Shown one piece after another: positions 1 to 64,000 of a stretch of 64,000 nt of DNA (positions are counted from its first letter, which is position 1; each line of letters begins with the position of its first letter). Under the pieces are notes generated by a model. The model was given only the letters and a program-made list of their open reading frames with translations, was not told where the DNA came from and ran no database searches. Both the position numbers and the translations under genes were made by a program. The stretch comes from Candidatus Wolfebacteria bacterium GW2011_GWB1_47_1 (GTDB lineage: Bacteria > Patescibacteriota > Minisyncoccia > UBA6257 > UBA9933), in assembly GCA_001029635.1 (NCBI GenBank), contig CP011209.1, positions 618,435 to 682,434 on the forward strand, in the 5' to 3' direction.

Positions 1-2
1 TT

Positions 3-968
3 CGGATATTTGAACAGAAGGCGAGGGAAGGTGTCCGTGTTCGTTTGTTGTGCGATGCCGCGGGCAGTTCTAATCTTTATAATTCCGCACGCGTAAAGCG
101 ATTGCTTGCGAGCGGCATCGAAGTGCTCTTTTTTAATCCCATCAAGCCGTGGCGCATTAATAACTATTCGTCATGGTTTTTCCGGGATCATCGAAAGGTA
201 TTGGTCATTGATTCCCATGTGGGATACATTGGTGGTGTCGGCGTGCATCAGCGCATGCATAATTGGCGCGATACACAGGTTCGTATCGAGGGGCCGGTGA
301 TCCATGAACTGGATTACGTGTTTGATCAGATGTGGAATCGCACTAAAGAGGGAAAGTTCTTTCGTTTTAATAAGCCATTTTTTAGTGCAGAGCAGCAGAC
401 TAGCAAGCCACAGGCGCTTACGAAATATTTTTATTTTCTCACTAATTCGCCCCGATTTCATCAGCGATTCATTTACCATAGCCTGATCGATGTGATCAGA
501 AATGCGCACACGTGCGTTTACTTGACTACGCCGTATTTTATTCCTGATCTGCGCCTTGTGCGTGTACTGCGGCTTGCGGCGCGCAGAGGGGTGGATGTTC
601 GCTTGATCGTTCCTAATGCATCAGACCATCCGATCGTCGACATTGCAACGCAATCGTATTTTTGGATTATGCTCAAGGCGGGGGTACGGATCTATCTGTA
701 TCGCGATCATGTGCTACATGCAAAAACTGTCATCATCGACGATGATTGGGCGTCGGTGGGGAGTGCAAATCTGGATAGCTTGAGCCTACTCCTTAACTAT
801 GAGGCGAATCTGGTCGGTACGAACCACACGTTTGTATCGGAATTAAGAGGGCACTTCATGGAAGATCTCAACCGGTCACGGGAAGTGATCTTTTCGGACT
901 GGAAAAAACGTTCCTGGTTTCGTAAGTTGTTTGAGGCAATCACGTGGCCTATTCACAAATTTTTGTAA
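3..968 (+). CDS. cls: Cardiolipin synthase / phospholipase D family protein, 5'-truncated by window edge
   Basis: Frame is open from nt 3. Two HKD motifs are visible (HRKVLVID and HAKTVIIDDDWASVGSANLD). A hairpin terminator follows directly. Confidence 0.8.
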   Translation, partial: RIFEQKAREGVRVRLLCDAAGSSNLYNSARVKRLLASGIEVLFFNPIKPWRINNYSSWFFRDHRKVLVIDSHVGYIGGVGVHQRMHNWRDTQVRIEGPVIHELDYVFDQMWNRTKEGKFFRFNKPFFSAEQQTSKPQALTKYFYFLTNSPRFHQRFIYHSLIDVIRNAHTCVYLTTPYFIPDLRLVRVLRLAARRGVDVRLIVPNASDHPIVDIATQSYFWIMLKAGVRIYLYRDHVLHAKTVIIDDDWASVGSANLDSLSLLLNYEANLVGTNHTFVSELRGHFMEDLNRSREVIFSDWKKRSWFRKLFEAITWPIHKFL

Positions 969-970
969 AG

Positions 971-998
971 AAAAAAAGCCCGCGCAAGCGAGCTTTTT
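971..998. terminator. Bidirectional hairpin terminator between cls and the 61-aa minus-strand gene
   Basis: A-run, then stem agcccgc/gcgagct, then T-run (aaaaaaagcccgcgcaagcgagcttttt). Confidence 0.6.
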
Positions 999-1015
999 GA
1001 TACAGGGAAGAGACT

Positions 1016-1201
1016 TTATTTCTGGTCCCGGTTGAGTTGGGGGAAGCGGCGGTAACGGTATATTGCCGCCTTCTTGGTGCTTCCCGGTATTTTTTTGCTT
1101 GGGCGCTCTTCCTTGAGTGATGTGATATTAGGGATAAACCCCCAACGACTATGGATCGTTCCTCCCCTTATTTCTATCCTGGTGTCGCGCAATCCGAGCA
1201 T
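1016..1201 (-). CDS. Small, very basic hypothetical protein (61 aa)
   Basis: GGAGGAG lies 5 nt upstream of the ATG. TTGACA (1262-1267) -N17- TTAAAT (1239-1244) on the minus strand, with a terminator downstream. No family recognised. Confidence 0.5.
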   Translation of the reverse strand: MLGLRDTRIEIRGGTIHSRWGFIPNITSLKEERPSKKIPGSTKKAAIYRYRRFPQLNRDQK

Positions 1202-1269
1202 GACTCCTCCTCTGTGAGCGTGGTTTGGTGCTGTTATTATTTAAACACAGCATTTTTTTGTTGTCAAAC

Positions 1270-1556
1270 ATAGTTTTAGGGTTGTGAACCTGGATCCCGT
1301 GTCGTGGCACGGGATGACATACGCATTGCCATTCCGACCCACGAGCCTGAATCCAGAGTCCTATAGGGTAACATCACGGGTGCAAAAACTCTGGATCCCG
1401 TGTCGGAGCACGGGATGATAACTATGTTCCGCTACTATGGTGTATGTTTTCGCTCGCATGTCTTTTTCCAAGAACCGGGAAGGGTGAATGTGGTGGCAAA
1501 TAGTATCGCCTGCTATGACGCTAATCTTTTGTCCGAAATATGCGTTGGTTGAGTAA
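1270..1556 (+). repeat. Copy A of a two-copy element, with an internal 101-nt duplication/insertion
   Basis: 1391-1556 matches 50851-51016 with 6 mismatches in 166 nt. The left arm 1270-1319 matches 50831-50880 at 48/50. A 28-nt hairpin module occurs twice (1290-1317 and 1391-1418). Confidence 0.85.
1415..1552 (+). CDS. Candidate 45-aa small protein (MITMFRYYGVCFRSHVFFQEPGRVNVVANSIACYDANLLSEICVG), paralog of 50875..51012
   Basis: GGAG lies 6 nt upstream of the ATG. The ORF is conserved in both repeat copies; 4 of 6 nucleotide differences are synonymous third positions. It is below the ORF-track length cutoff. Confidence 0.4.
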   Translation: MITMFRYYGVCFRSHVFFQEPGRVNVVANSIACYDANLLSEICVG

Positions 1557-1635
1557 ACACTGTTTTGGAAAATTGCTGTCACATGGCGTATACTGTATGC
1601 ATACATGCGATCAATGTCTGTTTTTATTTTTTGCG

Positions 1636-3168
1636 ATGACAACACTTATTAAAAATATTCTACTAATTGACGGATCCGGCCAGCCTGCCGTCAAGGCCGA
1701 TGTACTTATTAAGAACGAGAAGATCGCCGCCATCGGTTCGTTTCCCCGGTATCAGGCAGATACCATTATCGATGGCATGGGTGCCTACCTTGCCCCCGGA
1801 TTCATTGATAGTAATACGCATTCTGACCGCTATTTGACCATTTTTACCAATCCCGGGCAGGAGCATTTTCTTCGCCAGGGGATAACTACGATTATCGGTG
1901 GTCAAGACGGTATTTCGCTTGCTCCGCTTCTTTACGGCTCCCTTGATCTGCAACGGTTTTGGACAGATCCTTATCGGATTAATATCGATTGGCATACGGT
2001 GCGGGAATTTTTTGCTGTTCTTGCCCGACGTCCTCTCGGGGTCAATTTTGGCACCTTGGTAGGACATTCCACATTGCGCCATTCCATTATCGGTAACGAC
2101 TTTCGCGACCTTACATCGAAGGAGTTAGGTATATTTGAATATATGGTCGAGCGGGCATTGCAAGATGGAGCATTTGGTATTTCATTTGACCTGCAGTCAC
2201 CCGTCTCTTCGCTGACGCCGACTAAGGAAATAAAAACCGCCCTTGAACTTGTGGAAAAATATAAAGGACTCGCGACCTTTAAGATTAGGAGTGGCTCTGA
2301 CACCAATGTTTATACGCATGATATTGGAGACCATATTGTACCGGCGGTCACGGAAATCATCAACCTTTCCAAGGAAACAGGGGCACGGATCCAACTGAAT
2401 AATTTTTCTCCCTTGAAGGGCTTTGAGCATGCATATCAAAAAGCGCTTGATGTAATAGAGGAAAACGCCGCCGTTGCCGACCTTTACTTTGCCATGCATC
2501 CCTTTGAGTATTCGATCATCCCCATTGTTGCCTTTTTGCCTGTTTGGGCACAGCGCGGCGGAATGGATGCGATCGTAAATAATCTGCAATCATTTGAATT
2601 TGGAGCAAAGATTGTTGCCGATCTTGAACATATTCCGGACAATCTTATTATTCATGACGCTCCCGGATTTGATTATCTCGTCGGGAAGAGTCTTAAAGAA
2701 CTTGGAGACGATCGGGGGACTATTATGCCCGAAACATTATTTGCCCTTATGCGTATGACCAAGCTGCGAGCGACACTTGTGTATGATAATCTTTCGCTGC
2801 AGGAGTTCAATCGCGCACTTGCCCGTGATCGTTCTTTGATTGTGTCGTCAGGCGCAAGCTTTGAATCACAGCGCATACAGTCTCGTCACGGCAATTTGTT
2901 CGCCGATGCAATACCTACCTTTTTGCGTATGGTTGCAACCGATAAGGCGTTATCAATCGAAGCAGCCATACGTAAGATTACTAGTATCCCCGCTCAGCGG
3001 TTAGGCATTTCAGCGCGCGGATCCATTCGCGAAGGATACTTTGCTGATCTCGTCCTTTTCCGCGACACAACAATTGAGACGGTTTTTGTGAACGGTTTCA
3101 TCGCGATTCGCGATGGCGTTTCCACGGATAATTTAAAAGGTAGGGTATTGGATCATGCACATGAATAA
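1636..3168 (+). CDS. Amidohydrolase, N-acyl-D-amino-acid deacylase (D-aminoacylase) family
   Basis: N-terminus MTTLIKNILLIDGSGQP...ADVLIKNEKIAAIG...APGFIDSNTHSD is typical of the family. Start moved to the ATG at 1636 because the upstream part of the ORF lies in the repeat element. Confidence 0.75.
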   Translation: MTTLIKNILLIDGSGQPAVKADVLIKNEKIAAIGSFPRYQADTIIDGMGAYLAPGFIDSNTHSDRYLTIFTNPGQEHFLRQGITTIIGGQDGISLAPLLYGSLDLQRFWTDPYRINIDWHTVREFFAVLARRPLGVNFGTLVGHSTLRHSIIGNDFRDLTSKELGIFEYMVERALQDGAFGISFDLQSPVSSLTPTKEIKTALELVEKYKGLATFKIRSGSDTNVYTHDIGDHIVPAVTEIINLSKETGARIQLNNFSPLKGFEHAYQKALDVIEENAAVADLYFAMHPFEYSIIPIVAFLPVWAQRGGMDAIVNNLQSFEFGAKIVADLEHIPDNLIIHDAPGFDYLVGKSLKELGDDRGTIMPETLFALMRMTKLRATLVYDNLSLQEFNRALARDRSLIVSSGASFESQRIQSRHGNLFADAIPTFLRMVATDKALSIEAAIRKITSIPAQRLGISARGSIREGYFADLVLFRDTTIETVFVNGFIAIRDGVSTDNLKGRVLDHAHE

Positions 3169-4279
3169 ACTATTCAACAATCGAAGGGGTGGGCATGCCC
3201 CGGATCATGTTTTTTTATGGACCCTTGGCATCCTTGTCGTTTTTGGGATCCTTATGCTTTCTAGTGCTTCCTCGGACCTGGGAAAGATTAAGTTTGATGA
3301 CACTTTTTTTTATCTGAAGCATCAGATCTACTATGGTCTTTTGCCGGGGATCGCCGGGTTTTTATTCGCGTCGTTCTTGTACTACAAACGATGGCAAACT
3401 ATGGCGTTATATTTGCTTCTCGTGAGTGTTGGCATGCTTTTGTTGGTATTTACCCCGCTTGGTATGCATTCGGGCGGGGCGACGCGGTGGATTAATATTG
3501 GTCCTGTTTCATTGCAACCTGCAGAATTGCTGAAGCTTACTTTTATCATTTACATGGCCGCATGGCTGAGTGGTAAGCGGACTAAACGACAAACGAGCTT
3601 CACTGAAGGATATTTGCCATTCCTTTCGATCTCAGGGTTTATTGCATTACTTATTGTATTACAACCAGCCACTACGACGGTTGCCGTCATTATGATGGCC
3701 AGTTTAATTGTTTATTTCATGAGCGGCGCAAAATTTAAATATATTGCCATGACGGTTGTGCTTGGGTTCGTTGCGCTTGCGATGTTGGTCGCGATAACCC
3801 CGTATCGCATGGAACGTGTCAAGAATTATTTTCGACAAGACAAGGTTGATGTCCTTGGGAAAGGATATCATTTGGAACAGGCGAAAATCGCCATCGGTTC
3901 GGGCGGCGCCATGGGGGTTGGATTTGGTCAATCTACGACAAAGTACAAATTTCTCCCTGAACCGATAGGGGATTCGATCTTTGCCGTTGTTGCCGAGGAG
4001 CTTGGTTTTGCCGGCTCGATACTCCTTATCTCCCTCTATATCCTGCTATTTACACGGGGGCTTCTTATTGCTAGCCGATGTAAGGATAAGTTTGGACAAC
4101 TTGCGGTGATTGGTATTATTTCCGTCGTTGCGATTCAAACGTTTATCAATATCGGAGCCATTTCTGGCATCTTGCCCTTAACGGGTGTTCCATTGCCATT
4201 TATTAGTTATGGAGGAACTGCGCTCGCTATTTTTCTTACCATGATGGGGGTTGTCGTCAATATATCGAAGCATGCATAA
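3155..4279 (+). CDS. ftsW: SEDS-family peptidoglycan polymerase FtsW/RodA
   Basis: Multi-TM protein with GFGQSTTKYKFLPEPIGDSIFAVVAEELGF and ISYGGTA motifs. It lies directly upstream of murG. Confidence 0.85.
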   Translation: MHMNKLFNNRRGGHAPDHVFLWTLGILVVFGILMLSSASSDLGKIKFDDTFFYLKHQIYYGLLPGIAGFLFASFLYYKRWQTMALYLLLVSVGMLLLVFTPLGMHSGGATRWINIGPVSLQPAELLKLTFIIYMAAWLSGKRTKRQTSFTEGYLPFLSISGFIALLIVLQPATTTVAVIMMASLIVYFMSGAKFKYIAMTVVLGFVALAMLVAITPYRMERVKNYFRQDKVDVLGKGYHLEQAKIAIGSGGAMGVGFGQSTTKYKFLPEPIGDSIFAVVAEELGFAGSILLISLYILLFTRGLLIASRCKDKFGQLAVIGIISVVAIQTFINIGAISGILPLTGVPLPFISYGGTALAIFLTMMGVVVNISKHA

Positions 4280-4321
4280 TAACCTACTACCTACAACCAA
4301 TAACTAATAACGATAGTAAAA

Positions 4322-4343
4322 AATCCCCGCCGTAGGCGGGGAT
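4322..4343. terminator. Hairpin terminator (aatccccgcc gta ggcggggatt)
   Basis: Perfect GC-rich stem, with a T-run on the minus strand after gene 4359..4607. Also lies downstream of ftsW. Confidence 0.6.
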
Positions 4344-4358
4344 TAAATCGTTATTTAC

Positions 4359-4607
4359 CTAAACTAGTCGCGTCCCTGATTTTCGCAAGGTGACTGTTAT
4401 CATCACGGCAATCGCCGTAAAAACTAACAGCCATACGATAATCGGGGGGAGAAACCAAGGGACGTTCGGGAATATGATAATGATCAATCCCGTAATGACG
4501 CCAACTACCGATAATCCGATAGGATTCCAGAGAAAGAATGAGGTCATGGCAGCAATAACCGTTCCGATTCCAGCGAGCATCAGCATGCGGAGCTTCCAAG
4601 GTTTCAT
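4359..4607 (-). CDS. Small hydrophobic membrane protein (82 aa), hypothetical
   Basis: AGGAGG lies 6 nt upstream of the ATG. Two or three predicted TM stretches. Terminator downstream. Confidence 0.6.
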   Translation of the reverse strand: MKPWKLRMLMLAGIGTVIAAMTSFFLWNPIGLSVVGVITGLIIIIFPNVPWFLPPIIVWLLVFTAIAVMITVTLRKSGTRLV

Positions 4608-4703
4608 TGCGCGCCTCCTATAAAAGTAGGATATAGATCAAAATACTGTAATATATTTACCATATTTTTATAATATTGTCAACATGATGTATACTGAATC
4701 TAT

Positions 4704-5879
4704 ATGAGAATACTTTTTACCGGGGGAGTTACCGGGGGGCACATCATGCCTCTTATATCCGTCGCCGAGAAATTGCCTATTGTGGCACAGTCGAGAGGCA
4801 TTCCATCACTTGAGTTTTTTTACCTTGGCGTGCCGGGAATGTATGCGCAGGAGCTTACTTCTAAGGGGATTACTGTTTCCCGTGTTGCTTCCGTAAAGAT
4901 GCGTCGTGGAGCGATCATCCGTAATATTATCGAACTTCCGCTTTTAATCGTTGCTATTATACAGGCGCTTTGGCGCGTGTATTGGATCATGCCTGACGTC
5001 CTCTTTTCAAAAGGAGGACCGGGGGCATTGCCTGTTGTATTGGCATGTGCCTTCTATCGTATCCCGATCATCATTCATGAATCCGATTCTGTTGCGGGTC
5101 TTACTAACCTTGCTTCTGCCCGTTTTGCCAAACGTATTGCAATTGCCTATGCGACCGCAAAAGAGTCGTTTGTCGGTACTCCTGCTAGCGATGTTGCGCG
5201 GGCTGCCATTGAGCAAAAGATCGCGTTGATCGGCAATCCTATTCGTAATTTTTTCTTAACCTCTTTTGATACGACTGATCGCGCGACTGTAAAACGCATC
5301 ATGGATTTTGATCCTGCAAAGCCCCTCCTGGTTGTTATCGGGGGGTCTCAGGGGGCTGTGCGCATCAACGAATTCCTTCTTTCAATTGCAGAAGATTTAC
5401 TTACGCGCAATATTCAAGTTTTGCATCAAACAGGGGTCAACAATATTGGCTCCGTAAAAGGTGATCTTGCGCTTGTTATGAAAAAGTATTCAAACATGTA
5501 TCAGCATGCGTATCGGGCTGTTCCGTATTTTGAAGAAGATATAAAGGATGCCTATTGTGCTGCCGACATCGTGATCTCTCGGGCGGGGAGTGGGTCGATT
5601 TTTGAGATTGCAGCCATGGGCCGTCCAGCCATCCTTATTCCTTTGCCGCAAGAGATATCGCGCGACCAGGTAAAGAACGCATTCGAATATGCCGCGACTG
5701 GAGCCGCGATCACCATCGAAGAATCTAATCTGACCCGAAATATCTTCCTTGATCAGTTAGATCGGTTGTTGGCTAATCCGACAATGCTTGCCTCGATGGC
5801 AGCCGCGGCAAAGGCATTTTCCCGTCCGGAGGCTGCGGAAGTATTAGCCAAAGAGATTGTTCATTTGGGACGCCGATAA
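4704..5879 (+). CDS. murG: UDP-GlcNAc:lipid I N-acetylglucosaminyltransferase MurG
   Basis: MRILFTGGVTGGHIMP N-terminus and a GGSQGA motif. Context with ftsW. Confidence 0.9.
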   Translation: MRILFTGGVTGGHIMPLISVAEKLPIVAQSRGIPSLEFFYLGVPGMYAQELTSKGITVSRVASVKMRRGAIIRNIIELPLLIVAIIQALWRVYWIMPDVLFSKGGPGALPVVLACAFYRIPIIIHESDSVAGLTNLASARFAKRIAIAYATAKESFVGTPASDVARAAIEQKIALIGNPIRNFFLTSFDTTDRATVKRIMDFDPAKPLLVVIGGSQGAVRINEFLLSIAEDLLTRNIQVLHQTGVNNIGSVKGDLALVMKKYSNMYQHAYRAVPYFEEDIKDAYCAADIVISRAGSGSIFEIAAMGRPAILIPLPQEISRDQVKNAFEYAATGAAITIEESNLTRNIFLDQLDRLLANPTMLASMAAAAKAFSRPEAAEVLAKEIVHLGRR

Positions 5880-5891
5880 TACGAATTACCT

Positions 5892-7769
5892 ATGCTTCGT
5901 CATTTATTACTACTCGTCTTCTTTATCACCTTAACGTTGCCTGCCTCCGTACGGGCGTTTACCGTGCCATATCAACGGGTTTTTCAGCAACGGGGATCCA
6001 TTATGGCAATTGACGTGTACGGAGAAGCGGACCCGCATTATGTTCAGTGTGATCTTGATCAATGGACCTGTATAGAAACGGGTACGAGCACTCCCAACCT
6101 TTTCCCGGAATTTACTGAAAAGCAATATATTCTTTCGAAGGACCGACAACTCGCGCTTGTTTCAGAGGGGTATGGCGCTACGCAACAGTATGACCTGTAT
6201 ACATTGGAGGCCGGCGATGTGACAAAAAAGACAATTGATTTTATCGGGGAAACAAAGCGGGCTATCTTTAGCGATGATAATACGAAAATATTATTTGTCA
6301 CCTTGTATGGTGAGTTCGTTGTTTTTAACATTCAGACTAATAGTGCCATCAAAAGCATTCCTATCGTGGGTGGAGCTTCCTTTATCCGTTTTTCACCTCA
6401 CGGAAATTATGTCGCATATTTTTCTCCCAGCACACTGAGTGGAAAAGATCGGGTTTATACACTCGTTGATGTTGCACGCGGTCACACCTATACCTGGAAG
6501 GAAAAAAATGATTATTGGGACCTTTTGAGTGAGGAAGAAAAGGCCTTTGATTTTTCTCCCGATGAGCGGCACTTTTTTTATTTGAGCGATCGCGAGGGGA
6601 CGCAGACCCTGTATATGACCCGGCTCTGGCTTCTTGATGGGATCAATGGACGACTTGGTAAGCGAATGTTCAAATCCGACTTCACGGTGAACAATTTTCT
6701 CTTTGGTGCGGATGGACTACTATATTTTACGGCAAACCGCAAAAGTCCATTAATCTGGTCCCTCTACTCGTATGATTTTAGGGATCAATTGGTTAGAGGG
6801 CTTGTTGATGATGTGCTTTATTGGCCCGCACCACAACAGAGTGGTAAATACATTATATTCCTACGCTCGAAAAATGAGCTGCCTTCGTTGTATACATTTG
6901 ATATAACGAAACGTTCCGTTGCTTCGCTTCCATTGACTATCACTGCCTCGCCTTTTCCCCTTGGAGCGGGGAAGATAAAGAATTTTTCCGGACGCTATGG
7001 CGTTTTATACACACCCGATGGCTATGACAAGAAAAAGTCCTATCCTTTGATTGTGTGGTTGCATGGCGGCCCCCATAGACAGACATCCCCATCATTTCAT
7101 TCGTACCATAGTTACGGAACGTACGATGGCATATTGGAACATTTACGTAAAAATGGTTTCCTCGTACTCAAGCTTGATTATCGGGGAAGCTATGGATACG
7201 GGAAAAAATTTGCAACAGACCTAAAGGGTAATGTAGGCAATTTGGACGTCAAAGATGTTGTCGATGCTACCGCGGTACTTAAGAAGGAGATGAAGATCGG
7301 CGAGGTCTACCCTATGGGTACTAGCTATGGCGGTTATCTTGCGTTGCGTGCGTTGGCCGGCAAACCTACGTTGTTCGATGGTGCGATTTCCGTCAATGGC
7401 GTTACGGATTGGTGGACATTAATCAATAATGACCCCGATTCGATATTTCAGGTTCATTTTAACGGGACTCCTTCTGCAAAAAATAAAGTGTTATACGACC
7501 AGGCATCTATTTTCTTGCGGTTAAATAATCTTAAGAACAAGAAGGTCATATTGGTTAATGGCGAAGAGGATGCAACCGTGCCGCATCGTCAAACGACCAT
7601 GCTTTATGATGCCTTAATTGATAAGGGGATGGCTCCGACGATTATCTCCTACGAAAAAGAGGGTCATATTTTGACCAATAGCGCAAATATTGATGATCTG
7701 TGTAATCAGGTGGTTAAGTTGCCTACAGGGTATGAAGGAAAAGTGTGCGTGCAGGCAAGTACGCTTTGA
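5892..7769 (+). CDS. S9 (prolyl oligopeptidase family) serine peptidase with N-terminal beta-propeller, secreted
   Basis: Signal peptide. WLHGGPH and GTSYGGYLA (GxSxGG nucleophile elbow) motifs, and a C-terminal His region. Confidence 0.8.
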   Translation: MLRHLLLLVFFITLTLPASVRAFTVPYQRVFQQRGSIMAIDVYGEADPHYVQCDLDQWTCIETGTSTPNLFPEFTEKQYILSKDRQLALVSEGYGATQQYDLYTLEAGDVTKKTIDFIGETKRAIFSDDNTKILFVTLYGEFVVFNIQTNSAIKSIPIVGGASFIRFSPHGNYVAYFSPSTLSGKDRVYTLVDVARGHTYTWKEKNDYWDLLSEEEKAFDFSPDERHFFYLSDREGTQTLYMTRLWLLDGINGRLGKRMFKSDFTVNNFLFGADGLLYFTANRKSPLIWSLYSYDFRDQLVRGLVDDVLYWPAPQQSGKYIIFLRSKNELPSLYTFDITKRSVASLPLTITASPFPLGAGKIKNFSGRYGVLYTPDGYDKKKSYPLIVWLHGGPHRQTSPSFHSYHSYGTYDGILEHLRKNGFLVLKLDYRGSYGYGKKFATDLKGNVGNLDVKDVVDATAVLKKEMKIGEVYPMGTSYGGYLALRALAGKPTLFDGAISVNGVTDWWTLINNDPDSIFQVHFNGTPSAKNKVLYDQASIFLRLNNLKNKKVILVNGEEDATVPHRQTTMLYDALIDKGMAPTIISYEKEGHILTNSANIDDLCNQVVKLPTGYEGKVCVQASTL

Positions 7770-7787
7770 TGCGATTTTTCGCATAAT

Positions 7788-7818
7788 AAAAGACCGTCTA
7801 ATGTTTAGTCGGTCTTTT
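7788..7818 (+). terminator. Intrinsic terminator after the S9 peptidase gene
   Basis: aaaagaccg...cggtctttt hairpin followed by T-rich sequence. Confidence 0.6.
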
Positions 7819-7893
7819 ATTATGCGGCGTTTTGTTGTATACTAAATACCTAAACGAAGTCGAGATTTTTACGAATTTAGAAGTATTGTAGCA

Positions 7894-9354
7894 ATGGAAC
7901 CACAGATTGATATACAGACCGGCCAGGAAATTCGCGTGCGTATTGCTCCGTCACCCACGGGTCTTCTCCATTTTGGAACGGCCCGGACAGCTCTATTTAA
8001 CTGGCTTTTTGCACGGCACATGGGGGGGAAGTTCATCCTGCGTATTGAAGATACTGACATAGAGCGATCAACGAAGGAATTCGAGGAAGATATTGTTACC
8101 GGACTGCGGTGGCTTGGTTTTGATTGGGATGAGGGTCCTGATAAGGGTGGCCCCTTTGGTCCATATCGACAATCTGAACGGCTTGATATCTACGCCCACT
8201 ATTTACAACAGCTTCTTGATGAAGACAAGGCATATCATTGTTTTTGTACGAAGGAACAACTTGATGTCGATCGACAGGCGATGCAAACTCAGGGCACTAC
8301 GCCTATTTATGTCGGCCGTTGCAGTGCGCTAACCAAAGAAGAACAGGTTCAGCGTATCACTGCCGGCGAAGCATCCGTTATTCGATTGCGTGTTTCGGAA
8401 GGAGTAATCGAGTTCCATGATATTATTCGTGATGTCGTTACTGTACAGTCCGCATTGATCGGCGATATTATTATCGCTCGCAGTCTCGATCTTCCGCTCT
8501 ATAACTTTGCGGTTGTGGTTGATGACTATGAGATGAAGATCTCCCATGTCATCCGCGGCGAGGATCATATTTCCAATACGCCAAAGCAGATCGTCGTGCA
8601 ACGCGCACTTGGTTTCGCCACTCCGGAATATGCACACCTGCCATTGATCCTTGCCCCCGATCGCAGCAAGCTTTCAAAGCGATACATTGAAACGTCATTG
8701 AATGATTTTAAAGCGCAGGGATACCTTCCTGAGTCGTTAGTCAATTTTATGGCGTTCATCGGATGGCATCCTACTGATGATAAGGACGTTATGGCGCGCG
8801 AAGAGCTGATTGCAGAGTTTGATCTCGAACGTGTGCAGAAAGGTGGAGGGGTGTTCAATCTTGAAAAATTGGAATGGTTGAATGCGCAATACATTAAGCG
8901 GCTACCGGTCGGAATCCTTGTCGATGAATTGATGCCATTCATTCCGCAGGAATGGAATACGCAGCGTGCGCTTTTGGAGCGCGTTGCAATAGTAGAGCAA
9001 GACCGCTTGAAGCGACTGACTGATTTTGTCGAATCTGCTGCATTCTTTTTTGCATTGCCTGATTACGAGGCCGATCTATTAGCATGGAAAGGTGCCGATG
9101 TCTCAATGACTAAGGGTCATTTGCGGGCCGTTTTGGATATCTTACGAAACGCTCCCGAGAGTCAATTTACCAAGGATGCCCTTGAGACGCTTCTTATGCC
9201 TCTGGCTGAAGAAAAGGGCAGGGGAGATATACTGTGGCCCTTGAGGGCTTGTTTGAGCGGAAAAAAGGCATCCCCAGGACCATTCGAGATCATGCCAGCA
9301 CTTGGAAAGTCCGAAGTGATCCATCGGATCGAAGTTGCGATAGAGAAATTATAA
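7894..9354 (+). CDS. gltX: Glutamate--tRNA ligase
   Basis: RIAPSPTGLLHFGTARTALFNW (HIGH-type) and KLSKR (KMSKS-type) motifs. Confidence 0.95.
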   Translation: MEPQIDIQTGQEIRVRIAPSPTGLLHFGTARTALFNWLFARHMGGKFILRIEDTDIERSTKEFEEDIVTGLRWLGFDWDEGPDKGGPFGPYRQSERLDIYAHYLQQLLDEDKAYHCFCTKEQLDVDRQAMQTQGTTPIYVGRCSALTKEEQVQRITAGEASVIRLRVSEGVIEFHDIIRDVVTVQSALIGDIIIARSLDLPLYNFAVVVDDYEMKISHVIRGEDHISNTPKQIVVQRALGFATPEYAHLPLILAPDRSKLSKRYIETSLNDFKAQGYLPESLVNFMAFIGWHPTDDKDVMAREELIAEFDLERVQKGGGVFNLEKLEWLNAQYIKRLPVGILVDELMPFIPQEWNTQRALLERVAIVEQDRLKRLTDFVESAAFFFALPDYEADLLAWKGADVSMTKGHLRAVLDILRNAPESQFTKDALETLLMPLAEEKGRGDILWPLRACLSGKKASPGPFEIMPALGKSEVIHRIEVAIEKL

Positions 9355-9385
9355 TACAACCCGAACTCATCTTTTTGTAAAGTCC

Positions 9386-10648
9386 ATGCATGGAGCATAT
9401 CACAAGGGAATAGCCCTTTACGTATTGGTCACGATCATGACAGGTTCTTTTGTTGTGGTTCGCGGAGCGGAAACGCCTCCAGAGATCAAGACAGCTATCG
9501 AAAAGAAACGTCAGGAAGAGCAAGAACTTGGCAATCAGATCAAGGCTGTACAGGGTGCGCTTGAAACGACCGCCGGTGAAAAACAGACGTTACAACGTGA
9601 ACTGACACAGATTAATAGTAACGTGAAACAACTTGACCTGGGTATCCGCTATAGTAAGACTGCCGCTGAAAAGCTCGGCTATGAGATACAAGATACACAG
9701 TATACCATTGAAGAATCGGAGGAACGGATCGAAATCCGTAAAAAGGATATTGCCGAGATGTTGAGACAGGTTCAGCAAAAGGATTATTCCGAAGGACCGC
9801 TCATGTCCATTTTAAAAGGTAAAAGTCTTACCGATGCCGTCGGTGAAATCCAGGCACTAATCGAATTTCAAGAGAATTTTTCCCAGGAGATTCGCGAGCT
9901 ACAGGGTTATACGGTCGAGCTCGATCAACACCTCAAGACCGCCGAAGAAAAGAAGCACCAGAAAGAGGTCGAGACCGAGAATTTTAAAAACAAAAAGGTT
10001 ATTCTCGATCAGACTAAACAATATCAGCAACAGCTACTTGCACAGACCAAAAACAAGGAGCAGATCTATCAGAACTCGCTTACCGAACTGAAGAAGAAAC
10101 AAGATCAGATCGATATCGAGATCGCACGTTTGGAATCCGAAGCGCGCAAGGATATTAACATTAGTGCATTGCCAAAGGTTGATACCGGACCGCTTATGAT
10201 GCCTGCGCAAGGAAGGCTTACGCAGGGGTATGGCGCTACGCCGTTCGCATTGCGTAGTTATGCCAGTAAGCGACACAATGGTATCGATATCGCTGCACCG
10301 ATCGGAACGCCGATCTATGCAGCGTCTGATGGGCGAGTCGTCGGGGTCGCTGATCAAGACTTATATTGTCGCAAAGGGGCCTATGGCAAATTTGTTGCCA
10401 TAACGCACTATAACGGATTGACCACGCTCTATGCCCATTTGTCCTTGTGGAAGGTCAGTGAAGGTCAAGAGGTAAAAAAAGGAGATGTAATCGGATATAT
10501 GGGTAGTACTGGATTTTCTACCGGATCACATCTGCATTTTACCGTGTATGCGACCCCAACGTTTAAGATAGCTCCTGCGGCGAAAAGCTGCGGACCGAAG
10601 ATGCCGTTTGGAGGGGATCTAAATCCGTTTGATTATTTGGCCAAATAA
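9386..10648 (+). CDS. M23 family metallopeptidase with long N-terminal coiled coil (EnvC-like)
   Basis: HNGIDIAAPIGTPIYAASDGRVV and GSTGFSTGSHLHF motifs. N-terminal TM segment plus a heptad-rich region. Confidence 0.85.
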   Translation: MHGAYHKGIALYVLVTIMTGSFVVVRGAETPPEIKTAIEKKRQEEQELGNQIKAVQGALETTAGEKQTLQRELTQINSNVKQLDLGIRYSKTAAEKLGYEIQDTQYTIEESEERIEIRKKDIAEMLRQVQQKDYSEGPLMSILKGKSLTDAVGEIQALIEFQENFSQEIRELQGYTVELDQHLKTAEEKKHQKEVETENFKNKKVILDQTKQYQQQLLAQTKNKEQIYQNSLTELKKKQDQIDIEIARLESEARKDINISALPKVDTGPLMMPAQGRLTQGYGATPFALRSYASKRHNGIDIAAPIGTPIYAASDGRVVGVADQDLYCRKGAYGKFVAITHYNGLTTLYAHLSLWKVSEGQEVKKGDVIGYMGSTGFSTGSHLHFTVYATPTFKIAPAAKSCGPKMPFGGDLNPFDYLAK

Positions 10649-10656
10649 AAACTTTT

Positions 10657-10782
10657 AAAAACCTCAAAAATTAGCGAACTGCGGCGTTACGGGGCCCAGT
10701 TGTGACAGGCGCCGTACACGTAAGTGCGTTTTCTGTTACAACTTTCCCGTGCCTCGCATTTCATCTAATTTTTGAGGTTTTT
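10657..10782 (+). other. 126-nt rod-like hairpin with 18-bp perfect terminal inverted repeats, followed by a T-run
   Basis: aaaaacctcaaaaattag (10657-10674) is the exact reverse complement of 10765-10782. Inner stems include agttgtgacag/ctgttacaact and acggg/cccgt. Confidence 0.7.
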
Positions 10783-10847
10783 TATTTTTATTCCGAAATG
10801 TTTTTAATATGACGAGTTGATATGTTGTCTGGTATACTTATATCCAT

Positions 10848-11018
10848 ATGACAGATCTCATCAATCAAATTTTTGACATTGCGAAAGGCATCGCGCGTGT
10901 CGTTGAAACAAGCCTTATCGGTCCGCTGACGATGATATTCAAGAGCCTTGGGTTGCTGTTTGTGAAGGTGTTTGAGCTGGGGCTCATGGCGGTCAAGTGG
11001 CTTATGGCTCAGCTATAA
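10848..11018 (+). CDS. Candidate 56-aa amphipathic/hydrophobic small protein, apparently leaderless
   Basis: TATACT at 10833-10838 is only 9 nt upstream of the ATG, with no SD. A clean hairpin terminator lies immediately downstream. The ORF is below the track cutoff. Confidence 0.35.
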   Translation: MTDLINQIFDIAKGIARVVETSLIGPLTMIFKSLGLLFVKVFELGLMAVKWLMAQL

Positions 11019-11020
11019 CA

Positions 11021-11049
11021 ACTGTAAAACAAAAAATTTGTTTTACAGT
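11021..11049 (+). terminator. Intrinsic terminator (ctgtaaaac...gttttacag)
   Basis: 9-bp stem followed by TTT. Confidence 0.6.
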
Positions 11050-11298
11050 TTGAAATTATTTTAAAACGGCGCGATGTATATATGCGTTGCAAATCATCCT
11101 GCGCGGAAGCATAGAGCCTTCAAGGGGATTTTTTGATGGTCTCATAATAAGATGTAATGCATATGATCGATGGATATTAGTGTATTGCATAAACTACCCA
11201 TATTATCTGTCGTGAAACCTTCATTTTGCGACAGATAATGTAGGACAAAAAAGCCCTTTCCTTTCGGATTGGGTCTTGTTTGTTTTACATTGGTATAT

Positions 11299-11727
11299 TT
11301 ATCTACCCCAACGATGTTTGGATGAGTTCCATGCCGACCATCCGATCTCTTCTTGAATAATAATGGCAAGCTCCAAACAATCTTTGTAATCGTTTTTATA
11401 ATCAAGATCCAGTCGTTGCGCCACGGCATCCCAGGACTCTTCGTTGATCTGTGCGAGACAATAGTCGCCCGTCTTCCGGTTGATCGCCTCCTGTTTCCAT
11501 TCCGATTCGGCCGAAATGACGCGATTCCACTGTTTGTACTCCTTGACGCCTACTTGCTGTATTAAATACACCTTTGCATCCTCTTGGGCGGTCAATGGGC
11601 GGAGTTGTACCGATCCTCCTGGTTTCGGTATCTCGTATTGAGCGATAGCGGTCATGGTATTGGATAATAATGTAGTCATTATCATCCCTATCAACGCGAC
11701 AAGCGCCTTTTTATTGTAGTGTTTCAT
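11299..11727 (-). CDS. Secreted lysozyme-like / lytic transglycosylase-like protein
   Basis: Signal peptide. AESEWKQEA...DYCLAQINEESW resembles the SLT-type catalytic Glu-Ser and GLxQI motifs. Start set at MKHYNKK. Confidence 0.55.
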   Translation of the reverse strand: MKHYNKKALVALIGMIMTTLLSNTMTAIAQYEIPKPGGSVQLRPLTAQEDAKVYLIQQVGVKEYKQWNRVISAESEWKQEAINRKTGDYCLAQINEESWDAVAQRLDLDYKNDYKDCLELAIIIQEEIGWSAWNSSKHRWGR

Positions 11728-11885
11728 AATCCGCGGTCTCACCCGCGCGTAGCACCTCGTGCAGCAATCTCCTTCACACGCTCATCTATTCAGTAGTTAT
11801 GGTTTAATTAAAGCATATTTATTATATCTTGTCAATATTTCGATACATGGGCGATTTTGCTATACTATTGCAAACTTATAACCGT

Positions 11886-12644
11886 ATGTATTACAAAACA
11901 GGAGAAGAATTCAAGGAAGTTTCTGGCTATGATCTTGAGCGCGGATGGTATCCTCGTGTGACAAAGATTTTGGAGATTAAATCAAAACCTGCATTGTATA
12001 AATTCTATGGAGAGCTTAGTAGTTTTGATGAGGGTGAGATAATCAAAGAAAAATCCGCTTCGGAAGGGACTATGGTGCATGAGGCATGTCAGGCAATTTT
12101 GCTTGGTCAATCCCCTTCTATTGATCCTTTGATTCAGCCGGCAGTTGACGCGTTTGTCTCCTTTATCGACCATACACCGATTCATACATCAGCTGATTTC
12201 ATCGAACGACGCATTATTAACCATGGCGAGCGGTATACCGGAACCATCGATGCATTAGCGTTGATCAATGGTAACTATGGTGTATTGGACATCAAAACGT
12301 CTCAGTCAATCTATCGCGACTACAACTTGCAGACAGCCGCGTATATGGGCGCACTTGAAAAACAATTTCCGAAGTTGCAAACCCGATGGATCTTACGTAT
12401 TGATCAGGCAAAAGAATGCAGCAAGTGTGGCGCATCGCTGCGACAGAAAGGCGGGCGTGATAAGGTGCGCGCCGGGTTTGGTAAAGGCGATCCGAAATGC
12501 GAGCACGAATGGTCCGAGATGAAGGGTTCTATTGAGTTGAAGGAATTTCCGTATTGGCAGAATGACTACAAGGCATTCCTTGCTGCAAAGAAACTTTGGG
12601 AATGGGAAAATGATTATTGGTTACGTCAGATCGGATATTTGTGA
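11886..12644 (+). CDS. PD-(D/E)XK superfamily nuclease (Cas4/RecB-like core) with Cys/His insertion
   Basis: GTIDAL...VLDIKTS...QTAAYM is the D, D/ExK and QxxxY pattern. Inserted CSKCG...CEHEW could bind zinc. Start moved to the ATG at 11886, downstream of TATACT. Confidence 0.6.
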   Translation: MYYKTGEEFKEVSGYDLERGWYPRVTKILEIKSKPALYKFYGELSSFDEGEIIKEKSASEGTMVHEACQAILLGQSPSIDPLIQPAVDAFVSFIDHTPIHTSADFIERRIINHGERYTGTIDALALINGNYGVLDIKTSQSIYRDYNLQTAAYMGALEKQFPKLQTRWILRIDQAKECSKCGASLRQKGGRDKVRAGFGKGDPKCEHEWSEMKGSIELKEFPYWQNDYKAFLAAKKLWEWENDYWLRQIGYL

Positions 12645-12684
12645 GAAGGAACGTAGGAAAAAGGAATAGGGAATAAGAAAAAAG

Positions 12685-12705
12685 AAGGCCCGCGTGTGCG
12701 GGCCT
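12685..12705. terminator. Bidirectional hairpin terminator (aaggcccgc gtgt gcgggcctt)
   Basis: Lies between convergent genes 11886..12644 (+) and 12725..13177 (-). Confidence 0.6.
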
Positions 12706-12724
12706 TTTAATTTGACTAGCTCTC

Positions 12725-13177
12725 TCAGTTCTTTTCGAACTTGCTCAAATCGAGCATTTTGAGGGCCATATCCAGGTAGCGGAGGTGTGGGGGGAAAATT
12801 CTTGACCGCATCGACCGCACCTTTTTCAACGTGAGAACGTGGACGATTTCAGTCACTCTCCCAGCCTCGTCCTCGTTTTGCTTCTTGAGCGTTTTTGGGA
12901 GGCGTGCTATCTGCGCCAGGAAGATCCCCGAGGTGTGTGTCGGTAGTACTCTAGGCTTGTCGATGAGTCGCATGTTCTCGGGTGCAACATGTACCCCGGT
13001 CTCCTCGTTAAGCTCCCGCTCGAAGCACTCCTCGAGTGAGTCGTCTTCGGGCTCCCCGTGTCCGCCCGGGAATTCGAGGCCACGCCCCTTTCCCGGCTTT
13101 TCGATGAACACGATCCCCTCCGGAGCGAGGACCATACCATACGCTCCGAATCTTCTTCCATCTGCTTGTTCTGCCAT
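12725..13177 (-). CDS. NUDIX hydrolase
   Basis: Nudix box GGHGEPEDDSLEECFERELNEETG. Confidence 0.85.
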   Translation of the reverse strand: MAEQADGRRFGAYGMVLAPEGIVFIEKPGKGRGLEFPGGHGEPEDDSLEECFERELNEETGVHVAPENMRLIDKPRVLPTHTSGIFLAQIARLPKTLKKQNEDEAGRVTEIVHVLTLKKVRSMRSRIFPPHLRYLDMALKMLDLSKFEKN

Positions 13178-13218
13178 TTCCTCGCTCCTTCGCTACATAA
13201 TTTGAAATCTTCTGGATT

Positions 13219-13248
13219 TATATAAACACTTTAATCACAATTTGTCAA
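13219..13248 (-). promoter_or_regulatory. Sigma70-like promoter for the NUDIX gene
   Basis: Minus strand TTGACA (13243-13248) -N18- TATATA (13219-13224), placed immediately after the upstream terminator T-run. Confidence 0.5.
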
Positions 13249-13253
13249 TATCT

Positions 13254-13277
13254 CAAAAAAGGAGCCTAGAGGCTCCT
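13254..13277 (-). terminator. Intrinsic terminator of the small-gene operon
   Basis: aggagcc taga ggctcct stem followed by T6 on the minus strand. Confidence 0.65.
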
Positions 13278-13287
13278 GTGTTTTTGC

Positions 13288-13743
13288 TTACGATTCGATC
13301 CATGAGGTTCTCCCGCGGAATGCATTACGCGGGAGGTCGTCCGGTAGGATGAGTGCCAATGCGAGGATCATATCGGCAATGTCATGCGCGAAGAAATCCA
13401 GTTCCGGTCCGCTCCAGCAAGGGTGTATGAAATCGGAGTCGAGGATCTTGAGCGTTTCTTGGAGTCTTTGTGCATTACCACCCCACCGTAGTAGCGCATT
13501 ATGTACCGTCACTGCGTCGCACACATTACGCGCAACGATGTATAGATGTTTTTCAGAAAACTTTTTGTCTGCTCGCTCGAGCGTGCGTGCCATTGTCTGC
13601 CCGCCCGTCAGGATGGATATCTCGCTTAACGCTCCCGTTTCGGAAACCTCTTTTTCCATTACCCTAACGAGGAATGCAATGATCTCTACGGCAAATAGAT
13701 CTGCCACGTATCCCCTTCCCATTGGTCCCAATTCGAATACCAT
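13288..13743 (-). CDS. Hypothetical protein (151 aa)
   Basis: AGGAGG lies upstream of the ATG at 13743; the ORF-track start at 13887 was rejected. Contains FFAHDIAD (an HD-like dipeptide), but no family is confidently recognised. Confidence 0.6.
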   Translation of the reverse strand: MVFELGPMGRGYVADLFAVEIIAFLVRVMEKEVSETGALSEISILTGGQTMARTLERADKKFSEKHLYIVARNVCDAVTVHNALLRWGGNAQRLQETLKILDSDFIHPCWSGPELDFFAHDIADMILALALILPDDLPRNAFRGRTSWIES

Positions 13744-13760
13744 GTGGTCGCCTCCTTTCT

Positions 13761-13976
13761 TTAGCAAAAGGTCGATCGAGTTGCTCGATGGAGATGCGTA
13801 TGTATTGGCGAGCCTTGTGTGATGACAATCGCCTTGATAAATACCTCTGCAACTTCTTCCGTTACGATATCGAGATCCCCCTCCCAATCCGGGTCGGCGT
13901 ATTTTTGGTCAAGCACCTTGATTATCATGGCTATCAGGTTTTGATTGCATGCGTATTCCGCCAATAGGACTTCCAT
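13761..13976 (-). CDS. Hypothetical small acidic protein (about 71 aa)
   Basis: In series with the flanking small genes. Weak SD (GAAGGG). Alternative start at 14009. Confidence 0.4.
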   Translation of the reverse strand: MEVLLAEYACNQNLIAMIIKVLDQKYADPDWEGDLDIVTEEVAEVFIKAIVITQGSPIHTHLHRATRSTFC

Positions 13977-14033
13977 ATCATACCCTTCGGTCGCCGTACC
14001 CACGCACATGACGAATGTGCCTACTTTTTTCTG

Positions 14034-14237
14034 TTACCCCTGTTGTTTTACGCGTGCTCCGATGATACCGTACTTATCCACAATGATTCGCACATTGCCA
14101 ATGGTTTCATCAGGGTCATCGTATGGCCTATCGGCAATGCGAGCCTCGAGTGATTCCAAAAGGGTTTCAATGCAGCTTTTTATAACCTCGGTTGGACTTG
14201 CGCCTCTGCGTTCTGTATCTGTCGAATCGGTACTCAT
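14034..14237 (-). CDS. Hypothetical small acidic protein (67 aa)
   Basis: GGGAGG SD upstream of the ATG. No family recognised. Confidence 0.5.
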   Translation of the reverse strand: MSTDSTDTERRGASPTEVIKSCIETLLESLEARIADRPYDDPDETIGNVRIIVDKYGIIGARVKQQG

Positions 14238-14292
14238 TCGCGCACCTCCCTAGAGAAATTGTCATTGTTCTGCCTTTAGTCTATCGATAAAC

Positions 14293-14475
14293 TTACCGCT
14301 GCGTCAATTCGCACCGGTTAATGATGATCGGGGCTCGCTCCCCATCCTTCCCGATAATAACGCCAAGTGCGAAGCTTAACGTAGTTGCCAGAATCAAGAG
14401 TCCAGCGACGGCGATTTTTTGTTTGTGCTGTCCAACGGTTGTTTTGTAGTAAAAAACCTGGTCGTTAATGGTCAT
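14293..14475 (-). CDS. Hypothetical single-TM small protein (60 aa)
   Basis: Central hydrophobic stretch IAVAGLLILATTLSFALGVII. First gene of the minus-strand small-gene series. Weak SD. Confidence 0.4.
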   Translation of the reverse strand: MTINDQVFYYKTTVGQHKQKIAVAGLLILATTLSFALGVIIGKDGERAPIIINRCELTQR

Positions 14476-14526
14476 ATGCCTTTATTCTATGCGGTTTACG
14501 TCTTCTTGCTGTGGCCTTCTGCCCCG

Positions 14527-14556
14527 TTGACAGAATGTTTTATTATACGGTATACT
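14527..14556 (+). promoter_or_regulatory. Sigma70-like promoter of rpmA
   Basis: TTGACA (14527-14532) -N18- TATACT (14551-14556). Confidence 0.55.
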
Positions 14557-14584
14557 GGGGTGTAACAAAAGTAATACAGATATT

Positions 14585-14628
14585 GATCATACGGCGCACG
14601 ACTCTGAACCGCCTTATGATCCTTTTTT
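14585..14628 (+). promoter_or_regulatory. Terminator-like hairpin plus T6 inside the rpmA 5' leader (candidate attenuator / ribosomal-protein leader)
   Basis: gatcatacggcg pairs with cgccttatgatc (11 of 12 bp, 13-nt loop), followed by TTTTTT at 14623-14628, 13 nt before the rpmA ATG. Confidence 0.5.
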
Positions 14629-14640
14629 CTCTCAGGATAT

Positions 14641-14934
14641 ATGGCACATACCAAAGCCAAGGGGTCTACTAAAAATGGCCGAGACTCCCAGGCACAACGA
14701 TTAGGAGTAAAGCGACAGCACGGCCAGACTGTCGGCGCAGGTGAGATCTTGATCCGCCAGCGTGGAACTAAATATTTGCCGGGTCTCAATGTTGCCCGCG
14801 CAAAGGATGACACCTTGTACGCGATGATCCCGGGAACCCTTCAGTTCTTGTCACGCACCAAGATTAAGTTTGACGGAAACAAGCGAAGCGTAAAAGTTTT
14901 GACCATTGTTCCGAAGACTGTTGTCGAGGCATAA
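14641..14934 (+). CDS. rpmA: 50S ribosomal protein L27
   Basis: [24 protein letters not shown]... is the canonical L27 N-terminus. Confidence 0.95.
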
Positions 14935-14945
14935 TGTGATATTAT

Positions 14946-14980
14946 GAAAAATCCGCCTTTCAGTTGATGGGCGGATTTTT
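14946..14980 (+). terminator. Intrinsic terminator of rpmA
   Basis: aaaaatccgcc...ggcggattttt. Confidence 0.7.
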
Positions 14981-15490
14981 GTGTCTTCATTTTCTTAAAA
15001 AACGTTTTCTGTACTTTTTCTGGAAAAAGTACCAAAAAGCCTGCGAGCGAAATAAAAAAGCGGAATGCCTTTAAAAATTCCTTACGAAGTCCGAGGGTGC
15101 GCCCGTTTATCAACGGGTCCCCGCACCTCGGATTCTGTGGGAATTTTTTGCGTTCATTCTGGTCGCTTTTTTACAGCTCGCGCCCGGATGTGAGGAGGTT
15201 TTCTTTGTCTATTTAATCCTTGTTTTTATATGATCGCAACATCGAATACGAGAATTTTTCTTCGTTCATTTATACTTTATTTTTACAACTCGCATTGGAA
15301 TGCGGGGAGATTTTCTTCGCCTATCTTCACGCCGTTTTTACATGCTCGCAGGTGCGAATGCGATTCAAGAATTTTTTTTGCCTTCATTGCGCAGCAGATT
15401 TTATTTTTCGTGTGCGCGTTGTCATCCGGCCCTTTATTTTTCATGCCGCTTGCCACGTGGAACATAATCATTTTTTTTATGTTGCTACCG
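14981..15490. repeat. Gene-free tract: degenerate tandem repeats (period 55-61 bp, about 6 units from 15142) preceded by three hairpins
   Basis: The motif TTTT(C)TTCG(Y)TCATT recurs at about 15142, 15198, 15253, 15309 and 15370. TTTTTACAnCTCGC(A) recurs at 15171, 15226, 15283 and 15338, each followed by a GAATGCG-like segment. Confidence 0.75.
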
Positions 15491-15491
15491 T

Positions 15492-15522
15492 AAAAAAAGA
15501 GCTGCGGCGTTGCAGCTCTTTC
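15492..15522 (-). terminator. Intrinsic terminator of gene 15556..16215
   Basis: agagctgc ggcgt gcagctct stem with a T7 run on the minus strand. Confidence 0.7.
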
Positions 15523-15555
15523 TGTGTCTACGGGATGTTTTTTAGTTATGCCGAT

Positions 15556-16215
15556 TTACGATGACATCGGCTGAATTTCTTCTCGTGAGGAATCCGGTCG
15601 CCTTCCGTACTTTACGTAGAGAAACACAAGCAACCGCGCAACGAGGGCCACCCCCAGCACCTCCATTAAGAAGGTAAGGCCACTTACGGTCGCCTGTTCT
15701 CCTAGAAACGATAAGCCACTGATAAGAACATACCCAAAGACCGCGCAGGTGGTGGCTCCGCATAACATGATCGATTTCAGGGTTTCGCAGAATATCGAAA
15801 ATAGCAGGAACACGGGCATGGAAATCAGGATTAACATGGTGATGAACCACTCCGGGCGATCCGATCGCTGCGGCTCCTTGAGCTTCGGGATGAAACGCCC
15901 ATCTTGATAGCTGTAGGTGATTTCGGTTATTTCCGTTATCTGCCTGAGCGGTAATCCGAATTGTAGATCTATCGCAACTTCTTTGCCGGTCCAGCTTGCT
16001 CCTTTTCCGAATTGCTTCAGTCGGTAGGCTGTTGCCAGAGGCAGGTCCTTTGGAACATCGTTGATCATCTCGATCACTCTTTCGCCTTGGCTCACCACTA
16101 CGGCGTTTTTTACCCGCTGAAAGGACAATTCCTGATCAGCCGCAGCTAAGGCAAAACCTGAAACAGGTATACTTACCAGCAAGATTGCCATCAAAATTAT
16201 TGTTCTCATCGCCAT
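15556..16215 (-). CDS. Hypothetical membrane protein (signal peptide, extracytoplasmic domain, 3-4 C-terminal TM segments)
   Basis: GGGAGGGG SD. Hydrophobic N-terminus and C-terminal TM stretches. No family recognised. Confidence 0.6.
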   Translation of the reverse strand: MAMRTIILMAILLVSIPVSGFALAAADQELSFQRVKNAVVVSQGERVIEMINDVPKDLPLATAYRLKQFGKGASWTGKEVAIDLQFGLPLRQITEITEITYSYQDGRFIPKLKEPQRSDRPEWFITMLILISMPVFLLFSIFCETLKSIMLCGATTCAVFGYVLISGLSFLGEQATVSGLTFLMEVLGVALVARLLVFLYVKYGRRPDSSREEIQPMSS

Positions 16216-16312
16216 CCCCTCCCTATCCTTTTAGTATGGTGTACTGAAAACAAAATTGCACATACCTGTTATTTTGTCAATCTCCAGCTTACGGAATGTG
16301 CTCGAGGTATTT

Positions 16313-16342
16313 TTGACTTTTTGTTGGATAGGCTTATATACT
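16313..16342 (+). promoter_or_regulatory. Sigma70-like promoter of the two-peptide unit
   Basis: TTGACT (16313-16318) -N18- TATACT (16337-16342). Confidence 0.55.
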
Positions 16343-16390
16343 GGGGGTAGATTCTTTATCATTCGTCATTCTTAGTGAGGAGGTTTGAAA

Positions 16391-16534
16391 ATGTTTTCGA
16401 TACCGGGTGGCTTGGCAGAGCGATTGGGATTCCCTTCGTTCAATATCAATCTTGACCTCGATGATATCGCTGACGTCAGCGAGGAAGCAGCTGCTCACGT
16501 GTCAGTGAATCCCCGATTCGCCAGAAGGAGGTAG
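16391..16534 (+). CDS. Candidate 47-aa acidic peptide (MFSIPGGLAERLGFPSFNINLDLDDIADVSEEAAAHVSVNPRFARRR)
   Basis: GAGGAGG lies 7 nt upstream of the ATG, downstream of a strong promoter. Not in the ORF track (<60 aa). Confidence 0.5.
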   Translation: MFSIPGGLAERLGFPSFNINLDLDDIADVSEEAAAHVSVNPRFARRR

Positions 16535-16540
16535 TCTGAT

Positions 16541-16696
16541 ATGCTTATGCGAATTAAGCGTGGAGGAAAGATGGTTTTTATCCGCACTCAGCCTGCTCCG
16601 AGGACAAAGTGTTCGTGCGGTAAATTGGGGTGTTGCTGTGGCGCTGTTGATCTCTCGGCGCGTCCCTGGACAGGATATGGGTATCCCCATAGGTAA
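16541..16696 (+). CDS. Candidate 51-aa basic Cys-rich peptide (MLMRIKRGGKMVFIRTQPAPRTKCSCGKLGCCCGAVDLSARPWTGYGYPHR)
   Basis: AGGAGG lies 9 nt upstream of the ATG and overlaps the end of the preceding ORF. Same reading frame as 16391..16534, separated by TAG plus 2 codons. A terminator follows. Confidence 0.5.
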   Translation: MLMRIKRGGKMVFIRTQPAPRTKCSCGKLGCCCGAVDLSARPWTGYGYPHR

Positions 16697-16720
16697 GCCG
16701 CCGCATTACTTTTTATGACA

Positions 16721-16751
16721 AATGCCTCGCCGATACGGCGAGGCATTTTTT
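16721..16751. terminator. Hairpin terminator (atgcctcgcc gata cggcgaggcat + T7)
   Basis: Perfect 10-11 bp stem with a T-run on the plus strand. Lies between the peptide unit (+) and the rplI 3' end (-). Confidence 0.7.
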
Positions 16752-16756
16752 GTTGG

Positions 16757-17215
16757 CTATTTTTCTGGATTGAGTGTGACGGTTATCGTGCCGTTGATAC
16801 TGTGACCAAAGCTTATTTTTATTGCATGTGCGCCAAGTGTTTTGATCTGTTTTTCAAGATCTACTTTAATCACCGCATGCGCTTTTGCCAGAGGAGAAAG
16901 CTTCGCCTTGACCGCTTCCTCGATCTCGTGCTTGGTTACCGAGCCGAATACTTCCCCATTCTTTCCTACCTTTGTGATAAAGATGAATGCGTCATCGGCC
17001 AGTGTCTTTGCCAATGCATGCAACTCTGCTTCCAGTGTCTGTTGTTGTTTTGCCTTGCTTTCCTTCTGTACTTGCAAGATATGTGTTTCATGTCCTGTGG
17101 CAATCTTAACCAGCCCCTTTGGAATGAGCATATTTTTTGCGTGACCGTCGGAGACGTTTTTTACTTCTCCCTTTTTTCCTATACCCTTAATATCCTGCAA
17201 TAATATTACCTTCAT
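16757..17215 (-). CDS. rplI: 50S ribosomal protein L9
   Basis: [35 protein letters not shown] is the canonical L9 N-terminus. Confidence 0.95.
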
Positions 17216-17300
17216 AAAATTTTACGGAACTGGATTTCCGCCTTCCTGCTTTCGCATGAAGCTATAGCAAGGCAATGCGCGGGAATAGCAATTCTTATGC

Positions 17301-18557
17301 TTATTTCAATTCTGCATTAAGTGTTTCGACTGCCTTTGTGAGTTGTGGATCTCTTTCGTTCTTGAGATCTTCTTCAGTTAGACTTACTTCTACGTCGGGT
17401 GTAATGCCGTTCTTGTCGATGATCGTGCCATTAGGCGTGAGCCAATGGGCGATCGTGATTTTTACCAGTGCATTAGCTTTGAGTGGGATTAATTCCTGCA
17501 CGCTCCCCTTTCCAAAGCTTTTCTTTCCAACGAGCTTGGTGCCGTTGTTGTCCTTGAGCGCTCCCGCAAGGATTTCTGATGCGGAAGCCGATCCTTCGTT
17601 GATCAGAACCACCGTCGGAACGTCCTTGAATATCGGCATACCTTGTGCCTTGAATTCAGTGTGACCGTTGTCTTCGGATCGGAATTTTTCCGTTACTACA
17701 ACACTTCCACGCTCCATAAACCATCCTGCGATATTGACCGATGCATCGAGATAGCCTCCTGGATTATTACGCAAATCAAGAATGACTCCTTGTGGATCCT
17801 TTTCCACTGCTTCTACGAGCGCCTGATAGAATAGCAACGGAGCCTTTTCGTAAAAATTATAAAGCTGAATGTATAAGATCTTCCCATTAGTGTCTTCCTT
17901 CCCTGCGTCATTGAGCATCTTCCAATCAAGCGTTGGGATTTGGATCACGTCGCGCGTGATCTCGATATCCTTTGTATCGGGCCAACCTTCACGGAAGATT
18001 GACAGGGTCACCTTTGTTCCTTTTAGTCCGCGGATCTTCTTTACTGCGTTTTCGGTCGACAATCCTTCAGTACTCGAGTTGTCTATTTTTATGATCGCAT
18101 CACCCGGCTTGAGTCCTGCGCGATCGGCCGGCGTATTCTTGAGCGGAGCGACGACTACCAGCTGTTCGTTGCGGATTCCTATTTCCGCGCCGATGCCGCC
18201 GAATTCCCCGCTGATTTCTTGCGTAAAATCATCAGCTTCTTTTGGTGGCATGAATACGGAATACGGATCACCCGTGGCGGCGAGCATACCTGAGATCGCA
18301 CCATAGACCATTTCTTGGTCGGTTACCTGTTCGGCATTCACATACTTTTCTTGCAGCACTTTCCATACATCCCAAAAGAGGCTGAAGTCAACCTTTTCTT
18401 CGTTTCCTTCCTCAAGATTTACCACTCCCTTTACGAGCGTGACACTCGGCTCCTCGACGCCTGCCCGGTAGCCATAATAGAATGAACCACCTCCTATAAG
18501 GGCTATGCCTATTACGATACTTCCCGCTAATGCGAGCCTTTTCACCAAAATTTTCAT
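17301..18557 (-). CDS. ctpA: S41 family C-terminal processing peptidase with PDZ domain
   Basis: PDZ segment GGIGAEIG...PADRAGLKPGDAIIKID. Catalytic region VVLINEGSASASEILAGAL. N-terminal TM anchor. Confidence 0.85.
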   Translation of the reverse strand: MKILVKRLALAGSIVIGIALIGGGSFYYGYRAGVEEPSVTLVKGVVNLEEGNEEKVDFSLFWDVWKVLQEKYVNAEQVTDQEMVYGAISGMLAATGDPYSVFMPPKEADDFTQEISGEFGGIGAEIGIRNEQLVVVAPLKNTPADRAGLKPGDAIIKIDNSSTEGLSTENAVKKIRGLKGTKVTLSIFREGWPDTKDIEITRDVIQIPTLDWKMLNDAGKEDTNGKILYIQLYNFYEKAPLLFYQALVEAVEKDPQGVILDLRNNPGGYLDASVNIAGWFMERGSVVVTEKFRSEDNGHTEFKAQGMPIFKDVPTVVLINEGSASASEILAGALKDNNGTKLVGKKSFGKGSVQELIPLKANALVKITIAHWLTPNGTIIDKNGITPDVEVSLTEEDLKNERDPQLTKAVETLNAELK

Positions 18558-18674
18558 TGCTCAATTGTATCAAATGAAGGGCTTAAAGTCTATTAGAAAA
18601 AGCGTGGAAAAGAGGAATAGTATAAAAATAGCACCTTACTATTGGGTGCTATTTTAATGAATATATCGAAGATA

Positions 18675-19253
18675 TTATTCATGTAGTAACGGTATTGATC
18701 GCACGATCGAATACTTTGCTCCTGTGCTTTCGAGGTGCGTTTCCATGATGTCGATCCGTGCGACTGGAATTGGTATTGTGTGCGCAAGCGCTATAGCGTG
18801 ATCTGCTATCTTTCGCCCCTCCGGGAGTCGGGCGAGTGTGATATGGCCGTTAAAGTTCGCAAACTGTTCTCCCTGTGGGTGAATTGCGTGATTCGCGAGC
18901 TCTTGCAGAACCCCCTTTTTGAATGTTCCTAGTACTGTATTTGATTCTGCCAATAGCGTCGCCCAGATCATGCGCGGGGGTCTGTGCGGTGGCGCTGTGG
19001 TTAGCATCTTGATTGCCAACTGCGGAATTGTTATCTGTCGTGCTACATCTGTTATGATGCGCTCGATCACATCGATTGAATGTTCCTCCTGCTCTCCCAA
19101 ATAAAGCACGGTAATGTGCCAATCTTGACTAGGCGTCATTCGCGCGTTTGCATACAGGTCTGGATATGTCGCACTATCCGCCTGCAGTAATTGGCGTACG
19201 GCCTCGATTGCTTCGGGGGGTATATTGATGGCAATAAAAAGGCTTTTTTTCAT
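18675..19253 (-). CDS. thpR: RNA 2',3'-cyclic phosphodiesterase / 2'-5' RNA ligase (2H family)
   Basis: Two HxT motifs: HITVLYLG and HITLARL. Confidence 0.8.
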   Translation of the reverse strand: MKKSLFIAINIPPEAIEAVRQLLQADSATYPDLYANARMTPSQDWHITVLYLGEQEEHSIDVIERIITDVARQITIPQLAIKMLTTAPPHRPPRMIWATLLAESNTVLGTFKKGVLQELANHAIHPQGEQFANFNGHITLARLPEGRKIADHAIALAHTIPIPVARIDIMETHLESTGAKYSIVRSIPLLHE

Positions 19254-19293
19254 ATGCCTTAGTATATCAGAGTTATTTGTATTTGCATTCCGA

Positions 19294-19500
19294 TCATTCC
19301 CGTTTAGTGTTCTTTACTAATCGCACGATAAAACAGAACCCTGTGATCGAAGAAATAATAAGAGCGACTCCGATGATACCTGCGGTGAGTGAGACCGAAA
19401 AGCCTCCTTCGTACTTCCATGCAAAAAATACCAGCACCAAGCCGACAATTGCGCGAATAGCCCGATTGACAGCCCCAATATTTTTGATGTCATTGCACAT
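19294..19500 (-). CDS. DUF2892 (YgaP-like) small membrane protein
   Basis: NIGAVNRAIRAIVGLVLVFFA is typical of DUF2892. Start set at the ATG at 19500 to avoid overlap with the upstream gene. Confidence 0.6.
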   Translation of the reverse strand: MCNDIKNIGAVNRAIRAIVGLVLVFFAWKYEGGFSVSLTAGIIGVALIISSITGFCFIVRLVKNTKRE

Positions 19501-19531
19501 ATGTGTAAATATCTTTATGCGACCTTTCTTG

Positions 19532-20620
19532 TTACGGCTGAAGAATATCTTCCGTCCTGCCATTGATTGATACTATAACTTCTCTGATGGTCGAAAATTG
19601 TTTAAGCGTGTTTATGATCTGTGCACGGATCGCCGTTACACGGCATGAGCCGCCAACGTTCCGTTCGAGGTTTTCCGTAAAATCTATACGTGCGGTTCCA
19701 TTTTCTATTATGAGCGAATTGATCTGTACGTTCGGAGATATGTTCGTAAAATAGTCAGATTCCTTGTCTTGTTCGTTTGGGCCTTTGAGGAGTTCTTCGA
19801 TAGCCGCGCGACCAATACCTTCGGTCCACGGAATCTCCCGAGTCACCGGGAATACCTTATCGCATAGGAATGCAGGGTCAAGATTGCTGTTATTAAAGAA
19901 CACGTTTACCCTTCGTGTCTTTTGAGAAAAAACGATTGGCATCTCAAACGTCTTTTGATTCTCTTCTAGTCCGCTTGGATTGTCATTTTTAAACACAAGA
20001 AATCCTGTCGCGGTCGTTGGTTCCGTAAACTCAAGTATTGTGGTGAATGGGACCAGCGATTCCGACATCCAATCTTTTGTCGCGGTGACATAGTGTTGTC
20101 CTAACGGCTTGCGGTCTGCATCGGTAATTGTTACGGGAAACACCGCCTCGAAGTACCATAGTCCGCGCGCTAATCCTTCAATTTTGACCGGGCTGACAAC
20201 CGGGTCAATTTCTGTTGGGGCTAGTATGACAATCTCTGGTGTCATAACGATGCGCAGCTCTCCGATGATAAGCGCGTCAGTAGATACTACTTCTCCCTTT
20301 CCCTCAATAATCGAGCCTCGATAGATCTGGGTTGTGTCAATAGTCTCCCCTTTTTCATTCGCGATGCGCGTTTCCGGTACGATCGCCAATTGAATCGTTT
20401 TGCCGTCATCGTTTTGCACCGTGATCATCTGCGCATTTTGCATGACATCTGTAACCGTTCCTCGGATGGTCTTATTCATGCGAATCGTGGCGGTTAGTTC
20501 GTCTCCACGTTGCTGCTCGCTCCACGGTGGAGTAACCATCCTCCATACATATACCAAGCCCATTATGATCAAGATGCCGGCAATTGTTGTTGTGGTAAAA
20601 AAGAAAGCTCGTGATCTCAT
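19532..20620 (-). CDS. Membrane-anchored Gmad2 Ig-like + GerMN domain protein
   Basis: The C-terminal ...AAIEELLKGP...ARIDFTENL...IINTLKQFSTIREVIVSINGR is GerMN-like. The middle segment EGLARGLWYFEAVFPVTITD is Gmad2-like. Confidence 0.65.
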   Translation of the reverse strand: MRSRAFFFTTTTIAGILIIMGLVYVWRMVTPPWSEQQRGDELTATIRMNKTIRGTVTDVMQNAQMITVQNDDGKTIQLAIVPETRIANEKGETIDTTQIYRGSIIEGKGEVVSTDALIIGELRIVMTPEIVILAPTEIDPVVSPVKIEGLARGLWYFEAVFPVTITDADRKPLGQHYVTATKDWMSESLVPFTTILEFTEPTTATGFLVFKNDNPSGLEENQKTFEMPIVFSQKTRRVNVFFNNSNLDPAFLCDKVFPVTREIPWTEGIGRAAIEELLKGPNEQDKESDYFTNISPNVQINSLIIENGTARIDFTENLERNVGGSCRVTAIRAQIINTLKQFSTIREVIVSINGRTEDILQP

Positions 20621-20634
20621 ATGGTCTAAGTGTA

Positions 20635-21900
20635 TTACTTGTTCTTCGGTGGTACAAGCCGATAGATGACCCCGGCCTTATCGTCGGAGATATATGCCGT
20701 TCCATTTGGTGCGAATAGTATATCAACAGGGCGTCCGAGCGCATCGTAGTCGTCCGTGAGCCATCCGTTTATGAAATCATCCATGCCTTCATATGCGCCG
20801 TTTTCCGTCAGTTTTATACGCACAATCTTATAGCCGGTCGGCGTGCTGCGATTCCAGGATCCATGGTATGCGACTAGTAGATCATTGTGATATTCGGTAG
20901 GCCAGCTATCCGGGATGAATGCGAGTCCAAGTGGTGCGGAATGTGCCGGGATATCTATGTAGCTTGGCGTCTCGAATGGTTCCATGCACGGATTGCGGAA
21001 GTAGGTATTCTTATCGAACTCCGTATCATGAATGTTCTTCCCGTAGCAGATGGGCCACCCGTAATTCCCCCCTTTCTTGATGATATTTAGTTCGTCGGGT
21101 GGTGTGCCGTCCCCTAACATATCCCGGCCCATTTCTGTTGCCCAAATGTCCCTGGTATAGGGGTGGAAAGCCATAAAAACGCTATTACGGAGCCCTGTGG
21201 CGAACGTTTGCATCTTTCCTGTGTCTATAGCTATTTCGAGTATCTTTGCCCGATTTTGGTCCGTTTCCCGGCAGACATTACAGGACGAGCCGACCGACAC
21301 TAGGAGGTTATTTCCGTATGACAATAGGGTACGGGTGGAATGCCCGCCTCCGATCGGCAGCGGTGCGATTGCCCGCTTATCGGATGCAGTCAGCGTTTTT
21401 GGGTCGTAGGAAAATTCGCCTACCAAATCGTTTTCGGCGACATAGAGCTTGCAGTCATTCGACTGTACGCATTGTGTGACAATACCGTGAGGACTGTTCA
21501 ATCCGCCTATAACTGTTTTCGTCTCGTCACTCTTTCCGTCGTTATTTTTGTCGATGAGCGCGACCACCTTCCCTTGCGCGGGAATGCTTGCAAGTAGGAT
21601 TCCATTCGGGTCAAAAGTCAGTACGCGGGGATCGACGAGATCCTTCGCAAAGATGGAAAGTGAAAATCCCCGCGGCATGCGTAATGGACCCTGCTGCACT
21701 CGCCGTTCGGGTTCTGCTGATTCTTTTTGTTCTTCTATTGGCGCGGGAGAACTCTCCTCGATGAGTCGGACAATATCCTGTTCGGGCTCTAATACCGCCG
21801 GCCAGATGCCGCGCAGCTGCGTCCAATAAACAGCCGTCAATCCCGCTACGATTGCGATCGCAAGTATGGCCTCTATAATGATGCGTATTTTTTGTTTCAT
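20635..21900 (-). CDS. PQQ-dependent (soluble) sugar dehydrogenase family beta-propeller, membrane-anchored
   Basis: GGNYGWP motif and propeller-like repeats. Start at 21900 overlaps the sod stop codon (ATGA). Confidence 0.7.
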   Translation of the reverse strand: MKQKIRIIIEAILAIAIVAGLTAVYWTQLRGIWPAVLEPEQDIVRLIEESSPAPIEEQKESAEPERRVQQGPLRMPRGFSLSIFAKDLVDPRVLTFDPNGILLASIPAQGKVVALIDKNNDGKSDETKTVIGGLNSPHGIVTQCVQSNDCKLYVAENDLVGEFSYDPKTLTASDKRAIAPLPIGGGHSTRTLLSYGNNLLVSVGSSCNVCRETDQNRAKILEIAIDTGKMQTFATGLRNSVFMAFHPYTRDIWATEMGRDMLGDGTPPDELNIIKKGGNYGWPICYGKNIHDTEFDKNTYFRNPCMEPFETPSYIDIPAHSAPLGLAFIPDSWPTEYHNDLLVAYHGSWNRSTPTGYKIVRIKLTENGAYEGMDDFINGWLTDDYDALGRPVDILFAPNGTAYISDDKAGVIYRLVPPKNK

Positions 21901-22508
21901 CCGAGTGCGTTGTATCTTTCTTCTACCGCCTTCCAATCGAGCACGTTCCACCAGTTTTCGATGTATTCGGGGCGACGATTCTGGTAGTGCAGATAATACG
22001 CATGCTCCCAAATATCAATAACCATAAGTGGCGCATCTCCTGTCATTAGCGGATTGTCGTGGCCGGTGGTCGAAACGATCTTGAGCTTTTTATTTGCGTC
22101 GGCCGCTAACCACACCCAGCCACTCCCAAAAATATTTGCGGCCGCCTTTGAAAATTGCTCCTTGAACGCAATAATGCTCCCAAATGTTTCTACGAGCGCA
22201 TTGCCGAGTTCTTCAGGAATATATTCTTGTGTCGCCGGATTCATAATGTTCCAATACAGCGTGTGACTAAAGTGTCCACCCGCGTTGTTGCGCACGGTCG
22301 TGCGGATCTCTTCGGGAAGCTCGTTGAGTGACTTGATCAATTCCTCGACCGTCTTATCTTGCAGGTCGGGATATTTTTCAAGCGCGGCGTTGAGCTTGTC
22401 GACGTACGATTGATGATGTTTTGTGTGATGGATCTCGAGCGTCTTCGCGTCGATGAACGGCTCGAGCGCATTATATGCGTATGGAAGCGGAGGAAGTTCG
22501 TGTTTCAT
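21897..22508 (-). CDS. sodA: Fe/Mn superoxide dismutase
   Basis: LPPLPYAYNALEPFID...HHTKHH...DIWEHAYYL motifs. Metal specificity is not decidable by eye. Confidence 0.95.
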   Translation of the reverse strand: MKHELPPLPYAYNALEPFIDAKTLEIHHTKHHQSYVDKLNAALEKYPDLQDKTVEELIKSLNELPEEIRTTVRNNAGGHFSHTLYWNIMNPATQEYIPEELGNALVETFGSIIAFKEQFSKAAANIFGSGWVWLAADANKKLKIVSTTGHDNPLMTGDAPLMVIDIWEHAYYLHYQNRRPEYIENWWNVLDWKAVEERYNALG

Positions 22509-22623
22509 ATTGACAGTGTTATTATGTTAACGAGTTAACGGGTTGCGCGTTAGGCATCCCACCGAATCGACTACTCTAATTATATACTTCCGTGGAAAAT
22601 TTAACACTGCGATCGATCACCGT

Positions 22624-22654
22624 AAAACAAAAAACGCCCCGGGAGGGGCGTTGC
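22624..22654 (-). terminator. Intrinsic terminator, family 1 (cgccccgggaggggcg)
   Basis: Hairpin plus T-run on the minus strand after gene 22669..23022. This 31-mer is identical to 23090-23120. Confidence 0.75.
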
Positions 22655-22668
22655 GGATTTGCGACAAC

Positions 22669-23022
22669 TTACGGAAGATGGCCACTGCGATCAGGAGGGA
22701 TATAGTTCATGTATATGATCTGGATGCTGTAGCGGTACATGCCAGGATACTTGCTGATGATATCCAGGATCGGTGCAAGCGTAGCCGCGTCTTTGCATGT
22801 GTGATAGATGCGTACGTACGGAGTACCCGTGAACCTTTCCTGGACCCTTCCGCCGATGTACACTTCCTTGTCGTCGGTGATCGCTGTTACGATAAGGTCG
22901 ATGTCGGGGAATGCTTCCCGAAAATAGAGGGTAATTTTTTGATCGGTATTTTGTAGGTCCCATAACGCTTGCCCTCTGCCAATGCCATGGAATTCGATCT
23001 GAACTGTTATCCTTGAATTCAT
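22669..23022 (-). CDS. Hypothetical protein (117 aa), orphan cassette
   Basis: GGAGGAG SD, own promoter and terminator. C-terminal ...IIYMNYIPPD motif is shared with two other orphans. Confidence 0.65.
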   Translation of the reverse strand: MNSRITVQIEFHGIGRGQALWDLQNTDQKITLYFREAFPDIDLIVTAITDDKEVYIGGRVQERFTGTPYVRIYHTCKDAATLAPILDIISKYPGMYRYSIQIIYMNYIPPDRSGHLP

Positions 23023-23089
23023 CTAGTCTCCTCCACTCTCTATGTGATGATATACTAGGTCTAGTGTGTCTTATTATTCCGGGTTTGTC

Positions 23090-23120
23090 AAAACAAAAAA
23101 CGCCCCGGGAGGGGCGTTGC
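23090..23120 (-). terminator. Intrinsic terminator, family 1 (exact duplicate of 22624-22654), T-run fused to TTGACA
   Basis: Identical 31-mer. On the minus strand the T-run runs into gttTTGACAaac, the -35 of the next gene. Confidence 0.75.
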
Positions 23121-23132
23121 TGCGACGAAGGG

Positions 23133-23480
23133 TTAGTTAGTCGGGAGAGTCGCGAGCGTCTTAAGGAAAGAGCGATAGCTGTCAATCTGAACCCCATCTG
23201 TCAATTGCAGATCGAATGTTCCTTTAAGTGGTTCCAGTGCCTCAGCGACAGAAAGCATTGCGGGGTTGTCCATTTCTCCGACGATGCGAATAATCGGCTT
23301 TGCCCGCTTAAGAGCTGAATGTAGCGAAATACGCCTGTTGTTTTCTGACACGATAATACAACACTGATCCCTGGCCTCCTGAGAAATACCTCCGAGTGCT
23401 TTTTTGATATCACCTAGCGTTGCACCTGTCATCTTTTGATCAGCGAAATCACCGATGCCATCTATAAAGATATTAATCAT
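23133..23480 (-). CDS. Hypothetical protein (115 aa), orphan cassette
   Basis: AAGGAGAG SD. TTGACA-N17-TAAGGT upstream. Own terminator. Confidence 0.65.
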   Translation of the reverse strand: MINIFIDGIGDFADQKMTGATLGDIKKALGGISQEARDQCCIIVSENNRRISLHSALKRAKPIIRIVGEMDNPAMLSVAEALEPLKGTFDLQLTDGVQIDSYRSFLKTLATLPTN

Positions 23481-23576
23481 ACTACATCTCTCCTTTCTGT
23501 GGCTTGCTATGAACTAAAAGTACCTTAATTCTAAATATTTTTCCTGTCAATTTATTTGGTTAAAAAAACGCCCCAG

Positions 23577-23596
23577 GTGGGGCGTTGGATGCGTGT
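23577..23596 (-). terminator. Intrinsic terminator, family 1 variant (aacgccccaggtggggcgtt)
   Basis: Hairpin plus T-run on the minus strand after gene 23601..23957. Confidence 0.7.
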
Positions 23597-23600
23597 CTTG

Positions 23601-23957
23601 CTAAAGTTCATCCAGATAACTTTGCCGCACTACTGCGGGCGGGTTTGACGGATTGTACCACTCCCCCTTTTTTGCCTTGGGCGGAATGTAAGACGGCATA
23701 GGGATGATATTGATGCCGTATCCTGCTGCCCGGGTGTGTTGCTCCCGTGTGCGGATCAATGTGACGATCACGGTAACATCTTCTTCCGGTTCTACCCCGA
23801 TGCGGATGATAGAGGCCGGAGCATCGCTAACCACCCGAAACATGCAGTCTTTTGTGTTAATACCGTACGTTTCGATTGCTAGCCGCATTTGTCCGAGACT
23901 TTCTTCTGCCCATTGCCGTTGGTCCGGGGATTCTATCTGTAGTTCGAAAAAGACCAT
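23601..23957 (-). CDS. Hypothetical protein (118 aa), orphan cassette
   Basis: AAGGAGG SD with TTGACA upstream. C-terminal ...INIIPMPSYIPPK motif. Confidence 0.65.
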   Translation of the reverse strand: MVFFELQIESPDQRQWAEESLGQMRLAIETYGINTKDCMFRVVSDAPASIIRIGVEPEEDVTVIVTLIRTREQHTRAAGYGINIIPMPSYIPPKAKKGEWYNPSNPPAVVRQSYLDEL

Positions 23958-24031
23958 AGGTCCTCCTTTTTCATGAGCTGATGATCTAGAAGTACCCTAT
24001 GGCAAATTGCTTGGCGTGTCAATTTGATTGC

Positions 24032-24059
24032 AAAAAGGCCCACATCGTACTGGCCTTTG
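24032..24059 (-). terminator. Intrinsic terminator after the peptidase E-like gene
   Basis: aaaggcc...ggccttt hairpin with a T-run on the minus strand, followed by TTGACA. Confidence 0.6.
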
Positions 24060-24146
24060 GGTAGATTATAGGAGGAAGTCTTTGCTGGAATTTTCTGCGT
24101 TTCTGATATACGCCAAAACAAAAAAACGTTATGGATGTTGTTACGA

Positions 24147-24770
24147 TTATAGCGAGACTATTTTGAATGTATTGTTCTCCAGCCATACCGCCTGAGTGTC
24201 CTGGATAAAAAGAAGTGGGTCGGTATTGATTGGGAGCTTTTCGACGACTTTGCCAAATTCGTTTACGAACTCCGGATTGTTGGAGTGTGGCATGATGCTG
24301 AAGTTTATGATTCCTAACCCCTTTTGATCAGGTACATCAGCGAGGAATGGCTTTTCCTCTTCGTCGAATGCGAACATTGCGAGTGAGGGCCCCATGATCA
24401 TCGCTCCCGCGCTGGTGCCGGTATAGATGATGGAATCGTTTTTGATCGTATCAACAATAGTCGATTCAAGCCCTCTCTTTCTGATCAGCCCGACGAGATA
24501 AAAAACAGCTCCACCTGCAATGTGTAGTATATCTGCGTCCGCGAGCGTTTGCTCGAGTTCTTCTGCGGTGATGGTGCGTAGGTCGATATCCGTCGTTTCG
24601 TATCCGAGCTCCTTAAATTTTATTCGATCGTTATCTACCCACCATGGGTGTTCTTGCGCATTATCTGATGCGTTTGCAATAAAGGCAACTTTTGTTGCGG
24701 GTTTATTTTTTAATAGCGGTCTTAGGAGTGGGAGGGTTTTGTCGAGTGATGAGGCGAGGAAGAGATACAT
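24147..24770 (-). CDS. S51 family peptidase (dipeptidase E-like)
   Basis: YTGTSAGAMIMG (Ser nucleophile context) and the ...IMPHSN region. Length is about 207 aa. Confidence 0.7.
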   Translation of the reverse strand: MYLFLASSLDKTLPLLRPLLKNKPATKVAFIANASDNAQEHPWWVDNDRIKFKELGYETTDIDLRTITAEELEQTLADADILHIAGGAVFYLVGLIRKRGLESTIVDTIKNDSIIYTGTSAGAMIMGPSLAMFAFDEEEKPFLADVPDQKGLGIINFSIMPHSNNPEFVNEFGKVVEKLPINTDPLLFIQDTQAVWLENNTFKIVSL

Positions 24771-24782
24771 TATCTATTGTAT

Positions 24783-25397
24783 TTATTTAACTTTAGCTCC
24801 CGATTCAATCTTCTTTTCTGGGGTCAATAAGACCGGGTTTTCTGCGCCACCTGCGGCGAGGAGCATGCCATGGCTTTCAACACCCATGAGGGCTCGTGGG
24901 GCCAGGTTTGCTACTATGATGATCTCTTTGCCGATGAGTTCGTCCGGTCTGTATGCCTTGCCGATACCCGCAACGATCTGGCGACTTTCTTCGCCGAGTT
25001 CGAGTTGGAGCTTAATGAGCTTCTCTGACTTTTCTACGCGTATAGCCTCCTTAATCTTGGCTACCTTCAATTCCACCTTTGCAAAATCATCGTAGGTGAT
25101 TTCGCCATCCTTAGTAGCGGTTTCTACAGTCAATTTTTCTTTTGTCGGTTCTTGTTCCTTTACCGCTTCCTTATGAACAGCCGATTTTGGCTTGCGCTTA
25201 GTATATAGGTAATAGACTTCGAGAATACCGACGGCATTAATCAACAACAATGCGATAAACCAACCCCTTTCTTTGCGTTCAAATGCGCGGAGCAGCGCGG
25301 CTCCTTTGATGATGAATGACCACGCGAGTAGGATAAGAAACGTGAGCGGATACTGAATAATGAGTGAGAGCAAGAAGAATTGAATTTCGGTTGACAT
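24783..25397 (-). CDS. Fusion protein: N-terminal DUF5652-like 2-TM anchor + C-terminal tRNA-binding (Trbp111/CsaA/EMAP-type OB) domain
   Basis: C-terminus FAKVELKVAKIKEAIRVEKSEKLIKLQLELGEESRQIVAGIGKAY...IIIVANLAPRALMGVESHGMLLAA is the classic tRNA-binding domain. N-terminus ...KGAALLRAFERKERGWFIALLLINAVGILEVYYLY is membrane-embedded. Confidence 0.7.
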   Translation of the reverse strand: MSTEIQFFLLSLIIQYPLTFLILLAWSFIIKGAALLRAFERKERGWFIALLLINAVGILEVYYLYTKRKPKSAVHKEAVKEQEPTKEKLTVETATKDGEITYDDFAKVELKVAKIKEAIRVEKSEKLIKLQLELGEESRQIVAGIGKAYRPDELIGKEIIIVANLAPRALMGVESHGMLLAAGGAENPVLLTPEKKIESGAKVK

Positions 25398-25472
25398 ATG
25401 CTTGAATTTGTTAGTATTGCGTTATGCATTAGTATAGCGGGTTTTGGGTATGTTTGAAAAGTATCCCTTATC

Positions 25473-25499
25473 AAAAAGGGCACGTCGTGCGTGCCCTTT
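25473..25499 (-). terminator. Intrinsic terminator after gene 25505..25831
   Basis: gggcacg tcgtg cgtgccc stem with A/T runs on both sides. Confidence 0.65.
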
Positions 25500-25504
25500 G
25501 CGCC

Positions 25505-25831
25505 TTACTTGCCTTTTGCGGCGACGAGCTCTTTGAGGCGTTTTTTCGCCTCTCTGAGTTTTTTGGATGATTTCTTGGCCGGGATGCCGTATTTTTTGAT
25601 TGGCCTGTCCCCTGCCTGCTCGTAGAACTCGATCTTGATGCGTGAGTCGCCGTTGTTTTTTAGCCGCGTGATGAACTCGTGTGCGACGTAGTATCCCTTC
25701 TTTTCCTTACTTTGAAATGGGAAGGTTACCTCGTTGCCGCTTGCTGCACAGGTCTCCGCTAGCGCAGCGACGATGGTTTCGTTTGAAAAATGGTTTCGTG
25801 GAACGACGATGTACTTATACTTTGGCGGCAT
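25505..25831 (-). CDS. Hypothetical protein (108 aa) with Lys-rich C-terminal tail, orphan cassette
   Basis: GAGGGGGA SD and own terminator. No family recognised. Confidence 0.6.
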   Translation of the reverse strand: MPPKYKYIVVPRNHFSNETIVAALAETCAASGNEVTFPFQSKEKKGYYVAHEFITRLKNNGDSRIKIEFYEQAGDRPIKKYGIPAKKSSKKLREAKKRLKELVAAKGK

Positions 25832-25895
25832 ACACTCCCCCTCTTTTCCTCAGTGATATGAACTAAACGTAGCGTCGCATGTATCGATGGTTCTG

Positions 25896-25930
25896 TCAAA
25901 AAAGCCCCCGATTGCTCGGGGGCTTGACTG
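25896..25930 (-). terminator. Intrinsic terminator, family 2 (gcccccgattgctcgggggc), T-run fused to TTGACA
   Basis: Identical to 26464-26497 except for a 1-nt indel. Confidence 0.75.
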
Positions 25931-25941
25931 ACTTTCTGGCT

Positions 25942-26376
25942 TTACGAGAGGGGTGGGATGTACAGCACTACCAAATCCTCTTCCGTTCCCGGATTTGGAA
26001 TGTTGATGATCTCGCCTTCGATTTCATGGTGTGCGAGTACTCTCTGATACTGTTTCGCAGCCTCCAATCGACCAGCGTATTCGCCGAAACCATTGGGATA
26101 CAGGAGTGTTCCGGCGTCGAGTGATTTGCCGGCAACTTTCTCTACGTGGGCGATGAATCCAGGCTCTTCCTCCTGAATGAGTACGGAGAAGCCGCGTTGT
26201 TGCGTCGGGCCGATGAACGGCGGAATGTCGTATCGTTGTAGGATATCAATGATCGGAGCACTCCGTTGGAGGCGTATCAACGCGCTGTTGTATGCTTTCT
26301 TGCGCGCTTTGTTCCCTACTTTTTCCCCGATCGCATCAGCTCGTTCGTATAGATCGCCTTGGTCTATTTTGTCCAT
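25942..26376 (-). CDS. Hypothetical protein (144 aa), orphan cassette
   Basis: GGAGGG SD. TTGACA-N17-TATTTT upstream. Ends ...IINIPNPGTEEDLVVLYIPPLS. Confidence 0.65.
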   Translation of the reverse strand: MDKIDQGDLYERADAIGEKVGNKARKKAYNSALIRLQRSAPIIDILQRYDIPPFIGPTQQRGFSVLIQEEEPGFIAHVEKVAGKSLDAGTLLYPNGFGEYAGRLEAAKQYQRVLAHHEIEGEIINIPNPGTEEDLVVLYIPPLS

Positions 26377-26463
26377 GGTCCCTCCGTTAGGACGTATATG
26401 TTAGTACTATCGACAAAAATAGCCCGAATAGATTACTTTGTCAAAGCTTTCCGATATCGCCTA

Positions 26464-26497
26464 TCAAAAAACCCCCGATTGCTCGGGGGCTTGACTG
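26464..26497 (-). terminator. Intrinsic terminator, family 2 (duplicate of 25896-25930)
   Basis: Same hairpin and flanks, about 70 nt downstream of the stop of gene 26563..27186. Confidence 0.75.
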
Positions 26498-26562
26498 TCG
26501 AAAGGCTAACCGAGAATTATTGTTCCTCGTCTTCCCTTCTTGTCTATTATGGACCGTATTGT

Positions 26563-27186
26563 CTACGACTCTTGGTCCTGGGTTTTTGCAGTAGTCCACC
26601 TGCTGAAGATTTCCTTGCTTCGCTCATCGATGTTGGGATTGGTGAATCCATGCCTTTCGCAGAAGGCCTCAACGGTATTCTCGAGGCTTTTCCAAAAGGA
26701 GATTATTTCCACATACCTTTGTTTCGACGCGAGGTAGATTCTCTCATTCTCCTTTTTATCGAGGGAGCCGCCGAAGTACTCTTCTCCGAGTGGTTTGAGC
26801 GTGTTATTGTCGCCGATGCGCATTTCCCATATCTCTATCTCACTCCCATCGGGAGGACCGAATACGTGGGCGATTTTCTTGAACGAAGTGTCGGCATGTT
26901 TCTCGACTGTTGTTTGCAACAGGCCGAGCAGCTCTTGGATGTGGGCTTCGGGCGATGCAATTGAGATGTTCAGGTGTCCCCATGGCTCCGGGTAAAAGCT
27001 ACTCGGGTGGTTTTTATCTGCTTCATCCGTTTCGTCGAGGTGTCCCGAACAACTCACGCCGAATGAGGCGCAGAACGGGATCTGATGGAACAGTTCGACG
27101 AGGGTTCGAAATAGCAGATCAATTCCGCGAAATCCATACCTACTTTCCAGTAATCTGACCGCTGCGTGTTGCCGTCCGCATCCCAT
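26563..27186 (-). CDS. Hypothetical protein (207 aa), orphan cassette
   Basis: GAGGAG SD. TTGACA at 27246-27251 (minus). No family recognised. Confidence 0.65.
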   Translation of the reverse strand: MGCGRQHAAVRLLESRYGFRGIDLLFRTLVELFHQIPFCASFGVSCSGHLDETDEADKNHPSSFYPEPWGHLNISIASPEAHIQELLGLLQTTVEKHADTSFKKIAHVFGPPDGSEIEIWEMRIGDNNTLKPLGEEYFGGSLDKKENERIYLASKQRYVEIISFWKSLENTVEAFCERHGFTNPNIDERSKEIFSRWTTAKTQDQES

Positions 27187-27286
27187 ATTTTACTCCTCTT
27201 GATTATTATTGGTGTACTAAAAATACAATACCTATTCGCACCCATTTTGTCAAAGTCTTTTGCCGACATCCTTTTCAATACAACGG

Positions 27287-27400
27287 CATACCATCGATGA
27301 AATTGAATCAATAGCCCTCTTGTATAAATATACGTGTTTCTCACGTAAATGGTTCAGTCGGGAATCGATGTAAGTCGATCCAGTCGTCTCCATGATCCTA
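27287..27400 (-). pseudogene. queA: Decayed fragment of queA (internal about 37 codons)
   Basis: 27287-27342 matches 29777-29832 at 55/56, with weaker similarity to about 27400. Two in-frame TGA codons and a frameshift relative to the intact queA. Confidence 0.8.
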
Positions 27401-27489
27401 TTAATGCATGTGTTCCGTAGCACCTATTATTAATGGATAATGCAGAACCGCCCCGAATACTGTCATGTTAGAGTTGATCGAGAAGTTGG

Positions 27490-28314
27490 TTAATCATCGT
27501 CGTCGTCATCACCTTTTTGGGACGCTGACGGCGTTGGGGTTGTCGTTTGTTGGATTGCCTGCGAGGTTGTCTGCTGTCCGACCGCTCCAACGAGATAGTT
27601 TGCAAGCATTTGATGCGCATTCATCGAATGAGGCAGCCCCTCAAATGCAGCCGTTCCATCCCTTCCACAATAAGGGCGTATCGCGCCTACCCCGCCTGGA
27701 TGTCTCGGAATATAGCTTGTTACGTTGTAGACATTGCCATTGACGATCATCCAGCAATCGTCTGTTGTGCTGTGTTTCGCAATTTCCTGAATTGATAACG
27801 TTACTGATGGATTGGTCACGGTCGTGCTTAGTGTCGTCGGCTTTGCAGTCGATGTTGTTGGTTGTGCTGTTGCGGTCGTCGGCTTTTGCGTGGCCGCATT
27901 TTGTGCTACAGGTTTCTGTCCGAAGTCCCCTATGTAGTAGGCCTTGAGCATTTCGGTCGCGTTTTGCGAATGTGACTTTGGACTGGATGTCCGCCCTTTA
28001 GTCGCGTAGGCTTGCGTCGCATCCGTTCCACAGGTTGGGAGAATCGTGCTTGCATCTCCCGGATGTTTATCGAGATAGGTCGTTACGTCGTAGACTTTGC
28101 CGCTCACAAGGAGCCAACAACTTGCGGCGGTATTGTGCGTCAAAATCTCTCGCATAGATAACAGGGCTCCTGGTGCTACTACTGAGGCCGATTGCTGTTC
28201 CGGAGGAATCTCAACAGCCTGTTGTTTATTTTGATAAAACACTAATCCTGAGGTTAATAACGCAGTTACTAATGCCCAGAAGATAAGAAGTGATACCGCG
28301 GTCAATTTTTTCAT
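27490..28314 (-). CDS. Membrane-anchored protein with two cytochrome b5-like heme-binding domains, Thr-rich linkers and a poly-Asp tail
   Basis: Two copies of the ...CW(L/M)xVxGxVY(D/N)VT.Y...HPG(G/D) pattern, each with a downstream His (KSHS, LPHS). N-terminal signal anchor. Ends in KGDDDDDD. Confidence 0.75.
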   Translation of the reverse strand: MKKLTAVSLLIFWALVTALLTSGLVFYQNKQQAVEIPPEQQSASVVAPGALLSMREILTHNTAASCWLLVSGKVYDVTTYLDKHPGDASTILPTCGTDATQAYATKGRTSSPKSHSQNATEMLKAYYIGDFGQKPVAQNAATQKPTTATAQPTTSTAKPTTLSTTVTNPSVTLSIQEIAKHSTTDDCWMIVNGNVYNVTSYIPRHPGGVGAIRPYCGRDGTAAFEGLPHSMNAHQMLANYLVGAVGQQTTSQAIQQTTTPTPSASQKGDDDDDD

Positions 28315-28320
28315 GGATTT

Positions 28321-29625
28321 TTAGCGGAAGCCGAATTCTTCCGTATGTATATGTGATTTTTTTGTGCCCTTTTCAATTAATTGTCGTGTGAGGGAATGCA
28401 TCATAGGTTGCGGCCCACAAATCAGGATTTCCTTACTGTGAATATCCTCGTCCATCTGGAGTGTTGCCGCAGAAATGTGCCCTTGCGTACTTGAACAGTA
28501 TGGAACTATGCGTATACTTGGGTTGCCTTGTTCGATTGTAAGCAGTTCGTCGAGAAATACTGCCTCGGCTTTATTAGTTACGCAGTAATAGATTGTTATG
28601 TGATAGGACGAATCAGTTACCGATTTCGCCATACCAATGAATGGTGTTATGCCGATGCCGCCCGCTATCCAGATCTGGTTTTTTCCTGCAAAATGGTCGT
28701 ATAAAAATGTGCCAAAAGGACCCTCTATCTGTGCAACCGTATTCTTTGCTATCAATTTGAATTTGCCGGTATGATCTCCGAGTGTCTTTATTGCTATTGC
28801 TAATCGTGGTTCATCGGGAGTGGATATGAGCGAAAATGGATGTGACTCTTTGCCCACCTTCTCATCTTCAAAACTAATAAATACAAACTGGCCTGGTCTG
28901 TAGGCGATAGGCCTGTATGCTGGCACCATATAGATGGAAACGGTATTCTTGTCCAATGTACGCACCTCATCGACGATATATTCGATATGTGGAACAAAGA
29001 ATTTCGGGGCTAATGTGCGATAACAGATCGCCACCACGCCGATCGCGATAAATGTCGCCATCAGCCAATATAATCCTGCAGAGTTTTGTGTATCGCTATA
29101 GATGACCAAGGTGTGGATCGACGCAAGAACAAACGATACGGAAAGAAACTGGTGCGTAAGCCTCCATTTGTGATACGCGAAACTGATAAAGAAGGTCAAT
29201 ATAAGAAACAGTATCATCGAAAGCAATGCGGCAGTACCCCAGAGGATATCGGGGTCCGTTGAAAGTAAAAATAATGCCGCGTCCCGGGTGGATGCAACGA
29301 GAGCAATCTTCAGGGCAATCACTATCGGATGAAATAAGAGTAATGAGAATGTGATCGCGCCAAGTCGATGGTGAGCCACATATGCTTTATTAATGCCATC
29401 GAAGAATTGTTCCAGTATCGGATGGCGGGTGCCAAGTACTAACGTCAATGCAAATAATGCCATTCCTATCAACCCAAAGATTTGACCAATACTGGTTAGT
29501 GTATATGTGGGCGTTTCAAATCGCAGGGTAATCGGCTTCATGGTCGCCCAAAATAATAGTGGCAAAAGCGAAAGCGCCACAATAATCAACCACCCCGATG
29601 ACCTTTTTATACGCTGCAGCTTCAT
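28321..29625 (-). CDS. Ferric reductase/NADPH oxidase (FRD/NOX) family flavocytochrome: 6-TM bis-heme domain + FAD + NAD(P)H domains
   Basis: Hx13H (HHRLGAITFSLLLFH) and Hx12H (HQFLSVSFVLASIH) pairs in TM helices. HPFS (FAD), GGIGITPF (NAD(P)H) and a C-terminal CGP motif. Confidence 0.8.
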   Translation of the reverse strand: MKLQRIKRSSGWLIIVALSLLPLLFWATMKPITLRFETPTYTLTSIGQIFGLIGMALFALTLVLGTRHPILEQFFDGINKAYVAHHRLGAITFSLLLFHPIVIALKIALVASTRDAALFLLSTDPDILWGTAALLSMILFLILTFFISFAYHKWRLTHQFLSVSFVLASIHTLVIYSDTQNSAGLYWLMATFIAIGVVAICYRTLAPKFFVPHIEYIVDEVRTLDKNTVSIYMVPAYRPIAYRPGQFVFISFEDEKVGKESHPFSLISTPDEPRLAIAIKTLGDHTGKFKLIAKNTVAQIEGPFGTFLYDHFAGKNQIWIAGGIGITPFIGMAKSVTDSSYHITIYYCVTNKAEAVFLDELLTIEQGNPSIRIVPYCSSTQGHISAATLQMDEDIHSKEILICGPQPMMHSLTRQLIEKGTKKSHIHTEEFGFR

Positions 29626-29629
29626 ATAT

Positions 29630-30667
29630 TCAGTATATCAACATACCATCTCCAAATGAAAAGAATCGAAACTTTCGTTTAATTGCAATCTTGTAGAGCT
29701 TGAAGAGTGTATCCTTGCCGATCAGTGCCGCAACCAGCATCAAGAGGCTGGATTGTGGCACGTGAAAGTTGGTTACCATACCATCGATGAAATTGAATCG
29801 ATAGCCCTCTTGTATAAATATACGTGTTTCTCCTGTTAAACGTTTCAATTGGGAATCGATACAGGCTGACTCAAGTGTTCGGACTACTGTCGTACCTACT
29901 CCGATAATGGGGCGGCCTTCCTCCTTCGCCTTGTTGAGAAAGTTTGCCGTCTGCTTGTCTATTGAAAATGATTCGGTGTGTAGCGCGCCGGTATCGAGAT
30001 GCTCCTGCGTAAGTGGCGCAAATGTACCAATGTTTACATGGAGTGTTATAAAGCGAATGTCTACCCCCTGCTTCTGCAGCTTTTTTAATAGGCGATCAGT
30101 AAAATGGAGCGATGCGGTTGGTGCTGCGACTGAGCCGGCATGCTTAGCAAATACCGTCTGGTATTTTTTACGCAATTCGCGTTCGTTGAGTGGCGATTCT
30201 TTTATGTAAGGAGGGATCGGCGTGATGCCATGGCGATCAAGTATCGTATTGAGCTGCTGTAATGGAAACGATGGCTTAAGTAGATAATATTTTCCTTCTT
30301 GTTTTGCAACATTAAAAAATAAGCCACTTGTGATCCGGACATTGGTTCCTACTTCGAGCTTGCGATCTGACATAGCGCGGATTACATCTCCCTCTTGGGC
30401 AATATAAAGGATGCGCGCGGTTCCTCCTGTCGGTTTGGTAACCGTCAGGCGCGCGGGAAGAACTTTTGTTTGGTTGAATACCAATACCGCGCCCTTTGGC
30501 AGGTATTCCCCTATATGCGCAAAGGTCGTTTCAGTGATCGAATCGGCATTTCGATCGTATACCAAAAGTTTGGCGCTATCGCGGGGCGATGCGGGCTTTT
30601 GCGCGATCAGCGTTTCTGGAAATGCGTAATCGTATTCTTTGAGTATTTTTTCTAGTGGTTTTGACAT
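29630..30667 (-). CDS. queA: S-adenosylmethionine:tRNA ribosyltransferase-isomerase
   Basis: YDYAFPETLIAQKPASPRDSAKLLV..., GITPIPPYIKE and FFSFGDGMLI motifs. Start set at the ATG at 30667, just after the upstream stop. Confidence 0.9.
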   Translation of the reverse strand: MSKPLEKILKEYDYAFPETLIAQKPASPRDSAKLLVYDRNADSITETTFAHIGEYLPKGAVLVFNQTKVLPARLTVTKPTGGTARILYIAQEGDVIRAMSDRKLEVGTNVRITSGLFFNVAKQEGKYYLLKPSFPLQQLNTILDRHGITPIPPYIKESPLNERELRKKYQTVFAKHAGSVAAPTASLHFTDRLLKKLQKQGVDIRFITLHVNIGTFAPLTQEHLDTGALHTESFSIDKQTANFLNKAKEEGRPIIGVGTTVVRTLESACIDSQLKRLTGETRIFIQEGYRFNFIDGMVTNFHVPQSSLLMLVAALIGKDTLFKLYKIAIKRKFRFFSFGDGMLIY

Positions 30668-30671
30668 CGGC

Positions 30672-31160
30672 TTACGGACGGAGGTATTCTTTGTTGATCT
30701 CGATCCGCTCATCGATAATTGAATTCGGATCGTTCATCCAGATCTTTGAGGGAGCTATCTTATATAATCTATAGGTGTTCTCATTGAGCAATTTTTTCAA
30801 TCCCGTATTGAATGATTTTGTTGCACGTGCGTAGGGATATGTCCGTTTGAAGTAGGTTAATGATACCTCTGGTATTTCTAAAAGTGTTACCCTTTTTGCT
30901 GTTCCTTCGATCTGTAACCCTACCCCATCCCCTATCAATTGATGGGAATCGAATATCGCCACTGCAACGCTTTTGTTCTGCCCGATATTCACACAATGTT
31001 TTGAGCGGATATGGGAAACGAAATATAAATTCAGATCATTGTCGTATGCATATACAACCGGAGATACCCATGCCGTACCGTTTTTGCCGGCACTTCCAAT
31101 CGTCATGTATTGGTTGCTCTCCAGTATCTCTTTTGCCAATTTTTGCACATCGATTGCCAT
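30672..31160 (-). CDS. Pyridoxamine 5'-phosphate oxidase-like FMN-binding family protein
   Basis: Split-barrel family pattern (...YMTIGSAGKNGTAWVSPVVYAYDNDLNLYFVS...). Sits between tgt and queA. Confidence 0.6.
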   Translation of the reverse strand: MAIDVQKLAKEILESNQYMTIGSAGKNGTAWVSPVVYAYDNDLNLYFVSHIRSKHCVNIGQNKSVAVAIFDSHQLIGDGVGLQIEGTAKRVTLLEIPEVSLTYFKRTYPYARATKSFNTGLKKLLNENTYRLYKIAPSKIWMNDPNSIIDERIEINKEYLRP

Positions 31161-31164
31161 AGGA

Positions 31165-32301
31165 TTATATTTTTCCCTTTTTAATCTCTTCACGCACTTT
31201 CTTCACGAATCCGTGGAAGAAGTACATGTTGTGGAATGTGAGTAACTTAAGTGGCGTTATTTCGTTTGCCTTCAAGAGATGTGTGATATACCCCCTGCTG
31301 TAGTTTTGACATACAAAACACGAGCACTTTGGATCGAGGGGTTTTTTATCCAATAAAAATGTTCTTTTTTTCAAATCCAAGCGCCCTTTCGACGTAAATG
31401 CCATACCATGCCGCGCGTAATGCGTCGGAGCGATGCAGTCGAATGTATCGATGCCTGACTTCATGATCGGGATGATATCGTCGAGATGTCCGATGCCGAG
31501 TAGGTGGCGCGGTTTATTTTCTGGTAGTTTCTTGGTTACGATATCGAGCATGCCCGTCATCGAGCCTTTGTCTGCTCCGAATTCTCCTCCAATACCGAAG
31601 CCATCGAATGGCAGACTTCCGATAAATTCTGCACTTTCGGTCCGTAGATCCTTAAACTTTCCTCCTTGTACAATACCGTAGAGTGCCTGTTTCGACTTTT
31701 TTGTCTTGAGACAAACCTTTGCCCATTCGTTAGTATGCTCGAGCGACTTTTTTGTATATGCGCGGTCGGCCATCGGCGATGTACATTCGTCGAATGCAAA
31801 GATAATATCCGCGCCGATTTGTTCTTGTATCTTGATCGATTCTTTTGGCCCGAGAAACATTTCGCTACCATCATGATAGGAGCGGAACATAACCCCGTCC
31901 GGTGTTATGCTAAGTAGCTTGGGTTGTTGGCCAAGCTCGATGATATTTTCGCTTTCCTTTTTTAGAATCTTACCGGTCTGGAAGTCCCGACCGAACCCAA
32001 GGCTAAATACTTGAAATCCGCCCGAATCCGTCATAATCGGACGTTTCCAATTCATGAATTTGTGCAGACCCCCGTGCTTTTTAAGTACGGCTTCGCCTGG
32101 ACGGATGTGGAGATGATAGGTGTTAGCGATCAGTAATTGTGCGCCTGTCGCCTCGACCTCCTCGGATGTAAGCGTTTTAATAACCCCCTGGGTTGCTACC
32201 GAAACGTAGGCAGGTGTCTCCACTGTGCCATGCGTTGTTTTGAGCATGCCTATGCGCGCCTTGCTCTTCGCCGATCGTTTTTTGATTTTGAATTCGATCA
32301 T
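31165..32301 (-). CDS. tgt: Queuine tRNA-ribosyltransferase (tRNA-guanine transglycosylase)
   Basis: MTDSGGFQVFSLG, the GIGGEF region and the zinc site CSCFVCQNYSRGYITHL. Confidence 0.95.
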   Translation of the reverse strand: MIEFKIKKRSAKSKARIGMLKTTHGTVETPAYVSVATQGVIKTLTSEEVEATGAQLLIANTYHLHIRPGEAVLKKHGGLHKFMNWKRPIMTDSGGFQVFSLGFGRDFQTGKILKKESENIIELGQQPKLLSITPDGVMFRSYHDGSEMFLGPKESIKIQEQIGADIIFAFDECTSPMADRAYTKKSLEHTNEWAKVCLKTKKSKQALYGIVQGGKFKDLRTESAEFIGSLPFDGFGIGGEFGADKGSMTGMLDIVTKKLPENKPRHLLGIGHLDDIIPIMKSGIDTFDCIAPTHYARHGMAFTSKGRLDLKKRTFLLDKKPLDPKCSCFVCQNYSRGYITHLLKANEITPLKLLTFHNMYFFHGFVKKVREEIKKGKI

Positions 32302-32334
32302 AGGATTATCAGTATGCGCTAAACACCTTAAAAA

Positions 32335-35022
32335 TCAAGATGTTTTTTGCTTTTCATGAGTAAATATAAGGTATTTTGCCAATTCAATGAGTAGAATTTC
32401 AATGATCCCCGCAGTGATGATAACCGCCCAGGGCCGCCATCCGAGCGACACGGTTCCCATAATGGTCTGCATACCCGGGATATAGATGGCAAATCCGAGC
32501 AGTGCCAATCCTGCGACAATTGATCCATTGATCGCCTTATTTGAAAATACCCTTCTGTGAAATATGGATGTTTTAAGCGATCTGATGCACAGTACCAAAA
32601 GCAACGAATCAAAACAGGAGAGGGCAAAGACTGCGGTGCGTGCCAAACTTACATCTTCCGTTTTGCCAAGAAATGCTGCATACAGTCCTACCGCCATCGT
32701 TCCCGTCACGAAAAAGATGAATACTAGCCACTGCTTCAGGGCGGGGGTCAATATTGATTCATGCGGATCGCGGGGCGGTTCCTGCATGATTCCAAAACGG
32801 TCCCGCTCGGTCGTCAGCGCAATATTAGGGAGGCCGTCTTCTACCACGTTGATCCAGAGCAACTGCGTTGCCAGTAATGGAATCGGCAGTCCGAACGAAA
32901 TAGTCGCGATAAACAGAAAGAGTTCCGCAAAACTATCGGAGACAAGATAGACGAATATACGGCGTATATTATTAAACATGATTCTCCCCTCCTCAATCGT
33001 CTTCAATACTGTCTTAAGACTATTGTCGAGTAGAACGATATCGGACGCTTCGCGTGCTGCATCTGTTCCTGACCCGAGTGCTATACCCACATCGGAGGTT
33101 TGGAGTGCCGGGGCGTCGTTCACACCATCACCGATCATGGCAACTACTTCCCCGTTCTTTTGCAGTGCCTGCACGATGCGTAATTTGTGGTGTGGTGATA
33201 CCCGCGCGTAAAGACATACCGACTTTGCAACCTTTGCCAGTTCTTCGTCCGTCATTGCCTCGATATCTGCTCCTTCCATAATACATGACTCTGCTGACGG
33301 TATACCCACCTCATTGGCGATCGTGCGTGCCGTCAAGCGGTGGTCCCCCGTGATTAATACCGTTCGGATACCCGCTTTGCGTGCATCCTGTATGGTATGT
33401 CTTGCGTCCGAGCGCAACGGATCTTTAATGGCAATAAGTCCTACGAGCGTAAGGTCGTTTACCAGTTCCGATACAGCCTGATATGATGGGAGTCTTTGTA
33501 GTGTTTTGCGAGCGCATGCGATTACGCGGAGTCCTGTGGAAGTTGTCATTTCCATATGGCGGATGATGCGCTCGCGTTCGGGATCTCCAATGGGATGATG
33601 CGCGCCATTTTTATCAACCGATGTTGCCAGAGCGGTGAGCTGTTCGGCCGCACCGATGATCAATAGTTCAAACGTTCCTTTCGCTGTGCCAAATACCGTT
33701 GCCGCGTACTTTGTCTCCGATTCGAATGGTGCCATATCCTCTATCCAGCGACCTTGCCAGAGCTCATTGCGGTCGACTCCTGCCTGGATGGCTGCCAGAA
33801 GCAGTGCTTGTTCCGTCGGCGTTCCGCGAATAATCCAGTCTTTTAATTCGTCTTTTGGATTTTCTATATACGCTTCATTGACGAGCGCCGCGATTTGCAA
33901 TGATGTAATGTGCGAATCTGTCGGTTCTCCATTTGTTGCCAGATCTTTTATGTCGTTTTCTTCCGCGATTGGTAATTCATGCGTTGCGGTCAGGATGTGA
34001 CTTACCTGCATCGTTCCTTGAGTCAAGGTTCCTGTCTTGTCTGTGCAGATCACCGTTACGCTGCCAAGCGTTTCCGTCGCGGCCAATTTACGCACAAGAC
34101 CTCTCTCCTTGAGAATGCGGCGCATGCCCATAACCAACACAATCGTTATCGCAGGCAGCAACCCTTCCGGAATAGCCGACGCCGCGAGTGCAAGCGATGC
34201 GATGAAAATATCAGTAAACGGTTCACCGCGCGCAACCCCTAGTGCGATGATCAATACGACGATGCCACTGATGACCGCACCCAAGACGTTTGACATATGG
34301 CCGAGCTTTATCTGGAGCGGTGTGGGCCTCCGTTCTTCTTCGCGCAAGGACGATGCGATCTTCCCGAATTCGGTATCTCCCCCTGTAGCGACGACCAGAA
34401 GCGTCGCGCGTCCTGTTTCGACGGTTGTTCCCATGAATGCCATATTGCGCTGTTCGAAGACGGGTGCTTCCGCGGCGATCGTGCCCGTACTTTTTTCTAC
34501 CGGAGACCACTCGCCCGTGAGTGCCGATTCATTGACCGTCAATCGGGTTGCCGTGATAATGCGCGCATCAGCTGGAACCTTATTCCCTGCCTTTACCATA
34601 ATGACATCACCCGGTACCAATTCGGCGGCGTCTATCTCTCTTCGATTGCCCGCTCGTATGACGCTTGCTACCGTGCGTGCCATGCTGCGCAACGACTTAA
34701 GTGCTTCGTTCGCCTTGTCCTCCTGTAAAAAACTTACGATGCCATTCAATAACAAAACTGCAACCATAAAGCTCCCATCGATGTAGTGCTGTAACGCAAA
34801 TGAGATGATCGATGCACCAACCAGGATGTACATCAATGAATTATTAAATTGTTCAATAAATATACGTAGGCGTGAATATGACGCGCCTTCCGGCAGAACA
34901 TTCTTGCCGATCTTTGTCGCGAGACCATACGCCTGGTCATCTGAAAGGCCGCTGGGGCCACTTCCGGTAGCCTCATATACTTCTTCCGCAGTCAGTTCGT
35001 GCCAAAGGATTTTAATTGCCAT
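32335..35022 (-). CDS. P-type cation-transporting ATPase (P2-type, Ca2+/Mg2+-like)
   Basis: ICTDKTGTLT phosphorylation motif, TGDHRLTA and MIGDGVNDAPAL. 895 aa with about 10 TM segments. Confidence 0.9.
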   Translation of the reverse strand: MAIKILWHELTAEEVYEATGSGPSGLSDDQAYGLATKIGKNVLPEGASYSRLRIFIEQFNNSLMYILVGASIISFALQHYIDGSFMVAVLLLNGIVSFLQEDKANEALKSLRSMARTVASVIRAGNRREIDAAELVPGDVIMVKAGNKVPADARIITATRLTVNESALTGEWSPVEKSTGTIAAEAPVFEQRNMAFMGTTVETGRATLLVVATGGDTEFGKIASSLREEERRPTPLQIKLGHMSNVLGAVISGIVVLIIALGVARGEPFTDIFIASLALAASAIPEGLLPAITIVLVMGMRRILKERGLVRKLAATETLGSVTVICTDKTGTLTQGTMQVSHILTATHELPIAEENDIKDLATNGEPTDSHITSLQIAALVNEAYIENPKDELKDWIIRGTPTEQALLLAAIQAGVDRNELWQGRWIEDMAPFESETKYAATVFGTAKGTFELLIIGAAEQLTALATSVDKNGAHHPIGDPERERIIRHMEMTTSTGLRVIACARKTLQRLPSYQAVSELVNDLTLVGLIAIKDPLRSDARHTIQDARKAGIRTVLITGDHRLTARTIANEVGIPSAESCIMEGADIEAMTDEELAKVAKSVCLYARVSPHHKLRIVQALQKNGEVVAMIGDGVNDAPALQTSDVGIALGSGTDAAREASDIVLLDNSLKTVLKTIEEGRIMFNNIRRIFVYLVSDSFAELFLFIATISFGLPIPLLATQLLWINVVEDGLPNIALTTERDRFGIMQEPPRDPHESILTPALKQWLVFIFFVTGTMAVGLYAAFLGKTEDVSLARTAVFALSCFDSLLLVLCIRSLKTSIFHRRVFSNKAINGSIVAGLALLGFAIYIPGMQTIMGTVSLGWRPWAVIITAGIIEILLIELAKYLIFTHEKQKTS

Positions 35023-36250
35023 GCTCAGGTGTTGTTGGTCCTGTTACCAGGTGACTATGCGTTTCATTTGCCGCAATAAAGAGTAATGATGCGAATGCCG
35101 CAGCTACGAAGCTTAACGAGAAAAATACGTTTGTCGGTAGATAATACGCAATGATCATCAGTATAGGAATAAATATGACCCGTGCCGCATTGTACAATAT
35201 TTCTCTGCTGATGATGAATGCGGTAGCATCGGAAACTGTTTTTGTTATCTTATAATATTGACTTGTCCATGCGACCATTAGTCCCGACGTCACCACATTG
35301 CCTCCAATATGCACGCCGACGAGTATCGGCGGCAGTATAATAAAAGGCCTAATCAGCCATACAACCGCATTGCCGATCGACGTCCAGGTGATCACATTAC
35401 GACGTTTTCCGTAGTCCGCAAGATATCCCACAAGATATGTCACCACGGCTGTCACGATTAGTCCGAGTGAAATGATCGTTCCGAATTCCTTGAAATTTCC
35501 TATTGCTATGAAAATGAACAGTGGCCAGATCGCCCCTCGAACGATCGCTTCGGTCGCGTAGCCAATGCCTGATATGGTAAAGGGAAACAGCTCCGGCTCT
35601 TTGAAGAGCGGAGTAATGGAATGGATGCTTAGATTCTTCGATTTGTTTCTATTCGGAAAAAAGAAGAGCGGGAATACCGAAATAAGCAATATTGCACTTC
35701 CAATAAAGAAGGTGTTTTGAAACCCCGCAGCCGCGATCAATACACCGCCAAAAAACGGCGCCGCGAGCGAAAGGATTGAGGCTAATACCGATCGCATACC
35801 CACCTCCTTCCCCAGCTTTTCCCTATGAGCTACACTTGAAAAATCAATATGGTAGCCGATGTTAAATAGCAGTCCATGTATTGCGCTTGCGATTGGCAAT
35901 GCGAAGAACAATAGCGGAATCGTCTTCATTGTTCCGAGCCCCAAAAAATATAGCACCAGAAACGGAATACTTAAAAACATCATCATCTTATCACTGAGTT
36001 TTTTGATCAGCGGCAAGAGCGAGAATGTGAATACAAGAAACCACGCCGAATGAAGAAAGTAGAACAAAAGAATCTTCCACAGGGGAAATCCAAGATTCCA
36101 AAAATAGATAGGTACGAATACCCCGATCAGCCCTTCAGCGAATGCCAAAATCGCCAGCGTTAAATACAACGTTCCCATTTCGGGATTTCCGAAGAGTGGC
36201 GTGTGATGTTTATCGGTCAGCATGATATATTCATTATATATCATTTTCAT
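35012..36250 (-). CDS. MFS-type transporter (12 predicted TM)
   Basis: Uniformly hydrophobic 412-aa protein with an MFS-like two-halves organisation. The family call is by topology only. Confidence 0.6.
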   Translation of the reverse strand: MKMIYNEYIMLTDKHHTPLFGNPEMGTLYLTLAILAFAEGLIGVFVPIYFWNLGFPLWKILLFYFLHSAWFLVFTFSLLPLIKKLSDKMMMFLSIPFLVLYFLGLGTMKTIPLLFFALPIASAIHGLLFNIGYHIDFSSVAHREKLGKEVGMRSVLASILSLAAPFFGGVLIAAAGFQNTFFIGSAILLISVFPLFFFPNRNKSKNLSIHSITPLFKEPELFPFTISGIGYATEAIVRGAIWPLFIFIAIGNFKEFGTIISLGLIVTAVVTYLVGYLADYGKRRNVITWTSIGNAVVWLIRPFIILPPILVGVHIGGNVVTSGLMVAWTSQYYKITKTVSDATAFIISREILYNAARVIFIPILMIIAYYLPTNVFFSLSFVAAAFASLLFIAANETHSHLVTGPTTPEHGN

Positions 36251-36253
36251 GCA

Positions 36254-37327
36254 TCACTCGAGTTTTTCGATCTTTATGCCGATGAGCCGTATTGCTTTTC
36301 GTTTTGGATTTTCTCTCGCATCGAGAAATGGTAAAAGTAGTTTGAGCGTTTCAAATTCGAACTGTGTTCTATCGTTCGTGGCCACGGGCAATGTCTTTAC
36401 CCGTGTCTTTGTCTCAAATCCTTCGAACCGTACCGTAATGCCAACGGTCTTGAATGTAACAAAATCACTTTGTGTGAAGCGTGCATAAACCTGCCCGGAT
36501 AATTTTCTTAGTAGGCCGATAATTGTTTCTCCGACCAGTGTGTCGTGTTGCAACGTTTCCTGCTCGCTTATCGATTTCGCGATCCATTCTTCTATGAGTG
36601 GTGCCTCATCCATTCCCCGCGCTTTTTCATAGAGATAGAGCCCTTGTTTGCCAACAGCCAATTCAAGCTCGAATCGGTCAAGAGCCTGCAGATCGGCGAT
36701 TGTCCCTATGCCGCGCTCAAGCAATTCATCTGCGGTTTTTGGACCAATACCCGGTATTTTGCGCAGCTTATTTTTAAGCATGAATGCCCGCACTTCTTTC
36801 GGAAGTACTACTGTTAGTCCGTCTGGTTTCTGAAAATCCGAAGCGAGTTTTGCCACCAACTTGTTCGGTCCGATGCCAATCGATGCGGTCAGTGCTTCTT
36901 TTTTGCCTATTTCTTTCTTGATTGCCTCTCCGATCTTCTGCGCCTTTGCGAACGATCCTGTCTTACTGAGATCGAAATATGCCTCATCAATACTCGCCTC
37001 TTCTACTACGTTCGCATATGATCGAACGATTTCCATAATTTTTGCCGATGTTTCCTCATATTCATGCATATTGGGTGTAATAAAAACAACACCCGGCTTC
37101 CCGCACTTCCTTGCTTCTTCTGATAGAAACCATGCAGTCGAGATTGGGAGTGCCGAATGGATGCCGTATTCACGTGCCGCATAGTTCGCCGTCGATACCA
37201 CTCCTCGCCCCTTGCCATCCTGGGGATCTGACCCTACGGCGATCGGCAATCCGTTGAGTCGCGGTTTGTTGCGCTCTTCCACTGAAGCAAAGAACGCATC
37301 CATATCAATGTGAGCGATAATCCTCAT
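36254..37327 (-). CDS. dinB: DNA polymerase IV (Y-family)
   Basis: MRIIAHIDMDAFFASVEE..., SIDEAYFD and the IGPNKLVAKLAS region. Confidence 0.9.
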   Translation of the reverse strand: MRIIAHIDMDAFFASVEERNKPRLNGLPIAVGSDPQDGKGRGVVSTANYAAREYGIHSALPISTAWFLSEEARKCGKPGVVFITPNMHEYEETSAKIMEIVRSYANVVEEASIDEAYFDLSKTGSFAKAQKIGEAIKKEIGKKEALTASIGIGPNKLVAKLASDFQKPDGLTVVLPKEVRAFMLKNKLRKIPGIGPKTADELLERGIGTIADLQALDRFELELAVGKQGLYLYEKARGMDEAPLIEEWIAKSISEQETLQHDTLVGETIIGLLRKLSGQVYARFTQSDFVTFKTVGITVRFEGFETKTRVKTLPVATNDRTQFEFETLKLLLPFLDARENPKRKAIRLIGIKIEKLE

Positions 37328-37395
37328 GGGTTTAGTTATACCATTTTTGGGTCAATAAAACCGCATCTTTGCATTGCGCGGGTTTATTGTGCATA

Positions 37396-38637
37396 TTATT
37401 CACTGCGAAGCGCCTCCATGGGGCTTTTCCGCGCTGCCTGTTCGGCGGGAAAAATACCAAATATAAAACCGACAATCATCGCAACTACTGCCCCGATCAG
37501 GGCTCCTTCAAAGGGAAAGAAAAATCTGAAATCGATGGCATATATCTCCCCCAAAATGACCGTTAGTAAAACGCCCCCTCCCCATCCAAGCAGGATGCCG
37601 ATCACTGCCCCTGTCATGGTCAGTATGAGCGCTTCAAAAAGAAACTGGCGCAATATGTCTTGATCGGTAGCGCCAACGGCTTTGCGCAATCCTATTTCAT
37701 GCGTCCGTTCCGTAACTGATACGAACATAATATTCATAATGCCGACGCCGCCAACGACCAATGAGATCGCGGCAATCGTTGTAAGAAGAATGGTTAGGAT
37801 ATCGGTGATCGTCGTAAGCATCGCCGCGGCATCTTCCATTGTCATGGTGTAGAAATCATCCTTGGAAATATCCTTAATATCGTGACTCTCGCGCATCGTC
37901 GTTTTGATATCCTTTACCATCGAGTTGATCACGGTTTCCGTTTTTGCCTCAACCATTATATGGCTAATGAAATGTACGCCCATGACATATAGTTGTACGG
38001 TTGTGTAGGGCATTATGAACGAATCGTCGTATGCCGCAGCTGCTCCTGACCCTTTCTTTTTTAAAATACCCACGACTCGATAGTTCTTATCCTTGATCTT
38101 TATGTGCTTTCCGATGGGATCCTCTCCCTCGAACAGTTTTTCTGCAACCTTACTTCCGATAACCACAACGCTGTTCCGTTGCGCTACATCCTCGTCTGTG
38201 AATGTTTCGCCACTGGTAAGCTCGAGTTGAAATAACCGAAAGATGACTCCCTCACCTCCCAATGCCGGCCCGGCAAACAGTTGCGATCCGAATGTTGCCG
38301 TCACGCTGCTTTCCATGTACGGCATAACCACGTTTGCGTCGGGTACGTTTTCTTTTCTCCTCAGTGCTACAATATCCTCTTCTTGAAGTGAATCGTTCAT
38401 AATAGCGCCACTAAATCCTGAAAACCCCTTGGGTTGTTTACCTGGAAGTACAAAAACATTTTTAGGACCAAAACTTTGCACTTCTCGAATGACTAATTCC
38501 TGTGCACTTGCCCCGATTGCCAGAATAAGAATAATCGACGCTATCCCGATTACGATGCCTAAAATAGTCAGGAGCGAACGTGATCGGTGCATGACGACTC
38601 CCTCATATGCAATTTTAATTCTATCTTTGTTTGTCAT
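37396..38637 (-). CDS. ABC transporter permease, MacB/FtsX type (paralog 2)
   Basis: MacB_PCD-like periplasmic domain plus FtsX C-terminus (...GIMNIMFVSVTERTHEIGLRKAVGA...). Start set at the ATG at 38637. Confidence 0.85.
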   Translation of the reverse strand: MTNKDRIKIAYEGVVMHRSRSLLTILGIVIGIASIILILAIGASAQELVIREVQSFGPKNVFVLPGKQPKGFSGFSGAIMNDSLQEEDIVALRRKENVPDANVVMPYMESSVTATFGSQLFAGPALGGEGVIFRLFQLELTSGETFTDEDVAQRNSVVVIGSKVAEKLFEGEDPIGKHIKIKDKNYRVVGILKKKGSGAAAAYDDSFIMPYTTVQLYVMGVHFISHIMVEAKTETVINSMVKDIKTTMRESHDIKDISKDDFYTMTMEDAAAMLTTITDILTILLTTIAAISLVVGGVGIMNIMFVSVTERTHEIGLRKAVGATDQDILRQFLFEALILTMTGAVIGILLGWGGGVLLTVILGEIYAIDFRFFFPFEGALIGAVVAMIVGFIFGIFPAEQAARKSPMEALRSE

Positions 38638-38638
38638 A

Positions 38639-39880
38639 TCATTCGTAGCGGAGCGCCTCCATCGGACTTTTTTTTGCCGCTTGCCGTGCGGGAAAAATAC
38701 CAAAGACGAATCCGACAACCGTTGAAACGATCAACCCAGCGATGGAGCCGCCAACCGGAAACGTGAACGAAAAGTCTATACCAAATGCGTATTTTATTAT
38801 GTATGCAAGCAGAATACCAATAGTAGCCCCAATCAAAACCCCAATTACTCCGCCACTGAGAGTCAGAATAATAGCTTCTGATAAAAACTGATCCAAGATG
38901 TCTTTGTTTGTTGCCCCTAGTGCCTTGCGGAGTCCGATCTCCCGCGTGCGCTCCATGACGGATACAAGCATAATGTTCATGATTCCTACTCCACCAACGA
39001 CCAACGAGATCGCGGCAACCGCAGAAAGGAGAATGGTTAGTATGTTTGTGACATTCCCGATGCGCTGTACGATATCATCCTGCGTCATAATAAAGAAGTC
39101 ATCTCTGCTTGGATCGTCAATATTGTGATTGTTGCGCAAGAGCGTCTCGATGTCACGGGAAACGTTTTGTATATTCGCTTCCGTATCTGCTTCCACGACC
39201 ATGCGTTGAAAATATTTAATTCCTAAAATATGTTGCTGTACGACCGTATAGGGTACTACTACGGCTTCGTCAAAATTAACAAAGGATCCCTGACCTTTCT
39301 GCGCAAATACCCCCATTACCCGATAGTTTTTATTTTTGATCTTGATTTTTTTGCCAATAGGTTCTTCCGTTGGGAATAGTTCCTCCGCAACTTTCTTGCC
39401 AATGACTGCGACCTCCTCCTTTTGGCTTACGCTTTCGTCAGGAAAAAAATCACCTTGGGCCATCTTGAGGTCAAATAATCGGATAATATCGGGCGTGCTT
39501 CCCATAACCAGCCCTGCATAGGATTCGTTTTCGAAAATCGATATTATGTTTCCAAATACGATCGGAGTCACTGATGCCGCATTGGGTACGTTTGCTTTTT
39601 TTTGGAGGTCATTAAGGTCTTTTTCGCGAAGTGAATCCGTAAACAGTGTTGAGCCCGCCCCGCCAACGTCCGTCGGAGCCTTCCCAGGGACAACAAATAC
39701 ATTCTTGGGCCCCATATTCTGGATCTCTCCTACAATAAGTTGTTTGCCGCTTTCGCCTAGTGCTATAACGACGATGATCGCCCCGATGCCGATGACAATC
39801 CCGAGAATGGTCAACAAAGAACGCGATCGATGCGTCGCCAATCCCACTGCTGCCATACGTACCGTGTCCCATGTCTGCAT
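38639..39880 (-). CDS. ABC transporter permease, MacB/FtsX type (paralog 1)
   Basis: Same architecture (...GIMNIMLVSVMERTREIGLRKALGA...). Confidence 0.85.
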   Translation of the reverse strand: MQTWDTVRMAAVGLATHRSRSLLTILGIVIGIGAIIVVIALGESGKQLIVGEIQNMGPKNVFVVPGKAPTDVGGAGSTLFTDSLREKDLNDLQKKANVPNAASVTPIVFGNIISIFENESYAGLVMGSTPDIIRLFDLKMAQGDFFPDESVSQKEEVAVIGKKVAEELFPTEEPIGKKIKIKNKNYRVMGVFAQKGQGSFVNFDEAVVVPYTVVQQHILGIKYFQRMVVEADTEANIQNVSRDIETLLRNNHNIDDPSRDDFFIMTQDDIVQRIGNVTNILTILLSAVAAISLVVGGVGIMNIMLVSVMERTREIGLRKALGATNKDILDQFLSEAIILTLSGGVIGVLIGATIGILLAYIIKYAFGIDFSFTFPVGGSIAGLIVSTVVGFVFGIFPARQAAKKSPMEALRYE

Positions 39881-39884
39881 GCGG

Positions 39885-40640
39885 TTATTTAATCAGATCA
39901 TCCTTATGCACCCGGTGGCGATGTTCGACCCACTCATCACTTTCAATAAGCCCGTCTTTGATATGTATAATGCGTTCTGCGGCGGCCGCGACATATGATT
40001 CATGCGTCACCATAACAATCGTGTGTCCTTGCTCGTGCAATTCCTGTAGAAATTGCAAAATGACGGCTCCTGATTTTGAGTCCAGGCTGCCGGTTGGTTC
40101 GTCGGCAAAGATGACTTTGGGGCCGTTAACCAATGCGCGCGCTATCGCGACGCGCTGCTTCTGTCCCCCGGAAAGTTTTACCGTTGGAAAATTCTCGCGT
40201 TCGGATAGACCTACCATTTCTACCATCGCGCGGGCGATCCGTGTTCGCTCAGGCTCATACACGTCTGCATAGATAAGTGGAAGCTTTACGTTTTCGATCA
40301 CGGACAGGCGCGGCAATAGGTTGAATGCCTGAAATATAAAACCGATCTTTTTATTTCTTACCCGTGCGAGTTCATCATCGGAATAATGCTCGAGATCCTT
40401 GCCGTCGAGAAGATACTTCCCTCCCGATGGGCGTTCGAGGCATCCAAGTATCTGTAATAGGGTTGATTTTCCGGACCCTGAAGGTCCCATGATGGAAACA
40501 AATTCCCCTTCGTGGATATCGAGAGAAACATCCCGGAGTGCCACCGCTTCCAGATCTTCGATCATATATACCTTGCGAAGGTTCTTCGTGGAGAGTACCA
40601 GTGGACGATTTTTATGCTTCTGTTGATCTATTTGCTCCAT
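39885..40640 (-). CDS. ABC transporter ATP-binding protein (MacB/LolD-like)
   Basis: Walker A GPSGSGKST, signature LSGGQKQRVAIARAL and Walker B VIFADEPTG. Confidence 0.9.
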   Translation of the reverse strand: MEQIDQQKHKNRPLVLSTKNLRKVYMIEDLEAVALRDVSLDIHEGEFVSIMGPSGSGKSTLLQILGCLERPSGGKYLLDGKDLEHYSDDELARVRNKKIGFIFQAFNLLPRLSVIENVKLPLIYADVYEPERTRIARAMVEMVGLSERENFPTVKLSGGQKQRVAIARALVNGPKVIFADEPTGSLDSKSGAVILQFLQELHEQGHTIVMVTHESYVAAAAERIIHIKDGLIESDEWVEHRHRVHKDDLIK

Positions 40641-40649
40641 TGTGCCGGT

Positions 40650-42317
40650 TTAGTTGATTATCACTTTGTCTCCTTCTTGGATGCCCGATACGATTTCCGT
40701 CCGGCCGTCTGAGCCTCGTAATCCGGTTACCACCTCCACTTCTTTGACGATACCTTCCTCTTCGCTTACCAATACTGTTACGTATTTCTTGCCTTCTCGA
40801 GAGACAATATTTCTGGTAGGGATGTATAATACACCACTCTTTTCTCCGGATAGTACGTCGATATTTGCCGTAAGCCCCGGCAGGATACGGACATCTTCAT
40901 TGATGAACTCGAACGTTGTCTTATAGGTAGCCACTCCTTCCAATACGGTTGACGATATATCGATTTGAATCAATTTTGTATCAAACAACACGTCCGTACC
41001 ATACGCGTCGAGCGTTACCTGTGCCGTATTGCCCACCTTTACCTTTGCGATGTCTGCTTCTGCAACATATGATTCAATTAAAAATTTACCCGATCCGATG
41101 ATTGAAACCGTTGGTATGTTTGGTAAGATGATATCTCCGAGTGTGGGGACTATCTTCGTTACCGTTCCCGTGAATGGTGCTCGCAATATGGTCTTATCAA
41201 CCTGTGCCTGATAATAGTCTACATTAGCGCGTGCGTTTTCGAGCTGACTCTGTTGATATGCGATGTCCTGGGAAGAAGCCCCTGCGATCTTCAGGGCTAA
41301 TTCGCGTTGTGCTTGATCAAGCGCACTTTGTGCTGCGGTGATACTCGATTGGGCATTCGCAATAGCCGTCTGATTCGCCGATCGCTGTGTCGCGATCGAT
41401 TGGCGTTGTTTGTTCACGCTTGCTAGTGCGGCGACAATGCTGTTGCGCCCGGTTGAAACGGCTGTCTTGTATGTGTTGAGTGTTGTCGCATCAAGACTAT
41501 TTGGACTATTGACCACATCTTGTAGATCACCAAAAAAGACTAGGAAGATATCCAGGTGTATCTTCGCATTGTTCAGTGCGGCATCCAATGCGTCGGTATC
41601 GCCATTTATATTTTTGACCCCGTTCAGCTCTGCCGAAAAATCTGCCAAGTGTTCTGTTGAGAGAGCCCTCCCTGCCTCAGAGTCTATCCTTGCCTGACTA
41701 TTAAATGATGTGAACGATATGGTTGGTCGATCTGTATCATCATTCAAAAAAAGATTGTCTACTTGATTGCGAAGCGCGTCGTCCGACTTGGTATATGTGT
41801 CTGTTAGCGTGTCCGGTACGGAGCTGTAGAGATTTGCCAGATCGATTTCAGCCTTACTCGTTACATTTACCAGATTGCGTTCGACATCCGCCAAGCCATT
41901 CTTCGCATTGGTCACTCGCGTTTCCGAGACGGCAAGATCTTCCTGTCGAGCGCCTATCTCGAGTTGGTCGAGTTTTGCCTCTTGCGAACGAACGTTTGCG
42001 CGCGCCTGCGCGAGCTGTGCCTGGAGATCGGAATTCTCAAGCGTCATTAGCTCTTGTCCTTCTCGTACCGTATTTCCTACCGCAACGCGGATGCGAGCCA
42101 CGCGTCCACCTTTTTCAAACGCGATATCGAGGTTTTGCGTCGGCCTTACTTTGCCGGTAATGCTCACCTCTTCTCGTACCTGTCCGAGCGTAGCCGCTGT
42201 GGTTTCATATGTTTGTGCTGTTGTATTTTTGCGATAGACATATCCGCCAATCACAAGCAGCACAACCACTCCCGTAATAACCCATTTATTTTTTATCAAT
42301 GCCTTTATTTTTTGCAT
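40650..42317 (-). CDS. Membrane-fusion/periplasmic adaptor protein (HlyD/MacA/YknX-like) with an unusually long coiled-coil hairpin
   Basis: N-terminal TM, lipoyl-like and beta-barrel segments (...GQELMTLENSDLQAQL... / ...ILRAPFTGTVTKI...), with about 250 aa of coiled coil between them. Confidence 0.8.
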   Translation of the reverse strand: MQKIKALIKNKWVITGVVVLLVIGGYVYRKNTTAQTYETTAATLGQVREEVSITGKVRPTQNLDIAFEKGGRVARIRVAVGNTVREGQELMTLENSDLQAQLAQARANVRSQEAKLDQLEIGARQEDLAVSETRVTNAKNGLADVERNLVNVTSKAEIDLANLYSSVPDTLTDTYTKSDDALRNQVDNLFLNDDTDRPTISFTSFNSQARIDSEAGRALSTEHLADFSAELNGVKNINGDTDALDAALNNAKIHLDIFLVFFGDLQDVVNSPNSLDATTLNTYKTAVSTGRNSIVAALASVNKQRQSIATQRSANQTAIANAQSSITAAQSALDQAQRELALKIAGASSQDIAYQQSQLENARANVDYYQAQVDKTILRAPFTGTVTKIVPTLGDIILPNIPTVSIIGSGKFLIESYVAEADIAKVKVGNTAQVTLDAYGTDVLFDTKLIQIDISSTVLEGVATYKTTFEFINEDVRILPGLTANIDVLSGEKSGVLYIPTRNIVSREGKKYVTVLVSEEEGIVKEVEVVTGLRGSDGRTEIVSGIQEGDKVIIN

Positions 42318-42326
42318 AATTAAATT

Positions 42327-42340
42327 CGTGCGATCGCACG
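42327..42340. promoter_or_regulatory. Perfect 14-bp palindrome CGTGCGATCGCACG in the leader of the adaptor/ABC operon
   Basis: Lies 10 nt upstream of the adaptor ATG and downstream of a TATACT element (minus strand). Confidence 0.4.
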
Positions 42341-42384
42341 TTACGCGTAAGAACTTTTCTTTAGTATACACTAGAATGGACGGC

Positions 42385-42415
42385 AAAAAAACAGCCCAAT
42401 TGGGGCTGTTTTTTA
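42385..42415 (-). terminator. Intrinsic terminator after the SIMPL gene
   Basis: acagccc aattg ggggctgt hairpin flanked by A7/T7 runs. Confidence 0.7.
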
Positions 42416-43222
42416 TTAACGAATTTCGTAGCGAAGGGTGACATTGATATTCACCTCCTGTGATCCTGGCTCGATGGATGGGGCGATCGGTGTCGCCATT
42501 TCCATTGATGAGGTCTTTAGCATATCTCCTCCTCTGCCATATGCATAGTACGGGATCTGCCCTCCACTTTCGTCGATCGAAAGTAATTTTCCAATACCGA
42601 AGTCCCCGCTCTTTGCAATCGCCTTTGCCTTTTCTTGCGCCTGCTTGATTGCTGCTTCCCGTGCTTCTGTTTCAATCTTCACCTTGTCGTCTATCGTGAA
42701 TGAAAGCTGCGAAACGGTATTGGCCCCTTTCTGGGTAAGTGTCCCCATAATATCTCCGATCTTTGCGAAGTCACGTATTTTCACCGTAGCGCTTTGTGTG
42801 ATCGTATACCCAACAATGTCCGGAGGCGGGCATGGGCGCACCTCCATCGTTGTCGGAGTAAGTGATCGTGACGAGCAATCGTAGTACTGATATCGCGGAT
42901 CGATACTAAACTGCTGCGTCTTGATATCTTTTACATCAACTCCCTGTGATTTGATGAATGAGATGATCGCATTCATCTTTTCGGCATTCTGTTCCTGCGA
43001 TTCGGTAATATCTTTACCTCCTTGCGTTACGACGCCAAAGTTAAACTGTGCGATATCCGGGATCGCCGTTACCTTGCCTTCTCCACTGACTGCGAAACTG
43101 CGAAATGATGACGGTTGTATCGATTCCGCGTACGCGCGTGCGTAGATGAACCCTGCGTAGGTGAGTAGTGTGATGGCGATGACTCCAATCGCACTAAGAC
43201 TATTTTTAATCTTTGTATCCAT
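42416..43222 (-). CDS. SIMPL (DUF541) domain protein, membrane-anchored
   Basis: ...VSGEGKVTAIPDIAQFNFGVV... and ...EAREAAIKQAQEKAKAIAKS... are typical of SIMPL. Start set at MDTKIKN. Confidence 0.75.
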   Translation of the reverse strand: MDTKIKNSLSAIGVIAITLLTYAGFIYARAYAESIQPSSFRSFAVSGEGKVTAIPDIAQFNFGVVTQGGKDITESQEQNAEKMNAIISFIKSQGVDVKDIKTQQFSIDPRYQYYDCSSRSLTPTTMEVRPCPPPDIVGYTITQSATVKIRDFAKIGDIMGTLTQKGANTVSQLSFTIDDKVKIETEAREAAIKQAQEKAKAIAKSGDFGIGKLLSIDESGGQIPYYAYGRGGDMLKTSSMEMATPIAPSIEPGSQEVNINVTLRYEIR

Positions 43223-43236
43223 GATTGTGATGATGA

Positions 43237-43635
43237 TTATAGAAGTCCGAGTACTTCTTTTGATTTTAGTATGACATCCTCCATACTCCAATTCGACTTT
43301 AGGAGATAGAATGCCGGTTCCGCTAATGAAACTTTTTTGAGCATTTCATCATCGGTGTCGAAATTTGTAAGAACGATTACTTTTACCATCTTCCCCCATT
43401 CGTCTTCCCTGACCCTTTTAAGCATTGTCAGGCCGTCCATTTTTGGCATGAGAATGTCAACTAATAGTAGATCAGGATGTTCTTTAAGTGCCAACGCAAG
43501 TCCATCTTCCCCATTTCTTGCGGTCAGTACCTCTATCACTCCCTCACGTTTAAATGAGTCGACGAGCGCATTGAGCATCGATTCTTCATCTTCGACAAAA
43601 AGAATCTTTTTCCGTTGCAATGACTGTGGTTCCAT
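43237..43635 (-). CDS. Stand-alone response-regulator receiver domain protein
   Basis: KKILFVEDEE...LLLVDILMPKMDG...VIVLTN is a CheY-like fold with no output domain. Confidence 0.85.
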   Translation of the reverse strand: MEPQSLQRKKILFVEDEESMLNALVDSFKREGVIEVLTARNGEDGLALALKEHPDLLLVDILMPKMDGLTMLKRVREDEWGKMVKVIVLTNFDTDDEMLKKVSLAEPAFYLLKSNWSMEDVILKSKEVLGLL

Positions 43636-43691
43636 ATTGCCTATAGTATATACCTGTTTTCTTTATTCGACCAGGGATTGCTTCTCTGAAA

Positions 43692-45911
43692 TTACACTGC
43701 GAGCGGTCGTGTGCCCTGTTTTGCCTTCATGCCGGTAAGCGGGAGTGATACGTAGAATGTCGTCCCTTTGTTTTCTTCTGATTCGAACCAAACCTTACCA
43801 CTCGAATATTCAATCAATGATTTTATAATATAGAGACCGAGTCCATTGCCATCAGGCTCCTTCGCGCGTGCATTGTCCGCACGGAAAAACTTTGTAAAGA
43901 TTTTCGACTGCTGATCAATTGGAATTCCCAGTCCAGTATCTTTAATCGATATCAGAATGTCCCCATCGTGTTCGTTAAGCGCTATTACGATTACACCACT
44001 TTCTTGGGTGTATTTTACCGCGTTTGTTAGTAGATTTTGAAATACCATCCGTAGTAATTTTGGATCGGCATTAATTTGAGGTAATTGTTCGCCATAATTT
44101 TTTGTTATTTGCAACTTTTTACTGGTTATTTGTGGTGCCAGATCTTTTAACGTTTCATTCATTACCGATGCAAAATCGAGCGGCTGTACATCGACCATGA
44201 AGGTTCCCATGTCAATGCGCGAAACGTTAAGCAGCGCATTTACTAAGTCGATCATGCGTTTGCTTGCGCGCATGATCTCGTCCAGGTATTGTCGTTGCTT
44301 TTCCGATAGTTCCGTATTGGACGTCGTCAGCATCTCTACGTACCAATTGATAATAGTCAGGGGGGTGCGCAATTGGTGTGATGCGATCGAAACGAACTCG
44401 GTTTTTGATTTGTCTATTTCCTTTTGTCGCGTAATGTCCCGTTCGACTCCGACGAATCCGTACAAGTTCTGCTTTTCGTCAAATATCGGTGATATATGCG
44501 ATTCTGCGATATAGAGCTGTCCATTTTTCCGCTTATTAGTTACCTCGCCATGAAAACTTTGCCTATCTTCCTTGATTGTTCTCCACATACGCCGATAAAA
44601 CTCCGCGGGCATCTGCTTGCCCCATAGTGATGGCCGATTTCCTTTCATTTCGTCTATTGAATACCCCGTAATCTCTTCAGCAGCTTTGTTTGCATAAAGG
44701 ATAATTCCCTCCTTATCCGTAATAATAATATGATCAGATGCCCCTTCAACGGCAAGTTTGAATTTTTCAAGATCCTCGGTCACCTCCTGTATTTTTTTTT
44801 CGAGAATCATGTGGGAACCTTCCAAGTTTTTTGCCATTTCGTTAAAAGACGCACCGAGATCCCCTAATTCATCTCTTGAATCCACACTTGTCCGTATGCC
44901 GAACATGCCTCGCCCGAGCTTTAATGCGGAATCTGAGAGCATCCTAAGTGGTTCGATGACTGTTCGCATTAATACATACATGAGAACCAATATAAATGCG
45001 ACGAGAATGATTACCAGCGCGAGCGTATTCGCGCGCATCTGCTCTATTGACGCAAACGCCTGAGCTCGATCTATTTCAGTTACTATTTTCCATCCATTAT
45101 CCAAACATACCATCGCTCCAATTACCAATACGCCATCGCTATTAGTGTACTGCCTCGCTTTGCCGCATTGCGCAACCACATCGCTTGACTCAGGATGTTT
45201 TGTCAGTGCACCACTTCTTTGAAGGCTAAACCCTTTGCCGTCGATGATAAATGTCGTGAGTGTTGAATATTTTGGAGAATCTTGCGTTACTGTTTTATTA
45301 AGCGTTTTCAGTACTCCTGCAATATAGTCTGCTCGAATAAAGTTTATAAGCGTCCCAATGTGCTCCCCGGTCACCTTGTCTATGAGTGGTGCACTAATCG
45401 CAAGTGAAATTTCTTCAGTGTCAAAGTGACGTATTATCTCAAAATCGCTTAGATATGTGGATCCATAATTCAAGTCTTCAGACTGGGTGAGATACACATC
45501 TTCCGATTCATTTTTACCGATTTCTGTTTGTTTTGTGGAGGCAATAACTACAGCTGTTTTATCAAGAATATTAATCCCATAGATCGATGGATCGATCGAC
45601 CGCTTATTCTTTTCCAAATGTTCATTCAGCGCTGTTATTTTTTTTGCATCTCCTGACATAACTATCTCTTTAGTTGTATCGCGAATGAATCCGTCAGATG
45701 AAAAATCAGCTGCGCGTTGGCTCATTTGTTTGATTGCTTCGAGCAGCGTCATTTTGGATGTGTTATTTACGATTGCAAGTATATCGGATGTTTCTCCAAT
45801 GATCCTATTTCTTTGTGTCGTAAAAATCATGTAGTTAGCCCCAATAACCAGCAGTAGTAGTAATGTTAGGCCGCTTAGTATTTTCCACCCTATCGTGTAT
45901 CGTTTTAACAT
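43692..45911 (-). CDS. Sensor histidine kinase (extracytoplasmic Cache-like sensor, HAMP, PAS, HisKA, HATPase_c)
   Basis: H-box SHQLRTPLT, plus N (LLTNAVKY), G1 (DTGLGI) and G2 (GLGLY) boxes. Two TM segments flank a 260-aa sensor domain. Confidence 0.85.
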   Translation of the reverse strand: MLKRYTIGWKILSGLTLLLLLVIGANYMIFTTQRNRIIGETSDILAIVNNTSKMTLLEAIKQMSQRAADFSSDGFIRDTTKEIVMSGDAKKITALNEHLEKNKRSIDPSIYGINILDKTAVVIASTKQTEIGKNESEDVYLTQSEDLNYGSTYLSDFEIIRHFDTEEISLAISAPLIDKVTGEHIGTLINFIRADYIAGVLKTLNKTVTQDSPKYSTLTTFIIDGKGFSLQRSGALTKHPESSDVVAQCGKARQYTNSDGVLVIGAMVCLDNGWKIVTEIDRAQAFASIEQMRANTLALVIILVAFILVLMYVLMRTVIEPLRMLSDSALKLGRGMFGIRTSVDSRDELGDLGASFNEMAKNLEGSHMILEKKIQEVTEDLEKFKLAVEGASDHIIITDKEGIILYANKAAEEITGYSIDEMKGNRPSLWGKQMPAEFYRRMWRTIKEDRQSFHGEVTNKRKNGQLYIAESHISPIFDEKQNLYGFVGVERDITRQKEIDKSKTEFVSIASHQLRTPLTIINWYVEMLTTSNTELSEKQRQYLDEIMRASKRMIDLVNALLNVSRIDMGTFMVDVQPLDFASVMNETLKDLAPQITSKKLQITKNYGEQLPQINADPKLLRMVFQNLLTNAVKYTQESGVIVIALNEHDGDILISIKDTGLGIPIDQQSKIFTKFFRADNARAKEPDGNGLGLYIIKSLIEYSSGKVWFESEENKGTTFYVSLPLTGMKAKQGTRPLAV

Positions 45912-45961
45912 GGGAGCTTTACGTGCATTATGTGTAATCAGTGCGACTTTTGATCGACCTA

Positions 45962-48199
45962 TTAGTCTTTTTTATTTGGTAATACCGCATAAAATGTCGA
46001 TCCTTTATTTTCTTCCGACTCGAACCAAATAGTCCCCCCGATGAGTTCAAGAATTGATTTTACGATATAGAGCCCGAGCCCATTTCCTTCGGGTTGCTCC
46101 TTTTGCGCATTGTCCGCACGAAAGAATTTCTCAAAAATACGTGCCTGTTGGCCGACCGGAATCCCGTATCCATTGTCTGCTACGGTGATAAGTATTTCCG
46201 CAATACCCTTCCGTGCTATTCCAATAGTAATAATCCCCTTTTCTGGAGTGTACTGTATGGCATTTAGTATCAGATTCTGGAATATAATCCGGACAAGCGC
46301 AGGATCAGCATTAATACTTGATGCCTGTGGATCATATTCTCGTACGATATGTAGCTGCTTTTTCTCGATAGGATTTCCCATCTCAACCAGTATCGAGTCC
46401 GCTATTTCCGTCAGTTGTATCTGCTCGGGTTTGACATTTAGTGCCCCCAAGTCAACCCGCGAGACGCTCAAAAGTGAATTTATCAGATCCACCATTCTTT
46501 TGCTTGCTGACTGAATCCTTCCGAGATATTCTTGCTGCTCATTATTTAGTTGCCCAACTTCTCCTTTGGAGAGCATTTGTGTGTACCAATTTATGACAGT
46601 GAGTGGGGTGCGGAGCTGATGTGATGCGATTGAGATGAATTCGTTTTTTGTTTTATCCGCTTCTCTTCGCGCTGTAATATCCCGTTGGATACTCACAAAA
46701 CCATACAGTTTCCCTTTATTCATAAGAAGTGGGGATATATGCAGCTCGGACAAATATCGTTCACCACCCTTTCTTTTATTAGTGATTTCTCCGTGAAACT
46801 CCTCCTTTTTTATCTTGATTGTTTCCCATAGTTTCCCATAAAATTCAATTGGCATTTGTCGACCCCAGAGGGATGGTTTTACTCCAATCAATTCTAACTG
46901 TGTGTATCCGGTTAGCGTTTCCATTGCTTTGTTTGCATACAGAATACGACCATCAACGTCTGTGATGATGACAGGATCTGAAACGGCTTCTATAGCCAAA
47001 CGAAACTTTTCGAAATCCGCAGTACGCTCCCATACCTTTCCCTCGAGGTTTGTGTATGTGTCATTGAGTTTCGCAGTCATGTTATTGAATGCCATTCCGA
47101 GTTCTTCAAACTCATCCCCTGTGTCAATAGTAACCACCTGTTTTAGATTTCCTTTGCCAATTTGAGATGCTACCGCTTTTAGCTTTGTTAATGGTTTTAG
47201 TAATTTTGCGACAAGCAAAAATAATAGTATTGCGACACCGGCTGACGCGAGCGCTATAAAAATACTGACAATGCGAGCGATTTTTTTTGCTACAGCTACA
47301 AAACCTTGCGTGGGTTCTTCAAGGAGAATGAAAAACGGCGCATTATTGACCCGAGCTATTCCAATAATCTCATTTCGCTGGTGTTGGGCATCATACGTTT
47401 CGAAAGCCGTTGATCGTTTAATTTCAGTAAGTATTACCCCTTCCGCTTCATACTGCAGTGGCATTATGGTGATATTGCCGAATTTATGGGTATCCGCAAG
47501 TATTTTTTGTAGTGCGGGAGACAGTGGCCTAAAGCTTTTATACAGCAGTTCTTGCCTATCAGTTTGTATCACAACCCCGTATTCGTCGATTAACATCGCC
47601 CCCCCCTCCGGACTTAATATTTTTGGACGCAATGCATCGCCGATCAATGTATCTTTTAATTTTGCGACTAAAACACCAATTATCACCCCATCGGGTGTTT
47701 TGACCGGATGCGAAAAATAATATCCGAATTTTTTACTCGTTACCCCGATTGCCGAATCAATCACTAGTTCTCCTTCAATAGCCTTTTTAAAATAAGGACG
47801 AAATCCATAATTTTGACCAACAAAGGTCGGATCGGTTGAAACCACCGTCCTCCCTGTCATATCCATTAGATAGATCGCTTGATAGCTGTGATCTATATCA
47901 AATCTAGTAAAATGGGCGAGAAGAAAGGCGTCTTGCGGCTGTGGATCCTCTTGTTGCAAATATTTAATTACCTCATCATGCGCCGCAAGATGCTGTACGA
48001 ATGATTTCGAATTATTAAACACATTCGTAAGCGTCTCTTCTTGTTGAATGACGATTGATTCGAAATATTCAATTGCGAGCACCGAGATAGTTCGCTGCAT
48101 CATACCATACACCGCGATTGTCGCGAGTGTTCCGAAAAAAAACATAACCGTAATAATTACCAGAACAACCTTCTTCTTAAATGATATACGAAGTTTCAT
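45962..48199 (-). CDS. Sensor histidine kinase, tandem paralog with a divergent sensor domain
   Basis: Cytoplasmic PAS-HisKA-ATPase portion is closely similar to 43692..45911. Start set at MKLRISF (48199) to avoid overlap with pyrD. Confidence 0.8.
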   Translation of the reverse strand: MKLRISFKKKVVLVIITVMFFFGTLATIAVYGMMQRTISVLAIEYFESIVIQQEETLTNVFNNSKSFVQHLAAHDEVIKYLQQEDPQPQDAFLLAHFTRFDIDHSYQAIYLMDMTGRTVVSTDPTFVGQNYGFRPYFKKAIEGELVIDSAIGVTSKKFGYYFSHPVKTPDGVIIGVLVAKLKDTLIGDALRPKILSPEGGAMLIDEYGVVIQTDRQELLYKSFRPLSPALQKILADTHKFGNITIMPLQYEAEGVILTEIKRSTAFETYDAQHQRNEIIGIARVNNAPFFILLEEPTQGFVAVAKKIARIVSIFIALASAGVAILLFLLVAKLLKPLTKLKAVASQIGKGNLKQVVTIDTGDEFEELGMAFNNMTAKLNDTYTNLEGKVWERTADFEKFRLAIEAVSDPVIITDVDGRILYANKAMETLTGYTQLELIGVKPSLWGRQMPIEFYGKLWETIKIKKEEFHGEITNKRKGGERYLSELHISPLLMNKGKLYGFVSIQRDITARREADKTKNEFISIASHQLRTPLTVINWYTQMLSKGEVGQLNNEQQEYLGRIQSASKRMVDLINSLLSVSRVDLGALNVKPEQIQLTEIADSILVEMGNPIEKKQLHIVREYDPQASSINADPALVRIIFQNLILNAIQYTPEKGIITIGIARKGIAEILITVADNGYGIPVGQQARIFEKFFRADNAQKEQPEGNGLGLYIVKSILELIGGTIWFESEENKGSTFYAVLPNKKD

Positions 48200-48245
48200 A
48201 AAAGTAGTCCGCAATTTAATATATATATAAGTATACAATATTTTT

Positions 48246-49382
48246 TTACGGCTCCCTATGGTGCTCAATTTTTGAGCCAATAGCTTCGGAAAGCGTCTTA
48301 AATCCATCTTGCTTAAGTAGTTCAATAATTCCCCTGTTAATTTCACTGATGACCTGAGGACCTTCAAAAATCATACCCGTTATCATTTGCACCAAGGATG
48401 CGCCACTGCAGATTTTTTTATACGCATCGTTTGCTGAAAAGATGCCTCCACAACCAACGATGATATATCTTCCCCGTGTTCTCTTATAAATATACCCAAT
48501 CATCGCATCGGACCGGTCTTGCACAAGCTTGCCGCTCATTCCTCCATATGGAGGAATGTTGGCATCCTTTATATTTTCGTTTCCTCGGTCTTTGGTTAGA
48601 TTTGTACAGATAAATCCATTAATGCGATGTCTATCCGCGACCTCAATAATCCCGTTGATATGGTCGTTTGACAGATCCGCGGACAACTTGAGAAATACGG
48701 GTTTTGTTGTTTTGATTGCATCGAGCCTTGTTAGCAACGCATCGAGTGCCGTGGGTTCCACAAATGGCTCCCCCATACAGGTGTTCGGACAACTAATGTT
48801 GATCGTAAAATAGTCTCCTATTGTTGCGAATGTCTCGAATGCCTTTGCGTAGTCGGCAATCCCCGCGTCTTGGGTTGCCGTGCTTGCATCATTGGTCATC
48901 GCAATACTTGTCCCGATCGGTATAAAAAATTTTTTTAATGCAAGCCGTTTGGCAATTACATCGCATCCGGCGTTTTTTAATCCATAATAAACAACCAGTC
49001 CTTTTGATTTTTTCATACGCCAAAGCCGCGGCTTTGGATTGCCTTTACATGCGCGGCCGGTTATCGAACCTATTTCTTCGAATCCGAACCCGACTGAGCC
49101 AATGATGTCGGTCAGGACACCATCTTTATCGAATCCCGCAGCCAGCCCTACGGGATTTGTAAATTCAATTCCTGCTATCGTTTGTTTTAATATCGGATGC
49201 GTATAGCCGAACGTCAGCCGTGTTAGTGTCCGAGTTAACGCATATCTTCCGAGGCGTTGTCCTATGTGTGTCATTGCATCGTGCACCTGTTCCGGGTCAA
49301 TGCGGAAATATATGCGCTTGAGAATATTTTTGTATATCGCGGCAATCGAGCCGTTTCTTACGGCAATGAGGCTATTTTTCAT
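48246..49382 (-). CDS. pyrD: Dihydroorotate dehydrogenase (class 2-like)
   Basis: ...NPVGLAAGFDKDG..., ...NISCPNT... and ...GGIFSANDAYKKICSGASLVQ... motifs, with a long N-terminal extension typical of class 2. Confidence 0.85.
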   Translation of the reverse strand: MKNSLIAVRNGSIAAIYKNILKRIYFRIDPEQVHDAMTHIGQRLGRYALTRTLTRLTFGYTHPILKQTIAGIEFTNPVGLAAGFDKDGVLTDIIGSVGFGFEEIGSITGRACKGNPKPRLWRMKKSKGLVVYYGLKNAGCDVIAKRLALKKFFIPIGTSIAMTNDASTATQDAGIADYAKAFETFATIGDYFTINISCPNTCMGEPFVEPTALDALLTRLDAIKTTKPVFLKLSADLSNDHINGIIEVADRHRINGFICTNLTKDRGNENIKDANIPPYGGMSGKLVQDRSDAMIGYIYKRTRGRYIIVGCGGIFSANDAYKKICSGASLVQMITGMIFEGPQVISEINRGIIELLKQDGFKTLSEAIGSKIEHHREP

Positions 49383-49397
49383 CAGTTTAGTATATAT

Positions 49398-49425
49398 AAA
49401 AAACGATACTACTGTATCGTTTTTA
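49398..49425. terminator. Bidirectional-looking hairpin terminator (aaaaacgatac tact gtatcgttttt)
   Basis: Lies between ybaB and pyrD on the minus strand. Confidence 0.6.
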
Positions 49426-49445
49426 TTATATCATGGAATGCTTTT

Positions 49446-49694
49446 TTATTTCTGCATTGCCGCAAATTTTCCCGCAATTGCTTGCTGGGCCTTCTTTACC
49501 GCATCATTAAACACCTCCTTCATTAATTTCTGCAGTCTATCATTCGCAATACCCTCCTCAATACTCACTTCGTTTACTTCGAATGCACCATTCATCGTTA
49601 TGCGCACACCATCTCTTTCCGCCGTCACCTCCTCCTTCTGGATCGCATTCTGTAATTCTTTGAGTTGTTTTAGTTGTTTAAATGAATCGAACAT
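49446..49694 (-). CDS. ybaB: YbaB/EbfC family nucleoid-associated protein
   Basis: MFDSFKQLKQLKELQNAIQKEEVTAERDGVRITMNG... matches the family pattern. The ORF-track start at 49739 is an alternative. Confidence 0.8.
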   Translation of the reverse strand: MFDSFKQLKQLKELQNAIQKEEVTAERDGVRITMNGAFEVNEVSIEEGIANDRLQKLMKEVFNDAVKKAQQAIAGKFAAMQK

Positions 49695-49762
49695 ATTTTT
49701 GTTGTAGTCGTTAGTTACTATGTCAGTAAATTGTATCATACGGCGGGTAAAAATTCATATAC

Positions 49763-49792
49763 AAAAAGCCGCCAGTCTAAAGACTGGCGGTT
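49763..49792 (-). terminator. Intrinsic terminator of gene 49830..50612
   Basis: ccgccagtc ttta gactggcgg plus T5 on the minus strand. Confidence 0.7.
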
Positions 49793-49829
49793 GGTGTTCT
49801 GCCTTGGCAAGGGGCGTGTCCGTTACGTT

Positions 49830-50612
49830 TTACTCGCCGGTAGCGACCGGCGTGAGTGTGAGCTCGCGCCCCCGGATCGCCGCATAGAGCGCGCCCCCAG
49901 CGTGGTTTATTTCACCAAGGAGCGTGCCTATTCTTTGCCCGAAGGCAAAGCGGCCGGTTACCGTCGCCTTGGACCGGGTGAGGGTCGCAATGACTGTGGT
50001 CGAGTCCGAAAGGGTCACGGCGATCTTCTTGTCCTGTACCCGCCCGAGGAACGTTACGGGTTTGCCGAATTCGTGCATGATGTCCGCCCCCTCGACCCAG
50101 TTCTCGTTGAGCTGAGAAAGAGGGATCCTTTTCAGTTGGCCGACCTGTGTGAACAGGACGCCCTGGCCGTCGTTTAAAAGTCTGATGTTGCTTATGTTCG
50201 GATTGGCGGCGCGAAGCTTGGCCGTACCGAAGCCAAAGTAGTACTGGCTCATCACCGGCGTCTTTTCCGAAGCGCTGCCCGGGAAGAACGCGGTGACCAT
50301 GTTGAGTGCCGACATCTGCTCGGTGATCAGACTAGCAACGGCCTTGACCGTTTCGTTGAGCGGCCCGTCTACTTCCAGGACCACCAGGCGATTCTTCATC
50401 TGAATACTAATGATCTTGGTCACGGGGACCGCGGGCATGATCTCCATTGCGGGAATCGGCATGCTCATCTTTTCGGCTATGCGCGCGGGGAGGTCGAGGG
50501 TCTGCGTGTGGACGCCTTTCCCCTGTACGACGAGGCTCAGGATCCTGCGAGGGTCTAACAAATTGCTGCGAAGATCTCCTACTCCGGTGTACCTGTTATG
50601 GCTGCACTTCAT
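49830..50612 (-). CDS. Hypothetical protein (260 aa), strongly GC-elevated orphan
   Basis: AAGGAG SD upstream of MKCSHN. TTGACA-N16-TAAAAT promoter at about 50690-50721 (minus). Spot GC counts are 53-67% per 60-nt line. No family recognised. Confidence 0.65.
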   Translation of the reverse strand: MKCSHNRYTGVGDLRSNLLDPRRILSLVVQGKGVHTQTLDLPARIAEKMSMPIPAMEIMPAVPVTKIISIQMKNRLVVLEVDGPLNETVKAVASLITEQMSALNMVTAFFPGSASEKTPVMSQYYFGFGTAKLRAANPNISNIRLLNDGQGVLFTQVGQLKRIPLSQLNENWVEGADIMHEFGKPVTFLGRVQDKKIAVTLSDSTTVIATLTRSKATVTGRFAFGQRIGTLLGEINHAGGALYAAIRGRELTLTPVATGE

Positions 50613-50830
50613 GAGCGCTCCTTTTCTTGTTGGGGTTGCGGTTGATGTCCTTGCCAAGACATTGTGAAATTCGAAATGTGCTACAGATTTTTATTTTACC
50701 ACATCATCTAATTTTGTCAACTAACACTCCGCTAACGCACATTTCGGCCAAAGTAATTTACAATACCCTAATAGGGCTCCGGTTACATTGTCATATCGGC
50801 GGAGGCCGGTATCCAGCATTGTTGTGGAAA

Positions 50831-51016
50831 AATAGTTTTAGGGTTGTGAACCTGGATCCCGTGTCGGAGCACGGGATGACAACAATGTTCCGTTACTATG
50901 GTGTATGTTTCCGCTCGCATGTCTTTTTCCAAGAACCGGGAAGGGTGAATGTGGTGGCGAATAGTATCGCCTGCTATGACGCTAATCTTTTGTTCGAAAT
51001 ATGCGTTGGTTGAGTA
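50831..51016 (+). repeat. Copy B of the two-copy element (uninterrupted form)
   Basis: See 1270..1556. Contains the 8-bp hairpin ATCCCGTG/CACGGGAT (50855-50876). Confidence 0.85.
50875..51012 (+). CDS. Candidate 45-aa small protein (MTTMFRYYGVCFRSHVFFQEPGRVNVVANSIACYDANLLFEICVG)
   Basis: GGAG sits in the hairpin loop 6 nt upstream of the ATG. A terminator follows directly. Plus strand within an otherwise minus-strand region. Confidence 0.45.
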
Positions 51017-51021
51017 ACTAA

Positions 51022-51048
51022 TAAAAATCCTCTCATCGAGAGGATTTT
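51022..51048. terminator. Bidirectional hairpin terminator (aaaaatcctctc atcg agaggattttt)
   Basis: Serves the small plus-strand ORF and the minus-strand PspC-domain gene. Confidence 0.75.
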
Positions 51049-51050
51049 TA

Positions 51051-51293
51051 TTATGCCGCGTTTTCTTCCGTAGTTTTCTTTGCTTTAGCTACCTTTTTAT
51101 GCTCACTTCGATGTGGAACAATGAGTGCGGCGAAGATGTACGCGATCACTCCCGGGAATATTCCCGTAAAGACTACAACCAGTATCCATACGACCCGCAA
51201 CAATACGGGGTCGAGATCAAAATATTCACCTACTCCTCCGATCACACCGCTGACCGCTTTATTCGATTCGCTTTTGTATAATCGCTTTGTCAT
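51051..51293 (-). CDS. PspC domain-containing membrane protein
   Basis: RLYKSESNKAVSGVIGGVGEYFDLDPVLLRVVWIL is the PspC motif. Confidence 0.85.
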   Translation of the reverse strand: MTKRLYKSESNKAVSGVIGGVGEYFDLDPVLLRVVWILVVVFTGIFPGVIAYIFAALIVPHRSEHKKVAKAKKTTEENAA

Positions 51294-51298
51294 ATCCG

Positions 51299-51949
51299 TT
51301 ATTCGCTGAGCGTTATCGAAAGGACCTTTGCCGGCTTTACCGGTGTTGATGGTTCTCCGCTGTATCGATTTGGTGTCACTGCCGCATCCGCAATTTTATC
51401 TACCGTTTCCATGCCGTTCGTCACTCGCCCAAAAATAACATAATTCTTCGGCAACGGATAATCGGCGTGCATGATAAAGAATTGGCTGCCGTTGGTATTC
51501 GGACCCGCGTTTGCCATTGCAATCGTTCCACGGGTGTATTCTCCTGTGAACGGCTCATCCGCAAACGTGTAGCCTGGACCTCCCGTACCATCCCCTTTGG
51601 GGTCACCTCCTTGAATCATAAATCCTTTGATTACGCGGTGGAATACCGTGTTATTGTAAAAGCCTTTTTTTGCGAGGGTTTTGAAGTTTTCTACCGTCTT
51701 CTGAGTCTGCTCCTTGTTTAGTTTGATCACGATCGTGCCTTCTGTTGTTTCCACCGTCGCGGTAAATTGATTTGTCATTAGTTCTGTTGATTCCATAGGT
51801 TGTTCATTTTTTGCCGACGAAGTTAGCTGTGTTTGTTTTTGTTGCGTATTCGTATTTTTCCGTGTGATGTCTGATCTCCCATACATTCCAAGACCGATCA
51901 CTATCAACACCAAGAAAATAATGAGCGCAACTCCTTCCTTGTAATTCAT
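51299..51949 (-). CDS. Cyclophilin-type peptidyl-prolyl cis-trans isomerase, membrane-anchored/secreted
   Basis: FHRVIKGFMIQGGDP...GGPGY...GTIAMANAGPNTNGSQFFI motifs. Start set at MNYKEG. Confidence 0.9.
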   Translation of the reverse strand: MNYKEGVALIIFLVLIVIGLGMYGRSDITRKNTNTQQKQTQLTSSAKNEQPMESTELMTNQFTATVETTEGTIVIKLNKEQTQKTVENFKTLAKKGFYNNTVFHRVIKGFMIQGGDPKGDGTGGPGYTFADEPFTGEYTRGTIAMANAGPNTNGSQFFIMHADYPLPKNYVIFGRVTNGMETVDKIADAAVTPNRYSGEPSTPVKPAKVLSITLSE

Positions 51950-52025
51950 ATGTCTATTGTACCGAACACTCCCCTTCCTTTGCAACAACGACGCCTTGCG
52001 GCGTCGTTGTTCTCTCCCCCTTCTT

Positions 52026-53810
52026 TTATTTCCCCTTGGATGCTCTGACGCGATCGGTTTCCGTAAGATATTTTTTGCGGAGACGGATGCTTTTAGGCGT
52101 TACTTCTAAGTATTCATCTTCGGCCATCACTTCGAGGCCACGCTCTAATGTGACGGTAAGCGGCGGAACAAGTTGAATTGCTTCGTCTGCGCGGGATGCA
52201 CGCATGTTCGTAAGTTGCTTCCCCTTGATCGGGTTAACGGACATATCGTTGCCCTTTGCGGTGTTTCCAATAACCATTCCCTCATACACCTCAGTGTTTG
52301 CCTCAATAAACAATGTGCCACGCTCCTGCAGGTTTGCCAACGAGAATGCCAATGCCTTTCCGGCTGCCATGGAAATCATGGATCCGAGTTCGGTCTTTAC
52401 GATCTCTCCGGCATACGGGCGAAACCCGATGAACCGGCTGCATAAAATACCTTCTCCGCGCGTGTCGATCGTAAACTGACCACGATAGCCTAGTAATCCG
52501 CGTGTTGGCATTTCGAACAGGAGGCGCGTATAGCTTTCAATTTGTTTCATCTGCGTCATGATGCCACGGCGTTTGCCAAGCGTTTCGATGACCACTCCTG
52601 CCATCTTTTCCGGCACATCGATTACGACTTCTTCAAACGGTTCCATCTTTTGTCCGTCCACTTCGTGCATGATGACCTGCGGTTGGGATACTTGCAGCTC
52701 AAACCCTTCGCGACGCATGTTTTCAAGCAAGATTGCGATGTGCATTTCTCCACGGCCGTATACTTTAAAGCTATCTCCTTCGGAAAAATCAACCTTTAGC
52801 CCCACATTCACTTCCAGTTCTTTATCCAAGCGCTCCTTGATCTGGCGGGTCGTTACGAACTTACCCTCCTTTCCCGCGAACGGTGAATCGTTGACAAGGA
52901 AGTTCAAAGAGATTGTCGGCTCGTCGATGGCGATCGCCGGCAATGCCTCCTGGTCGGGGTTTGCACAAAGTGTTTCCCCAATATCGATATTTGCCAATCC
53001 TGCAATCATAACGATGTCTCCGGCGCTTACCGACGGCGAGTCAACACGTTCCAGTCCCTTAAACGAAAAGAGTTTAGTAATCTTGCCATTTCGAATCTCT
53101 CCGGTCGGCTTTTTGATGATAATCGTATCCCCTACTTTAACTGTTCCTTCATAGACGCGCGCAATGGCGAGGCGTCCTAGGAAATTGTCATAGGCCAAAT
53201 TAAACGGCTGTGCGCGAAATGGTGCATCCCCACGCATATGGCTCGGTTCTACCTCTTCGATGATTGTATCGAGGAGCGGTGTCAAATCTTTTGAATCGTC
53301 CGTTAGATGTTTTTTTGCAATACCTTCTCTTCCAATCGCATAGACGGTCGTAAAGTTGAGTTGCTTGTCGGTCGCTCCTAGATCCATAAACAGTTCCAAA
53401 ACCATTTCATGTGCTTCGTCCGGATTTGCTGCCGGCTTGTCGATCTTGTTAATGATGACGATCGGCTGCAACCCCAGTTCGAGCGACTTCTTAAGTACAA
53501 AGCGAGTCTGCGGCATCGGGCCTTCCTGTGCGTCGACAACCAACAAAACGGAGTCGATCGAGCGCAGTACGCGCTCCACTTCGGACCCGAAATCCGCGTG
53601 ACCAGGCGTGTCCACAATATTGATCTTTGTGCCCTTATACATTACTGACGCATTCTTTGCGTAAATGGTAATGCCACGCTCCTTTTCGAGCGTGTTACTG
53701 TCCATGCTGACACCCTCCGCGGCTGCTCCTGTCTGTTTTAGAATAGCGTCGGTTAGTGTTGTCTTGCCGTGGTCAACGTGTGCGATGATCGCAATGTTTC
53801 GGATTTCCAT
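52026..53810 (-). CDS. typA: Translational GTPase TypA/BipA
   Basis: IRNIAIIAHVDHGKTTL, DTPGHADF and NKID motifs. 594 aa. Confidence 0.95.
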   Translation of the reverse strand: MEIRNIAIIAHVDHGKTTLTDAILKQTGAAAEGVSMDSNTLEKERGITIYAKNASVMYKGTKINIVDTPGHADFGSEVERVLRSIDSVLLVVDAQEGPMPQTRFVLKKSLELGLQPIVIINKIDKPAANPDEAHEMVLELFMDLGATDKQLNFTTVYAIGREGIAKKHLTDDSKDLTPLLDTIIEEVEPSHMRGDAPFRAQPFNLAYDNFLGRLAIARVYEGTVKVGDTIIIKKPTGEIRNGKITKLFSFKGLERVDSPSVSAGDIVMIAGLANIDIGETLCANPDQEALPAIAIDEPTISLNFLVNDSPFAGKEGKFVTTRQIKERLDKELEVNVGLKVDFSEGDSFKVYGRGEMHIAILLENMRREGFELQVSQPQVIMHEVDGQKMEPFEEVVIDVPEKMAGVVIETLGKRRGIMTQMKQIESYTRLLFEMPTRGLLGYRGQFTIDTRGEGILCSRFIGFRPYAGEIVKTELGSMISMAAGKALAFSLANLQERGTLFIEANTEVYEGMVIGNTAKGNDMSVNPIKGKQLTNMRASRADEAIQLVPPLTVTLERGLEVMAEDEYLEVTPKSIRLRKKYLTETDRVRASKGK

Positions 53811-53888
53811 ACAAAAAAGCCCCCTGAGGCACTAGTGATTAATTGAGCTCCCATTATATCCTTAATCTATAAATTTGTCCAGTCAAAA

Positions 53889-53913
53889 AAGCCCCCGAAT
53901 CGAAAGGGGGCTT
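53889..53913 (-). terminator. Intrinsic terminator, family 2-like (gcccccgaatcgaaagggggc), T-run fused to TTGACT
   Basis: Hairpin plus T6 on the minus strand after the HAD gene. Confidence 0.7.
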
Positions 53914-53923
53914 ATCTAGGCAA

Positions 53924-54553
53924 TTAGAATAACAGCTGCTTGAGCCAGCGGATCTTCCTTGCTCCTTTGATGGTTTGTGCGCTGTTGGTGAGCCAGTAGA
54001 CTCGCATGCCAGCCGCTAGGGCCGACTCAACTCCCGCCTCACCATCCTCGACGGCGATACAGTCTCTTGGTTCGCATTCGAGCCGCTCTGCCGCAAGGAG
54101 AAATACGTCCGGAGACGGCTTCCCTTTGGCTACTTCATCGACTGACGCGTAACAGCTTATGTAACGATCCATCTGGATCGTCGACATACATAGTTCGATC
54201 CATGCAAGTGGTGATGCGGATGCTATCCCCATGGGGATTCCTCGTCTGTGTAATTTCCTGAGCAGCTTTTGTGCGTAATCAATCGGTTCTATTGAGCGGG
54301 CTATCGCCATTATCTGCATCCTCCGCCACTTCTCTTCAAGGAGTTCTTGCGGATCATGGCGTGGAGCCAGCTGGCGAAAAACCTCGCGTGTGTGCACACC
54401 GGCAAAGCGCCGCGAAATTTCTTCGGGCCTAACTGCGATACCATACTGTGCCAGCACAGCCGCTTCTGCCGGCGCATGAAATTCCTTTTGCGTCTTCACT
54501 AACGTACTATCGAGATCAAAGATCCATCCCTGTTTTGACCAGAGTTCGTTCAT
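53924..54553 (-). CDS. HAD superfamily hydrolase (beta-phosphoglucomutase-like subfamily IA)
   Basis: WIFDLDSTLV (DxDxT) and ...VEDGEAGVESALAAGM... motifs. AAGGAGGG SD. GC-elevated. Confidence 0.75.
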   Translation of the reverse strand: MNELWSKQGWIFDLDSTLVKTQKEFHAPAEAAVLAQYGIAVRPEEISRRFAGVHTREVFRQLAPRHDPQELLEEKWRRMQIMAIARSIEPIDYAQKLLRKLHRRGIPMGIASASPLAWIELCMSTIQMDRYISCYASVDEVAKGKPSPDVFLLAAERLECEPRDCIAVEDGEAGVESALAAGMRVYWLTNSAQTIKGARKIRWLKQLLF

Positions 54554-54623
54554 AATCCCTCCTTTTACTATCTAGTTGTAGTGATCTATTACCAAGTGTT
54601 GCACGCGATCGTTTTGTTGTCAA

Positions 54624-54652
54624 AAAAGCCGCCCGATATTCGGGCGGCTTTT
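54624..54652 (-). terminator. Intrinsic terminator after gene 54663..55160
   Basis: aagccgcccg atatt cgggcggctt plus a T-run on the minus strand. Confidence 0.7.
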
Positions 54653-54662
54653 GAGTTGTGCG

Positions 54663-55160
54663 CTAGATGAGACTTCCTCCGAAGTACTCATGAAAACCGA
54701 GCACTTCCCCCGCTTGGTCATGGTCAAACCTAATTTCTTCTCGTCCTTTGAATTGGACGAAATTCCCACCAGGTTCAACCACATTCTCGTACCGCATACC
54801 AATGCGAGTGTGAGCCTTCGGCCCACGACCCCCATTAAAAAAGTGGCATACGTATGCCGCACCAAGCGCGTCTTTGAGGAGCGGGATTACCTCTTTGGGA
54901 TAACTTCCACCATACGACATCCACCAGACGGGCATGCCCCCGAAGAATATCATGGTCATCCCCGCCGAACGGTCAGAATGAGGCGTCGTGTAGTAGTAAT
55001 CGACTACCTTATAGCTCCCTCGTACGAACTGGATAGTGGTACACCCTGTTATAGACTCCTTGGTCTTAGTTACTCCATCCCCATCCCCTACATACCCAGC
55101 CAGCATTGCTGCAAAGAAAACGTGCTTCGCTTCTTTGAGTACTGCGTCTCTGACGATCAT
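54663..55160 (-). CDS. Hypothetical protein (165 aa), possibly DUF5680-like
   Basis: GGAGG lies 8 nt upstream of the ATG at 55160. The family call is from memory of a WMxYxG-containing pattern only. Confidence 0.55.
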   Translation of the reverse strand: MIVRDAVLKEAKHVFFAAMLAGYVGDGDGVTKTKESITGCTTIQFVRGSYKVVDYYYTTPHSDRSAGMTMIFFGGMPVWWMSYGGSYPKEVIPLLKDALGAAYVCHFFNGGRGPKAHTRIGMRYENVVEPGGNFVQFKGREEIRFDHDQAGEVLGFHEYFGGSLI

Positions 55161-55199
55161 TACTAGCACCTCCGTTCCTTGAATTAATCTACTAAAAAC

Positions 55200-55223
55200 A
55201 AAAATAGCACAAATGTGCTATTT
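55200..55223 (-). terminator. Hairpin terminator of the DoxX gene, embedded in the next promoter
   Basis: On the minus strand, TTGACA aaatagcac attt gtgctattt TTG: the hairpin occupies the spacer between TTGACA and a TATTTT -10-like element. Confidence 0.55.
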
Positions 55224-55236
55224 TGTCAATATATTT

Positions 55237-55713
55237 TCATTTACACCATAGGCACTTCTTTATCCAAGTAGGAAGCTGCCTCGATCTCTGTATCATACCA
55301 TCAATACCCCAATATATTCCCGCATTGAAGACAACCAGCACAATAAATCCAGCGATGTAGATAATATGCTCGTCGACAATGTAGGCGTGCTCCCCTGCGT
55401 ATGGAAAGTTAAGCGTTGGAATATAATACAATGCCATAATTAGTACTCCTAGCGATGCGGCAATCCGCGTACCAACACCAAGCATAAGCGTCGCACCTAC
55501 GAGAAATAATCCCCACTCGTTCAGCATATCCACCCATGTTATATTTTGCGGCAACGCAAGCCAACCATAAAATCCTGATAGGGTTTGAGCACCGGCGAGA
55601 TAACCTACAGAAGTCCATTCCGGATTCATTAGCTTTGCAATGCCCGCATACAGAAACAACGCCCCAAGCGCCATACGCAAGAGAAACACTGCTTTTTTCT
55701 GTGATTGTGTCAT
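55237..55713 (-). CDS. DoxX family membrane protein
   Basis: ...LRMALGALFLYAGIAKL... and 4 TM segments. Start set at MTQSQKK. Confidence 0.75.
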   Translation of the reverse strand: MTQSQKKAVFLLRMALGALFLYAGIAKLMNPEWTSVGYLAGAQTLSGFYGWLALPQNITWVDMLNEWGLFLVGATLMLGVGTRIAASLGVLIMALYYIPTLNFPYAGEHAYIVDEHIIYIAGFIVLVVFNAGIYWGIDGMIQRSRQLPTWIKKCLWCK

Positions 55714-55731
55714 ATGTATACAGTATAGCAA

Positions 55732-58700
55732 TTAATCCCCCTCTTGTGTCATTAAATCTCGCAGTGCGCAATACTCGCATTCTTGATCATCACATCGCTT
55801 ATCCCAAAACGCTCCTTCAATAATCTCGGACCCAACCCTTATAATTTCCTTTTCGAGTTTGACTATTTCTTCTGGCGTTACTTCAAACATTTCCTTCTTA
55901 TATTTTCCACTTTGCATCGGCTCTATAAAATCAACATCCGCCGATACCATATCATACTTTCCTTGCCTATCTAATAGGATCTTATAGAAGACTAGCTGAC
56001 GTTTTATTCCTCCTCCTTCGGTCTTTATTTCGTCATCACCTTCCATCTCATCATCCTTTGCAACGCCTTCTATTTGATTGCGGGATTTCGGCTTACCTGT
56101 CTTATAATCTACGACGTTTACTGCCTTCCCTGTATCGATAAATTCCATCTTGTCGATCTTTCCGGTCAGGCGGATCTCTGGGGTCATCATCACGTCGCTT
56201 ACCGCGTATTCGGTAAGAACGTTCCCTCTCCATATTTGGTGATACGTATCGTACCACCCTTCAAGCGCAGTTATTCCTTTTTTCTTTGCATCTTCAAAAT
56301 CCCTTCCTGTAAGCGATTGATGGCCGAGATGATATACGAATTTATCGATCAGAAACTGCTTGTCAGCACCCCGTTCGGCTAGCGCGTTGAAGAAGTCTTG
56401 CAGCGCGTTGTGCACTGCAGTCCCGAACATTTGGTGCTTTTCGGGGGCTCCGGGGATGCGCAATAGGTTTGAATAGAAATAGCGCCATGGACAGGTTAGA
56501 TAATTATTTAATGCAGTTGCCGAAAGGCCGTTGCGCATAAACAGCTCTTTGATATATTCCTTATCTCGGATATCCACAGACGTGATTGCGCGCTGAGTAA
56601 ATAATAATTCTTTGTGTCGGTTTAGCTCCTTTTCATATTGTTCTACTTGCATCGGCTCACATAGGTCTTCGCGTATCTCGCTAATAAATAACGAGGGTAA
56701 TAATTCCCGTTTGTGCGTATTTTCCTTTGCGTATGATACTGTTGCTGTCTGCTTTGCGCGTGTAAGCGCGACGTAAAATAGCCTTCGCTCATCGGCGTTT
56801 TCGTCATCACCTTCCATCATAAGATCTTCTGTCCGCGCAAATACGCTCATCGGCAGTACGAGCAACTCACGACTTCTCTTGTTGCCCCAATGCGTATCAA
56901 ATACATTGATAATATAGACATGATCGAACTCGAGACCCTTCGACCGATGCGCGGTCATTAGGCGCACCTTTCCTGTTCCATATCCACCAATGCTTCTTTT
57001 AATGGTTAGTCCATGTCGCTCCATCGTGTCCAGATGCGCGAAAAGGTCTGCGAGTTTTGCGTCTCGGTGCGTTTCTACTATTTTTTTAATCTCGTCAAAA
57101 AAGGCTGCCAGTTTTTCCATCTTCTCAACCGGTTCGGTACCCTTAAGTACGTGCGCCAACAGTCCTGATTCACGCATAATCATCTCTACGCTTTCGGCTA
57201 GACTCTTATTCTTCGCTGCCGCATTCCACTGCGCCATTTTCCCATATATTTTCTGCATACCTTCCGGATCCTGCAGATTCAGTTTTTCGTCGTGCATTAT
57301 TTGCTCTGATCGCACTACCTCGTAAATGGAGGTCCTGTTTCGATTTGCATATTCCATGCATTTATACAGGTCCAGTGGTTCAATGCCAAGAAAATCAATA
57401 TGCAACATTGCAATGAATTCCTCCGGAGATCCGAATGTATTGACCGCCCGTAATATGCGCACCATCTTTCCGATTTCATCATCACGCATGATGTCCTGAT
57501 CGGACTCTATGGCAGCGGGAATCCCCACACGCTCAAGCATCTCCATTATCGGGAATGCATCTCGATTATTTCTATACAAAATAGCGATCTCTTCTGGTTT
57601 AACTCCTTGAGCGATCCGTTCTTTTATATCGCGCGTGATACCGTATTGCTCGGCATCCTCATTTGCGAAGGAGCCAATCCTTATCGGTCGTGGGGTATGC
57701 GGGGCGTTTGCTCGCAATTCCTTTTTTCCAGGGATGACCCCATGCGCAGCATCGAGAATGATCTGCGTGGATCGATAGTTTTCTTCCAATACGATCAGTT
57801 GCGCTGATGGATATAACTTCTGAAAGTACAGGAAATTTTCGAGAGATGCGCCCTGAAACCGGTAGATTGCTTGCTTCTCATCACCTACTACAAAGATATT
57901 TGGGTCCTGATGAAATCCACACAGCAATTCAACAATCTTGTTTTGCGCATTGTTCGTATCTTGATGTTCATCCACTAGAATATATTGATACTGCTCCTGT
58001 AATAGAAGCAGCAGATTCGCATCCTTTTGCAGTGCCCCTAGCGCTTCCATAATCATATCGGCATAGTCATACCACTTTCCTTCGGCAAGCGCCTGCTCAT
58101 ACGCCTCATACAATAATACAAGCTCTTCGTTCTTTTTTATATTTTTTTGTTGCTTTTGGTACACCCCCTTCATCTTTCCCTTGTGGGCACCTTTGTCGTA
58201 ATACAGATCCTCGATGCTCTCGAATGCGCGCAACTCTTTCCCAACGATCTCCTTAAACCGGTCGACCGAAACACCTTCCTGCTTTAATTTGTCGATTGAT
58301 GACAAAATTTTCCCGACATAATATGTTGGGTCTCCATACGGTCTTAGGAGCTCTAATGGATGCTTTTCGAGCATCTGCTCGATAATCCGTACTCGGTCGA
58401 CTTCGGTTACCGGTTCGGCCCCGATGATCCTCGGAAAATTTTCCGGATAATTGCCAATAATATCATTACAAAATCCATGGAATGTACTGATCGCTACCGT
58501 GTATGCCGGGCCACCGATCAACTCCATAAGGCGGCGGCGCATCGATACCACTCCTGATTCCGTAAAAGTGAGCGCTAGAATATTATCTGGCTCCATATCT
58601 GTCTTTTGCAAAATGTTCGCAATGCGAAGCGTTAGTATCTGCGTTTTTCCAGTGCCTGGCCCTGCGATAACCATAACAGGGCCTTCTATCGTATCTACTG

Positions 58701-58758
58701 CGTGCTTTTGCTGTGCGTTAAGTTTTGCGTATGCGACTCGGAATGCATCGTTGATCAT
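55732..58758 (-). CDS. UvrD/PcrA/AddA-like superfamily 1 helicase fused to a C-terminal PD-(D/E)XK nuclease with a Cas4/AddB-type Cys cluster
   Basis: AGPGTGKT Walker A, DEHQDTN and TAHRSKGLEF helicase motifs. C-terminal VDYKTGKP plus Cys at CPWRY and CDDQECEYC. Confidence 0.85.
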   Translation of the reverse strand: MINDAFRVAYAKLNAQQKHAVDTIEGPVMVIAGPGTGKTQILTLRIANILQKTDMEPDNILALTFTESGVVSMRRRLMELIGGPAYTVAISTFHGFCNDIIGNYPENFPRIIGAEPVTEVDRVRIIEQMLEKHPLELLRPYGDPTYYVGKILSSIDKLKQEGVSVDRFKEIVGKELRAFESIEDLYYDKGAHKGKMKGVYQKQQKNIKKNEELVLLYEAYEQALAEGKWYDYADMIMEALGALQKDANLLLLLQEQYQYILVDEHQDTNNAQNKIVELLCGFHQDPNIFVVGDEKQAIYRFQGASLENFLYFQKLYPSAQLIVLEENYRSTQIILDAAHGVIPGKKELRANAPHTPRPIRIGSFANEDAEQYGITRDIKERIAQGVKPEEIAILYRNNRDAFPIMEMLERVGIPAAIESDQDIMRDDEIGKMVRILRAVNTFGSPEEFIAMLHIDFLGIEPLDLYKCMEYANRNRTSIYEVVRSEQIMHDEKLNLQDPEGMQKIYGKMAQWNAAAKNKSLAESVEMIMRESGLLAHVLKGTEPVEKMEKLAAFFDEIKKIVETHRDAKLADLFAHLDTMERHGLTIKRSIGGYGTGKVRLMTAHRSKGLEFDHVYIINVFDTHWGNKRSRELLVLPMSVFARTEDLMMEGDDENADERRLFYVALTRAKQTATVSYAKENTHKRELLPSLFISEIREDLCEPMQVEQYEKELNRHKELLFTQRAITSVDIRDKEYIKELFMRNGLSATALNNYLTCPWRYFYSNLLRIPGAPEKHQMFGTAVHNALQDFFNALAERGADKQFLIDKFVYHLGHQSLTGRDFEDAKKKGITALEGWYDTYHQIWRGNVLTEYAVSDVMMTPEIRLTGKIDKMEFIDTGKAVNVVDYKTGKPKSRNQIEGVAKDDEMEGDDEIKTEGGGIKRQLVFYKILLDRQGKYDMVSADVDFIEPMQSGKYKKEMFEVTPEEIVKLEKEIIRVGSEIIEGAFWDKRCDDQECEYCALRDLMTQEGD

Positions 58759-58895
58759 ATAACCTATGATACCATGTCTGATATTTTATCAAAACTACTA
58801 CATGAGCTTGCAAAAAATTCAATACTAGATATAGTCTGCTGAATCAACGTTTTTTATATACCCGCAGATGCGATAGGGGTATATTTTGAGCAATA

Positions 58896-60071
58896 TCACT
58901 CCACGACGAATGATCCGCGGACCATACCCATCCAACAGCTGAATGGAATTTTCCCATCTTCTTTTGGCGTAAAGTATAGAACGTTATCTCCCGGTTCTAT
59001 ATCTTTTGTAATATTGAGTGACGGGATAATAATTCGATTGGTACATCCGCTAACCTGTTCGGCGCTAATAATCCATTTGACCGGTATTCCTTTCTTTAAT
59101 TCCAACGATTCCGGCTCGAACCCTTTTGCGGTAATGCGCGTCCTAACCTCTTGTTCATCTCCTGCTGGGACCTGTTCCTCTGCCACATTACCGGTTAGCT
59201 CCCCAGTCCGTGCGGGCGTAACTGTTCCCCAAAGTGCATGCCCCGCACTGAATGTAGCAATCGCAAACAAGAGCACAATCACCCCGGATACCTTCTTAAA
59301 GATGGACATGTTGTTTGCCGATGACCAGCTGCTTGCGACTCCAAGCGCAAGTAGTGCCGGCATCGTACCAATGGCAAATAACGCCAAACTTGCGCCTCCG
59401 ATCCAAGCGCTTCCTGATGCCAATGCAAACAACTGCATACTTTGGGTAAAGCCACACGGTAGGAAGAAGCTCAGTCCGCCCAGTACAAACGGTGTCGTAG
59501 GGTGATCTGATGTGCTTAATTTGTGCCACAATTTTGACATTCCCTCCGGAGTGCGAATTCCAAGACGCGCGATCGATGGAACTAATCCTAAAATATTTAA
59601 TCCGAGCCACGCCATAATGACCGCAATCACAATATTAAACACAGCAATCGTTGCGACGCTGATATGGATTGTGCCGCCGATCGCCCCTAGCGTGCTTCCT
59701 AGTACAAAAAAGGATGTTATTCTCCCAACATGAAATGTGATATGTGGCTGAGTAGCCCGTATCAATGACCTGTTATTTTTTCCCGCATAGCGTTGCGCGA
59801 ATGCGACCACCACTCCACCGATCGTCGCCATACAAGATGATAGCGATGCAACGATGCCGATTAATACCGCAACGCCGAACGTAATCTCTGCGCTGCCTGG
59901 CCCCAGCGTATCGAATGCCCCTGTCGAACGGATCATATTATAGAATATAATCATGATGGTTACGATACCGATCGCAGAAATCCATTCGTATAGACTCGAT
60001 CCTTTATATTTTGAATGCGCAGAGACACAGCATTTATCTTGCTGCGCATGTTTTGTAATTATTTTTTGCAT
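58896..60071 (-). CDS. DsbD_2/TauE-like polytopic membrane protein with a C-terminal cupredoxin-like domain
   Basis: Six or more TM segments, followed by a soluble beta-rich tail ...ITAKGFEPESLELKKGIPVKWII...SCWMGMVRGSFVVE. Family assignment is from overall pattern only. Confidence 0.55.
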   Translation of the reverse strand: MQKIITKHAQQDKCCVSAHSKYKGSSLYEWISAIGIVTIMIIFYNMIRSTGAFDTLGPGSAEITFGVAVLIGIVASLSSCMATIGGVVVAFAQRYAGKNNRSLIRATQPHITFHVGRITSFFVLGSTLGAIGGTIHISVATIAVFNIVIAVIMAWLGLNILGLVPSIARLGIRTPEGMSKLWHKLSTSDHPTTPFVLGGLSFFLPCGFTQSMQLFALASGSAWIGGASLALFAIGTMPALLALGVASSWSSANNMSIFKKVSGVIVLLFAIATFSAGHALWGTVTPARTGELTGNVAEEQVPAGDEQEVRTRITAKGFEPESLELKKGIPVKWIISAEQVSGCTNRIIIPSLNITKDIEPGDNVLYFTPKEDGKIPFSCWMGMVRGSFVVE

Positions 60072-60077
60072 TGTTTT

Positions 60078-60533
60078 TTATAAGGCGGCTTCGTGTATCG
60101 TCTCATCAACCTTCATTTCAATTCGCCGCTCCCAATCCATGCGCCGTTCAAATCCGCTTTTTTCCAACCGTTCCGAAATACGCCAAATACCCTGATAGAG
60201 CTTTTGTATCTCGATCAAGAGTTCGGGCATCGTTTGTTTTGTGGAAACTAATATCGACTTCTTACCTTTGAAGATACGCCAGATGACAGGGTCGATCCCG
60301 TAGGCCTTACCGCCATATTCTACAATCAGTAGATCATGATGAACCTTGCGGTCGATAATACCTTTTACAATATAGATACGCGCGTTAGGAAGCTCATCGA
60401 GAATCCAATTTCCCGCCAGATGGACAACCTCATCGCAATAATTTTGAGCCAAAATGGGCAGCGGTTTATCACCCACCTTCTTGAGTAGATGTATCATCTT
60501 CTTCTGGACACCCTCAATTAGCTCTTTAGTCAT
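60078..60533 (-). CDS. Hypothetical protein (151 aa)
   Basis: Long uninterrupted ORF in the operon direction. No SD and no family recognised. Confidence 0.55.
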   Translation of the reverse strand: MTKELIEGVQKKMIHLLKKVGDKPLPILAQNYCDEVVHLAGNWILDELPNARIYIVKGIIDRKVHHDLLIVEYGGKAYGIDPVIWRIFKGKKSILVSTKQTMPELLIEIQKLYQGIWRISERLEKSGFERRMDWERRIEMKVDETIHEAAL

Positions 60534-60601
60534 AGTGCAATTATATCACTTTATTCTTCCGCAATAAAAGCCCCTTCTTGAGAGGCTTTTATTGTGTCAT
60601 C

Positions 60602-61060
60602 TTATCGAGCAATATCGCCACAGGCATAATAGATTCCGGCTTCTTGAGGCGATTTATGTACATTAATTGCCAGTGGCAATCCTCCAAGCAACTTTGTCAT
60701 TGGTACATCGAGTATCGTCGTTGATTCACCATCAACCGGAAATGTAAGTGGGTAGACTACTTGACCGATTGATGCACACGTCCCTGTGTGGATATGTGCA
60801 GGCTGGACTACTCCCTCCGGCCCTCCTGTCAGTTTGAGGACCACCTGCGTCTTTCCATTTGTAGCAGTCAGTGTTGCGGTTCCCATTTGTCCTGATCCAT
60901 TTTGGGAATCAAGAACAACGACCATTGCCTGCGCCTGCGGAGCTGGTACGGAAATTTCAGGGGCAGTCGTTCCTCGGCGAAATGCTTGAGAAGCGCCATA
61001 TCCTCCTATAGCTATCGCAATCAGCACCAATGTACCAAACATGACCATTTTTTTGTCCAT
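60602..61060 (-). CDS. Secreted hypothetical protein, CHRD-like (AHIHTGTC ... AINVHKS pattern)
   Basis: Signal anchor, then a single beta-rich domain with AHIHxGxC and NVH motifs reminiscent of CHRD domains. Confidence 0.45.
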   Translation of the reverse strand: MDKKMVMFGTLVLIAIAIGGYGASQAFRRGTTAPEISVPAPQAQAMVVVLDSQNGSGQMGTATLTATNGKTQVVLKLTGGPEGVVQPAHIHTGTCASIGQVVYPLTFPVDGESTTILDVPMTKLLGGLPLAINVHKSPQEAGIYYACGDIAR

Positions 61061-61220
61061 TGTTTTCGTATATGTATGTAGTTTTTGTCTGTATGCCCTA
61101 TGCCACAGTCGACCTACTGGGTATGCTATGTATCATGCATTATTATATCACGTACTAGTATATAAGACGACTTTCGTTTGTATTGCATTTACTAGCGGTA
61201 TATAAGCGCATTGTGTAATT

Positions 61221-61380
61221 AAAAAGCCCGGATGATCCGGGCATTAGGTTGCGGAGCGATAGATATGATTCATCCATCGCCCCTAGCGTATACAGCCTTC
61301 TTTGCAGTGGTTAACCGCTGCGAGGGCCCATTTTTTGCTTGTCCACATGGGGTGCTACCTCCTTTTTTCGATATGTACAG
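61221..61380 (-). ncRNA. Compact about 160-nt transcription unit (promoter to terminator), either a small RNA or the mRNA of a 21-codon micro-ORF
   Basis: Minus strand TTGACA (61410-61415) -N17- TATAGT (61388-61393). GGAGG lies 9 nt upstream of the ATG at 61348. The ORF MWTSKKWALAAVNHCKEGCIR ends at 61283. Terminator hairpin gcccgga tga tccgggc plus T5 at 61221-61242. Confidence 0.4.
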
Positions 61381-61446
61381 ATTCGAACTATATAACAACC
61401 CTTACACCTTGTCAATATACTTGTTTTGTTCTACACTGTATCCATT

Positions 61447-62415
61447 ATGCTGATCGATGACGTAGTAATCAAAGTAAGTTCCGGACGCGGTGGGCGGGGC
61501 GCAGTTGCCTTCAATAAGAATATGAAGAGTCTTGGGCCTGCGGGCGGAAGCGGTGGTAATGGCGGAAACGTCATTGTTGAGGGTGCTTCGGATTTGGGTC
61601 TTTTAAGCCAATTCCGCTATAAAAAGGATGTTTCTGCGGAAAACGGCGAGCCGGGTAAGCCTCAGTTCAATGATGGCCACACTGGCGTTGATCTCATACT
61701 TAAGGTTCCCGTAGGGACCATTCTTCACAACATGACAACCGGTGCCGATTATGAAATCGTCAAGATTGGCGAGCGCATCACGATCGCCAAGGGAGGCAAG
61801 GGAGGCAAGGGAAATCTGCAATTCAAGTCATCCACCAATACCAGCCCGACTCAATATCAAAACGGAACGCCCGGAGAGGAATTCATGTTTCGGCTCGAAT
61901 TAAAGCTGATCGCGGACGTTGGCATTATTGGATTACCAAGTGCCGGGAAATCCAGTCTTTTAAACGAAATTACCAATGCACAGAGCAAGGTCGGTAACTA
62001 CCCATTCACAACCCTCGAACCGAACTTGGGAGTGTACTATGAGCTGATTTTGGCTGATATTCCAGGACTGATCGAGGGATCTAGTGAAGGAAAGGGATTA
62101 GGTGACCGATTCTTGCGCCACATTGAGCGAACCGAAATATTATTCCATTTAGTTCCCGCTGATTCCACAGACCTTGCCCATGATTATGCAATCATTCGTA
62201 AGGAGCTCGGAGCACACAATCCCGCTCTGCTCGCCAAAAAGGAATACCTCTTTTTAAGCAAGAGTGATACCGTCGCGGAGCCGGAGCTCAACGAGAAACT
62301 TGCGCTTCTCAAAAAACTCAATCCTACTGTTACTCCAATTTCGGTATACAACTGGGAGAGCCTTGACGGCGTAAAACGCATTCTCAATGAAGTAATTAAG
62401 CAGAAAAAGGTTTAG
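61447..62415 (+). CDS. obg: GTPase ObgE/CgtA
   Basis: MLIDDVVIKVSSGRGGRGAVAF..GGSGGNGGNV is the Obg fold. G-domain motifs GLPSAGKSS and DIPGLIEG. Confidence 0.95.
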   Translation: MLIDDVVIKVSSGRGGRGAVAFNKNMKSLGPAGGSGGNGGNVIVEGASDLGLLSQFRYKKDVSAENGEPGKPQFNDGHTGVDLILKVPVGTILHNMTTGADYEIVKIGERITIAKGGKGGKGNLQFKSSTNTSPTQYQNGTPGEEFMFRLELKLIADVGIIGLPSAGKSSLLNEITNAQSKVGNYPFTTLEPNLGVYYELILADIPGLIEGSSEGKGLGDRFLRHIERTEILFHLVPADSTDLAHDYAIIRKELGAHNPALLAKKEYLFLSKSDTVAEPELNEKLALLKKLNPTVTPISVYNWESLDGVKRILNEVIKQKKV

Positions 62416-62427
62416 TATTGCTTCGTA

Positions 62428-62457
62428 CAAAAACCGACCCATTGCGGGTCGGTTTTT
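62428..62457. terminator. Bidirectional hairpin terminator (aaaaaccgaccc attgc gggtcggttttt)
   Basis: Lies between convergent obg (+) and 62461..62904 (-). Confidence 0.75.
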
Positions 62458-62460
62458 GTA

Positions 62461-62904
62461 TTATTTGATAATCGTCTTTTTAATATGCTCCAGTATTTCT
62501 TCCGGATGTCTCTCGCATAGATTTTTTTTGATACGCATGGCTACTATCTTCTTTACCGCTACAGGAAGCAGAGCCTCAACTTCTCCTACGATCGGAGATA
62601 CCAGCACAATCTGTGTCGGCGTCACGCGACCAACAATATCCTTTGCCGCTGTCCTGAATTTTGCCGTGAATTCCTGTTGATACTGCTCTTTTGTTGTCTT
62701 AGAGCTTCCTCCGGTTACGCCCGTTTTGCCTGTCCTCACCGAAAGGCCTTCCTTATCGGAATACCTGATGCGTGGAATGCGGAATGTTTCGATCTTCTCT
62801 ATCACTCCATCTCCGGCAAGATAGAACTCTGCCTCTTGCGTCCCCGTTAGGATCACTAGCGCCCTTTCTTTTTTGAATTGTGGAAATTGTTGTGCGATCT
62901 TCAT
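62461..62904 (-). CDS. Hypothetical protein (147 aa)
   Basis: Clean ORF with a terminator downstream. It vaguely resembles host-attachment / eRF1-like small proteins, but I cannot support this from motifs. Confidence 0.55.
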   Translation of the reverse strand: MKIAQQFPQFKKERALVILTGTQEAEFYLAGDGVIEKIETFRIPRIRYSDKEGLSVRTGKTGVTGGSSKTTKEQYQQEFTAKFRTAAKDIVGRVTPTQIVLVSPIVGEVEALLPVAVKKIVAMRIKKNLCERHPEEILEHIKKTIIK

Positions 62905-62935
62905 ATCATTTATTATATACCATTAAGAATATTTA

Positions 62936-63934
62936 TCACAGATACCCTTCTTTCCGCAGTGTGGATACTACGCCTTCGGTGTCATGTTGTGCCATCAAAT
63001 GTATACGCAGCTCCCGCGCTCCATCGAAGCCGTGCACATATGCCTTGTAGTGTTTCTTCATTACATCAAACCGTTTTGCGTCTCCAAATAACTCCTCGAA
63101 TAATCGAGAATGCTCAACCATAACCCGCATTTTTTCCTGCAATCCGATATTGCGCGCGTCGACCTCTTTTCTTGCTTTGTACGCGTTCTTATCCGCAAAG
63201 AACCACGGATTCCCGAACATTCCCCTACCGACCATAATACCATCGACACCATACTGATTTACCCGTTCCATTGCTTCGGTCATATTTTGCACATCTCCGT
63301 TTCCCAATATAAACGGCCGTTCTTTGCCTGTATAATATGTACGTGTCATTTCAGCACCTCGCGCTATGACGTCCCAATGAGCGGGAACATCAGACATTTC
63401 CTTTTTTGTTCTTCCGTGAATAGTTATCGCAGCAGGCTCCATTTCTAAAATATGAGGCAACCACTCATCTAGTGTTTCCTTTGCATATCCTATGCGTGTC
63501 TTTACCGAAACGGGTATCGTTCCCGCTCCCCGTTTTGTTTCGGATATTATTTTCTTTGCTAGTTGCGGACTTTGAATCAACTTTGCGCCCGCATTCTGTT
63601 TCTGGATGTTCTTATCCGGACATCCCATATTAATATCTATGCCGTCAAATCCAAGTTCCTTAACCAAGAGCGCCGTCTGATAGAAATGTTCCGGTGTCGC
63701 GCCAAATACCTGCGCAACAATCGGCCGCTCGCGATCGTCAAAGCGAAGATCGAGCATTAACGCTTCCCTTCCCGCAGAACATATCCCATCGCATGATACG
63801 AATTCCGTCCACATTATGTCGGGCTTTCCGTATGTTGCGATCATGCGGCGAAATGCCGCATCAGTAACATCTGCCATTGGTGCCAGTGCAAAAATAGGCA
63901 TGTCTAAGTTTTTCCAAAATCCATGTTCGATCAT
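62936..63934 (-). CDS. dus: tRNA-dihydrouridine synthase
   Basis: FALAPMADVTDAAFRRM..., DINMGCP and HGRT motifs. Confidence 0.9.
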   Translation of the reverse strand: MIEHGFWKNLDMPIFALAPMADVTDAAFRRMIATYGKPDIMWTEFVSCDGICSAGREALMLDLRFDDRERPIVAQVFGATPEHFYQTALLVKELGFDGIDINMGCPDKNIQKQNAGAKLIQSPQLAKKIISETKRGAGTIPVSVKTRIGYAKETLDEWLPHILEMEPAAITIHGRTKKEMSDVPAHWDVIARGAEMTRTYYTGKERPFILGNGDVQNMTEAMERVNQYGVDGIMVGRGMFGNPWFFADKNAYKARKEVDARNIGLQEKMRVMVEHSRLFEELFGDAKRFDVMKKHYKAYVHGFDGARELRIHLMAQHDTEGVVSTLRKEGYL

Positions 63935-64000
63935 ATACTTATAGCCCCAGCCCTGCGGGGATTTGCAGCGTCTTCAAAAATGCCGGGATGGCAAATAGTA

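Follow-up and report, generated by a model that had tools for sequence, protein, structure and literature searches.

A NOX-like flavocytochrome and a signal-anchored tandem cytochrome b5 protein form a conserved gene pair and a probable electron-export unit in Candidatus Wolfebacteria

Two adjacent genes on the minus strand of a Candidatus Wolfebacteria genome probably encode one trans-membrane electron-export unit, in which electrons would pass from NAD(P)H through FAD and two membrane haems to a tethered cytochrome b5 protein and on to an external acceptor. Computational analysis of the 64-kb stretch of DNA in which the genes lie (the window), and of related loci in other genomes, shows the domain content, haem ligands, fold, topology and conserved linkage of the pair.

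Results

Both open reading frames appear in the ORF list of the window as the sequence-only reading had described them. The FRD gene (28321..29625, minus strand) encodes a 434-aa SpNOX-type flavocytochrome, consisting of an FRD TM domain and an FNR-like FAD/NAD(P)H dehydrogenase domain, and the b5 gene downstream of it (27490..28314, minus strand) encodes a 274-aa signal-anchored tandem cytochrome b5 protein. The FRD stop codon and the b5 ATG are separated by 6 nt, and the genes share strand and frame. An intact queA (29630..30712, minus strand; PF02547, E 2.4e-110) lies 4 nt upstream of the FRD start, and the ORF spacing shows that tgt, PNPOx, queA, FRD and b5 are tightly packed in one direction. 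Promoter and terminator scans of the queA/FRD gap gave signals at background level, which were not used, and revealed no convincing promoter or terminator there. Just downstream of the b5 gene is a degenerate fragment of the queA 3' coding sequence (27287..27369, minus strand), which has ~90% identity to positions 29777-29860 within queA and contains an in-frame stop; the queA-derived repeats previously said to flank the module are thus real. The intact queA is the source of the duplicated fragment, which is a trace of the rearrangement that set the FRD-b5 cassette beside queA. The gene order at a related locus (L007) is not the same as in the window. The FRD protein is 100% identical to one from Candidatus Wolfebacteria bacterium GW2011_GWE1_48_7.

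An Fe/Mn SOD gene (21897..22508, minus strand) does lie ~5 kb away (4,982 nt from the b5 stop), as was pointed out earlier, but its proposed link to the module did not stand. A functional tie was rejected because no signal peptide or other export signal was found in the SOD, unrelated genes sit between it and the FRD-b5 pair, and the SOD does not recur at other loci.

The FRD protein matches the Pfam families Ferric_reduct (PF01794, residues 50-168), FAD_binding_8 (PF08022, 220-290) and NAD_binding_1 (PF00175, 320-411), all above the curated cut-offs, and a search of NCBIfam returned only sub-threshold matches, to FNR-type reductases. The haem-binding TM domain (residues 1-205; 29011..29625, minus strand) has six helices, as judged from hydropathy and from the AF2 model, with the bis-His pairs H85-x13-H99 in TM3 and H158-x12-H171 in TM5. 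These four histidines align with the SpNOX ligands H69, H83, H129 and H142; H85 (29371-29373) and H158 (29152-29154) are the ligands of the inner haem, and H99 (29329-29331) and H171 (29113-29115) those of the outer haem (all minus strand). The cytoplasmic dehydrogenase domain (28324..28983, minus strand) comprises a FAD lobe with HPFS (residues 262-265; 28831-28842), an NAD(P)H lobe with GGIGITPF (residues 322-329; 28639-28662), the CGP motif (residues 403-405; 28411-28419) and a C-terminal EEF aromatic, the motifs likewise lying on the minus strand. The full FRD/NOX signature claimed for this gene is therefore present in every element, and the four histidines, HPF, GGxGxxPF and CGP are invariant among 23 sequences.

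The similarity to SpNOX extends over the full length of the FRD protein (PDB 8qt6; E 5.6e-34, identity ~25%), and SpNOX 8qt6 was also the top PDB match of its AF2 model (pLDDT 88.3) in Foldseek (E 5e-25, TMq 0.82 / TMt 0.88). After the outer ligand H99, the homologue alignment delimits an extracellular C-loop (HPIVIALKIALVASTRDAALFLLSTDPDILWGT; 29233..29331, minus strand) that is conserved (S..R.AALFLLP), is longer than the SpNOX loop in a gapped alignment and contains a short helix (112-119) in the AF2 model; this loop is a candidate docking surface. Bacterial NOX proteins have been defined by the FAD motif H[PSA]F[TS][LIMV] and by two H-x12-14-H motifs in separate TM helices, with 3-7 predicted helices (Hajjar et al. 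2017, PMC5676040). The FRD protein has HPFSL at 262-266, GIGITP inside GGIGITPF as its NAD(P)H motif, the two bis-His motifs in TM3 and TM5 among six hydrophobic helices (hydropathy, AF2), and the overall fold of a solved member, SpNOX 8qt6. One NOX feature is missing. His-119 of NOX2, located four residues after an outer haem ligand, separates ROS-generating NOX enzymes from presumptive metalloreductases (Zhang et al. 2013, PMC3591440), and the equivalent position in the FRD protein (H99+4) is Ile103; homologues read HP[LI]xL[AV], with His at +4 in none of them. TM4 of the FRD protein starts ...WGTAALL (G130-T131), and NOX2 carries the signature Thr-178/Gly-179 (PMC3591440), although the TM4 alignment to NOX2 is not reliable per residue.

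The b5 protein contains two Cyt-b5 (PF00173) domains (E 1.7e-44, 150 bits against a cut-off of 23.7), and it had no match in NCBIfam. Domain 1 (27922..28164, minus strand) carries HPGD, the ligands H84 (28063-28065) and H115 (27970-27972) and the Cys pair C66/C95, and domain 2 (27577..27810, minus strand) carries HPGG, the ligands H205 (27700-27702) and H229 (27628-27630) and the Cys pair C187/C216. In both domains the second His follows the first at the spacing of His/His-ligated b5 proteins (~24-31 residues after the HPGG His), and the His and Cys pairs are invariant among 25 homologues; conservation of the haem ligands, on which the sequence-only reading depended, thus extends to both proteins of the pair. 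The AF2 models of the domains (pLDDT ~93) resemble the rat, bovine and E. vacuolata b5 structures (TMt 0.75-0.85), the best PDB match of the protein being 1cxy, a bacterial b558. C187 and C216 of domain 2 coincide with two Cys of the E. vacuolata b558, in which Kostanjevecki et al. reportedly described a disulfide in 1999. Between the domains lies a flexible linker rich in Thr, Ala, Pro and Gln (residues 132-168; 27811..27921, minus strand), whose length and sequence vary across the family and whose AF2 confidence falls below a pLDDT of 50 at residues 140-165, and domain 2 is followed by a conserved C-terminal extension (Q.IQQT...P...G; 27493..27576, minus strand) that terminates in DDDDDD (27493-27510). 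The earlier description of this protein as signal-anchored, 6 nt from the FRD gene and composed of two b5 domains (HPGD...H and HPGG...H) with Thr-rich linkers and six terminal Asp was accurate: a hydrophobic helix occupies residues 7-25, 12 of the 37 linker residues are Thr, and the protein ends in GDDDDDD. A family HMM identified only this one b5-type ORF in the 64-kb window, and a MAPR-like query, which is a weak test, found no MAPR-like or second b5 gene there.

The N-terminal membrane anchor of the b5 protein (MKKLTAVSLLIFWALVTALLTSGLVFYQNK; 28225..28314, minus strand) is strongly conserved, forms a helix at residues 2-30 in the AF2 model (pLDDT >90) around the hydrophobic segment, and is probably uncleaved with an N-in/C-out orientation. 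Its N-flank is more positively charged than its C-flank (+2.9 versus +0.4), a bias found in 25 of 25 family members, and the FRD loops show ~8.5 K+R predicted inside versus ~3.5 predicted outside, in agreement with NOX topology. Some b5 relatives are fused to surface-type domains (fn3, Big_7, PepSY-like), and others are co-operonic with a TM-anchored cyclophilin, which is confined to the divergent subclass. The charge bias, the invariant Cys pairs and the fusions to surface-type domains support a topology in which the b5 domains face the exterior and the dehydrogenase domain lies in the cytoplasm; the cytoplasmic placement of the b5 domains that would have undone the proposed module is disfavored by these data.

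The sequence of the anchor appears to follow its membrane partner. A FIFW-type motif is present in the anchors of 28 of 42 b5 proteins encoded adjacent to FRD, in one of nine encoded divergently and in none of 25 without FRD, and an FW motif also occurs in the anchors of proteobacterial FRD-coupled b5 proteins. This variation with the membrane partner suggests an intramembrane FRD-b5 complex. The acidic tail is distributed differently. It is present in 36 of 39 complete FRD-adjacent homologues and is unique to this b5 family (one of 67 window ORFs and none of 937 non-b5 ORFs in 80 loci), so that a role as a general sorting signal was rejected. The tail is also found on b5 proteins with non-FRD partners and is missing from proteobacterial single-b5 proteins, indicating that it is not required for FRD coupling.

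A scan identified a related b5 gene at 354 GTDB-species loci. Among 80 such loci, an FRD gene lies directly upstream in 42 and divergently within 1 kb in nine, and FRD is found less than 1 kb from the b5 gene at 51 of the 76 evaluable species-level loci; the linkage on which the proposal of a module depended therefore extends well beyond this genome. Neighborhood comparison placed the pairing in three unrelated contexts. It also occurs in Methylococcus sp. EFPC2 and Ca. Accumulibacter, where FRD is followed by an anchored b5 gene with overlapping stop and start codons and the pair is preceded by a conserved gene for a small exported protein. Since the adjacency recurs in dozens of unrelated contexts, chance is excluded, and the FRD-b5 pair is a conserved unit. 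All-against-all clustering of 611 neighboring ORFs from 51 loci and the window showed that only FRD and b5 are common to all contexts, with no third conserved gene. P-type cation ATPases, P1B and P2 types mixed, are encoded within 6 kb at nine of 52 loci, and ABC ATPases recur at 10 loci without a pattern. The pairing is not obligatory in either direction: about one third of the related b5 tandems have other membrane partners and no FRD nearby, and in the broad FRD-FNR family b5 was found at 16 of 65 evaluable loci, three quarters being without a detectable downstream b5. Each protein can thus work in other combinations.

Discussion

We propose that FAD in the cytoplasmic FNR-like domain of the FRD protein would accept a hydride from NAD(P)H and hand on single electrons, first to the inner haem (H85/H158) and then to the outer haem (H99/H171), which lies close to the outer face of the membrane. 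The outer-haem electrons would go to the tandem b5 partner and not to O2 in a buried pocket, and we infer that this transfer is direct and that the anchor touches the FRD protein. The N-in/C-out helix would keep the partner beside FRD through contact within the membrane, domain 1 would dock on the exposed outer haem by means of a leash of ~20 residues, and domain 2, on its Thr-rich linker of ~37 residues, would be a mobile relay that carries electrons on across the cell envelope. In the last step an external oxidant would be reduced. Which oxidant this is, and what the acidic tail does, are matters of speculation; the leading guess is Fe(III), or else some other oxidant, cationic or soluble, caught by the poly-Asp tail. 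The net gain could be a supply of ferrous iron and/or regeneration of NAD(P)+ in a cell without a respiratory chain. The potentials of b5-type haems (~0 mV) lie well above those of NOX-type membrane haems (~-250 mV), so transfer from FRD to b5 should be downhill, and inward flow from b5 to NAD+ was rejected on thermodynamic grounds drawn from general knowledge. To our knowledge, CPR bacteria are generally held to be without haem synthesis; the four haems of each FRD-b5 unit would therefore have to be scavenged. What counts against the export unit is that about a third of the b5 tandems lack FRD and three quarters of the FRD-FNR family lack b5, and that no third conserved gene hints at the acceptor.

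Other functions have to be weighed against electron export to a b5 relay. The sequence-only reading had left the choice between an electron-export and a ROS-generating module; export is supported, and ROS is the weaker half. A true NADPH oxidase would reduce O2 at its outer haem or through autoxidizing b5, for signaling or for attack on a host or competitor, with the SOD protecting the producer. The FRD protein has a complete NOX core that satisfies the sequence filters for bacterial NOX, SpNOX uses O2 in vitro, and an Fe/Mn SOD is encoded 5 kb away. Nevertheless, a canonical O2 site is missing from SpNOX, whose O2-site mutants stay active, a conserved His/His b5 partner is not needed for O2 reduction, and the SOD lacks an export signal and at other loci is unlinked to the pair. 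Low-spin His/His b5 haems, moreover, react poorly with O2. Above all, the His of the NOX O2 site is absent, being Ile103 here and His in no aligned homologue, which makes dedicated ROS production less likely, and we regard it as improbable. An assimilatory ferric reductase, in which the poly-Asp tail would bind Fe(III) and the b5 arm would reduce ferric iron or its chelates for uptake, as in yeast Fre and plant FRO but with the reducing site on a tethered b5, is a possible though tentative reading; it is a specific version of the last step proposed above and does not contradict it. Membership in the FRD/FRE superfamily is consistent with this function, as are the missing His-119 signature, which presumptive metalloreductases also lack (PMC3591440), the family-specific terminal carboxylate cluster, found on no other neighboring protein, and the P-type cation ATPases within 6 kb at 9/52 loci. 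These ATPases, however, belong partly to the P1B and partly to the P2 type, no conserved neighbor of the pair is an Fe(II) transporter, the proteobacterial partners have no acidic tail, and the iron activity of SpNOX is very poor and was judged non-physiological.

The remaining readings give the b5 protein a different task. Its electrons might go to an enzyme outside the cytoplasm with a repair or biosynthetic function, such as a methionine sulfoxide reductase or a desaturase-like protein, and not to a small-molecule oxidant. This would follow the precedent of MsrQ, the sole prokaryotic FRD protein with a known role, which delivers electrons to a periplasmic enzyme docked on it; enzymes are also the usual clients of eukaryotic b5 (general knowledge), and the small exported protein encoded ahead of the proteobacterial pairs could be seen in the same light. 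The absence of any conserved client-enzyme candidate beside the CPR pairs, and the departure of FRD from the YedZ/MsrQ signature in having a dehydrogenase domain and a first His not replaced by Arg, make such a function highly unlikely. Alternatively, the b5 protein could be a haem-capture or storage receptor of a haem-auxotrophic epibiont, FRD giving reducing power only or being functionally unrelated. From general knowledge, haem synthesis is held to be missing in CPR bacteria, which nevertheless need haem for these proteins, and the b5 domains, exposed at the cell surface on long tethers, bind haem; but invariant bis-His ligation and a classical b5 fold are usual in electron carriers rather than in hemophores, the pairing also occurs in haem-prototrophic Proteobacteria, and no haem transporter is conserved nearby. 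We consider a haem receptor most improbable.

If the electron-export reading is correct, the presence of a b5 gene in operon order with FRD from CPR to cultured Proteobacteria provides a concrete and testable candidate acceptor for bacterial NOX-like enzymes. CPR organisms are regarded as purely fermentative, and a membrane redox device of this kind would be a rarity among them, of relevance to how they acquire iron, tolerate oxygen, balance their redox state and depend on host haem. A broader idea, conceivable but rather doubtful, is that tethered tandem b5 "haem arms" with non-covalent b haems constitute a general modular extracellular electron conduit in CPR bacteria and DPANN archaea. Membrane inputs (NOX-like FRD-FNR, DoxX and a small PepSY_TM-like two-helix His protein) would be interchangeable, each recognized via its own type of anchor helix, and the common acid-tailed relay would pass cytoplasmic reducing power to minerals, oxidants in solution or the surface of the host. 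On this view, the FRD-b5 couple of Proteobacteria would also identify the physiological acceptor of SpNOX-type enzymes, which has long been sought. We know of no quinone-based respiratory chains or cytochrome c maturation in either group, and such a conduit would be a previously unrecognized route of extracellular electron transfer and redox balancing in ultra-small symbionts.

Comparison with known systems

The pairing is not wholly new, because co-localization of pFre and cytb5 genes in CPR was already reported in a 2021 preprint (bioRxiv 10.1101/2021.11.17.468889), in which PF01794 occurred in 1427 of 7645 CPR genomes, 185 of these with a cytb5 gene within 10 kb, and its authors proposed that the products, all with TM helices, form a membrane complex whose function is unknown. 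With these numbers and the 354 GTDB-species loci found here, the view that such a module is unexpected for a CPR genome does not hold. Like that operon, the window, itself part of a CPR genome, combines a PF01794 gene with a cytb5-domain gene less than 10 kb away, but the preprint centers on a Tyr-ligated MAPR-like cytb5MY with a two-component system, whereas the b5 protein encoded in the window is tandem, of the classical His/His type and acid-tailed, and the neighboring ORFs scanned against Pfam (part of the ORFs in 19.5-36 kb) gave no response-regulator or histidine-kinase match. The preprint reported no co-localization outside CPR, whereas we also find it in Methylococcus and Accumulibacter, and it relates pFre neither to SpNOX nor to electron transfer out of the cell. 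Our literature search found no article joining ferric reductase, cytochrome b5 and Patescibacteria, and the term "cytochrome b5" was not found in the top-ranked CPR literature.

The closest relatives in architecture are SpNOX (the NADPH oxidase of Streptococcus pneumoniae; PDB 8qt6, 8qq7) and the bacterial NOX set (Hajjar et al. 2017), which, like the window FRD, combine a 6-TM di-haem FRD and an FNR-like dehydrogenase in a single chain. SpNOX also shares the four His ligands, the FAD and NAD(P)H motifs and the fold (TM 0.82-0.88), and both lack a regulatory domain and the canonical NOX O2 pocket; they differ in sequence (~25% identity) and in the longer conserved C-loop of the window FRD. Two structural studies from 2024 concluded that the outer haem of SpNOX is solvent-exposed and that a canonical O2 site is lacking; SpNOX reduces cytochrome c directly at 124.7/min, compared with 48/min for O2 and 3.6/min for iron, and its authors proposed a protein acceptor, noting that the acceptor may be other than O2 and that the physiological one is unknown. 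These SpNOX papers describe no encoded partner, whereas the window FRD is coupled to a dedicated b5 gene. A partner of this kind is known for MsrQ, so far the sole prokaryotic FRD protein with a known physiological role: in the E. coli MsrQ-MsrP system, as proposed for the window pair, the exposed outer haem of an FRD-family protein gives electrons to a dedicated extracytoplasmic redox protein encoded adjacent to it. MsrQ, however, has no dehydrogenase domain, is fed by quinol or Fre and serves a molybdoenzyme, whereas the window FRD has its own dehydrogenase domain, all four His (the first not Arg) and a b5 partner, and no MsrP-like gene is conserved among its neighbors.

On the b5 side, the best solved-structure match of domain 2 is the b558 of Ectothiorhodospira vacuolata (1cxy; E 5e-18, TM 0.84), with which it shares two Cys positions and the HPG...HS ligands, and which the proteobacterial FRD-coupled b5 proteins also resemble. 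b558 is reported to be a small soluble single-domain protein; the window b5 protein is, in contrast, anchored, tandem, linker-rich and acid-tailed. In exporting NADH-derived electrons across a monoderm envelope, the proposed unit is comparable to multi-haem c-type cytochrome conduits and to flavin-based extracellular electron transfer by Listeria Ndh2/PplA (an analogy only, from general knowledge), but the proteins are unrelated, the b haems are non-covalent, and neither a quinone pool nor genes for cytochrome c maturation or flavinylation would be needed. Finally, the NADH-cytochrome b5 reductase/b5 couple resembles the unit in that a haem domain of the b5 fold receives its electrons, ultimately, from a flavoprotein of the FNR family, and flavocytochrome b2 and cellobiose dehydrogenase carry a mobile haem-b domain on a flexible linker that shuttles electrons to a distant acceptor (general knowledge; PDB matches 7rom, 2eix and 1fcb among these systems). 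What would set the window pair apart from these systems is that its flavin and b5 lie on opposite sides of the membrane with two TM haems between them, and that its b5 is a separate tandem polypeptide.

The FRD and b5 proteins

The 434-aa FRD protein (28321..29625, minus strand) matches the Pfam families Ferric_reduct, FAD_binding_8 and NAD_binding_1 above their curated thresholds. Its six hydrophobic helices carry the two histidine pairs described in the sequence-only reading (H85-x13-H99 in helix 3 and H158-x12-H171 in helix 5), and the claimed HPFS, GGIGITPF and CGP motifs are all present. The closest solved structures are those of the Streptococcus pneumoniae NADPH oxidase, SpNOX (8qt6 and 8qq7; E about 1e-33, full length), whose H69, H83, H129 and H142 align with the four histidines of FRD. 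Conservation of these haem ligands had been proposed as a check, and in an alignment of 23 homologues all four are invariant, as are HPF, GGxGxxPF, CGP and a C-terminal EEF. A structure model derived from the same homologues (pLDDT 88.3) has SpNOX as its top PDB fold match (TM 0.82/0.88), and FRD satisfies all of the sequence filters by which Hajjar et al. 2017 (PMC5676040) defined bacterial NOX. Sequence and model thus identify FRD as a predicted SpNOX-type enzyme, with an extracellular C-loop that is longer than that of SpNOX and conserved. A 100% identical protein is found in Candidatus Wolfebacteria bacterium GW2011_GWE1_48_7, bearing out the CPR origin suggested for this genome.

The 274-aa b5 protein (27490..28314, minus strand) consists, as described previously, of a single hydrophobic helix at the N-terminus followed by two Cyt-b5 domains (E 1.7e-44; ligand motifs HPGD...HS and HPGG...HS), with a linker of 37 residues, 12 of them Thr, and the C-terminal end GDDDDDD, which supplies the six terminal Asp. 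Among 25 homologues both His ligands are invariant in both domains, and so are two Cys per domain, located at the positions of two Cys in bacterial cytochrome b558, the best PDB match (1cxy); in b558 this Cys pair reportedly forms a disulfide. The model contains a confident N-terminal helix (residues 2-30) and two confident b5 folds (TM about 0.8 against solved b5 structures), joined by disordered linkers. The net charge flanking the anchor is biased in 25/25 sequences (N-flank +2.9, C-flank +0.4), in agreement with the positive-inside bias of the FRD loops. In addition, fn3, Big_7 or PepSY-like surface domains are present in relatives of b5, or the gene of the relative lies behind that of a cyclophilin with a membrane anchor. 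Because the Cys pairs, the model, the charge bias and these surface-domain fusions or cyclophilin neighbors combine, the b5 domains are predicted to be extracellular and the dehydrogenase domain cytoplasmic, upholding the proposed extracytoplasmic topology. In another assembly of the same gene (P0001, the ENA copy), a frameshifted C-terminus (...QQTTSRQSNKRQPQRRQRPKK...) lacks the conserved acidic tail; this may be a natural variant or may stem from an error in that assembly.

Linkage of FRD and b5 in other genomes

The two genes are co-directional and in the same frame, and their 6-nt spacing was confirmed. FRD is immediately upstream of three b5 homologues on long contigs (3/3), in neighborhoods that are otherwise unrelated. 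When one genome for each GTDB species was scanned, 354 loci encoding a b5 relative were found; among the best 80 of these, 42 have a same-strand FRD directly upstream (gaps of 3-71 nt, plus one of 327 nt), nine have a divergent FRD at 590-842 nt, 25 have no FRD within 6 kb and four are truncated, so that the linkage expected from the sequence-only reading is found well beyond this genome. Since these counts come from tblastn with the window proteins as queries, divergent b5-like partners are undercounted (e.g., the degenerate b5-like proteins of comparison loci L089 and L093 and the MAPR-like protein of L116). Clustering of all neighboring ORFs left FRD and b5 as the only genes common to all contexts. 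In the reverse direction, a b5 ORF lies directly downstream in 16/65 evaluable FRD-FNR loci from a broad metagenome sample, several being single-domain anchored b5 proteins on high-GC contigs. Named members of this single-b5 family are from Ca. Accumulibacter, Nitrosomonadales, Binatia and the cultured Methylococcus sp. EFPC2, and the FRD stop overlaps the b5 start in Methylococcus and Accumulibacter.

Several variants of this arrangement were observed. A conserved signal-peptide protein of ~103 aa (GPWRASE..TRGWQLMTP.ERIDHQ.RIRSF, two conserved Cys) precedes the pair in Methylococcus sp. EFPC2 (L167:4415-4729) and Ca. Accumulibacter (L168:4414-4722); it has no Pfam match and no counterpart seen in CPR, and may be a third component or client in Proteobacteria. 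In a second architecture (L014, L031, L032, L044, L057, L063, L081), FRD is divergent from a membrane-anchored cyclophilin-type PPIase, which is followed by a b5 protein of 3-4 domains; the anchor of this b5 is of another type (MKIKI.VG...), and its C-terminal domain closes with ...IT.D..C where the acidic tail would be. On metagenome contig L116 (497-862), a TM-anchored MAPR-like b5 (LAKYNG...IYLVLDGYVYDVS) directly 5' of the FRD gene resembles the arrangement of cytb5MY, the Tyr-ligated MAPR-like b5 of a 2021 preprint (bioRxiv 10.1101/2021.11.17.468889). Anchored Ser/Thr-rich proteins 3' of some CPR-type FRD genes (L089:5379-6314, L093:1970-2968) may be degenerate or repurposed partners; the C-terminal b5-like domain in L089 has no HPG ligand motif left.

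Partner-specific anchors and the acidic tail

The b5 anchor (consensus MKKLT.ISLFIFW..VTAIL.AGLVFYQN) is conserved far beyond what a signal peptide requires. Of the b5 proteins encoded next to FRD, 28/42 have a FIFW-type motif, compared with 1/9 where FRD is divergent and 0/25 where FRD is missing, and FW is kept at the same position in proteobacterial FRD-coupled anchors. Tandem b5 proteins without FRD have other anchors and other membrane partners, one being DoxX, fused or adjacent (L029, L061, L069-L072, several labelled DPANN archaea), and the other a 90-107-aa two-helix His protein 3' of b5 (L037, L058, L060, L064, L066, L067) that weakly resembles PepSY_TM, with a match just below threshold. 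This suggests that DoxX, the two-helix His protein and FRD are interchangeable membrane input modules. Across these classes the type of anchor changes together with the membrane partner, which we read as evidence that FRD and the b5 anchor may form an intramembrane complex.

Of the complete b5 proteins encoded next to FRD, 36/39 end in the acidic tail, as do those of the PepSY_TM-partner class; the tail was not found in the proteobacterial single-b5 proteins examined. Such tails occur in one of the 67 ORFs in the window, b5 itself, and in none of 937 non-b5 ORFs from the 80 loci. Given this distribution, the tail is probably tied to the output of the b5 arm rather than to FRD coupling.

Local genome history

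Just 3' of the b5 gene lies a degenerate 83-nt queA 3' coding fragment (27287-27369; about 90% identity to its source, 29777-29860) with an in-frame stop, which accounts for the queA-derived repeat noted earlier. The gene order in the window is tgt-PNPOx-queA-FRD-b5-[queA fragment]-orf207-orf144, and that of a related Wolfebacteria genome (L007) is tgt-queA-orf144-FRD-b5. This fragment and the differing gene order indicate that a local rearrangement moved the FRD-b5 cassette, consistent with a pair that is patchily distributed and prone to transfer. The Fe/Mn SOD reported 5 kb from the pair is also present.

Two copies of a 32-nt GC-rich hairpin, AAAAAGCCCCCGATTGCTCGGGGGCTTGACTG (25899-25930 and 26466-26497; 97% identity), bracket a 144-aa ORF of unassigned function (25942..26376), the same ORF that is positioned elsewhere in L007. 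In four contexts one or both of the queuosine genes tgt and queA are found a few kb or less 5' of the pair (window 29630-32301; L007 1909-4073; L001 1-271; L074 1289-2404), which may reflect inherited Parcubacteria synteny rather than a functional link. P-type cation ATPases, a mixture of heavy-metal (HMA/CPC) and P2-type pumps, lie <=6 kb from the pair in 9/52 loci (window 32335..35022, L007, L010, L012, L014, L017, L021, L028, L030), a recurrence that seems above chance.

A proposed path for electron export

In the best-supported path, NAD(P)H would give electrons to the FAD of FRD, from which they would pass through the inner and outer haems to the tethered b5 domain 1, then to b5 domain 2 and finally to an external acceptor. 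The first four steps are proposed because FRD belongs to the SpNOX family; we infer the hand-off from FRD to b5 from four points: conservation of the operon, the topology, an anchor specific to its partner and SpNOX biochemistry. In the SpNOX structural study the outer haem was solvent-exposed, a canonical O2 site was not found, and cytochrome c was reduced directly at 124.7/min versus 48/min for O2 and 3.6/min for iron, leading the authors to suggest the existence of a protein acceptor. For FRD-b5, our guess at the terminal acceptor is Fe(III) or some other oxidant, cationic or soluble, held by the poly-Asp tail; its reduction might provide the cell with iron and/or regenerate NAD(P)+.

The sequence-only reading had left a choice between an electron-export and a ROS-generating module, and export is favored. 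According to Zhang et al. (PMC3591440), an extra TM3 His (NOX2 His-119, at outer ligand +4) separates ROS-generating NOX from presumptive metalloreductases; the equivalent FRD position, 103, is Ile, and no aligned homologue has a His there. Because this His is missing and O2 reduction has no need of a bis-His b5 partner, a dedicated ROS producer is less likely. A role for b5 as a hemophore is unlikely, because the electron-carrier ligation is invariant and the pair also occurs in haem-prototrophic Proteobacteria.

Comparison with known systems

The preprint on MAPR origins (bioRxiv 10.1101/2021.11.17.468889) reported PF01794 in 1427 of 7645 CPR genomes, 185 of the 1427 with a cytb5-domain gene <=10 kb away, and proposed a membrane complex with an unknown, CPR-specific function. 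FRD-b5 co-localization had thus already been reported, and a CPR-like genome is not, as first thought, an unexpected place for the module. Nowhere in the literature searched is pFre, the preprint's ferric-reductase-domain gene, recognized as encoding a complete SpNOX-type enzyme, or a tandem His/His anchored acid-tailed b5 described as a dedicated outside acceptor of FRD; nor is a partner-specific b5 anchor or an FRD-b5 couple in Proteobacteria described there. The presence of the couple in Proteobacteria contradicts the preprint's CPR-only statement. The eLife study of SpNOX regarded its physiological function as unknown and non-O2 acceptors as possible, citing MsrQ-MsrP as the one example so far understood in prokaryotes, and the FRD-b5 pair ties directly into this open question of the NOX field. 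As in MsrQ-MsrP, a member of the FRD family would pass electrons across the membrane to a dedicated partner on the extracytoplasmic side, here predicted computationally.
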